IMG/VR virus record: IMGVR_UViG_2713896780_000003 | DNA length: 4,944 nucleotides | Strand: one strand, 5' to 3' | From: a virus | Taxonomy: Duplodnaviria; Heunggongvirae; Uroviricota; Caudoviricetes | Shown here: piece after piece, positions 1 through 4,944 of the stretch | Numbering within the stretch: position 1 is the stretch's first letter | How the letters are laid out: every line of letters begins with the position of its first letter | Translations under genes and position numbers: made by a program | Notes under the pieces: model-generated | What the model was told of the DNA's origin: nothing | The model's input: only the letters and a program-made list of their open reading frames with translations | Databases searched by the model: none

Positions 1-96
1 ACATACCAATAACTCTTGTCGAAAAAGCCAGCAAGTTGAAAGACCGGTATTAATAACCACCAGCGAATTTATTGCGCTGCTGTATATTACGGACAC

Positions 97-117
97 AAAA
101 AAACCACCTTCCGGTGG
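97..117 (-). terminator. Candidate rho-independent terminator downstream of the ORF6N-like gene
   Basis: On the minus strand the hairpin CCACC-GGAA-GGTGG (plus 104-117) is followed by seven T (plus 97-103 are A). The stem is only 5 bp. It lies about 100 nt after the gene stop at 217. Confidence 0.4.
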
Positions 118-216
118 CTTCCTTGTGCGAAAAAAACTTGCGTTTCGCCTCGCGATACAGCTTTGCGAAGCATACAGGAATTGAAGCAGTTTATGTGCAA
201 AAATGCAAGAACTTTT

Positions 217-845
217 TTAAAGCTGCATCAACCTTTCCACCAGTTTATCTCTGCGAACAACAAACCAACCATTGGCTCTCGCCAGTTCCAGCCATGACTC
301 AAGGGAAATAACAATATCATCATCCCGTAACTGAATTGTGGAAACAGTGACACCGCCTCTCTGATAACAGAGAACTCGCGTGTCGTAACTTTTCTGGCAT
401 GAAACTGGCGCTGACGGATCCTTTTGTCTGAAATAGCAGTCTTCCAGCTTTTCGAACACATCCCACGCCTGATCGGTTTCCAGCATTTTGGCATGACGGG
501 CTGCTCCGCGTTCTGTCCAGAGGATGAGGGAGCGGGCTTTCGGGGAAATTTGTAACCCTCTTAAAGATGGTTGCAAATTTTGTGAGTAGTTTAAAGCTAC
601 CCGCAAATTTTTCAGGGCATCGCCAGCCACTTTGAAAAAATGCTTTCCTTCAATAAAGCGCTCAGCATTTCTGGCGTAGTTATTTTGAATGTTCTTAACT
701 CCAGCACCGTACAACTGCGCCAAAAGTTCGGTGGTAATAACAGGAATCTGGTTATGGGTGATCGGGNNNNNNNNNNNNNNNNNNNNNNNNNNNNNNNNNN
801 NNNNNNNNNNNNNNNNAGAGTTTCAACAGAAATTTGAGTTGTCAT
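217..845 (-). CDS. ORF6N-domain antirepressor-like phage protein, interrupted by N-run 767-816
   Basis: ATG at 845..843 (MTTQISVET) is preceded by GAGGG about 8 nt upstream. After the N-run the open frame reads ...PITHNQIPVITTELLAQLYGAGVKNIQNNYARNAERFIEGKHFF...ILWTERGAARHAKMLETDQAWDVFEKL and stops with TAA at 219..217. The LYG...RN.ERF...LWTE.GA pattern matches my recollection of the ORF6N antirepressor-type domain. The frames either side of the N-run differ, so the true length is unknown. Confidence 0.55.
767..816. other. Masked or unknown sequence (50 N)
   Basis: Run of N characters inside the ORF6N-like gene. Confidence 0.95.
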
Positions 846-1005
846 AATGACGCCCTCTGGTGGTTTCTAAACCATCACCACCGTCAGGTTCCTAATCATC
901 GGGTGGTGAGACGTACAGGGTTAGGAACTACCGGGAAACCAACCGGCGAGCTTTTCAGCTCCCCCATACGCCCCACCATAATTCAGATGTGCGCGTGCAT
1001 ACGAC

Positions 1006-1030
1006 AATAAAAAACACGCTCGCGGCGTGT
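1006..1030 (-). terminator. tR'-like intrinsic terminator downstream of the late promoter
   Basis: Minus-strand transcript reads ACACGC-CGCGA-GCGTGT followed by TTTTTATT: a 6-bp stem (plus 1014-1019 paired with 1025-1030), 5-nt loop, U-tract from plus 1006-1013. Confidence 0.5.
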
Positions 1031-1086
1031 GTCTGTCGCGGTCTCTATCCGGGGTTCCTAATCCCGACGCCAGATTTTGCTGGCGC
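1008..1086 (-). ncRNA. Predicted short leader transcript from the pR'-like promoter to the tR'-like terminator (about 80 nt, lambda 6S-RNA-like)
   Basis: Inferred from promoter and terminator positions. It begins with hairpin CGCCAG-CAAAAT-CTGGCG (plus 1068-1085) and ends at the terminator. Start site is estimated, not observed. Confidence 0.3.
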
Positions 1087-1092
1087 GTGAGG

Positions 1093-1122
1093 AATATAGC
1101 CCCGGATAACAGATTGAGTCAA
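1093..1122 (-). promoter_or_regulatory. Sigma70 promoter, pR'-like late promoter overlapping the stop codon of the Q-like gene
   Basis: Minus strand reads TTGACT (plus 1122..1117) then 18 bp then TATATT (plus 1098..1093). The -35 overlaps the TGA stop at 1121..1119. The spacer contains CCCCGGATA. Confidence 0.5.
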
Positions 1123-1673
1123 CAGACAGTTTTTAAATACCCGGAAGAGAATGCATCACGCATCGGCAGATAGAGCATATATTCAGCAAGATTTAGCCAT
1201 ACATCTACCCGACTGCAGCACGTCCGAAAACACCACTCAGGGTGTGCATCATTTAGCAATTCAGCCATTTTGCGCTTACTCATCCCCCGCCCTTCATATC
1301 TTTGCCGGAGGATACAAATCAATCCTGGGTGTTCTGCCAGCACTTCACTAATCACCCGATCAATGCATAACGCCTCTGCATCAGTACAATGCACCAGCCA
1401 GCTTTTTTGCTTGCCGTTGATCATATCCCGCAAAAAAGCCTCAAGTTCAGGTTTGTCCAGACCTGCTTTTTTCATCCTCCGGAGCGCCTCATTAATTGCC
1501 GTTTTTGTTAGCTTTTTAGAGGTCAGCAACTGGTTAAACATATTTCCCGTCTTACCGCCGCCAATATACGACCAGCGCCCCCACATACGTAGTTTTCCCT
1601 GAATCCAGACACTTTCCAGCGTGGTGAGACGAAGGTGTTCTCCGCTTTTTCCTGTATTCGTTGGGTAAATCAT
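1119..1673 (-). CDS. Putative late-gene antiterminator, Q-like (184 aa); family assignment tentative
   Basis: ATG at 1673..1671 with AGGAGG 7 nt upstream; start overlaps the upstream stop as ATGA. The ORF track's longer version (from 1793) overlaps the upstream gene and lacks a ribosome-binding site. The call rests on position (after DUF1367/DUF1364-like nin genes, immediately before a strong promoter and short terminated leader) and on a WGRW motif near the N-terminus. Confidence 0.45.
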   Translation of the reverse strand: MIYPTNTGKSGEHLRLTTLESVWIQGKLRMWGRWSYIGGGKTGNMFNQLLTSKKLTKTAINEALRRMKKAGLDKPELEAFLRDMINGKQKSWLVHCTDAEALCIDRVISEVLAEHPGLICILRQRYEGRGMSKRKMAELLNDAHPEWCFRTCCSRVDVWLNLAEYMLYLPMRDAFSSGYLKTVC

Positions 1674-1960
1674 AAATATCCCTCCTTTCTCCAGATTTCT
1701 TGTGTGCGAAAAACACCTTCTGCATGCATCAGGCGTAATTCTTCTTTGGTGTAATCGCCGGTTTTTACCCGCCCGTCGATTAAATCGTGGCACGAGCTAC
1801 AGGCAATCGCTGCCTGCATATCGTGTGGCTTTATCGCTGTTCCGCACGTTCCCGCCAGTCGGTAATGCGCCAGCACAGACGTTTCGGGATTGTGATTGCA
1901 GTAGCCAGGGATTCTGACCTGGCACATCTGGCCCCGCGCTGCTTTACGTAAATCCACCAT
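1670..1960 (-). CDS. DUF1364 / YbcO-like small Cys-rich nin-region protein (96 aa)
   Basis: ATG at 1960..1958 with GGAG 8 nt upstream. Protein MVDLRKAARGQMCQVRIPGYCNHNPETSVLAH... with conserved Cys spacing resembles the YbcO-type prophage proteins as I recall them. Start shares a base with the upstream stop (TAATG). Confidence 0.55.
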   Translation of the reverse strand: MVDLRKAARGQMCQVRIPGYCNHNPETSVLAHYRLAGTCGTAIKPHDMQAAIACSSCHDLIDGRVKTGDYTKEELRLMHAEGVFRTQEIWRKEGYL

Positions 1961-2559
1961 TACGCAAACTCCAGCAGCTGCGCGGCCACATTTTCGACTT
2001 CCTCCAAAGAGGAGAATTTACGGAACAGGATCCAGTTCCACAGGACGTTAAGTACGGCTTTATAAACCTGTTGAAATTCAGTTTCGTCCATATTCGCAAA
2101 AGCAATGGACTTCGCCCGACGCCCGCGGCTACCGTCTGGATAAAAATGCTCGGTGTAGAAGCCGGCCTGAATGGTCACCCACTCGCGGAAAGCGTCAAAT
2201 GATTTGAGCAATGCCATATCCTGGGTTCTGCGTGTCGCAACGGTATTCAGATATTGTTCCGCGGCATCACTCAGAGCTGGCGTATGTTCCCTGCCTACTG
2301 ATTCACACAGGTAATCAACGAAGCCAAACACCATTTCTCGTTCGCGAGGTGTGATCGCCCCACCGATCGGAGTCCAGTAATCGAATCCGAGTTGCAGAAG
2401 TTTAAAAAAACGCTTATGGAATGCGTAGTTACGAACGCGCTTAAAATCAGCGTGTATCCACTCGCCTATTTTGATTTGATACAGAAAATCGCAACTCTCC
2501 GGCGTCGCCGGGAGAAGTAAACCAGAAGAAGTTTGTTTGACCAGTTGTATATGCGCCAT
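1960..2559 (-). CDS. DUF1367-like lambdoid nin-region protein (199 aa)
   Basis: ATG at 2559..2557 with GGAGA 7 nt upstream; uninterrupted 199-codon frame with even composition. The family name is from memory of prophage nin-region proteins, not a search. Confidence 0.5.
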   Translation of the reverse strand: MAHIQLVKQTSSGLLLPATPESCDFLYQIKIGEWIHADFKRVRNYAFHKRFFKLLQLGFDYWTPIGGAITPREREMVFGFVDYLCESVGREHTPALSDAAEQYLNTVATRRTQDMALLKSFDAFREWVTIQAGFYTEHFYPDGSRGRRAKSIAFANMDETEFQQVYKAVLNVLWNWILFRKFSSLEEVENVAAQLLEFA

Positions 2560-2630
2560 CGTAGTTCTCCGCTGGCGCAGTAGAATGGGTGTTCAGCCCG
2601 TTATGTAGTATACCAGAATTAATGCCAATA

Positions 2631-2843
2631 CTAACAGGATGCTCTGACTCGCAATTCATCCAGCAGTTTATCATTTCCCATAATGTCACTTACCCTCATC
2701 GGTAAAAAAATTGCCTTTCGACCATTACGATACATCATTGATTTTGGGGTTTCAGGGAAGTAATCCATTTCGACTATAACTGACAGGTCATCACGACGTA
2801 TGACTGCGTATTTGCAACTAAATAGTTTCTTTATTTTTTCCAC
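2631..2843 (-). CDS. Hypothetical small protein (70 aa) downstream of the AT-rich island
   Basis: Internal GTG at 2843..2841 is preceded by GGAGG (plus 2852..2848). The ORF track's GTG at 2882 has no ribosome-binding site. Product MEKIKKLFSCKYAVIRRDDLSVIVEMDYFPETPKSMMYRNGRKAIFLPMRVSDIMGNDKLLDELRVRASC (first residue from GTG); no family recognised. Confidence 0.4.
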   Translation of the reverse strand: MEKIKKLFSCKYAVIRRDDLSVIVEMDYFPETPKSMMYRNGRKAIFLPMRVSDIMGNDKLLDELRVRASC

Positions 2844-3028
2844 GATGCCTCCGAGTTTATAAGTACAAACGGTTATATCCACATAGAGACAAAAATATTA
2901 ATCTGAGAAATATTTATTTCACGCTGTATATTTGATTATTTAATGTGCAGGTACAATGACTTTTATTTTTTGTTGTGTATATAATCAAATATATGGTTAT
3001 TTTTCACCCTGCGCATTCAGCACGCAAC

Positions 3029-3051
3029 AAAAAACCCGCCGAAGCGGGTTT
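3029..3051 (-). terminator. Strong rho-independent terminator with UUCG tetraloop
   Basis: Minus-strand transcript reads AAACCCGC-UUCG-GCGGGUUU followed by UUU, giving six U after the GC stem. On the plus strand the same hairpin is followed by only TTTAG, so it mainly terminates minus-strand transcription. Confidence 0.6.
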
Positions 3052-3162
3052 AGTGCGGGTGCGTTGAGGATGCCTGACACATCAGAGGTGGCGGGAGATT
3101 ACTCCCNNNNNNNNNNNNNNNNNNNNNNNNNNNNNNNNNNNNNNNNNNNNNNNNNNCTTCAT
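3050..3162 (-). CDS. Small ORF with strong start signals, interior masked by N-run; 3' end uncertain
   Basis: ATG at 3162..3160 (MK...) is preceded by AAGGAG 9 nt upstream. Past the N-run one frame stays open to TAA at 3052..3050, directly abutting the terminator; the frame implied by a literal 50-nt gap stops earlier, near 3082. Confidence 0.25.
3107..3156. other. Masked or unknown sequence (50 N)
   Basis: Run of N characters inside a small minus-strand ORF. Confidence 0.95.
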
Positions 3163-3214
3163 AGCCTGCTTCTCCTTGCCTTTCGGCACGTAAGAGGCTA
3201 ACCTACGTGTGTAG

Positions 3215-3244
3215 AGCATAGATATGGCCTCAGATTAATGTTAA
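3215..3244 (-). promoter_or_regulatory. Candidate sigma70 promoter with operator-like repeats for the small ORF at 3162
   Basis: Minus strand reads TTAACA (plus 3244..3239) then 18 bp then TATGCT (plus 3220..3215). The -35 lies within one of two TAATGTTAA direct repeats (plus 3236-3244 and 3262-3270) that flank the imperfect palindrome GCGTCTTGCCGGACGC. Confidence 0.3.
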
Positions 3245-3356
3245 GCGTCTTGCCGGACGCGTAATGTTAACTGGGGCTTTTCTCTGTCTGCCTTACGGTG
3301 GCATGCCCGAGGCAGATAGCCTCAAGCACCCGCAGCAATTCTACTTAACTCTCGCT

Positions 3357-3449
3357 TTACCGCANNNNNNNNNNNNNNNNNNNNNNNNNNNNNNNNNNNN
3401 NNNNNNNNNNNNNNGCACCTTCCATTGCCAGTGAAATATCATCCGACAT
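3357..3449 (-). CDS. Small protein (about 30 aa if the gap is literal), interior masked by N-run
   Basis: ATG at 3449..3447 with AAGGAGG 4 nt upstream, reading MSDDISLAMEGA before the N-run. All three frames stop within 42 nt after the gap; the frame consistent with a 50-nt gap ends with TAA at 3359..3357. Confidence 0.35.
   Translation of the reverse strand: MSDDISLAMEGXXXXXXXXXXXXXXXXXXR
3365..3414. other. Masked or unknown sequence (50 N)
   Basis: Run of N characters inside a small minus-strand ORF. Confidence 0.95.
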
Positions 3450-3484
3450 ATTCCCTCCTTTGGTGTTAATCCCGGCGAACGTTT

Positions 3485-3568
3485 TTACCCCCACCGACAA
3501 ATAACATATACTAAAAAAGCGATAGCCATAGCAACGCCTGTAATTGCAAATGCTTCAGGCCAGTTCAT
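3485..3568 (-). CDS. 27-aa hydrophobic, probably membrane-spanning, peptide translationally coupled to the DUF551-like gene
   Basis: ATG at 3568..3566 overlaps the upstream TGA (ATGA), with AGGAGG 7 nt upstream. Product MNWPEAFAITGVAMAIAFLVYVICRWG has a roughly 18-residue hydrophobic core; TAA at 3487..3485. Absent from the ORF track because of its length. Confidence 0.45.
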   Translation of the reverse strand: MNWPEAFAITGVAMAIAFLVYVICRWG

Positions 3569-3918
3569 TGGCGCACCTCCTGCGGCGGTTCTGGTAGCGG
3601 CATCCAGTGTGTGGCTTCACACACGATGGGCGCACCGAAATACTGCGCATACTGGAAGTCACCCGTATTATCCAGGTTAAAACCTGTAAACTGTTCACCC
3701 GTGCTGGACACAAACAGTTGTACATCAACACCAACTGGCGGCATTCGCTCACTACAGCTTATCCAACCATCCGGAGTTACCGGAGAATTGCCAGCCTTGC
3801 GCATGGCAATCTCCATGATTTCAACCATATCTCCTGGTGGAATTTTACAATGCTGACCAATATGCCTCTGCTGCCTGGCATATTCGAGGATGTGCTCCAG
3901 CTTGATACGATTAATCAT
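3565..3918 (-). CDS. DUF551-like phage protein (117 aa)
   Basis: ATG at 3918..3916 with GGGAG 7 nt upstream. C-terminal region ...GWISCSERMPP...THWMPLPEPP matches my recollection of the DUF551 signature. Start overlaps the upstream stop (ATGA). Confidence 0.6.
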   Translation of the reverse strand: MINRIKLEHILEYARQQRHIGQHCKIPPGDMVEIMEIAMRKAGNSPVTPDGWISCSERMPPVGVDVQLFVSSTGEQFTGFNLDNTGDFQYAQYFGAPIVCEATHWMPLPEPPQEVRQ

Positions 3919-4205
3919 GATTTATCTCCCTGAAGCATGGCTTCGCGGCAGTCGTTCCAGCCTTCAGCATAATCACTATACGCAAGAGGCCAACCGTTTC
4001 TGTATTCACGCGGCAACTTATCAGGCACTACCAGCGCTGGCGGCGCGGAGAATAGTGGTTTAGGTGATATTTCCGCACGTTTTGCGTATGCTTCAACTGT
4101 GTCAGGGTTAAACAGGATTATGTTTTCACCGCATTCCCACGCTATCGGTTCTGCTTCCAGCGATGCCAGTGCAATTTTGAATAGCTCACCCTCTACCCTG
4201 GCCAT
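3915..4205 (-). CDS. Hypothetical phage protein (96 aa), mildly acidic
   Basis: Uninterrupted 96-codon frame from ATG at 4205..4203; first canonical start after an in-frame stop. Ribosome-binding site is weak. Its stop overlaps the next start. No family recognised. Confidence 0.5.
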   Translation of the reverse strand: MARVEGELFKIALASLEAEPIAWECGENIILFNPDTVEAYAKRAEISPKPLFSAPPALVVPDKLPREYRNGWPLAYSDYAEGWNDCREAMLQGDKS

Positions 4206-4296
4206 CTCTGAATTAGGGTAACAGTTCGCAACCGCTATTTTTAATTTGGCTTCTTCGATTAATTTCTCTTTTGGTTAATTCAGTCACTTTTCATTA

Positions 4297-4312
4297 CCGC
4301 CCTTTCGGGCGG
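4297..4312 (-). other. Intergenic GC-rich stem-loop with GNRA loop, flanked by a Shine-Dalgarno sequence and a 4-codon mini-ORF
   Basis: Minus strand reads TAA-tgtc-AGGAGG-CCGCCC-GAAA-GGGCGG-ta-ATG AAA AGT GAC TGA. No U-tract follows in either orientation, so it is not a classical terminator. Confidence 0.4.
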
Positions 4313-4322
4313 CCTCCTGACA

Positions 4323-4535
4323 TTAATCGTTGTGATAACTCATAGCTTCATTTGCAGCATCAACTGGATCAACATCCCACCAGCAATAATTTGGGTCGAC
4401 ACCTTCAGGTGTCCACGGCTCTAATTCATTTTTTGCCGCATTCTCGTCGCCAGTAATTTTAAAAATCTGCTCTGAGAACTTTTTCACCCACTCGTTATAT
4501 TTTTCAGCGTTAATAACTTTCTGTGCGTTTGACAT
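4323..4535 (-). CDS. Small acidic hypothetical protein (70 aa)
   Basis: ATG at 4535..4533 with a G-rich stretch (GGGGG) about 8 nt upstream; TAA at 4325..4323. Product MSNAQKVINAEKYNEWVKKFSEQIFKITGDENAAKNELEPWTPEGVDPNYCWWDVDPVDAANEAMSYHND has about 14 acidic versus 6 basic residues. Confidence 0.55.
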   Translation of the reverse strand: MSNAQKVINAEKYNEWVKKFSEQIFKITGDENAAKNELEPWTPEGVDPNYCWWDVDPVDAANEAMSYHND

Positions 4536-4583
4536 TGATATACCCCCGGTTAAGGATTAAATTTTTAACAGAGCTAAATTTAA

Positions 4584-4940
4584 TTATTCAGTTCTGGATT
4601 TTGTCACCCTGCGTATCCGCGCTTTCACGTTACGCTCAATCTGAATTAGCTTTTCTATATTTCTCCGCCTTTCCCGTTCCTCCTGGCGCAAGATCCTTAC
4701 ATCATCTGCCAGTCTGGTTTCTCTTTTCGCCACAGAGAGCATCCAGTCAAATGGCTCCACAACTGCACCGCAGATTTTACAGCGGACCTGACGCTCTTTT
4801 TCGTCAACCCGGACAGAGGCGTGATGGCAATATGGTCTTTCCGATGGCTCATAGAGAAAATTAACCTGATTACGTGGGTCATCCTCTTTTACCGGAAATA
4901 AAACGATATTGCTTAACTCATCTTCTGGTTTTATTTCCAT
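4584..4940 (-). CDS. Zn-ribbon-like protein with basic coiled-coil tail (118 aa)
   Basis: Open frame from ATG at 4940..4938, four nt from the window edge, so upstream signals cannot be checked and the true start may lie outside. Contains C-H-H then 13 residues then C-x2-C (YCHHASVRVDEKERQVRCKICG) and an Arg/Glu-rich C-terminus. Confidence 0.45.
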   Translation of the reverse strand: MEIKPEDELSNIVLFPVKEDDPRNQVNFLYEPSERPYCHHASVRVDEKERQVRCKICGAVVEPFDWMLSVAKRETRLADDVRILRQEERERRRNIEKLIQIERNVKARIRRVTKSRTE

Positions 4941-4944
4941 GCTC

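Follow-up and report, generated by a model that had tools for sequence, protein, structure and literature searches.

An ORF6N antirepressor-like gene between a DUF1133 Q gene and a candidate late promoter unit belongs to a probable RNA-gated cassette of the P1 immI/Gifsy-1 type

The stretch of viral DNA analysed here (IMG/VR record IMGVR_UViG_2713896780_000003, Caudoviricetes), referred to as the window, comprises 4944 bases. All genes in its ORF listing are on the minus strand, and a tRNA scan of the window found none. The gene under study, an ant/anrP-like ORF6N gene (845..217, minus strand), starts with an ATG at 845 and ends with a stop codon at 219..217; a Shine-Dalgarno sequence, GAGGG at 857..853, is spaced 7 nt from the ATG. 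In the literal sequence, the long ORF 723..217 does not share the reading frame of the ATG at 845, and a run of 50 N occupies positions 767-816. If this run is taken as length-preserving, the gene appears as a frameshifted pseudogene. This reading was ruled out by comparison with complete E. coli genomes with 100% identity on either flank, in which the gap measures 3 nt; the run is a fixed-length placeholder, and the remaining two N-runs of the window correspond to 162 and 113 bases in complete genomes. Since the masked bases amount to 3 nt, the true gene is intact, with a length of 582 nt and a product of 193 aa that is identical to E. coli WP_000211416.1 ('ORF6N domain-containing protein'). 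Exactly this sequence of 193 aa is found on at least 1000 contigs, together with many close variants.

The original prediction had described an antirepressor-like ORF6N gene with its own ribosome-binding site, located just downstream of a Q-like gene and coding for about 70 C-terminal residues without recognisable relatives, and these points were all confirmed. A profile search gave Pfam ORF6N (PF10543) at residues 12-105 with 68.3-69.1 bits, as compared to a cut-off of 27.8, and the C-terminal ~70 residues matched no curated family. The ORF6N domain has the features of a winged-helix fold (KilA-N/Bro-N/APSES-like), with a core at residues ~12-125. The structure of the 193-aa protein was predicted with AlphaFold2 from a more diverse alignment (mean pLDDT 79.5). 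The model consists of an N-terminal domain (~12-125, pLDDT mostly 82-93), a disordered linker (residues 127-136) and a C-terminal module (138-192, pLDDT 81-88) made of a beta-hairpin followed by two helices.

The two parts of the protein have very different distributions. The first ~125 residues have relatives across the representative library that was searched (2048 clusters at E <=0.001), whereas matches extending to residue ~190 come from only about a dozen 50%-identity clusters of the same library. Within the aligned ORF6N family, the core LILWTERGAARHAKM.E..QAW.VFE.LEDCYF is almost invariant. The C-terminal module is hypervariable and retains only the pattern G[WY].V..[RK]..L...L in the family alignments; the E. 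coli module and the Salmonella AnrP-type module share about 25% identity, and Stx-phage relatives carry the P22 antirepressor C-terminal domain PF10548 (P22_AR_C) in place of the 55-residue module. No fold match was found for the C-terminal ~55 residues, and a search of a large protein database with just the C-terminal 78 residues gave no hits other than fragments of this protein. In the IMG/VR sample, the type of C-terminus tracks the neighbourhood of the gene: the window type is found after DUF1133 or 933W-type Q genes, the AnrP type after Gifsy-type Q genes, and the P22_AR_C type after ninE. It is a reasonable inference from these alignments that the module may act as a specificity module. 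Its hypervariability was a by-product of the analysis.

The Q-like antiterminator gene (1673..1119, minus strand) was recognised by a Pfam DUF1133 match of 354 bits, with a weak Phage_antitermQ match in addition; DUF1133 has been assigned as a Q antiterminator by HHpred in 13 Stx phages (PMC8136144). Its TGA stop codon (1121..1119) overlaps the -35 element of a promoter, TTGACT-18 nt-TATATT (1122..1093), which is a homologue of the Gifsy-1 PisrK promoter and the sole promoter-like match on the minus strand within 1..1800. The promoter is followed on the same strand by an IsrK-type sRNA gene (1086..1009; Rfam isrK, 69.4 bits vs. a gathering score of 50), overlapped by a c4-a1b1 motif holding the a1 and b1 targets of C4 (1099..1046; 47.8 bits vs. 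46.7). An intrinsic terminator was predicted at the isrK hairpin (1030..1014). Further downstream lie a C4-type antisense RNA (983..899; a full-length Rfam C4 match of 67 bits vs. 45) and the ant leader with the sites b2 and a2 (898..846), which was recognised by its complementarity to C4 b' and a' and by three-way covariation. No sigma-70-like promoter was predicted on the minus strand at 846..1005. Thus, the original statement that the 160 bp between terminator and start contain no promoter stood, while the interval did not prove to be empty, as it is occupied by the C4 RNA and its target sites.

Cassettes with the same RNA elements are present in VT2-Sakai, Gifsy-1, a Yersinia phage and Stx phages. 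When seven of them (the window, VT2-Sakai, Gifsy-1, one Yersinia phage and three Stx phages) were compared, a -35 element TTGAC[ATG] was found upstream of isrK in all seven and the -10 element TATATT in six. Inside C4 of the window there is also a non-conserved 27-codon ORF, a remnant of the Gifsy-1 'orf45', which stops 53 nt before the ant ATG. An AUGA overlap of the orf45 type with the ant start occurs in two of the seven cassettes, those of Gifsy-1 and the Yersinia phage.

The closest studied relative is the isrK-orf45-anrP region of Gifsy-1, which has the order Q (STM2617), a1b1/isrK, C4, STM2616 (AnrP), isrJ, tRNA and lysis genes. This order is common to the window, including a C4-like RNA (the STnc1160/orf45 region) and a short-RNA unit before the late genes. 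The window protein and AnrP (STM2616) share 54% identity over their full length (E 3e-67), and their first 27 residues are identical. Several parts differ. The two Q proteins are unrelated (PF06323 in Gifsy-1 vs. DUF1133 in the window), and the downstream short-RNA unit is isrJ in Gifsy-1 and something other than isrJ in the window. The RNA specificity differs as well, with a b sequence of UUAGGAAC in the window and UUGGCGU in Gifsy-1, and an a2 sequence of GAAACCA as compared to AUCACCG. Finally, the orf45 stop overlaps the anrP start in Gifsy-1 (AUGA), while the window ORF has no such overlap. Taken together, the ORF6N cassette is the E. coli counterpart of the already studied Salmonella Gifsy-1 system, a P1 immI variant.

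In Gifsy-1, the isrK promoter transcribes anrP by partial terminator readthrough without induction (PMC4825925, Hershko-Shalev et al. 2016). The anrP mRNA is translationally silent, and IsrK supplied in trans increased its translation 140-fold; AnrP in turn raised antQ/Q-operon mRNA and induced the Gifsy-1 prophage (PMC4825925). The compensatory mutant pairs G28A/C162U and G31A/C159U (PMC4825925) map to b1 and b' when positions are counted, as was done here, along the extracted Gifsy-1 sequence. The authors explained the action of IsrK by alternative structures and translational coupling through orf45, and observed that the nucleotide sequence is conserved and the orf45 peptide is not (PMC4825925). 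Since the window ORF has 27 codons and its stop is 53 nt before the ATG, coupling of the orf45 type cannot work alike here.

The recognition sites of the window, all on the minus strand, could be assigned on both sides of C4. The C4 RNA exposes an a' sequence, UGGUUUC, in its hairpin loop (941..935) and carries a b' segment, GUUCCUAA (928..921). Upstream, a b1 decoy with the sequence UUAGGAAC lies in the loop of isrK hairpin 2 (1061..1054), and an a1 decoy, GAGACC, lies in the linker that follows this hairpin (1045..1040). Downstream, the b2 target (895..888), located just past C4, repeats the b1 sequence, and the a2 target, GAAACCA (867..861), ends 4 nt before the Shine-Dalgarno sequence and 15 nt before the ATG. 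C4 b' is the exact complement of both b1 and b2, and a' is exactly complementary to a2, whereas a' forms only 6 bp with a1, one of which is a G.U pair.

The IMG/VR collection was scanned with the C4 pattern, which gave 112 parsed cassettes. These contain 38 distinct (a',b') combinations, built from 28 a' and 10 b' variants, and the specificity type of the window accounts for 9 of the 112. The cognate b1, b2, a1 and a2 sites were found at fixed distances in nearly all parsed cassettes. When pairing energies were computed with RNAduplex, no clean cognate diagonal was obtained and G+C-rich stems dominated; for this reason, pairing was measured as the longest exact complement in fixed windows, comparing cognate with non-cognate combinations. 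The values were 6.9 nt vs. 3.5 nt for b1, 7.05 nt vs. 3.2 nt for b2, 6.6 nt vs. 3.9 nt for a1 and 7.9 nt vs. 4.2 nt for a2, in each case cognate vs. non-cognate, and the cognate median was reached by merely 0-1.3% of the non-cognate pairs. The C4 loops therefore vary jointly with the decoy and target sites across the 38 specificity types. On comparative grounds, this speaks strongly for functional C4 pairings and for a two-site specificity code in this family of cassettes. Another candidate target of a', suggested by the name of the motif, was the loop of isrK hairpin 1 (GCAAAAUC); it was discarded, since it is nearly invariant and unchanged when a' changes. The a1 site that co-varies is in the linker after hairpin 2, not in hairpin 1. 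The size of this RNA code emerged as a by-product.

This arrangement can be set beside the immI region of P1 and P7. Citron and Schuster (1990/1992) reportedly described that, in these phages, C4 a' and b' pair with sites both upstream (a1/b1) and downstream (a2/b2), that the downstream sites guard the antirepressor operon, and that changes in the sites result in different immunity specificities. The window shares with immI a C4 RNA that is co-transcribed with its own target, as indicated by the Rfam C4 and c4-a1b1 matches. The downstream target a2 lies at the ribosome-binding site of ant, where pairing would block the ribosome, and compensatory matches to a' and b', exact over 7-8 nt in the window, are present on both sides of C4. 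The two systems differ in that immI has the order c4 antisense RNA, icd, ant1/ant2, while the window has no icd-like coupled ORF, and in the window a2 adjoins the Shine-Dalgarno sequence of ant itself. Moreover, the upstream sites of the window are freed on an sRNA of their own, the terminated IsrK, its antirepressor belongs to the ORF6N proteins, and the host element is a lambdoid prophage, whereas P1 is a plasmid prophage.

The Ant proteins of Stx phages (VT2-Sakai/933W group) are further relatives to be compared. The promoter-IsrK-C4 leader is shared, with about 86% DNA identity over window positions 428..1109, and the N-terminal 125 residues of the ORF6N protein are 79% identical. However, the Stx-phage gene precedes Q, in the part of the nin region flanked by ninE and roi, while the window gene follows Q; its product combines ORF6N with P22_AR_C (PF10548), where the window protein has the 55-residue module; and its b specificity is UUGGCGU, as compared to UUAGGAAC in the window.

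Downstream of the ORF6N gene, a candidate late promoter/qut/terminator unit for the DUF1133 Q was found at 208..97 (minus strand), and it is conserved in cassette-free relatives. The candidate promoter consists of a -35 element TTGCAT (208..203) and an extended -10 element, TG (188..187)-c-TTCAAT (185..180), with a predicted start at ~173; the -10 hexamer is weak, and the extended TG is needed. A candidate terminator, GCCACC-GGAA-GGTGG-T7, lies at 118..97, so that the predicted short RNA of this unit is 77 nt long. When the window was aligned with five cassette-free junctions, the TTG of the -35 element and the extended -10 were invariant and separated by a 17-nt spacer. The same alignment showed about 35 invariant transcribed bases, to ~144, with the terminator some 25 nt beyond; the position, hairpin and T-run of this terminator are kept, and its sequence differs between lineages.

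The position of this block relative to Q was examined in genomes with and without the cassette. A search with the 216 bases beyond the ORF6N gene gave matches in 2508 E. coli genomes, and in several of these the block abuts a DUF1133 gene, the ORF6N gene being absent from the junction. The late block comes right after the DUF1133 stop codon in five prophages that lack the cassette, including an Stx2d phage; the order in the STEC434 Stx2d prophage is DUF1133 Q, late block, 65-aa ORF, methylase, tRNAs and stx2d. Similar arrangements were found with other Q genes. In phages of Klebsiella, Enterobacter and E. coli that lack the cassette, DNA homologous to isrJ immediately adjoins the 3' end of Q, and in one of these Klebsiella phages it is followed by a tRNA and lysis genes, while in Gifsy-1 the cassette sits between Q and isrJ. 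In those IMG/VR cassettes whose preceding Q is of the 933W type, ant is immediately followed by the ~70 nt with which the post-Q region of Sakai begins, which represent the 933W-type pR' start. The order Q, then cassette, then cognate pR' is thus seen with three unrelated Q families; this recurrent insertion between Q and pR' was a by-product of the analysis.

By its conservation and position, 208..97 is the candidate for the true Q-linked late promoter, qut site and tR' of this phage. StxS of Stx2 phages is a short pR'-tR' RNA (PMC7547250), and the 208..97 unit fits the description of lambdoid pR'-tR' RNAs such as lambda 6S and StxS. The isrK unit resembles them in that a constitutive promoter close behind Q gives a short terminated RNA, but it differs in being linked to no Q family and in carrying the C4 decoy sites. 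Since the late block is downstream of the ORF6N gene, the gene is inserted between Q and pR', outside the late operon; on this sequence arrangement, it is not late-operon cargo.

The original prediction had taken the promoter at 1122..1093 and the terminator at 1030..1014 as a Q-dependent pR'/tR' module, with the ORF6N gene as the first late cargo gene in the slot between tR' and the lysis genes. A promoter right after Q, a short RNA and a strong terminator do have the classic pR'-6S-tR' look, and there is no further promoter ahead of the ORF6N gene. However, the promoter-isrK-C4-ant cassette is located in the nin region of VT2-Sakai, in the ninE-roi interval about 2 kb upstream of Q, and after unrelated Q genes elsewhere, as in Gifsy-1; its promoter is therefore matched to no particular Q. 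What travels with the DUF1133 Q is a block of dissimilar sequence on the other side of the ORF6N gene, and no similarity was found when the cassette promoter/isrK region was compared with 208..97. The recurrence of the order Q, cassette, cognate pR' in three Q families also argues against this reading, as does the Gifsy-1 promoter, which transcribes anrP without induction and leaves the control to translation (PMC4825925). The same report describes overproduced Gifsy-1 AntQ as interfering globally with termination (PMC4825925), so that Q might secondarily increase readthrough at the isrK terminator. We consider it very unlikely that the module is a Q-dependent pR'/tR'; it corresponds to the isrK promoter and terminator of a mobile cassette of the P1-immI/Gifsy-1 type, and the gene lies between Q and the Q-linked late block, not between tR' and the lysis genes. 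The late, Q-dependent expression that had been predicted is likewise not supported. Judged by Gifsy-1, where control is translational and AnrP raises Q mRNA, the order would be the reverse: expression of the ORF6N gene is probably not Q-dependent, and the antirepressor would act before Q, not after it.

The reading that we prefer, and hold to be quite probable, is that window positions ~1122..217 form a self-contained, RNA-gated antirepressor cassette of the P1 immI/Gifsy-1 type, placed between Q and the pR' unit at 208..97. According to this model, the constitutive promoter (1122..1093) would make mostly a 77-nt IsrK ending at the terminator (1030..1014), and readthrough transcripts would carry C4, the leader and the ORF6N coding region. 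The a' loop and b' segment of C4, presumably after processing, would pair with a2 and b2 in the ant leader. Pairing at a2, 4 nt before the Shine-Dalgarno sequence, should block ribosome loading, which would keep the antirepressor off in the lysogen. The b1 and a1 sites of IsrK would serve as a decoy for C4, so that an excess of IsrK would allow ant to be translated. The ORF6N protein would then inactivate the non-cleavable HTH repressor of the prophage (GfoR/RacR type), and loss of repression would lead to early transcription, to Q and, from the downstream pR' unit, to late genes. The sequences analysed here show the anatomy, the homologies, the complementarity with its covariation and the geometry of the insertion. 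For promoter activity, terminator readthrough, activation of translation by IsrK through b1:b', and the rise of Q mRNA and prophage induction caused by AnrP, the model follows what was demonstrated for the Gifsy-1 orthologue; for the window locus we infer that C4 directly occludes the ribosome-binding site of ant, that C4 is processed, and which repressor the protein targets.

The proposed target agrees with what is found in the genome that best matches the window. Its prophage has a Rac-like immunity region and a repressor of 139 aa, which consists of an HTH domain only, without an S24 peptidase domain, and has a C-terminal motif in common with the Gifsy-1 repressor; both repressors are of the non-cleavable HTH type. 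Repressors of this kind, RacR and DicA among them, stay uncleaved during induction and are inactivated by antirepressors (PMC3121763). No LexA box was seen by eye in window positions 2883..3000. A non-cleavable repressor fits an antirepressor role of the ORF6N protein, which would act by binding it. The originally proposed cross-induction of co-resident prophages by this protein is plausible.

An alternative is that the cassette is gated by RNA in the same way, and its protein, a winged-helix regulator, binds DNA itself and either activates the early or Q operon directly or competes at its operators. Against this stands the annotation of the family as antirepressors, together with the Stx-phage relatives in which the same N-terminal domain is fused to PF10548. 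[quoted passage not shown] For these reasons we regard direct action on DNA as unlikely.

It may also be asked whether the cassette has any current function, given that the best-matching prophage has several IS3 insertions and a disrupted lysozyme gene and that the Gifsy-1 coupling ORF is shortened in the window. A decaying remnant in a defective prophage is, however, extremely unlikely in view of the intact reading frame and the abundance of the identical protein and its close variants. In addition, all RNA elements scored above threshold, a' and b' are still complementary to all four sites, with a single G.U as the only deviation, and the specificity type of the window recurs nine times among the parsed cassettes.

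If the RNA-gated antirepressor cassette is accepted, a further reading can be proposed tentatively, which we find possible and rather doubtful: a 'private key' switch. Such a switch would have two layers, both evolving fast: the combinatorial RNA code, with 28 or more a' and 10 or more b' variants, would pick the IsrK/C4-ant pairing, and the C-terminal module would pick the repressor. The placement between Q and pR' would itself be functional. For example, the isrK terminator may insulate pR' from early transcription, or readthrough from the Q gene may feed ant and lock in induction. Alternatively, the Q-pR' junction may merely be a recombination hotspot.

Parts of window positions 1..1700 match in 2863 of 5426 complete E. 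coli genomes, and 117 genomes cover at least 80% of these positions; the cassette or close relatives of it are widespread in E. coli prophages, and relatives occur in Stx phages. A promoter and a short terminated RNA right after a Q gene, tempting as that reading is, are not necessarily pR'/tR'. If the cassette works as in Gifsy-1, it would provide an SOS-independent, RNA-controlled route of prophage induction, and this would, in Stx phages, have a bearing on toxin production and on the cross-talk between co-resident prophages. The two-site C4 code could be used to predict which prophages share immunity at that layer.

The cassette made up of a promoter, the IsrK sRNA, the C4 antisense RNA and the ant gene was found exactly between the stop codon of the Q antiterminator gene and the cognate pR' block. 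This Q-cassette-pR' order was observed with three unrelated families of Q (DUF1133, as in the window, Gifsy-type PF06323 and 933W-type), in loci L001, L004, L070, L082, L129, L132 and others that show the different placements of the cassette. In Sakai-like Stx phages, the same cassette is also present downstream of ninE.

On the other side of the ant gene, the minus strand of the window contains a candidate late promoter, Q-utilisation and terminator unit of the DUF1133 Q (positions 97..208), from which an RNA of 77 nt is predicted. The Rfam scan of this unit gave no match to any family, and the unit could encode an uncharacterised sRNA similar to IsrJ or to StxS, the short RNA of Stx2 phages. 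Among complete E. coli genomes, at least 686 cover 80% or more of window positions 1..216. The Salmonella sRNA IsrJ occupies the position expected of the pR' short transcript; IsrJ-type loci were recorded at L004 33406..33480 and L019 1501..1589. In Klebsiella, Enterobacter and E. coli phages that do not carry the cassette, the IsrJ homologues immediately adjoin the 3' end of the Q gene and are followed by a tRNA and lysis genes. IsrJ is probably the tR'-terminated transcript of the Gifsy-1 late promoter.

The comparison with genomes that are 100% identical showed that the three N-runs of the window are fixed 50-N placeholders that do not preserve length: the true lengths are 3 bases for 767-816, 162 bases for 3107-3156 and 113 bases for 3365-3414. 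These gaps probably originated in the source assembly. The ORF6N protein of database record P0050 has 182 aa and is labelled 'partial'. Some homologues, such as P0069 and P0089 (203 aa), contain a 10-residue tandem duplication, NLRVxLxxSQ, in the low-confidence loop of the ORF6N domain, where the window protein has its residues ~62-85.

The 162-nt gap conceals most of a Hok/Gef gene belonging to a hok/sok toxin-antitoxin module on the minus strand (3157..3331 plus the gap 3107-3156), as indicated by the Rfam match to sok RNA (112.6 bits) and by the Hok/Gef protein annotated at the corresponding place in a matching genome. Two further minus-strand ORFs were considered. The first (2631..2882, 83 aa) had no Pfam match and is preceded by an AT-rich intergenic stretch of ~120 bp (2883..3000), in which no LexA box was seen by eye; together they may represent a small moron transcribed from a promoter of its own. 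The second (4584..4940, 118 aa) weakly matches a TFIIB-type zinc ribbon, with 21.6 bits against a Pfam cut-off of 29.

In phage phiON-2011 and, as a second copy, in Stx2_716, the RNA adjoining the ant-like genes scores in Rfam as sRNA-Xcc1 (76-80 bits) rather than as C4; such RNAs beside ant-like genes are found at L007 570..653 and L013 1209..1292, and may be a related antisense switch under a different family name. For 48 of the 108 C4 cassettes with sufficient flank in IMG/VR loci L020-L139, the next gene is of a type other than ORF6N, and therefore the RNA switch combines with other effector genes.

Follow-up and report, generated by a model that had tools for sequence, protein, structure and literature searches.

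A probable P1 immI-type antisense-RNA switch over an ORF6N antirepressor-like gene in a lambdoid prophage of Escherichia coli

The c4 RNA of bacteriophage P1 is excised from its operon transcript, with RNase P acting at the 5' end, and a translational block of the small gene icd leads to Rho-dependent polarity on ant. Within the immI region of P1 and P7, the order of parts is promoter, a1-b1, terminator-like hairpin, c4, a2 and then b2 at a ribosome-binding site, and bipartite recognition sets immunity specificity. In P1, a plasmid prophage, b2 covers the ribosome-binding site of icd, through which ant is regulated indirectly, and a second promoter further upstream, P51a, is controlled by C1. 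That a1b1 and a2b2 compete was proposed for P1 by Citron & Schuster (cited in Additional file 1 of Weinberg et al. 2010, which also notes an optional 'third stem' of the c4-a1b1 motif).

The other closely comparable system is the isrK-orf45/STnc1160-anrP locus of Gifsy-1 in Salmonella (Hershko-Shalev et al. 2016, PMC4825925), where the promoter PisrK drives IsrK and anrP, and STnc1160 is likewise dependent on PisrK. Mutations G28A and G31A in the a1 core and C159U and C162U in the a' core derepressed, while double mutants restored repression only partly; IsrK supplied in trans raised anrP translation more than 100-fold, which a1 mutants were unable to do, and co-expression of STnc1160 increased rather than relieved the effect of IsrK (PMC4825925). 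Promoter dependence, a1:a' pairing and trans activation by the leader RNA are established in Gifsy-1, the only system for which Hfq binding and trans activation of the downstream gene by IsrK are known (PMC4825925). The authors accounted for their data by alternative mRNA structures together with translational coupling via orf45, an account deploying neither a2/b2 nor the P1 c4 analogy, and described IsrK as a structural homologue of seqA of P4; the product of anrP triggers antQ expression and prophage induction (PMC4825925).

The window analysed here, a stretch of 4,944 nucleotides, belongs to a lambdoid prophage of E. coli, and every feature of the cassette described below lies on its minus strand. 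Matches exceeding the relevant gathering scores were obtained with three Rfam families (isrK at 1009-1086, c4-a1b1 at 1046-1099 and C4 antisense RNA at 899-983), the latter two being the families to which the P1/P7 RNAs belong. Nucleotide identity to Gifsy-1 isrK-orf45-anrP is 81% across the whole intergenic region, and the layout agrees position for position with the annotated a1/b1-c4-a2/b2 of P1. We consider it about 85% probable that the locus is a P1 immI-type antisense-RNA switch over an ORF6N antirepressor-like gene, of the type represented by the Gifsy-1 locus. The regulatory element is genuine, but its type has been described before: known families suffice and a new mechanism is unnecessary.

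The original prediction drew attention to an 11-base motif, GGTTCCTAATC, at 887-897 and 1053-1063, to an inverted partial copy, TTAGGAAC, at 921-928, and to TATCCGGGG at 1046-1054 as the reverse complement of 1100-1108; all of these were confirmed, the 11-base copies being exact. In the repeated motif we recognise the two targets of a P1-type C4 antisense RNA, and in its inverted copy the recognition sequence of that RNA; the 9-bp inverted repeat represents an RNA helix, so that the accompanying suggestion of an RNA-level structure proved right for both. A degenerate third copy at 862-872, returned by a repeat finder, was rejected as an instance of the same element and corresponds to the separate b2 site. 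A tRNA or tmRNA reading of the motif, which resembles a T-loop, was also dismissed, ARAGORN having found neither.

The cassette begins with a sigma-70 promoter (1093-1122) whose location had been predicted correctly: a promoter scan returned 10 of 12 consensus matches on the minus strand, with -35 TTGACT at 1122-1117 and -10 TATATT at 1098-1093 separated by an 18-nt spacer. It aligns with the promoters of both reference systems, as the counterpart of PisrK in Gifsy-1 and of P1c4/P51b in P1. The Q-like gene upstream terminates within the -35 element (stop codon 1121-1119), just as the Gifsy-1 locus directly follows a Q-type gene with its stop codon in the -35. The RNA at 1009-1086 matched the full isrK model (RF01394, positions 1-77) with 69.4 bits (gathering score 50), and its predicted fold comprises hairpin 1 (1086-1067), hairpin 2 with a1, then b1 and an intrinsic terminator (1009-1030), the last consisting of a stem at 1030-1014 followed by a U run and supported by both the terminator scan and the fold. 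Scans and fold combined thereby gave the features expected of IsrK, namely an RNA of ~77 nt with two 5' hairpins, a Rho-independent terminator and its own promoter, while the c4-a1b1 match scored 47.8 bits against a gathering score of 46.7. The a1 target (AUUAGGAACC, 1053-1062; the motif copy at 1053-1063) lies in the hairpin 2 loop, and its complementarity to a' (-10.1 kcal/mol) is accompanied by covariation between the two; it is homologous to G28-G31 of Gifsy-1 IsrK, the partner of which is C159-C162 (positions indexed on the compared sequences), and the a1:a' pairing hence fits the positions mutated in that prophage. The core of the b1 target (GAGACC, 1040-1045), which pairs with the b' loop through one G·U, immediately adjoins the foot of the extended terminator stem, as it does in all modules.

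The C4 homologue (899-983), which matches STnc1160/'orf45' of Gifsy-1, scored 67.0 bits over the full RF01695 model (1-87; gathering score 45, E=6e-12), and, on the P1 analogy, a mature span of ~977-902 (~76 nt) would be predicted. Its consensus fold is a long outer stem around two hairpins, with a fold z-score of -3.4; among 31 relatives, 11 of the 27 pairs exhibited compensatory changes. The unpaired, variable parts of this structure are the recognition loop b' (UUGGUUUC, 935-942) in hairpin 2 and the single-stranded recognition stretch a' (AGUUCCUAAC, 920-929), the latter corresponding to the inverted copy at 921-928. Both are complementary to sites downstream of C4, as in P1, where the second pair, a1/b1, is likewise upstream of C4 on the same transcript. 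The a2 target (AUUAGGAACC, 887-896; a':a2 -10.1 kcal/mol), identical to a1 and corresponding to the motif copy at 887-897, lies just 3' of C4 in the loop of a hairpin (875-909) formed by the pairing of UCACCACC (909-902) with GGUGGUGA (882-875), which is evident as an inverted repeat, present in the fold and conserved in relatives. Since UCACCACC also supplies the 3' strand to the outer stem of C4, this hairpin is, on the modelled folds, an alternative to the C4 structure in unprocessed RNA. The b2 target (AGAAACCAC, 860-868; b':b2 -8.1 kcal/mol) ends 1 nt before the Shine-Dalgarno sequence AGAGGG (858-853) of the ORF6N gene, which starts at the AUG at 845-843 (ribosome-binding region 843-858). 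In nearly all modules b2 abuts or runs into the Shine-Dalgarno sequence; here it abuts without covering it.

Covariation was assessed in 121 parsed related modules, which comprised 10 types of a' and 39 types of b' loop. The longest exact complement served as the score, replacing a duplex-energy ranking which was uninformative for b' loops because the longer ones obtained favourable energies whatever the target. Among cognate combinations, 96% (a) and 93% (b) of target regions contained an exact complement of 6 nt or more, by contrast with 7% and 9% for non-cognate combinations; each a or b type matches its own two targets, which constitutes a three-way covariation. Relative to the GUUCCAAC type, the a type of the window contains one extra nucleotide, an insertion shared by a1, a' and a2. 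It was also apparent that the extended flank consensus CCGGnnGTTCCTAAnCC put forward in the original prediction has no support in the relatives, where complementarity to the recognition stretch rather than the flanks is conserved. Nor is there any need for the second protein regulator that had been proposed to bind the repeats, the three copies covarying as base-pairing partners down to the shared insertion.

The gene downstream of b2 (217-845) encodes an ORF6N-domain homologue of AnrP (Pfam ORF6N, E=4e-19; RefSeq annotation), judged from its sequence to be antirepressor-like; a run of N at 767-816 within it represents only 3 nt in identical genomes. Genes downstream of such modules are always of antirepressor type (ORF6N, Rha, Bro-N, or Icd-like as in P1). 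Icd-like genes are present in some other modules, but none was found here between C4 and the antirepressor gene, the ORF6N AUG (845) directly following b2 with no intervening ORF; the P1 route through icd and Rho-dependent polarity therefore cannot apply as such, and b2 abuts the antirepressor's own Shine-Dalgarno sequence instead. Upstream of the cassette lies the gene of a DUF1133 Q-like protein (1119-1673) with a weak Phage_antitermQ match. Q21- and Q82-type proteins are mutually unrelated, and DUF1133 is weakly Q21-like. In phages devoid of the cassette, DUF1133 genes are directly followed by a conserved non-coding block which is found here at 146-208, downstream of the ORF6N gene, and which is followed by a hairpin and U7 at ~120-97; this block is a candidate native late promoter and leader. 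The position of this block implies that the promoter at 1093-1122 belongs to an inserted cassette, and it is very likely that the cassette carrying the switch was inserted between the Q-like gene and the block normally adjacent to that gene.

Although the order of promoter, IsrK-type leader and terminator, C4-type RNA and ORF6N antirepressor gene is common to this locus and Gifsy-1, the two differ in specificity (a, UUAGGAAC here versus GGCGUC; b, UGGUUU here versus GGUGAU), in the gene upstream (DUF1133 here versus Q82-type) and in the length of the 'orf45' frame (27 codons here versus 45).

The 9-bp inverted repeat represents the third stem that Weinberg et al. described as optional, with 1108-1100 pairing with 1054-1046. 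Its 5' arm (UAUCCGGGG, 1100-1108) falls within the spacer of the promoter, ahead of the transcription start, and its 3' arm (CCCCGGAUA, 1046-1054) overlaps the 3' strand of hairpin 2 plus the last two a1 bases; the equivalent stem of P1/P7 similarly joins the P51b spacer and the a1 flank. As the 5' arm precedes the transcription start, the stem can form only in RNA begun upstream of the cassette promoter. Since the register of the helix shifts by 2 nt between sequence forms, the controls consisted of shuffles, neighbouring windows and cross-class comparisons rather than a single-structure alignment. The mean duplex energy with the cognate spacer window was -13.9 kcal/mol, compared with -6.4 kcal/mol for the next 30 nt upstream, and z was below -2 in 84% of 88 distinct promoter/leader combinations. 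The stem occurs in several sequence forms, a compensatory U-A to C-G change included, and its interior non-Watson-Crick positions comprise 52 G·U against 1 A·C, a ratio to be expected of sense-strand RNA and not of a DNA site. The fold z-score was -5.9 for the 5'-extended leader and -1.8 for the short one, and a1 is predicted to become harder to open, at a cost that rises from 3.1 to 10.7 kcal/mol for this locus and from a mean of 4.9 to 9.7 kcal/mol in 95 modules. The stem is missing from several promoter classes, and it is consequently not essential to the system; Gifsy-1 lacks its outer extension (1127-1120 with 1038-1031), for which no conservation is claimed.

These results bear directly on other possible explanations of the repeats. 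That they are functionless chance matches is scarcely credible, the short length of the repeats being all that speaks for it: the window contains two 11-mers with at most one mismatch where 0.07 were expected, and two 9-mers, counted over both strands, where 0.01 were expected, counts reached by none of 200 shuffles in either case (at least two matches being required for the 11-mer), and comparison across related prophages, the check proposed together with the original prediction, found the repeats conserved and covarying in 121 modules. A more specific proposal took the promoter for the late promoter pR', with the spacer 9-mer as its Q-binding element and the 11-mers as DNA sites recognised by Q or by a second protein regulator. 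The locus does have the appearance of a canonical Q cassette (bioRxiv 10.1101/651190), in that a Q-like gene is followed by a promoter, a -10-like element at ~+8 to +13 and a terminator ~70 nt downstream. However, the same spacer element follows DUF1133, Q82-type (PF06323) and Q21-type (PF06530) genes and is also present after non-Q genes (Dam methylase, integrase), while P1, which lacks Q, has a different sequence at this position that is again complementary to its own leader; sequence comparison therefore did not identify at 1100-1108 the Q-family-specific DNA element that marks a lambdoid Q-binding site at a promoter following a Q gene. The preponderance of G·U in the helix points to RNA, the 11-mers covary with an RNA recognition stretch, shared indel included, and the block associated with DUF1133 genes occupies 146-208 rather than 1093-1122. 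A Q-binding role is accordingly very improbable, and on the sequence comparisons the promoter at 1093-1122 is probably not pR'.

The published Gifsy-1 model is a more substantial competitor, envisaging that a cis helix between the leader motif and its inverted copy silences the long transcript, that the short leader opens this helix in trans, and that translation of a small ORF across the C4 region couples ribosomes into the antirepressor gene, with no repressor role for a2 or C4. It is founded on direct experiments in a locus 81% identical to this one (PMC4825925), and minimum-energy prediction for the full transcript of the present locus yields the cis a1:a'/b1:b' helix (z = -4.0). Nevertheless, the small ORF ranges from 8 to more than 72 codons in the 121 modules, a variability which rules it out as a conserved peptide; in the window it comprises 27 codons, and its end at 898-896 is separated from the antirepressor AUG by 50 nt. 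The model also offers no reason for covariation of a2/b2 with a'/b' in a region that evolves as structured RNA, while the partial restoration recorded in double mutants is what a requirement for a' to pair additionally with the unmutated a2 would produce; as a full account of the locus it is considered unlikely. A similarly low likelihood attaches to control of the P4 type, whether additional or alternative, whereby C4 paired to a1/b1 of the nascent RNA would alter terminator efficiency and so feed back on transcription of C4 and the antirepressor gene. The position of b1 against the extended terminator stem in all modules is in keeping with such control, as is the fact that P4 CI RNA acts in this way via seqA/seqC, and the possibility was raised by the Gifsy-1 authors (PMC4825925). 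By way of contrast, it leaves the position of b2 at the ribosome-binding site unexplained, and IsrK in trans increased transcription 8-fold in Gifsy-1 when translation rose 139-fold (PMC4825925).

With the P1-type switch as the preferred reading, the constitutive promoter at 1122-1093 would initiate transcription near 1086, and the terminator (~1009) would stop most transcripts to yield an IsrK-like leader of ~78 nt with a1 in a hairpin loop and b1 just behind it. Read-through RNA would carry C4 (~977-902), then a2 and b2, and then the antirepressor gene. By analogy with P1, we infer that C4, folded as a tRNA-like stem with two hairpins, would be excised from this transcript, whereupon a' (929-920) and b' (942-935) would pair with a2 (896-887) and b2 (868-860) in a duplex abutting the Shine-Dalgarno sequence, thereby occluding the ribosome-binding site directly, blocking antirepressor translation and keeping the prophage quiet. 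The a1/b1 pair would compete for the same C4 stretches, whether in cis, within RNA not yet processed, or in trans, in the form of the short leader, and may thus serve as an anti-antisense decoy able to switch the antirepressor on; the a and b sequences would set specificity, precluding cross-talk between modules of different prophages. Two considerations qualify the decoy: copies of a1b1 always outnumber those of C4, and an unqualified sponge model hence needs differences in affinity or stability; and derepression by a cis mutation of a1 in Gifsy-1 is not predicted by a pure decoy model.

Other phage systems share some of these properties. The CI RNA of P4 is, as proposed for C4, a processed small RNA that pairs with one upstream and one downstream site (seqA/seqC) on the same transcript, but it brings about premature transcription termination through a single recognition sequence, seqB, whereas recognition here is bipartite with the downstream site at the ribosome-binding site; C4, not CI, was the best covariance-model match of the window's RNA. 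The sar/ant pair of P22 also involves a small antisense RNA that blocks antirepressor translation (2025 review of phage-derived sRNAs), but sar is an unrelated RNA, a true cis-antisense transcribed from the opposite strand without a decoy site. The pR'-QBE-tR' region of lambda resembles the cassette in directly following a Q-type gene and in having a promoter succeeded by a short terminated leader RNA; it differs in that the conserved spacer element here is an RNA helix arm with no sign of Q action, and in that the block specific to this Q-like family lies ~900 nt further downstream.

A further proposal, which we advance tentatively, is that the third stem conditions the decoy on the site of transcription initiation, jointly with a re-reading of Gifsy-1 in which IsrK is the decoy and STnc1160 is C4. 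RNA from the cassette's own promoter would lack the 5' arm and leave a1 open, making an anti-antisense role possible, whereas RNA reading in from the upstream Q-like gene, which here would take the place of the P51a transcript of P1, would carry the arm and form the third stem, predicted to close off a1. The literature searched contained no mention of the location of the third stem inside the promoter spacer or of its consequence. If the proposal is correct, heavy early or lytic transcription would supply C4 without the decoy; in Gifsy-1, IsrK would be the a1b1 decoy and 'orf45'/STnc1160 would be C4, with repression exerted directly at a2/b2 on the antirepressor ribosome-binding site; and two systems listed as separate entries in the 2025 review of phage-derived sRNAs would be unified. 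The comparative data also invite a re-examination of the published Gifsy-1 model with P1 in mind.

Such modules are common: 774 of 5426 complete E. coli genomes carry the module, as do 248 phage records, of which many are from Stx phages. The numerous a/b specificity types constitute a catalogue of RNA-based immunity classes which could predict cross-talk between prophages, and the element would decide antirepressor production and, through it, induction of its own and of co-resident prophages in EHEC-type E. coli, some of the latter carrying Shiga toxin genes.

The three adjacent minus-strand matches returned by an Rfam scan, each above its curated gathering score, were isrK (1009-1086; 69.4 bits, gathering 50), c4-a1b1 (1046-1099; 47.8 bits, gathering 46.7) and the C4 antisense RNA (899-983; 67.0 bits, gathering 45). 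The element belongs to known families, namely the P1-type C4 control of an antirepressor and the Gifsy-1 IsrK type of locus. The window represents part of a lambdoid prophage with every gene on the minus strand, and 830-1130 matches E. coli O145 RM9872 and other EHEC chromosomes at 100% identity. The flanking genes are annotated by RefSeq as encoding a DUF1133 protein on the upstream side and an ORF6N-domain protein on the downstream side. The listed sequence features of the original prediction were all located where it had placed them, including the promoter-like site (-35, 1122-1117; -10, 1098-1093) and the terminator (1030-1014). Two occurrences of the repeated 11-mer were counted (expected 0.07), and two of the 9-mer plus its complement (expected 0.01); in neither case did any of 200 shuffles reach the count.

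In the nomenclature of P1, the two motif copies are the target sites a1 (1062-1053), displayed in the loop of leader hairpin 2, and a2 (896-887), immediately 3' of C4, and the inverted copy is a' (929-920), a single-stranded stretch of C4. A second trio, additional to those features, completes the system: b' (942-935) in the loop of C4 hairpin 2, b1 (1045-1040), and b2 (868-860), which ends one base before the Shine-Dalgarno sequence AGAGGG (858-853) of the ORF6N gene (AUG, 845-843). A degenerate 'third copy' of the motif reported by a repeat finder at 862-872 was rejected, being the b2 site. The order of parts is that annotated in immI of phage P1, namely the promoter P1c4 (formerly P51b), a1, b1, a terminator-like hairpin, c4, a2 and b2, with b2 lying where ribosomes bind for the gene that follows; however, P1 has icd and the window has no icd gene. 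The region of Gifsy-1 from antQ (Q-type) to STM2616/anrP (antirepressor-like) is 81% identical over the ~300 nt; it constitutes the isrK-orf45-anrP locus on which Hershko-Shalev et al. worked (PMC4825925).

The 50-N runs at 767-816, 3107-3156 and 3364-3414 are placeholders of unequal real length, the first standing for 3 nt and the second for 162 nt, so that frames and distances across them differ from window coordinates; the ORF6N gene, for example, looks frame-shifted in the window. A hok/sok-type toxin-antitoxin locus (Rfam sok, 112.6 bits) occupies 3157-3331 (minus) together with the run at 3107-3156; the Hok coding sequence itself falls within this run, whose 162 nt are those of the identical genome.

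Comparison across related loci was based on 80 loci encoding ORF6N relatives and 120 stretches with a degenerate C4 core pattern, which with P1 and Gifsy-1 yielded 127 distinct promoter/leader/C4/target-site modules. Among the 121 that could be parsed, 10 distinct a' sequences and 39 distinct b' loops were seen, and the target sites covaried module by module, a1/a2 with their own a' and b1/b2 with their own b'. Cognate target regions held an uninterrupted perfect complement of 6 nt or more in 96% (a) and 93% (b) of cases, as against 7% and 9% for non-cognate pairs. Relative to the GUUCCAAC type, the a' type of the window, UUCCUAAC, has a single-base insertion that a1, a' and a2 all share, and b2 runs into the Shine-Dalgarno sequence in nearly all modules. 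As judged from sequence comparison, the C4 region is evolving as a structured RNA: its consensus fold contains 27 pairs, 11 with compensatory changes, and leaves the variable a' and b' unpaired. There is strong comparative evidence that the element is functional. Downstream of the modules lie genes of ORF6N, Rha, Bro-N or Icd-like type. The counterpart of the Gifsy-1 orf45 frame (896-979, minus; 27 codons, its UGA at 898-896 overlapping the first bases of a2) is not conserved, ranging from 8 to >72 codons; in 30/121 modules it is stopless within the ~220 nt examined and enters the antirepressor coding region. Two contigs carry two modules apiece; the pair on L116 differs in b', and that on L147 in a' as well as b', a pattern consistent with co-resident modules avoiding cross-talk. 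At two loci (L064, L066) an apparent second, divergent tandem module, comprising a promoter, hairpin GGTGCTCAAAACACC, terminator and C4-like start TTTATGACCGGGCGTG, replaces the ORF6N gene ~90-220 nt after the C4 start.

With Gifsy-1 transcript numbering set from the published first-AUG position (A107), G28A and G31A mapped to the a1 core (GGCGUC), C159U and C162U to the a' core (ACGCCAAC), and the indexed pairings G28-C162 and G31-C159 were those reported (PMC4825925). Since the mutated positions lie in the a1 and a' cores, the helix of motif and inverted copy is the counterpart of the genetically probed Gifsy-1 helix.

The best-supported account, by analogy, is that of P1 adapted to the present layout. 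Read-through transcripts from the cassette's own promoter would yield C4, whose a' and b' would pair with a2 and b2 and block initiation at the antirepressor ribosome-binding site, while a1/b1 would compete for C4, either in cis within the unprocessed transcript, of which the cis a1/b1:C4 helix is the predicted minimum-energy fold, or, as the terminated leader RNA, in trans. That a1b1 competes with a2b2 had already been suggested for P1, an idea that Weinberg et al. 2010 cite in Additional file 1; C4 processing and a decoy role are likewise proposed here. Direct occlusion of the ribosome-binding site is also no more than a proposal, since b2 adjoins the Shine-Dalgarno sequence rather than covering it. 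As icd is absent, the Rho-polarity route of P1 is inapplicable. Supplying the short leader RNA in trans raised anrP translation >100-fold in Gifsy-1 and a1 mutants gave no such activation, but a1 mutations also derepress in cis and co-expression of STnc1160 enhanced the IsrK effect (PMC4825925), two observations that do not fit a simple decoy model.

The 9-bp inverted repeat constitutes a third stem, its arms lying at 1108-1100, between -35 and -10, and at 1054-1046, which takes in the 3' side of the a1 hairpin and a further five bases. The 5' arm is in the promoter spacer, upstream of the transcription start (about 1086, by homology with nt 1 of IsrK), so the helix is possible only in RNA started upstream: from P51a in P1, but from the Q-like gene (DUF1133, 1119-1673) in the window, where no terminator intervenes before the cassette promoter. 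Of 88 distinct promoter/leader combinations, 84% kept the complementarity (z < -2 relative to shuffled promoter windows), and duplex energy averaged -13.9 kcal/mol, compared with -6.4 for the adjacent 30 nt. Several sequence forms occupy the same place, including UAUCCGGGG / CCCCGGAUA in the window, UUCAGGCU / AGCCUGAA in P1 and AAUU(U/C)CGGGACG / CGUCCUG(A/G)AAUU in another class, the last with compensation of U-A by C-G. Interior non-Watson-Crick positions comprised 52 G·U against 1 A·C, the mark of a sense-strand RNA helix. Leader folding relative to shuffles gave z = -5.9 for the 5'-extended RNA versus -1.8 for the short one, and the predicted cost of opening a1 rose from 3.1 to 10.7 kcal/mol (4.9 to 9.7 as the mean of 95 modules), remaining unchanged in a class without the third stem. 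The window lineage additionally has an outer helix, GUCUGUUG:CGACAGAC (1120-1127 with 1031-1038), bringing the -35 region against the terminator base in read-in RNA; the corresponding Gifsy-1 sequences lack complementarity. The loop of leader hairpin 1 (1074-1079; ~+8 to +13) is -10-like in every module class (CAAAAU in the window, CAAAUU in P1, UAUAAA or CAUAAA elsewhere), and could function in sigma-dependent pausing or in some other conserved way.

The spacer copy had been put forward as a Q-binding element, a proposal that is not supported, because the same spacer core, YCGGGG, lies behind different Q families and non-Q genes: it is identical whether the upstream gene encodes DUF1133, Q82-type (PF06323) or Q21-type (PF06530) proteins, a Dam methylase or an integrase. 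Q21- and Q82-type proteins share no sequence relationship, and the match of DUF1133 to the Q21-type model is weak. The TGA stop of the Q-like gene (1121-1119) is embedded in the -35 hexamer TTGACT (1117-1122), as in Gifsy-1 with its unrelated Q82-type gene. More direct evidence came from 80 loci encoding relatives of the DUF1133 protein: the cassette was present at all 30 matching full length (30/30); the 50 phage loci matching residues 1-176/177 only were all cassette-free, with a conserved ~63-nt non-coding block directly 3', followed by a terminator. In the window this block (208-146) immediately follows the ORF6N stop codon and precedes a hairpin plus U7 (~120-97), which indicates that the C4/ORF6N unit is an inserted cassette separating the Q-like gene from the block that normally accompanies it. 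The Q-responsive late promoter region is more plausibly placed in this block, which with its hairpin is a candidate native late promoter, leader and terminator, although the Q-like protein may also act at 1093-1122.

Little in the element is new, the third stem itself having been recorded by Weinberg et al. in 2010; the remaining interest lies in promoter-dependent masking of a1 and in reconciling the Gifsy-1 model with the P1 model.

What the first reader, a model, noticed from the sequence alone, without database searches (positions are those of the whole stretch)
2690..3030. Very AT-rich island after a strong terminator, followed by a small gene with its own ribosome-binding site
By hand count positions 2881-3000 are about 22-23 percent GC against roughly 50 percent in flanking genes. 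The island follows the UUCG-loop terminator and precedes a 70-aa ORF with a GGAGG site. Terminator, AT-rich promoter region and small gene is the moron arrangement described for lambdoid phages. Such AT-rich tracts are typical H-NS-bound, horizontally acquired regulatory DNA. The product has no recognisable family.
Basis: partly seen in the sequence, partly recalled or inferred. Interest (0 to 1): 0.55.

Follow-up and report, generated by a model that had tools for sequence, protein, structure and literature searches.

The report
Prophage antirepressor gene with AT-rich control region
The small gene behind the AT-rich stretch is most likely a hidden relative of the Gifsy/Rem "antirepressor" proteins that switch dormant phages on. 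Here it has an AT-rich control region instead of the usual DNA-damage (LexA) switch, so it is an ordinary kind of gene under an unknown trigger.

Summary
A UUCG-loop terminator (3051..3032) is followed by an AT-rich island (2881-3000 = 22.5% GC, window mean 46.5%). After the island come GGAGG (2852..2848) and a GTG-initiated 70-aa ORF (2843..2631).

- **The terminator is not part of the module.** It is the 3' end of a hok/sok toxin-antitoxin locus.
- **The ORF is a real gene.** Against a 74%-identical copy, pN is 0.19 and pS is 0.79.
- **The ORF has a family.** It sits in PHROG 1813, a widespread Enterobacterales prophage family that is homologous to GfoA, the Gifsy-1 antirepressor (hhalign 97.7%, E 2e-12). 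Through PHROG 340 it is also linked to Rem, the DicA antirepressor of Qin.
- **Position and partner fit.** It occupies the rem/gfoA position, directly upstream of the irsA-type DUF1367 gene, in Rac-like prophages whose repressors are short, DicA-type and lack a cleavage domain.
- **The island stands where relatives have a LexA box.** This includes an E. coli variant in the same slot. The island carries no LexA box and only a weak promoter candidate, though its -10 position is conserved.

Verdict: an unannotated member of a known antirepressor family with a non-SOS regulatory region, not a classical moron. Antirepressor activity and the promoter are inferred, not shown.

The parts
3157..3331 (-). 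hok/sok type I toxin-antitoxin RNA region: the 5' part of hok mRNA with the mok/sok target. The hok ATG is at 3162..3160, and most of the CDS is hidden in the N run 3107-3156.
   Evidence: Rfam RF01794 sok, 112.6 bits, E 6.5e-26. An identical genome annotates a Hok/Gef family protein here. The N run stands for 162 real bases.
3024..3106 (-). hok mRNA 3' UTR ending in the UUCG-loop intrinsic terminator (stem-loop 3051..3032, T-run 3031..3024).
   Evidence: Terminator scan. RNA fold -35.2 kcal/mol, z -4.15. The same 3' end follows hokD in K-12 Qin and this stretch matches in about 3,200 E. coli genomes.
2844..3023 (-). AT-rich island (core 2881-3000, 22.5% GC): the 5' regulatory and leader region of the small gene.
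   Evidence: Composition. It travels with the ORF as one unit in 173 of 5,426 complete E. coli genomes. A homologous 23%-GC island precedes the Salmonella homologue (L090). It stands in the place of a LexA-box promoter in variant L087.
2895..2922 (-). Best coding-strand promoter candidate: -35 GTGAAA (2922..2917), 16-nt spacer, -10 TAATAT (2900..2895). Predicted start is about 2888, giving a 5' UTR of about 45 nt.
   Evidence: The PWM score of 7.2 is unremarkable on its own. However, a -10-like hexamer lies at the same alignment column in the window, L007, L004, L005 (GTGAAA-17-TATATT, score 9.9) and Salmonella L090. This is inferred, not mapped.
2956..2985 (+). Strongest sigma-70-like match in the island, but on the opposite strand (ATGACT-18-TATAAT), pointing towards the hok 3' end.
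   Evidence: score 11.2, third best in the window. The -10 is destroyed in the divergent copy L005 (TCTAAT). Significance is unknown.
2848..2852 (-). Shine-Dalgarno GGAGG, 4 nt upstream of the GTG start.
   Evidence: Direct reading. GGAGGCAT(C/A)GTG is kept in all six aligned E. coli-type copies, which include the phage record L002.
2631..2843 (-). 70-aa ORF with a GTG start: predicted GfoA/Rem-type small antirepressor (PHROG 1813).
   Evidence: Purifying selection against L005: 33.5 synonymous and 31.5 non-synonymous differences, pS 0.79, pN 0.19, differences by codon position 17/9/39. phrog_1813 E 5.8e-33. Family profile against GfoA: hhalign 97.7%, E 2e-12. HMM E 2e-15 for the 140-sequence family and 2.5e-6 for the E. 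coli subfamily alone. AF2 pLDDT 82, four beta strands plus a C-terminal helix.
2704..2710 (-). T7 homopolymer inside the ORF (A7 on the + strand).
   Evidence: Truncated database variants P0012, P0013 and P0017 diverge exactly here (...FFT DE...). Whether these are real frameshifts or sequencing errors was not resolved.
2560..2630 (-). Conserved leader of the DUF1367 gene and 3' boundary of the cassette. It contains the extended -10-like TGGTATACT (2615..2607) and a covarying hairpin GGG-CUGAACA-CCC (2599..2587).
   Evidence: Homology to cassette-free prophages resumes here. The hairpin stem shows 4 of 5 pairs with compensatory changes and 93.5% of cells paired, against 14-39% in slid controls, across Escherichia, Salmonella, Klebsiella and Dickeya.
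1960..2559 (-). DUF1367 gene, a homologue of the 200-aa gene that follows the antirepressor in Gifsy prophages (the position Lemire et al. name irsA). It is the constant downstream partner of the antirepressor gene.
   Evidence: Pfam PF07105, E 9.7e-96. The gene downstream of GfoA in L022 and of the family member in Dickeya L018 is the same family. The dinI-antirepressor-irsA operon is described in PMC3121763.

Best explanation
The 70-aa ORF (2843..2631, minus strand) most likely encodes a small Gifsy/Rem-type antirepressor.

**Proposed mechanism (inferred).** When made, the protein would bind the prophage's short, non-cleavable DicA-type repressor and remove it from its operators. This would start lytic transcription of the Rac-like prophage, and possibly of heteroimmune relatives in the same cell.

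**Role of the island (inferred).** The AT-rich island is the gene's own 5' regulatory region. The hok terminator blocks transcription coming from upstream, so expression needs a promoter inside the island. The best candidate has its -10 at 2900..2895. In relatives this position holds a LexA-controlled promoter, but here there is no LexA box. The trigger is therefore something other than direct LexA derepression and is unknown. The AT-rich DNA and the non-AUG start would keep expression very low in the lysogen.

**Shown here**
- The ORF is a gene under purifying selection.
- It is homologous to GfoA and linked to Rem.
- It has the synteny of the known antirepressor genes.
- The prophage repressor is of the DicA type.
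- The LexA box is present in relatives and absent here.

**Inferred only**
- Antirepressor activity.
- The promoter.
- Silencing of the island.

My estimates: homology about 0.9, antirepressor function about 0.65, island as its promoter or regulatory region about 0.5.
For: **Homology**
- The window ORF hits phrog_1813 at 5.8e-33.
- Family members P0043, the SPN3UB ORF and P0137 hit both phrog_1813 and phrog_340 (1.2e-10, 4.7e-6 and 2e-5). K-12 Rem hits phrog_340 at 4.4e-21.
- The GfoA sequence was recovered with the published cloning primers. It hits phrog_340 at 7.6e-21 and phrog_1813 at 3.5e-11.
- hhalign of the family alignment A3 against GfoA gives 97.7%, E 2e-12 over 71 columns.
- Local HMMs against GfoA give 2e-15 (140-sequence family) and 2.5e-6 (E. 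coli subfamily only).

**Function of relatives**
- GfoA and GftA bind and inactivate Gifsy repressors (PMC3121763).
- Rem derepresses the DicA-controlled dicBp promoter 165-fold (PMC10448788).

**Synteny**
- The antirepressor lies directly upstream of the DUF1367 (irsA-type) gene in Gifsy, SPN3UB, the IMG/VR GfoA contig, Dickeya and the window.
- K-12 rem sits in the same slot, after the hokD terminator and before ydfU.

**Partner repressor**
- The prophage repressor is a 139-aa HTH_3 protein with no peptidase domain. It is 29% identical to DicA over its full length, E 2e-15.
- The same repressor type is present in four other carriers.

**Regulatory region**
- Perfect-core LexA boxes precede homologues in Klebsiella, Citrobacter (upstream of a dinI-ORF pair) and Dickeya.
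- E. coli variant L087 has one in the very same slot (TACTGTATATAATTACAGTG, 27 nt before the ATG).
- The window and the other island-type copies have none.
- The island is conserved into Salmonella (L090, 23% GC) with a -10-like hexamer at a fixed alignment column.

**Shared start-codon quirk**
- A non-AUG start recurs across the family: GTG in the window, Klebsiella, Citrobacter, Dickeya and GftA, and TTG or GTG in GfoA.
Against: - No experiment bears on this protein.
- The window ORF itself does not reach phrog_340 or Rem directly. Rem against the family HMM gives E 0.01, and hhalign probability is 1.7%. The link to Rem therefore runs through intermediates.
- Not every predicted family member acts on a given repressor. 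YpjJ, YeeT and YkfH did not derepress dicBp, and FsoA has no apparent role in inducing its own phage.
- No good sigma-70 promoter is found on the coding strand of the island. The best score is 7.2-7.6, ordinary for this window, while the strongest match lies on the other strand.
- Antirepressor and repressor alleles do not co-vary. A 64%-identical antirepressor (45 of 70 residues) occurs with the identical repressor (ZYB62), and a 94%-identical one occurs with an unalignable repressor (EC15). This fits Gifsy-like cross-reactivity but gives no specificity signal.
- No structural match supports any mechanism.
Confidence: 0.6

Rival explanations
1. The ORF is expressed only by read-through. It would be a delayed-early nin-region gene transcribed from the prophage's early-right promoter through the hok terminator, by antitermination or leakage. 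The island would be a spacer, a recombination scar or a nucleoid-protein nucleation site with no promoter. The protein, still an antirepressor homologue, would then act as positive feedback after derepression or on co-resident prophages, not as the primary trigger.
For: - No strong coding-strand promoter is found in the island.
- The gene is co-oriented with the whole early-right operon and has no terminator of its own.
- Fels-1 FsoA is controlled by the phage repressor and is dispensable for induction of its own phage.
Against: - The hairpin and T-run form a strong intrinsic terminator directly upstream.
- Relatives, including an E. coli allele in the same slot, carry their own LexA-controlled promoter at this position.
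- The island is conserved between Escherichia and Salmonella, with a positionally fixed -10-like element.
Confidence: 0.22
2. The module is a classical moron. It would be an autonomously transcribed accessory gene expressed from the repressed prophage, giving a host fitness or conversion function unrelated to phage regulation.
For: - It is a compositionally distinct insertion, absent from related prophages (L010).
- The slot upstream is a hotspot for accessory cargo such as hok/sok, doc, a methylase with an ATPase, McrB-like genes and AbiH.
Against: - The ORF is homologous to validated antirepressors.
- It is linked to the DUF1367 (irsA-type) gene in the great majority of the loci examined, across four genera. 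The exceptions are Klebsiella L011-14 and Citrobacter L015-17, where a different gene follows.
- No downstream terminator is present.
- The preceding terminator belongs to hok.
- Constitutive expression of an antirepressor in a lysogen would be self-defeating.
Confidence: 0.08
3. The functional element of the island is on the plus strand. The promoter-like site at 2956-2985 would drive a short transcript, starting at about 2992, that runs antisense into the hok 3' end and terminator as an sRNA or antisense regulator. The AT-richness would reflect this promoter.
For: - It is the best sigma-70 match in the region (10 of 12 positions; PWM 11.2, third best in the window).
- It is kept in five of six copies.
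Against: - The -10 loses its critical A2 in the divergent copy L005.
- No Rfam family matches.
- On the plus strand the hairpin is followed by only TTTAGTG, a poor terminator.
- AT-rich DNA produces such matches readily. The scan found 4 sites against 1.9 +/- 1.4 expected.
Confidence: 0.07
4. The ORF is a chance open reading frame in AT-rich non-coding DNA.
For: - It is short and has no Pfam or NCBIfam hit.
- Several truncated versions exist in databases.
Against: - pN 0.19 against pS 0.79, with start, stop and length preserved in a 74%-identical copy.
- More than 300 protein clusters across Enterobacterales share conserved motifs.
- The AF2 model is confident (pLDDT 82).
Confidence: 0.02

Closest known systems
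GfoA / GfhA, the LexA-controlled small antirepressors of Salmonella Gifsy-1 and Gifsy-3 (Lemire, Figueroa-Bossi and Bossi 2011, PMC3121763)
   Same: - Detectable sequence homology (hhalign 97.7%, E 2e-12; HMM 2e-15).
- Size of 70-82 aa and a non-AUG start codon.
- Location in the nin region outside immunity, directly upstream of the irsA-type DUF1367 gene.
- The host prophage has a short HTH repressor without an autocleavage domain.
   Different: - About 17-31% identity only, and a different PHROG (1813 against 340).
- No dinI gene and no LexA box upstream. Instead there is a hok/sok locus, its terminator and a 22%-GC island.
- Activity is untested.
Rem, the antirepressor of DicA in the E. coli K-12 Qin prophage (Ragunathan and Vanderpool 2023, PMC10448788)
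   Same: - Same genomic slot: immediately after the hokD terminator and before the DUF1367-containing gene.
- Small protein (83 aa) with no LexA box and an unknown inducing signal.
- The partner is a DicA-type repressor.
   Different: - No direct pairwise similarity (BLASTP none; hhalign 1.7%). The relationship runs only through GfoA and phrog_340 intermediates.
- Rem's upstream region is not AT-rich (38-59% GC).
GftA (Gifsy-2) and FsoA (Fels-1) antirepressors
   Same: - GftA holds the same position between dinI and the irsA homologue and has a GUG start.
- FsoA is a precedent for a family member that is not under LexA control.
   Different: - GftA is in phrog_4847, with only marginal similarity (E 0.04-0.2) to the other groups.
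- The FsoA sequence was not examined here.
Morons of lambdoid phages (promoter-gene-terminator insertions; Juhala et al. 2000 and Hendrix et al. 2000, from my own knowledge)
   Same: - Extra, compositionally deviant DNA lies between two genes that are adjacent in related phages.
- It is preceded by a terminator.
   Different: - There is no terminator after the gene, and no clear promoter.
- The terminator in front belongs to hok.
- The gene is a phage regulatory gene with conserved synteny, not host-directed cargo.
Tum of coliphage 186 and AntC of N15 (LexA-controlled antirepressors cited in PMC3121763)
   Same: They use the same regulatory logic: a separate small protein inactivates a non-cleavable repressor.
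   Different: They are larger or unrelated proteins under LexA control. No sequence comparison was made here.

Membership tests
GfoA/Rem-type small prophage antirepressors | Sequence homology to an experimentally validated member | tested here: met
   Family alignment against GfoA: hhalign 97.7%, E 2e-12. HMM E 2e-15 for the full family and 2.5e-6 for the E. coli subfamily. GfoA hits phrog_1813 at 3.5e-11. The link to Rem is only indirect, via phrog_340.
GfoA/Rem-type small prophage antirepressors | Small protein (about 70-85 aa) encoded outside the immunity region, next to the irsA-type DUF1367 gene in the nin region | tested here: met
   The 70-aa ORF lies 71 nt upstream of DUF1367 and about 7 kb from the repressor gene. 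The same order is seen in Gifsy, SPN3UB, the GfoA contig and Dickeya.
GfoA/Rem-type small prophage antirepressors | The cognate prophage repressor is short, DicA/GfoR-like and lacks the LexA/CI-type autocleavage domain | tested here: met
   A 139-aa protein with an HTH_3 domain only, 29% identical to DicA over its full length, E 2e-15. The same type is present in ZYB62, M19, EC15 and phage PP818812.1.
GfoA/Rem-type small prophage antirepressors | Direct LexA control (an SOS box at the promoter). This holds for the Gifsy members but not for Rem or FsoA. | tested here: not met
   No CTGT-N8-ACAG site with one core mismatch or fewer exists in the window or in the island-type E. coli and Salmonella loci. 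Perfect-core boxes are present in Klebsiella, Citrobacter, Dickeya, Gifsy and E. coli variant L087.
GfoA/Rem-type small prophage antirepressors | Binds the repressor and releases it from operator DNA, and its expression induces the prophage | not testable with these tools
   This needs expression, reporter and pull-down experiments.
Lambdoid moron | Inserted between two genes that are adjacent in related phages | tested here: met
   In L010 the hok-type terminator is followed within about 60 nt by the DUF1367 start. Homology to the window breaks at about 2560-2583 and about 3025.
Lambdoid moron | Own sigma-70 promoter upstream of the gene | tested here: inconclusive
   Only weak coding-strand matches were found (7.2-7.6). 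One -10-like hexamer is positionally conserved across five diverged copies. No transcript data are available.
Lambdoid moron | Own factor-independent terminator downstream of the gene | tested here: not met
   No terminator-like site lies between the stop (2631) and the DUF1367 ATG (2559). The only other hit is a weak one inside DUF1367.
Lambdoid moron | Base composition different from neighbouring phage genes | tested here: met
   ORF GC 38% and GC3 37%, island 30%, against 47-52% for the neighbours.
hok/sok type I toxin-antitoxin (applies to the terminator and upstream RNA, not to the ORF) | Match to the sok/hok RNA model, a Hok peptide gene, and a 3' terminal hairpin | tested here: met
   RF01794, 112.6 bits against a gathering score of 59. 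A Hok/Gef CDS of 51 aa is annotated in the identical genome. The terminator is shared with hokD of K-12.

The most novel reading that the evidence does not exclude
The AT-rich island may be a signal-responsive, SOS-independent promoter, for example one silenced by a nucleoid protein and relieved by an environmental or host cue. In that case about 3% of E. coli strains, including O145, O55:H7 and some O157:H7, would carry Rac-like prophages whose induction switch has been rewired from DNA damage to another input. The rewiring would have happened by swapping the 5' region of the antirepressor gene. The LexA-box allele in the same slot (L087) would be the natural control.
Probability: 0.3. Interest if true: 0.6.

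Novelty: new member of a known kind. Interest (0 to 1): 0.42.

Why it matters
**An annotation gap.** Prophages with DicA/RacR/GfoR-type repressors cannot be induced by repressor self-cleavage and depend on antirepressors. In E. coli only Rem has been tied to such a repressor, and its trigger is unknown. This gene is annotated 'hypothetical' everywhere, and PHROG 1813 is listed as 'unknown function'. Recognising it as a GfoA homologue assigns a testable role to more than 300 protein clusters in Enterobacterales prophages.

**A natural comparison.** The same gene in the same slot comes either with a LexA box or with an AT-rich island. That contrast offers a direct way to ask what signals other than SOS induce Rac-like prophages in pathogenic E. 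coli lineages. Expectations should stay modest: the gene belongs to a known kind, and the mechanism is inferred by homology.

Tried and rejected
- **83-aa reading (GTG 2882).** Rejected. It has no Shine-Dalgarno sequence and is not conserved in L005.
- **Pfam and NCBIfam.** No family for the ORF or for 18 relatives.
- **Sequence search of PDB with the family profile.** Nothing at E <= 10.
- **Direct Rem comparison.** BLASTP gave nothing and hhalign 1.7%.
- **Repressor operator in the island.** The immunity-region palindromes (ATCACGAATCGTGAT, AACACAAGGTGTGTT) have no counterpart in the island of either of two genomes that share the identical repressor.
- **LexA box in the island.** None. The best half-site, CTGT-N8-TTAT, has three core mismatches.
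- **16-nt inverted repeat 2927-2942 / 2978-2993 (94% complementary).** It is degraded in L004/L006 and L005 without compensation, so it is probably not functional.
- **5' UTR structure.** None beyond chance (z 0.46).
- **Rfam on the island.** Only generic terminator-like sub-threshold matches.
- **tRNA genes.** None.
- **Literature.** No paper was found on this subfamily or on a Rac-type antirepressor.
- **Not done.** Curvature modelling and H-NS motif scoring were skipped because I had no reliable parameters. A-tracts at 3004, 2971, 2964 and 2895 show no obvious helical phasing.
Full report
**1. What is in the window**

The 4,944-bp window is the nin/Q region of a lambdoid, Rac-like E. coli prophage. 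All of its genes are on the minus strand. Its non-N segments match E. coli O145 RM9872 exactly, except the last one (3415-4944), where the RM9872 locus carries an IS3 copy within the corresponding stretch. The three 50-N runs are placeholders for 3, 162 and 113 real bases.

Reading along the minus strand, the order is:
- a zinc-ribbon protein and several small phage ORFs;
- a DUF551 protein;
- a hok/sok locus (Rfam sok, 112.6 bits, 3331..3157; the hok ATG is at 3162 and most of the CDS is hidden in an N run);
- the hok 3' UTR and terminator;
- the AT-rich island;
- the 70-aa ORF;
- DUF1367 (2559..1960), YbcO/DUF1364, and a Q-like DUF1133 protein;
- isrK and C4-type RNAs, then an ORF6N protein.

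**2. The observation**

- GC of 2881-3000 is 22.5%. This is the lowest region of the window (mean 46.5%, sd 6.3). Neighbouring genes are 47-52% GC and the ORF is 38%.
- The UUCG-loop terminator is at 3051..3032(-).
- GGAGG (2852..2848), then CATC, then GTG (2843) opens a 70-codon frame that ends at 2631. PGAP calls the same CDS.
- The 83-aa extension is not conserved.

**3. Is the ORF a gene?**

Yes.
- A copy in E. coli ZYB62 is 74% identical in DNA. It keeps the GGAGGCATAGTG start, the stop and the length.
- Against that copy there are 33.5 synonymous and 31.5 non-synonymous differences (pS 0.79, pN 0.19). Differences by codon position are 17/9/39.

**4. What the cassette is**

The island and ORF travel as one unit.
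- They occur together in 173 of 5,426 complete E. coli genomes.
- They are always directly upstream of DUF1367. The upstream neighbour varies: hok, doc/phd or an ATP-binding protein gene.
- Homology to other prophages breaks at about 2560-2583 and at about 3025.
- The slot can be empty (L010). It can also hold a rem-like ORF (L008), an AT-rich stretch with no annotated gene (L009), or rem itself in K-12 Qin.
- It is therefore an exchangeable cassette of about 400 bp. It has no terminator of its own, and the terminator in front of it belongs to hok.

**5. The family**

Close homologues are limited to E. coli and Shigella. A profile search reaches much further.
- It found a family of 65-85 aa proteins with the motif GYAVIRC.D..VVA..d.FP...RALMYR.G..vsFmPl..dEIiGT..L...l..RAGY.
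- More than 300 clusters were found in Citrobacter, Enterobacter, Klebsiella, Leclercia, Dickeya, Brenneria and others. All are annotated as hypothetical.
- With this alignment AlphaFold gives pLDDT 82: four beta strands and a C-terminal helix. No structural neighbour was found.

**6. The key lead: context of the distant homologues**

The distant homologues sit in lambdoid nin regions. They are preceded by perfect-core LexA boxes:
- Klebsiella: TACTGTATGCATATACAGTA;
- Dickeya: TACTGTATTTTTGTACAGTA, 13 nt before the start codon;
- Citrobacter: a box upstream of a dinI-ORF pair.

Many phage records show dinI followed by a family member. This is the published architecture of the Gifsy antirepressor operon. 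That operon is a LexA box followed by dinI, a small GUG-initiated antirepressor and irsA (PMC3121763).

**7. Testing the lead**

- GftA was identified in Gifsy-2 by its cloning primers. It falls in phrog_4847.
- GfoA was recovered from IMG/VR contigs with primer pp866. It lies between a LexA box with dinI and a DUF1367 gene.
- GfoA matches the family alignment at hhalign 97.7%, E 2e-12 over 71 columns.
- GfoA hits both phrog_340 (7.6e-21) and phrog_1813 (3.5e-11).
- Local HMMs against GfoA give 2e-15 (140 family members) and 2.5e-6 (E. coli subfamily alone).
- K-12 Rem is in phrog_340 (4.4e-21), and family members such as P0043 hit phrog_340 at 1.2e-10. Rem sits in the same slot and was shown to relieve DicA repression 165-fold (PMC10448788).
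- Direct similarity between the window ORF and Rem is not detectable.

**8. The partner repressor**

- The window's prophage is integrated at ttcA and carries intR, recET, kil, and ydaS/ydaT-like genes.
- It encodes a 139-aa repressor with only an HTH_3 domain. This protein is 29% identical to DicA over its full length (E 2e-15) and has no peptidase domain.
- Four other carriers have the same type. Three genomes share the identical protein. EC15 has an unalignable 139-aa repressor with the same C-terminal LLxLFxxLPxSE motif.
- Antirepressor and repressor alleles do not co-vary. This fits the cross-reactivity described for GfoA and GfhA, but it is not evidence in itself.

**9. The island as a regulatory region**

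- No LexA box is present, and no copy of the immunity operators.
- No coding-strand promoter scores above 7.6. The best sigma-70 match (ATGACT-18-TATAAT, 2956-2985) is on the plus strand and is not kept in the divergent copy.
- E. coli variant L087 has the same slot, and the 3' half of its ORF is almost identical in DNA to the window. Yet it carries TACTGTATATAATTACAGTG, with TATAAT inside the box, 27 nt before its ATG. Island and SOS promoter are therefore alternative 5' regions of one gene. They were exchanged at a junction inside the coding sequence. The LexA-type allele is in 1 of 5,426 complete E. coli genomes.
- A Salmonella homologue (55% aa identity) is preceded by a homologous 23%-GC island after a hok-type terminator.
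- A -10-like hexamer lies at the same alignment column in all five island-type sequences (window 2900..2895). In L005 it forms GTGAAA-17-TATATT, with a score of 9.9.
- Taken together, this supports, but does not prove, a weak or regulated promoter with a start near 2888.
- The predicted 5' UTR is unstructured. The 16-nt inverted repeat is not conserved.

**10. Conclusion**

It is not a classical moron, and its product is not an orphan. It is best read as a GfoA/Rem-family antirepressor gene whose SOS promoter position is occupied by an AT-rich region of unknown input, insulated from upstream transcription by the hok terminator.

Homology, synteny, repressor type and the LexA-box contrast are shown by the analyses above. 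Antirepressor activity, the promoter and any H-NS role are inferred.

Noticed in passing
window 2587-2599 (minus strand), with leader to 2560: A conserved hairpin lies in the leader of the DUF1367 gene. Its loop is (C)CUGAACA(A), and it is followed by CUGCUGCGCCAnCGGAGA. The stem co-varies across Escherichia, Salmonella, Klebsiella and Dickeya (GGG/CCC, CCAG/CUGG, UAGG/CCUA, CUGG/CCAG). Four of 5 pairs show compensatory changes, and 93.5% of cells are paired against 14-39% in slid controls. No Rfam family matches. It marks the 3' edge of the cassette. It could be a regulatory RNA element (boxB-like?) or a recombination boundary.
   Followed up: partly
window 899-1099 and 217-845 (minus strand): Downstream of the Q-like gene are matches to isrK (69.4 bits), C4 antisense RNA (67 bits) and the C4 a1/b1 target (47.8 bits). 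An ORF6N-domain protein follows. This resembles a P1/P7 immI-like or Gifsy-1 IsrK-type module. If so, it is a second, RNA-controlled antirepressor-like system in the same prophage.
   Followed up: no
window 767-816, 3107-3156, 3365-3414: The three 50-N runs are fixed-length placeholders for 3, 162 and 113 real bases in the identical genome. Window coordinates across them do not reflect true distances, and most of the hok CDS is hidden.
   Followed up: yes
upstream of the antirepressor gene in L004/L006, L005, L007, L009, L011-14, L018; also L013 6308-7700: The position just upstream of this gene family is a hotspot for defence and addiction cargo. Examples seen are hok/sok, phd/doc, a DNA methylase with an HATPase protein, an MrcB_N/HNH protein, an S8 peptidase with an AAA ATPase, and AbiH. 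Kiwa (KwaA/KwaB) lies after Q in one Klebsiella prophage.
   Followed up: no
L009 1710-2180 (E. coli SW07091): The same slot between the hokD terminator and DUF1367 holds a different stretch of about 370 nt at 27-32% GC with no annotated gene. This is another AT-rich filler of unknown nature.
   Followed up: no
L002 / L085 (PP818812.1): 'Actinobacillus phage vB_Apl-pPE4' is 97% identical to this E. coli Rac-like prophage region. It carries recET, kil, a DicA-type repressor and hok. The host label looks doubtful. If the record is a real virion genome, phages carrying this cassette are viable.
   Followed up: partly
window 2704-2710 (T7 on the coding strand): Several database versions of the protein are truncated exactly at this homopolymer (P0012, P0013, P0017). 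Two 45-aa N-terminally shortened versions are named 'bacteriocin' by their source. These may be sequencing errors, pseudogenes or slippage.
   Followed up: no
window 2607-2615 (minus strand): An extended -10-like TGGTATACT lies between the ORF stop and the hairpin. It is kept in all E. coli copies and appears as TGTTATACT in the Salmonella copy. It may be an internal promoter for the DUF1367, YbcO and Q-like genes.
   Followed up: no
window 2927-2942 / 2978-2993 and 2966-2978 / 3022-3034: There are two inverted repeats in the island. One has 16-nt arms that are 94% complementary. The other has 13-nt arms, one of which is the terminator T-run. The first is not conserved in diverged copies.
   Followed up: partly
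L011-L014 4299-4691 (Klebsiella): In Klebsiella the family member is followed by a 130-aa LexA_DNA_bind-domain protein instead of DUF1367, behind the same conserved leader hairpin.
   Followed up: no

What the first reader, a model, noticed from the sequence alone, without database searches (positions are those of the whole stretch)
3170..3340. Operator-like architecture: TAATGTTAA direct repeats flanking a palindrome over a promoter -35, plus a leader inverted repeat
Two TAATGTTAA copies (3236-3244 and 3262-3270, 26 bp apart) bracket the imperfect palindrome GCGTCTTGCCGGACGC (3245-3260). One copy overlaps the -35 of a candidate minus-strand promoter. An inverted repeat CACGTAAG / CCTACGTG (3187-3194 and 3202-3209) lies between the predicted start site and the AAGGAG site. 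The driven ORF is tiny and ends at the strong terminator, giving a self-contained promoter, micro-gene, terminator unit inside the nin operon. That resembles a regulated small-protein or sRNA module.
Basis: seen in the sequence. Interest (0 to 1): 0.55.

Follow-up and report, generated by a model that had tools for sequence, protein, structure and literature searches.

The report
Known hok/sok toxin-antitoxin leader
The "operator-like" repeats are the stem of the small antisense RNA Sok, which silences the membrane-toxin gene hok in a prophage; this is the hokW/sokW type of toxin-antitoxin module, already described and tested, so the finding is ordinary.

Summary
They are not a protein operator. 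Window 3157-3331 (minus strand) matches the Rfam sok family (the hok/sok leader model) end to end: 112.6 bits against a gathering score of 59.

The N runs are shorter than the DNA they replace. In 21 E. coli genomes that are 100% identical over the unmasked bases, N run 3107-3156 stands for 162 nt. Those 162 nt hold a 51-aa Hok/Gef toxin, so the "tiny ORF" is a masking artefact.

The locus is 95% identical to the annotated mokW/hokW/sokW of phage 933W and Sp5, which Takada et al. (2021) showed to be a type I toxin-antitoxin. The annotated sokW RNA maps to window 3211-3281 (+).

The two TAATGTTAA copies and the palindrome between them form one 22-bp hairpin of that RNA:
- It pairs through G·U wobbles on the plus strand only.
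- 96% of cells pair across 59 homologues, with compensatory changes.
- A U-run follows it.

The CACGTAAG/CCTACGTG inverted repeat overlaps the sok promoter (-35 at 3176-3181, -10 at 3199-3204) and shows no covariation.

It was wrong on the operator, the promoter and the ORF. The element is already known and of low interest.

The parts
3338..3365 (-). Inferred hok promoter: -35 TTGCGG (3365..3360, last base under the mask), 16-nt spacer, -10 TAGAAT (3343..3338), 6 nt before the conserved GGGTGC 5' end
   Evidence: Sequence. A TAnnnT hexamer sits 6-7 nt upstream of GGG(T/C)GCTTGAGG in divergent homologues (TATAAT, TACAAT, TAGACT, TAAGAT, TATATT). Assigned by position only; no transcript data for this locus.
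3026..3331 (-). Full-length hok mRNA: about 415 nt in reality, because 162 nt are compressed into the 50-N mask at 3107-3156
   Evidence: The Rfam sok model begins at 3331. The terminator lies at 3051..3026. The full-length L001 equivalent folds at -175.2 kcal/mol, z -7.4.
3320..3331 (-). tac element (5' end GGGUGCUUGAGG)
   Evidence: Nearly invariant in 76 homologues. Pairs with the 3' fbi element. Element names follow PMC9841398.
3054..3069 (-). fbi element (CCUCAACGCACCCGCA), which pairs with the 5' end
   Evidence: Arms 3054-3062 and 3326-3334 are 9/9 complementary; arms 3064-3076 and 3313-3325 are 77% complementary. The minimum-energy fold closes 5' on 3'.
3026..3051 (-). Intrinsic terminator of hok mRNA (AAACCCGC-TTCG-GCGGGTTT followed by a T-run)
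   Evidence: (inverted repeat I5).
3176..3204 (+). sok promoter: -35 TTGCCT (3176-3181), 17-nt spacer, -10 TAACCT (3199-3204)
   Evidence: These bases are identical to 933W. In Sp5, primer YO-421 changes AGGTTA (TAACCT on the sok strand), and the resulting 'pro-less' construct loses antitoxin activity (PMC8621323). The consensus scan misses this promoter because the -10 matches only 3 of 6.
3211..3281 (+). Sok antisense RNA (sokW homologue), 71 nt: variable 5' tail 3211-3226, hairpin 3227-3277, U-run from 3278
   Evidence: The sokW misc_RNA of 933W was mapped through alignment A1. The Rfam RF01794 match covers it. It is present at 90% identity or more in 3387 of 5426 complete E. coli genomes.
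3227..3277 (+). Sok stem-loop of 22 bp. Outer helix 3227-3233/3271-3277; middle helix 3235-3243/3262-3270 (the two TAATGTTAA copies, with two G·U pairs); inner helix 3245-3250/3255-3260 (the palindrome); loop UGCC 3251-3254.
   Evidence: Fold at -29.7 kcal/mol, z -5.3. On the Sok strand 96.3% of cells pair, 7 pairs change on both sides, and 0 of 500 shuffles reach the score. On the hok strand only 79.8% pair. Stability is about -27.7 kcal/mol on the Sok strand against -17.0 on the hok strand.
3273..3279 (-). ucb / anti-SD (AAGCCCC). It pairs with the mok SD in the closed form and could pair with tac in the processed form.
   Evidence: Base of the hok-strand hairpin. Pairs 56-106, 57-105 and 58-104 are invariant. 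The tac pairing is inferred by eye from the sequence. Model from PMC9841398.
3217..3231 (-). mok translation start: SD GAGG (3231..3228) and ATG (3219..3217). Here it is in frame with hok, which would give a 70-aa Mok-Hok.
   Evidence: 933W annotates mokW with the same stop codon as hokW. mok is in frame with hok in 86 of 110 loci.
3194..3198 (-). dcb (GCCUC), the partner of the mok SD in the open, Sok-accessible form; it abuts the sok -10 (3199-3204) and lies inside the promoter spacer
   Evidence: GAGGC/GCCUC is 100% paired but invariant in 75 sequences, so this gives no covariation evidence. Rfam consensus structure. PMC9841398 places the R1 Sok-promoter mutation inside the dcb.
3107..3177 (-). 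hok SD AAGGAG (3177..3172), ATG (3162..3160), and the hok CDS. Everything after codon 2 lies under the mask 3107-3156.
   Evidence: L001 gives MKQQKAMLIALIVICLTVIVTALVTRKDLCEVRIRTGQTEVAVFVDYESEK. Pfam HOK_GEF 81.1 bits against a cut-off of 22. RefSeq annotates it as 'Hok/Gef family protein'.
3085..3106 (-). 3' half of the GC-rich stem-loop GGCGGGGGAG-UAAU-CUCCCGCC. By homology with R1 this is presumably the 3' end of the processed hok mRNA.
   Evidence: The role is inferred from the R1 model in PMC9841398.

Best explanation
Window 3026-3365 is an intact hok/sok-family type I toxin-antitoxin locus of the hokW/sokW type.

Minus strand:
- It makes a hok mRNA of about 415 nt from a promoter at 3365..3338.
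- The 5' end (tac, 3331..3320) pairs with a 3' element (fbi, 3069..3054). This locks the full-length RNA in an inert form.
- In that form the mok Shine-Dalgarno sequence (3231..3228) is held in a hairpin by the anti-SD (ucb, 3279..3273).
- After slow 3' trimming the RNA refolds. mok is translated, and with it hok, producing a 51-aa inner-membrane toxin.

Plus strand:
- A convergent promoter inside the leader (-35 at 3176-3181, -10 at 3199-3204) makes the 71-nt antisense RNA Sok (3211-3281).
- Sok pairs with the mok start region. The duplex is cut by RNase III, so no toxin is made while Sok is being replenished.

The features in the finding:
- The two TAATGTTAA copies and the palindrome are the two arms and the tip of Sok's single long hairpin, and a U-run follows it.
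- The arms read as a direct repeat because the sequence is 'wobble-palindromic': UUAAUGUUA pairs with UAAUGUUAA through two G·U pairs.
- On the hok strand those positions become A·C mismatches. The same DNA therefore gives a stable hairpin in Sok and a weaker, openable one in hok mRNA.

Shown here: family membership, anatomy, strand-specific pairing and covariation.
Shown by others for the Sp5 orthologue: toxicity, antitoxin activity, promoter function, and partial dependence on RNase III and Hfq.
Inferred by homology with plasmid R1: transcript ends, 3' processing and the refolding pathway.
For: - Rfam sok (RF01794): 112.6 bits, E 6.5e-26, full model 1-157, at 3331..3157 on the minus strand.
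- 21 genomes are 100% identical over the unmasked query, and there the masked stretch encodes a Hok/Gef protein. Pfam HOK_GEF scores 81 bits.
- 95.4% identity to the 933W and VT2-Sakai locus annotated mokW/hokW/sokW. The whole hairpin and the sok promoter are base-for-base identical.
- Experiments on the Sp5 orthologue (PMC8621323): HokW is toxic; sokW expressed from its own promoter protects; a -10 mutant loses protection; both RNAs are seen on northern blots.
- Sok hairpin: z -5.3.
- Across 59 distinct homologues 96.3% of cells pair, against 33-46% for slid registers. Seven pairs change on both sides. 0 of 500 shuffles reach the covariation score.
- Four positions that pair as U·G or G·U in most homologues on the Sok strand are mismatches in most or all on the hok strand. 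In all 24 hairpin variants Sok is the more stable strand.
- tac/fbi: a 9/9 complement across the whole mRNA, and the minimum-energy fold pairs 5' with 3' (z -7.4).
- The repeat-N17-repeat motif occurs once per locus, at a fixed distance upstream of hok, in 71 loci.
Against: - The hok coding bases of this window are masked. They are inferred from genomes identical in the flanks, not read.
- There are no transcript or toxicity data for this particular paralogue. Its Sok 5' tail differs from Sp5's at about 8 of 17 positions.
- The sok promoter is weak by consensus (-10 matches 3 of 6), and the promoter scan misses it.
- The terminator scan does not call the Sok hairpin plus U-run as a terminator. 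The likely reason is the bulges in the stem, but I did not test that.
- The minimum-energy fold of the 3'-trimmed mRNA does not show the open tac/ucb conformation that the R1 model expects.
- Several defining pairings (ucb/SD, SD/dcb) are invariant, so they give no covariation evidence.
- The hairpin structure was derived from the window sequence, which inflates 'cells paired' relative to the slid controls.
Confidence: 0.95

Rival explanations
1. The two TAATGTTAA repeats and the palindrome are DNA binding sites (an operator) for a prophage or host regulator. This regulator controls a minus-strand promoter whose -35 is the first repeat copy, and that promoter drives a micro-ORF.
For: A TTAACA-18-TATGCT look-alike (9 of 12) is at window 3244..3215 on the minus strand. 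The inner 16-mer is a DNA palindrome. After prophage induction SokW disappears in a RecA-dependent way and the mechanism is unknown (PMC8621323), so some extra regulator is not excluded.
Against: - The arms pair only through G·U on one strand. That is an RNA property, not DNA symmetry.
- Homologues keep the pairing while changing the sequence: GC to AU in the inner helix (L023), AU to GC and GC to AU in the outer and middle helices.
- A whole class of functional-looking loci (hokC type, Photorhabdus, Erwinia) lacks the tip of about 18-21 nt altogether.
- The motif is never found elsewhere in the prophage.
- The '-10' of the look-alike is the conserved mok ATG region.
- The micro-ORF is a masking artefact.
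Confidence: 0.03
2. The locus is a decayed hok/sok relic, like several chromosomal hok loci of E. coli K-12. It is recognisable by homology but no longer expresses toxin or antitoxin.
For: PMC9841398 and the bioRxiv survey 10.1101/2025.08.07.668861 recount that chromosomal hokA, hokB and hokC loci failed to mediate post-segregational killing. hokD-type loci have lost the whole leader (L007, L026, L037). No expression data exist for this paralogue.
Against: - Every element is present and intact: both promoters, tac, fbi, ucb, mok SD and ATG, dcb, hok SD, the full Hok ORF, the 3' stem-loop and the terminator.
- The sok promoter and hairpin are identical to the experimentally active Sp5 copy.
- The full Rfam model is matched with no truncation.
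Confidence: 0.08
3. The 9-bp direct repeats are a target-site duplication left by insertion of a tiny palindromic mobile element into an ancestral short Sok hairpin.
For: Direct repeats flank a 17-nt palindromic insert. Homologues fall into a short and a long hairpin class. The palindrome occurs in both orientations among homologues.
Against: - In a scan of viral contigs, about 101 of 120 occurrences of the 16-mer are inside hok/sok leaders. The rest sit in unrelated GC-rich coding contexts with no flanking repeat, so there is no sign of mobility.
- Both-orientation loops are what simple hairpin-tip inversion would produce.
- The repeats are fully explained as the base-paired arms.
Confidence: 0.03

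Closest known systems
mokW/hokW/sokW of Stx2 phage 933W and Sakai prophage Sp5 (VT2-Sakai); GenBank AF125520, AP000422; Takada et al. 2021, PMC8621323
   Same: 95.4% DNA identity over 436 nt. The Sok hairpin, sok promoter, hok SD and ucb are identical. The Hok protein differs only by synonymous changes in the aligned part. mok is in frame with hok in both.
   Different: About 8 of 17 bases differ in the Sok 5' tail and mok start region, and a few more in the 5' hairpin. The 3' end differs: this locus has its own strong terminator at 3051..3026, whereas 933W diverges after the fbi element. The genomic position also differs: here it lies in the nin region between a DUF551 gene and a rem-like ORF, co-oriented with the nin genes. 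In 933W it sits among hypothetical genes about 3 kb from the end of the record.
hok/sok (parB) of plasmid R1, the founding member; model summarised in PMC9841398
   Same: The same set of elements in the same order: tac, ucb, Sok target and mok SD, dcb overlapping the Sok promoter, mok, hok, 3' stem-loop, fbi. There is a convergent antisense RNA of about 65-71 nt with a single-stranded 5' tail followed by a hairpin and a U-run. The Rfam family match is full length.
   Different: HokW is only 44% identical to R1 Hok (PMC8621323). The Sok hairpin here carries a 16-nt insertion relative to the Rfam consensus, giving about 22 bp instead of about 12-13 bp. From my recollection of the R1 sequence, not tested here, mok is out of frame with hok in R1 but in frame here.
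hokD (relF) of the Qin prophage, E. coli K-12
   Same: The Hok protein is about 92% identical (L007). From my own knowledge of the Qin gene order, not tested here, the K-12 gene sits in the same neighbourhood (rem - hokD, next to ydfU/DUF1367 and the Q-like antiterminator).
   Different: hokD-type loci lack the entire leader (tac, ucb, mok, sok) and have other coding sequence immediately upstream (I recognise it as relE from memory). The window locus keeps the complete regulatory leader.

Membership tests
[quoted passage not shown] | Leader RNA matches the family covariance model above the gathering score | tested here: met
   112.6 bits against a gathering score of 59, E 6.5e-26, model positions 1-157 of 157, window 3331..3157 minus strand.
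[quoted passage not shown] | A Hok/Gef membrane toxin ORF of about 50 aa lies directly downstream of the leader | tested here: met
   The ORF is masked in the window. In L001, which is 100% identical over the unmasked bases, it is 51 aa and scores 81.1 bits on Pfam HOK_GEF against a cut-off of 22. The NCBIfam Hok subfamily model scores below its cut-off (53.6 against 73).
[quoted passage not shown] | A convergent cis-antisense RNA (Sok) with its own promoter inside the leader, a single-stranded 5' tail, a hairpin and a U-run | tested here: met
   The annotated sokW maps to 3211-3281 (+). The hexamers TTGCCT-17-TAACCT lie at 3176-3204. The hairpin is supported by folding and by covariation on the plus strand. 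Promoter activity was shown only for the identical Sp5 sequence (PMC8621323).
[quoted passage not shown] | A mok reading frame that starts in the Sok target region and overlaps hok | tested here: met
   SD GAGG at 3231..3228 and ATG at 3219..3217, open through to hok and in frame with it. 933W annotates it the same way.
[quoted passage not shown] | Long-range 5'-3' pairing (tac/fbi) that closes the full-length mRNA | tested here: met
   3326-3334 against 3054-3062 is 9/9 complementary; 3313-3325 against 3064-3076 is 77%. The minimum-energy fold pairs nt 1-14 with the 3' end, z -7.4.
[quoted passage not shown] | The mok SD pairs alternately with ucb (closed form) and dcb (open form), with a tac/ucb stem after 3' processing | tested here: inconclusive
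   Both partners exist, and the pairs are 100% formed but invariant. The minimum-energy fold of the trimmed RNA keeps the closed form. tac/ucb complementarity (GGG-GCUU against AAGCCCC) was seen by eye only.
[quoted passage not shown] | The toxin kills or arrests cells, the antisense RNA neutralises it, and the duplex is cleaved by RNase III | not testable with these tools
   Shown for the Sp5 orthologue (PMC8621323). Not tested for this paralogue.
Protein-bound operator (repeat-palindrome-repeat) controlling a promoter | The sequence is conserved as a DNA-symmetric site, recurs at other regulated promoters, and overlaps a genuine promoter | tested here: not met
   The pairing depends on G·U and is strand-specific. 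Sequence changes are compensatory. Short-class homologues lack the tip. There is no second site in 7.5 kb of the prophage or in the window. The promoter is only a 9-of-12 look-alike.

The most novel reading that the evidence does not exclude
The long-hairpin (hokW-type) class of Sok RNAs may be a functionally distinct variant. Its stem is extended at the tip to about 22 bp, its arms are wobble-palindromic direct repeats, and its 16-nt tip occurs in both orientations. Such a stem approaches two helical turns and is about 10 kcal/mol more stable in Sok than in hok mRNA. It might be recognised in its own right, for example cut by RNase III or bound by a phage- or SOS-induced factor. That could explain the unexplained RecA-dependent disappearance of SokW on prophage induction reported for Sp5.
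Probability: 0.08. Interest if true: 0.35.

Novelty: already known. Interest (0 to 1): 0.07.

Why it matters
It matters little beyond correct annotation. The locus is a further prophage copy of hokW/sokW, a type I toxin-antitoxin annotated in phage 933W and tested experimentally in 2021. Its 71-nt antisense RNA occurs at 90% identity or more in 3387 of 5426 complete E. coli genomes.

Three points are useful:
1. N runs in these windows can stand for longer stretches, so ORFs and distances read across them are unreliable.
2. A direct repeat flanking a palindrome can be a single RNA hairpin when the repeat is self-complementary through G·U pairs. The strand on which the wobbles pair shows which strand is the structured RNA.
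3. RefSeq annotates only the Hok CDS here, not sok or mok. This is a small annotation gap.

Tried and rejected
- Direct repeat as a statistically unusual feature: rejected. Exact 9-mers repeated within 50 nt occur 2 times in the window against a mean of 1.1 in shuffles. A third copy with 1 mismatch, at 4454, is within chance.
63.7% of cells pair, which is no better than shuffles (386 of 500), and the covariation score is below the shuffle mean. A few hokW-type sequences do show a C·G to U·A change. The competing mok-SD/dcb stem pairs better (87.8%).
It is therefore uninformative here.
- Fold of the 3'-trimmed hok mRNA to reproduce the 'open' R1 conformation: not reproduced.
- Palindrome as a mobile mini-element or dispersed binding site: a scan of viral contigs found it almost only inside hok/sok leaders. 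There is one site in L001.
- NCBIfam naming of Hok: below the cut-offs. No Pfam or NCBIfam family matched the 83-aa rem-like ORF or the 34-aa upstream ORF.
- Not used because unnecessary: structure prediction, the large protein searches and the metagenome scan.

Full report
**Observation.**
- TAATGTTAA lies at 3236-3244 and 3262-3270.
- GCGTCTTGCCGGACGC lies at 3245-3260.
- CACGTAAG lies at 3187-3194 and CCTACGTG at 3202-3209.
- AAGGAG, an ATG and a strong minus-strand terminator lie downstream.
- A minus-strand TTAACA-18-TATGCT promoter look-alike (9 of 12) overlaps the first repeat copy.

Taken alone the 9-bp direct repeat is not unusual. The window holds two such repeats within 50 nt, dinucleotide shuffles average 1.1, and a third of shuffles reach two. 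The part that exceeds chance is the composite. As plus-strand RNA, 3211-3285 folds into one long hairpin at -29.7 kcal/mol, z -5.3, and none of 200 shuffles folds as well.

**What it is.** A scan against Rfam places window 3331..3157 (minus strand) in family RF01794, 'sok', which models the hok/sok leader. The match is 112.6 bits against a gathering score of 59, E 6.5e-26, over the full model.

A megablast of 2560-3920 against complete E. coli genomes found 21 genomes that are 100% identical over all unmasked bases. In them the matched span is 1536 nt (1535 in one) for a 1361-nt query, so the N runs are shorter than the DNA they replace.
- Mask 3107-3156 stands for 162 nt.
- Mask 3365-3414 stands for 113 nt.

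In E. coli O145 RM9872 (L001) the first masked stretch holds a CDS that RefSeq calls 'Hok/Gef family protein'. Its product is the 51-aa MKQQKAMLIALIVICLTVIVTALVTRKDLCEVRIRTGQTEVAVFVDYESEK, and it scores 81 bits on Pfam HOK_GEF.

**Identity with a described locus.** The 465-nt locus is 95.4% identical to phage 933W and 95.2% identical to VT2-Sakai (Sp5). Both records annotate mokW, hokW and the antisense RNA sokW.

In the three-way alignment the whole repeat-palindrome-repeat region, the sok promoter region and the hok ribosome-binding site are base-for-base identical to 933W. The annotated 71-nt sokW maps onto window 3211-3281 on the plus strand.

Takada et al. (PMC8621323) showed the following for the Sp5 copy:
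- HokW arrests growth.
- sokW expressed from its own promoter protects the cell.
- A construct with the sokW promoter mutated loses protection, and sokW supplied in trans restores it in part. The mutagenic primer (YO-421) changes AGGTTA, which is TAACCT on the sok strand. Mapping that primer onto the -10 is my reading.
- Protection partly needs RNase III and Hfq.
- Both RNAs are visible on northern blots.
- SokW disappears after mitomycin C in a RecA-dependent way.

That -10 is window 3199-3204. With TTGCCT at 3176-3181 and a 17-nt spacer it forms the sok promoter.

*The repeats and the palindrome.* Together they are the three helices of Sok's single stem-loop:
- outer helix 3227-3233 with 3271-3277;
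- middle helix 3235-3243 with 3262-3270;
- inner helix 3245-3250 with 3255-3260;
- loop UGCC at 3251-3254, and UUUUCUCU after the stem.

The arms read as a direct repeat because UUAAUGUUA pairs with UAAUGUUAA through seven A-U pairs and two G·U pairs. On the opposite strand those two positions are A·C mismatches.

I collected 130 related loci and aligned 59 distinct Sok-strand sequences. The named structure forms standard pairs in 96.3% of cells, against 33-46% when the 3' partners are slid. Seven of 22 pairs change on both sides, and 0 of 500 column shuffles reach the covariation score. The same pairs read on the hok strand reach only 79.8%. Four positions that pair by wobble in most homologues on the Sok strand are mismatches in most or all on the hok strand.

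In all 24 distinct hairpin variants the Sok strand is the more stable one, for example -27.7 against -17.0 kcal/mol for the window type. One caveat applies: the structure was derived from the window sequence, which favours it over the slid controls.

On the hok strand the base of the same hairpin pairs GCCCC (ucb) with the mok Shine-Dalgarno GAGGC. This is the 'closed' sequestration described for plasmid R1 (PMC9841398).

*The inverted repeat at 3187-3209.* It lies between and over the sok promoter hexamers and contains the dcb element (GCCUC). Across 75 leaders it pairs in 63.7% of cells. That is no better than shuffles, and the covariation score is below the shuffle mean. The competing mok-SD/dcb stem of the Rfam consensus pairs in 87.8%.

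*The proposed minus-strand promoter.* It is a look-alike. Its -35 lies in the hairpin arm and its -10 is the conserved mok start (CTATGCT).

By homology the hok mRNA starts at 3331 (GGGUGCUUGAGG). A TAnnnT hexamer sits 6-7 nt upstream of that 5' end in every divergent homologue; here it is TAGAAT at 3343..3338.

**Rest of the anatomy.**
- The 5' end (3326-3334) is 9/9 complementary to 3054-3062, just upstream of the terminator. A second arm pair (3313-3325 with 3064-3076) is 77% complementary.
- The full-length RNA of about 419 nt folds with its 5' end paired to this 3' element: -175.2 kcal/mol, z -7.4. This is the tac/fbi lock of the hok family.
- mok starts at 3219..3217 behind GAGG (3231..3228). 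Here it is in frame with hok, as in the 933W annotation and in 86 of 110 loci examined.
- The repeat-N17-repeat motif occurs exactly once per locus, always at the same distance upstream of hok, in 71 loci.
- No second copy exists in the window or in 7.5 kb of the prophage.
- The 71-nt Sok sequence is present at 90% identity or more in 3387 of 5426 complete E. coli genomes.

**Mechanism.** I take the mechanism to be that of hok/sok.
- The full-length hok mRNA is inert.
- Slow 3' trimming allows it to refold and exposes the mok start.
- Sok, made constitutively but short-lived, pairs there, and RNase III destroys the duplex.
- When Sok is no longer replenished, Mok and Hok are translated and Hok damages the inner membrane.

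Family membership and anatomy are shown here. Toxicity, antitoxin activity and promoter function are shown for the Sp5 orthologue. Processing and refolding are inferred from R1, and the minimum-energy fold of the trimmed RNA did not reproduce the open form.

The strand asymmetry of the hairpin fits a Sok RNA that needs a firm stem and terminator and an mRNA hairpin that must be able to open. That is inference.

**Rivals.**
- A protein operator is contradicted by the wobble-dependent, strand-specific pairing, by the compensatory changes, by homologues that lack the hairpin tip, and by the absence of other sites.
- A decayed relic is unlikely because every element is intact.
- An origin of the repeats as a target-site duplication of a tiny palindromic element found no support. 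In viral contigs the 16-mer is almost confined to hok/sok leaders.

**Verdict.** This is a correct eye for a self-contained small-gene and sRNA module, but the element is a well-known, experimentally characterised toxin-antitoxin locus. The specific operator, promoter and micro-ORF reading is wrong. It is already known and of low interest.

Noticed in passing
window 3107-3156, 3365-3414 (and 767-816): The N runs do not preserve length. 3107-3156 replaces 162 nt and 3365-3414 replaces 113 nt in genomes identical over the flanks. ORFs and distances read across them, such as the 45-aa ORF 3082..3219, are artefacts.
   Followed up: yes
window 899-1099, minus strand: Three Rfam hits lie above their gathering scores: c4-a1b1 (1099..1046), isrK (1086..1009) and C4 antisense RNA (983..899). 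They sit between the Q-like DUF1133 gene (1119-1673) and an ORF6N (antirepressor-like) gene. This looks like a P1 immI / Gifsy isrK-type antisense control region.
   Followed up: no
window 3245-3260; L005, L067, L077, L098, L023, L024: The 16-nt tip of the Sok hairpin occurs in both orientations among homologues (GCGTCTTGCAGGACGC against GCGTCCTGCAAGACGC; window type TTGCCG against CGGCAA in L024). Only the loop is inverted. This looks like recurrent hairpin-tip inversion.
   Followed up: partly
window 3211-3226 (Sok 5' tail / mok start): Among paralogues the single-stranded 5' tail of Sok is the most variable part of the RNA, and the hairpin is the most conserved. About 8 of 17 positions differ from the Sp5 copy. 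Genomes carry up to 6 copies of the Sok sequence. This would fit paralogues that avoid cross-talk.
   Followed up: partly
window 3160-3219; loci L002-L130: The mok ATG is in frame with hok in 86 of 110 loci, which predicts an N-terminally extended Hok. In the other 24 loci it is in one of the other two frames. The frame therefore does not seem to be constrained.
   Followed up: partly
L007, L026, L037 (hokD-type loci): Some close Hok homologues (about 92% identity for L007) have no sok/mok/tac leader at all. Another coding sequence, which I recognise from memory as relE, runs up to the hok ribosome-binding site. This matches the K-12 relBE-hokD arrangement.
   Followed up: no
L001 3961-4065 (window about 3396-3448 plus the masked part), minus strand: A 34-aa hydrophobic ORF (MSDDISLAMEGALAVIAVVGVYCLVVFLMDRLGN) lies directly upstream of the hok promoter. 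It has its own AAGGAGG and a weak terminator-like hairpin. It matches no Pfam or NCBIfam family.
   Followed up: partly
L013, L021, L048: Hok loci nearly identical to E. coli prophage copies turn up on very short contigs of assemblies labelled Acinetobacter idrijaensis, Xanthomonas pisi and a gut MAG. Contamination with E. coli DNA seems the likely cause.
   Followed up: no

Follow-up and report, generated by a model that had tools for sequence, protein, structure and literature searches.

Results

Organization of the locus

The window analysed here is a stretch of 4,944 nt from a tailed virus (Caudoviricetes; IMG/VR record IMGVR_UViG_2713896780_000003). On its minus strand, it contains a small open reading frame (ORF) that runs from position 3568 to position 3485, with the ATG start codon at 3568–3566 and the TAA stop codon at 3487–3485. 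The 27 codons in front of the stop encode the peptide MNWPEAFAITGVAMAIAFLVYVICRWG. A preliminary description of this DNA had reported a gene for a 27-aa peptide at 3485–3568 and left its strand unstated; the coordinates proved to be exact, the 27-aa ORF was confirmed and it could be assigned to the minus strand. Immediately upstream lies a gene of 117 aa on the same strand (3565–3918), which encodes a DUF551-domain protein (Pfam PF04448, E 1e-15) and whose stop is probably coupled to the start of the peptide ORF. The junction between the two genes reads ...CAATGAAC, and the minus-strand region, read from 5′ to 3′, is ...CCGCAGGAGGTGCGCCAATGAACTGG....

At this junction, the ATG of the peptide ORF shares bases with the TGA stop of the DUF551 gene in a four-nucleotide ATGA overlap (3565–3568, minus strand), an arrangement that would allow translational coupling. 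Furthermore, a Shine-Dalgarno (SD) sequence AGGAGG is located at 3581–3576 of the minus strand, exactly 7 nt before the ATG and within the codons for the final Q-E-V of the upstream gene. Both signals had been noted at first reading, and both are present as described. The combination AGGAGG-N7-ATG occurs twice in the window compared with 0.03 occurrences expected from shuffled sequences, and the second copy is a real gene start too. An ORF of such a size is uninformative by itself, because the window contains 80 ORFs of 20 aa or more.

The window region matches lambdoid prophages from O145 and O157 strains of E. coli with 100% identity. In the identical RefSeq record NZ_CP028379.1 (our locus L001), a DnaC-like ydaV gene is followed by DUF1627, DUF977, several hypothetical genes and then DUF551, after which come an unannotated gap with the peptide ORF (L001 4233–4316), a 34-aa hypothetical protein, Hok/sok, DUF1367 (NinB-like), DUF1364 and DUF1133. 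This gene order assigns the peptide ORF to the early accessory region (nin type) of the prophage, in agreement with the prophage early region originally proposed. Three runs of 50 N in the window (767–816, 3107–3156 and 3365–3414) stand for 3, 162 and 113 nt, respectively, by comparison with NZ_CP028379.1. These masks leave the peptide ORF untouched but conceal the 3′ half of the 34-aa gene and the greater part of hok, and window distances measured across them are not true distances. In the reference strain RM9872 (L001 2103–3316, compared with window about 4300–4540), an IS3 insertion truncates a 70-aa gene that is intact in the window (4323–4535, minus strand); the window thus comes from a related prophage that lacks the IS3 insertion of RM9872.

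The 34-aa gene is a second small membrane-peptide gene, located 35 nt downstream of the peptide ORF on the minus strand (window 3415–3449, running into the mask; L001 4352–4456; RefSeq WP_001278450.1). It encodes MSDDISLAMEGALAVIAVVGVYCLVVFLMDRLGN, has its own SD sequence AAGGAGGG and is found downstream of the peptide in 64 of 129 loci. The idea that it is a paralogue of the 27-aa peptide was rejected, as the two share no sequence similarity. Compared with the arrangement in phage 933W, the 34-aa gene resides on a 175-nt insertion (L001 4311–4496; window about 3490 into the mask), which is bounded by the 11-nt direct repeat GGGTAAAAACG, the first copy containing the TAA with which the 27-aa ORF ends, and terminates in the perfect 22-nt palindrome CGATATGGGAATTCCCATATCG. 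The insertion looks like a small inserted cassette.

Further downstream lies a complete hok/sok type I toxin-antitoxin locus (window 3157–3331 on the minus strand, plus mask; L001 4533–4857), in which sok matches RF01794 with 112.6 bits and Hok is encoded at L001 4702–4857. For the terminator hairpin after hok (L001 4866–4947; window about 2917–2998), Rfam gives weak matches below threshold to isrK (24 bits, E 0.01) and to rsmX, which probably reflect the hairpin alone.

The DUF551 neighbour and the genes that follow it

DUF551 has been reported to occur in Ea22 variants as a portable domain at the C-terminus (PMC10834534). Loci were also picked solely by similarity to the DUF551 protein (80 fetched, L142–L221, of which 78 were usable), and an intact standard peptide gene follows the DUF551 stop in 27 of the 78, or in 29 when two altered open copies are counted. 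Among the 30 occurrences of the peptide in this set, the frame is open in 29, with a length of 27–33 codons, and one carries a premature stop. Disruption of the frame within otherwise conserved regions, which the preliminary description had named as the sign of a spurious gene, is therefore confined to a single case. The altered copies carry W3R (L171), P4T together with a 33-codon frame (L169), and a stop after codon 2 (L205).

The DUF551 genes typically end with ..PLPEPPQEV[KN] directly before the stop; the sequence GGAGGTG lies in their final codons, and the stop shares bases with the start of the next gene. This next gene varies, and in some phages it encodes unrelated small hydrophobic peptides, such as MMPPVKVVIITLVMIVIARIMSGEIVWIW, MDSFAKYTIIDWIAFLQVLLIWF... 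and MNKCNALLYAMVIGFGLAAGIRVYITWESL.... Since DUF551 ends couple to many different genes, strong start signals alone are no argument for the peptide; they are a general feature of this recombination junction in mosaic Ea22-like genes. The earlier wording of near-ideal start signals thus stands insofar as the signals are present and conserved in the family, but it has to be qualified because they are partly a general trait of DUF551-gene 3′ ends, which couple to any next gene.

The surroundings of the peptide gene differ between lineages. In the lineage of the window, the 34-aa peptide gene and then hok/sok lie downstream, while in 933W-type loci hok/sok follows directly; elsewhere, the downstream genes are small genes toward xis/int, P1-type genes or, in a metagenomic phage, a RuvC-like gene. 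The hok/sok locus is located 0.2–0.4 kb downstream in many loci and was counted downstream in 67 of 129, many of them redundant. In several lineages, the next gene begins 1–4 nt past the peptide stop. All positions of the peptide gene are in early or accessory regions. DUF551 and the peptide as an obligate pair was considered and rejected, as DUF551 is present in 16 of 39 upstream clusters and the peptide follows 27 of 78 DUF551 genes. Likewise, hok as a required partner was rejected, as members of the Klebsiella type and the P1 type have no downstream hok. The comparison of these neighbourhoods indicates that the peptide gene is an independent module.

Conservation and selection

A tblastn search against 50,697 phage records gave full-length matches in 99 of them, with 52–88% identity. 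When phage records, IMG/VR and one genome per species were combined, 135 ORFs were recovered from 137 loci; the check for conservation proposed at the outset thus yielded homologues in about 135 phage or prophage loci. The carriers comprise 933W and other Stx phages, P1-like Punavirus phage-plasmids, virulent rV5-like Vequintavirinae and Klebsiella prophages. The presence of the gene in virulent phages argues for an action during lytic growth, beyond lysogens.

Nearly all of the 135 ORFs are 22–28 codons long, the exceptions being one of 41 and one of 65 codons. Two main classes could be distinguished, a 27-aa class from Escherichia, Shigella and Salmonella with the pattern M[NTS]WP[ED]AF..VG..M......VY.ICRWG and a 22-aa, Klebsiella-type class with the pattern MDWPTAF.IVGCAFAIAWLFRS, and P1-like phages as well as metagenomic phages of 36–52% G+C contain intermediates of 23–28 aa. 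Profile-profile comparison with hhalign showed that the two classes are homologous (probability 96.7%, E 3e-10). Across the whole family, M1, W3, P4, A6 and G11 are invariant, and F7 and A15 almost so. The family signature is an N-terminal M-x-W-P-x-A-F-x-x-x-G followed by a predicted Ala-rich hydrophobic helix.

The amino acid sequence is under strong purifying selection. For the 27-aa class, 22 distinct nucleotide sequences gave a median dN/dS of 0.155 with dS at saturation (median 1.26), and the median dN/dS of 17 sequences of the 22-aa class is 0.112. The pooled pN/pS amounts to 0.30 (27-aa class) and 0.19 (22-aa class) in the real frame, compared with 0.84–1.50 in the two shifted frames. 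In addition, the variable alignment columns cluster at third codon positions, and the length is kept with no indels among about 135 loci from very different phages.

The start is conserved as well. It overlaps the upstream stop in 133 of the 135 family members, through ATGA (4 nt) in 90 and through TGATG or TAATG (1 nt) in 43. The upstream genes themselves fall into 39 clusters at 70% identity, of which only 16 contain DUF551; three others encode dATP/dGTP pyrophosphohydrolases and one a ClpX-type zinc finger, and the remainder have no Pfam domain. An SD core, scored as at least 4 nt located 5–11 nt before the ATG (mode 7), is found in 36 of 40 distinct upstream contexts.

Purifying selection, the start overlap and the SD site are three independent signals that the reading frame is used. 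The ORF stands above chance because its frame, length, start overlap and SD site are conserved and the sequence is under purifying selection in many phages. It is therefore close to certain, as far as comparison of sequences can tell, that the peptide ORF is a genuine coding gene, conserved and under purifying selection, and the view that a real small gene is present in this prophage now has strong comparative evidence in its frame, length, start and selection. The opposite explanation, that the ORF arose by chance or that the conserved element is non-coding (for instance an RNA, promoter or recombination junction), could draw on the very short length of the ORF among the 80 of the window and on its being annotated almost never. 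However, the low, frame-specific dN/dS, the retention of length and start at dS > 1 and the unrelated flanking contexts all speak against it, and dN/dS brings it close to refuted. An RNA element in particular was rejected, as there is no Rfam match (E up to 1), the fold does not exceed shuffled sequence in stability (z = 0.39), and the stretch from DUF551 to the next gene contains no terminator.

A second possibility is that the act of translation matters and the peptide does not, so that the ORF would serve as a coupling or spacer ORF against Rho-dependent polarity or would set the expression of the downstream gene or hok. The universal overlap of 1 or 4 nt with the upstream stop and the next gene starting 1–4 nt past the peptide stop in several lineages fit such a role, as does a putative hok promoter, which in 933W-type phages, by comparison with hok of plasmid R1, begins no more than about 10 nt past the peptide stop. 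Nevertheless, strong purifying selection acts on the amino acid sequence while synonymous change is saturated, and the invariant residues are shared by classes with no common downstream gene. A mere spacer would not keep W3, P4, G11 and the hydrophobic pattern, which makes this explanation very unlikely.

The overlap could also be read in another way, with the peptide frame as a C-terminal membrane anchor that is joined to the upstream protein by programmed frameshifting. The peptide frame does differ from that of the upstream gene and overlaps its end, and in some contexts it is open for 24–30 codons upstream of the ATG, but in others it is closed 3–7 codons upstream. Furthermore, ATG and SD are conserved throughout and the upstream proteins are mutually unrelated. 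We consider such a fusion highly improbable.

Some members deviate from the general pattern. A 25-aa allele, in which W26 is changed from TGG to TGA so that the last two residues are missing, occurs in 9 IMG/VR loci (among L010–L089); together with the one premature stop mentioned above, it implies that the very C-terminal residues can be dispensed with, or that some cryptic prophages can do without the gene. In a Pseudobdellovibrionaceae MAG of 63% G+C (L009 2501–2698), a 65-aa ORF opens with MTWPEAFAIVGVAF, which equals the family consensus over 14 residues, and continues with a hydrophilic tail; the likeness reflects either convergence or distant kinship with a longer form. A 431-nt Xanthomonas pisi contig (L008) bears a peptide ORF identical to that of 933W with a near-identical flank, and both this contig and the 'Actinobacillus phage' pPE4 (L005) carry typical modules of E. 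coli Stx phages or lambdoid phages, which suggests contamination or a wrong host assignment for these two records.

Predicted membrane helix and topology

Residues 6–24 of the peptide (window 3497–3553, minus strand) form one hydrophobic segment of 19 residues with a Kyte-Doolittle mean of 2.45 and a Wimley-White octanol value of -6.9 kcal/mol, in line with the single transmembrane helix predicted at first reading. Aromatic residues are located at both helix ends, namely W3 on one side and Y21/W26 or W18 on the other, and an acidic residue on the N-terminal side and a basic residue on the C-terminal side are conserved in both classes. The peptide is hence predicted to be a single-pass inner-membrane helix. 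The positive-inside rule and the analogy with the Pf3 coat protein suggest an N-out, C-in orientation, the net charge difference across the helix being small. On one side of the helix, the conserved G11 and a ladder of alanines (A6, A13, A15 and A17) would form a small-residue face suited for tight helix-helix packing. In having fewer than 50 aa, one predicted transmembrane helix, a position in an operon and a sequence under purifying selection, the peptide resembles the small single-pass modulators of membrane proteins.

A small hydrophobic peptide may also be a membrane toxin, depolarising or pore-forming like the type I toxins Hok, Ibs, ShoB and Ldr or like a pinholin, with a role in killing, abortive infection or lysis timing. 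Size and hydrophobicity are as in known small toxins, the window contains a row of three small membrane peptides (the 27-aa peptide, the 34-aa peptide and Hok), and hok/sok is the frequent downstream neighbour described above. On the other hand, no antisense RNA family was found: the ORF has no match in Rfam at a threshold as loose as E 1, the sok family matches the neighbouring hok locus only, and the sole antisense promoter-like site is weak (9 of 12 consensus positions) and, compared by eye with the 933W variant, seems not conserved. The mRNA is not significantly structured (z = 0.39), it has a strong, accessible SD, and the gene is coupled directly to ordinary early genes. Members of the Klebsiella type and the P1 type have no hok nearby. 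Searches of Pfam, NCBIfam and PADLOC returned neither Hok/Gef (PF01848) nor any other toxin, and a single genome tolerates as many as five intact copies with good start signals. The helix itself is uniformly hydrophobic with aromatics at both ends, like a stable anchor, and is not amphipathic. As for a holin or pinholin, the neighbours are DUF551/Ea-type genes, hok/sok, NinB-like genes and xis/int, never lysis genes, and the C-terminal tail comprises 3 residues. The preliminary description had offered toxicity, host killing, superinfection exclusion and modulation of membrane proteins as candidate roles. Taken together, a toxin is unlikely here and is the less likely role compared with a membrane effector that acts by helix packing.

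Prevalence and annotation

A blastn search with the ORF interior only found the gene in 718 of 5,426 complete E. coli genomes (about 13%), at 1,525 places, with a maximum of five per genome and 45 on plasmids. Multiple copies are often found in O157, O145 and O111 strains. About 196 plasmid records carry the peptide, mostly non-mobilizable P1-like phage-plasmids of 95–100 kb.

Despite this distribution, the gene is hardly ever annotated. No feature lies under the match in 60 RefSeq E. coli records sampled evenly by rank from 726 matching ones, and the peptide is unannotated in the records of 933W, Stx2 phage I, Stx2a_WGPS2, vB_EcoM_TH18, pPE4, the Klebsiella phage phi8.3, PhiR12_4, SJ46, 813R1, RM9872 and pRHB03-C12_2 (11 records in all). 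An exact look-up among approximately 15 billion proteins found the peptide called once (ETJ68712.1, 'hypothetical protein'). One variant is called in a few GenBank accessions, as 'bacteriophage protein' or 'hypothetical protein', and occurs in 79 contigs, and a P1-type variant is called once. Neither a name nor a function is given to the peptide in the databases and texts searched. The label 'unannotated' given in the preliminary description consequently holds for the identical RefSeq record, the 60 sampled RefSeq records and the 11 records inspected in detail, next to sporadic calls in GenBank. Standard annotation misses the gene, which spans 84 nt with its stop codon and so falls short of the default minimum gene length of 90 nt in Prodigal; the NCBI pipeline omitted it from each RefSeq record inspected.

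Pfam, NCBIfam, PHROGs v4 and PDB gave no significant match, the scattered sub-threshold hits differing from member to member, and Rfam and PADLOC contain no family over the peptide. No family member is present in the ea22–ea8.5 gap of lambda or in the K-12 prophages Rac, Qin, DLP12, e14 and CPS-53, including the region after yfdT; the yfdT product ends with ..QEVK like the DUF551 proteins, a likeness read from the C-terminal end only. The small-protein studies of K-12 are not known to list the peptide, for which we take its absence from lambda and these five prophages as the reason. It is also absent from the supplements of the ribosome-profiling study of EHEC Sakai, whose screen took ORFs of at least 30 aa and excluded shorter ones. 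The catalogue Entero67K comprises intergenic small ORFs of Enterobacteriaceae under purifying selection, often transmembrane (PMC11188072), and the peptide was not found in the part of its supplementary text accessible to us. The paper on hokW-sokW does not mention a small ORF upstream, and a full-text literature search for the motif 'WPEAF' returned unrelated words only.

Discussion

The best overall explanation of these data, to which we assign a probability of about 0.5, is that the ORF is a genuine, translationally coupled phage gene whose product acts as an accessory membrane effector through helix packing. The peptide would be transcribed within the early operon of the prophage, which in the window would comprise replication genes, several small genes, DUF551, the peptide, the 34-aa membrane peptide, hok/sok and NinB-like genes. 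Ribosomes that terminate at the upstream UGA may restart at the overlapping AUG with the help of the embedded SD, or, alternatively, initiation may occur de novo on this SD site. The product would then insert into the inner membrane as a single-pass helix, with its short acidic N-terminus (E5) toward the periplasm and its conserved Cys-Arg-Trp end at the cytoplasmic face. There, the small-residue face, with G11-x-x-x-A15 and A13-x-x-x-A17, could pack against another membrane protein or against itself. We infer that the outcome would be an altered host membrane function during phage development, such as DNA entry and exclusion or the stability and activity of a membrane protein, and not plain killing.

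A more specific role would be that of a superinfection-exclusion factor, which blocks the entry of incoming phage DNA at the inner membrane in the manner of T4 Imm or HK97 gp15. An accessory, non-essential membrane peptide shared by temperate phages, phage-plasmids and virulent rV5-like phages would suit this task, and the differing small membrane peptides that fill the same slot after DUF551 resemble the interchangeable cassettes typical of phage competition genes. However, the peptide has no homology to a known exclusion protein, and neither it nor its two upstream neighbours give a hit in PADLOC-DB. Moreover, the operon is repressed in lysogeny and no promoter of its own was found for the peptide gene, so that protection would be limited to lytic growth unless read-through occurs. 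Exclusion as such is thus quite unlikely, and the broader role of a helix-packing membrane effector is preferred. Extending this role to the whole family, we tentatively propose, at somewhat less than even odds, that the 'MxWPxAF' peptides constitute a family of small phage membrane peptides which has gone unrecognised and is systematically missed by annotation, and that they act on a specific inner-membrane target of the host and measurably affect phage development, exclusion of other phages or the lysis-lysogeny and induction behaviour of Stx phages.

The gene shows that a strongly conserved phage gene can stay invisible even though it is carried by the reference phages 933W and VT2-Sakai. 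With one ATG and one 27-aa product, it offers a cheap and well-defined small-protein target in Shiga-toxin phages. If the peptide indeed modulates a host membrane protein or excludes phages, phage-host biology would gain a new and very small effector; should it lack a phenotype, it would still be a clean example for better annotation of small ORFs.

Comparison with known systems

Among the small single-pass inner-membrane regulatory proteins of enterobacteria, MgtR, MgtS, AcrZ, KdpF and CydX come closest in design: they likewise have fewer than 50 aa and one hydrophobic helix, their genes lie within an operon or close it, and they frequently escape annotation. Where known, they act by packing of the helix with a larger membrane protein. 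In contrast to these proteins, with which it shares no sequence similarity, the peptide is phage-borne and absent from the K-12 prophages. The peptide shares with the type I toxins Hok/Gef (PF01848), Ibs, ShoB and Ldr a small size and a hydrophobic membrane character, and it resides on a mobile element, but compared with these toxins it has neither an antisense RNA nor a folded, closed mRNA, and it is coupled through a strong SD. T4 Imm, HK97 gp15 and P22 SieA are also accessory inner-membrane proteins of phages that are encoded in early or moron regions, whereas they are larger and unrelated in sequence.

The small ORFs of Entero67K, with 15–70 codons and mostly hydrophobic or transmembrane products, belong to the same general class, and of the ORFs in that catalogue that are codirectional with their upstream gene, about 13% have their start no further than 10 nt from its stop (PMC11188072). 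The peptides described here form a new, unnamed family within the phage-encoded small membrane proteins and the translationally coupled small ORFs.
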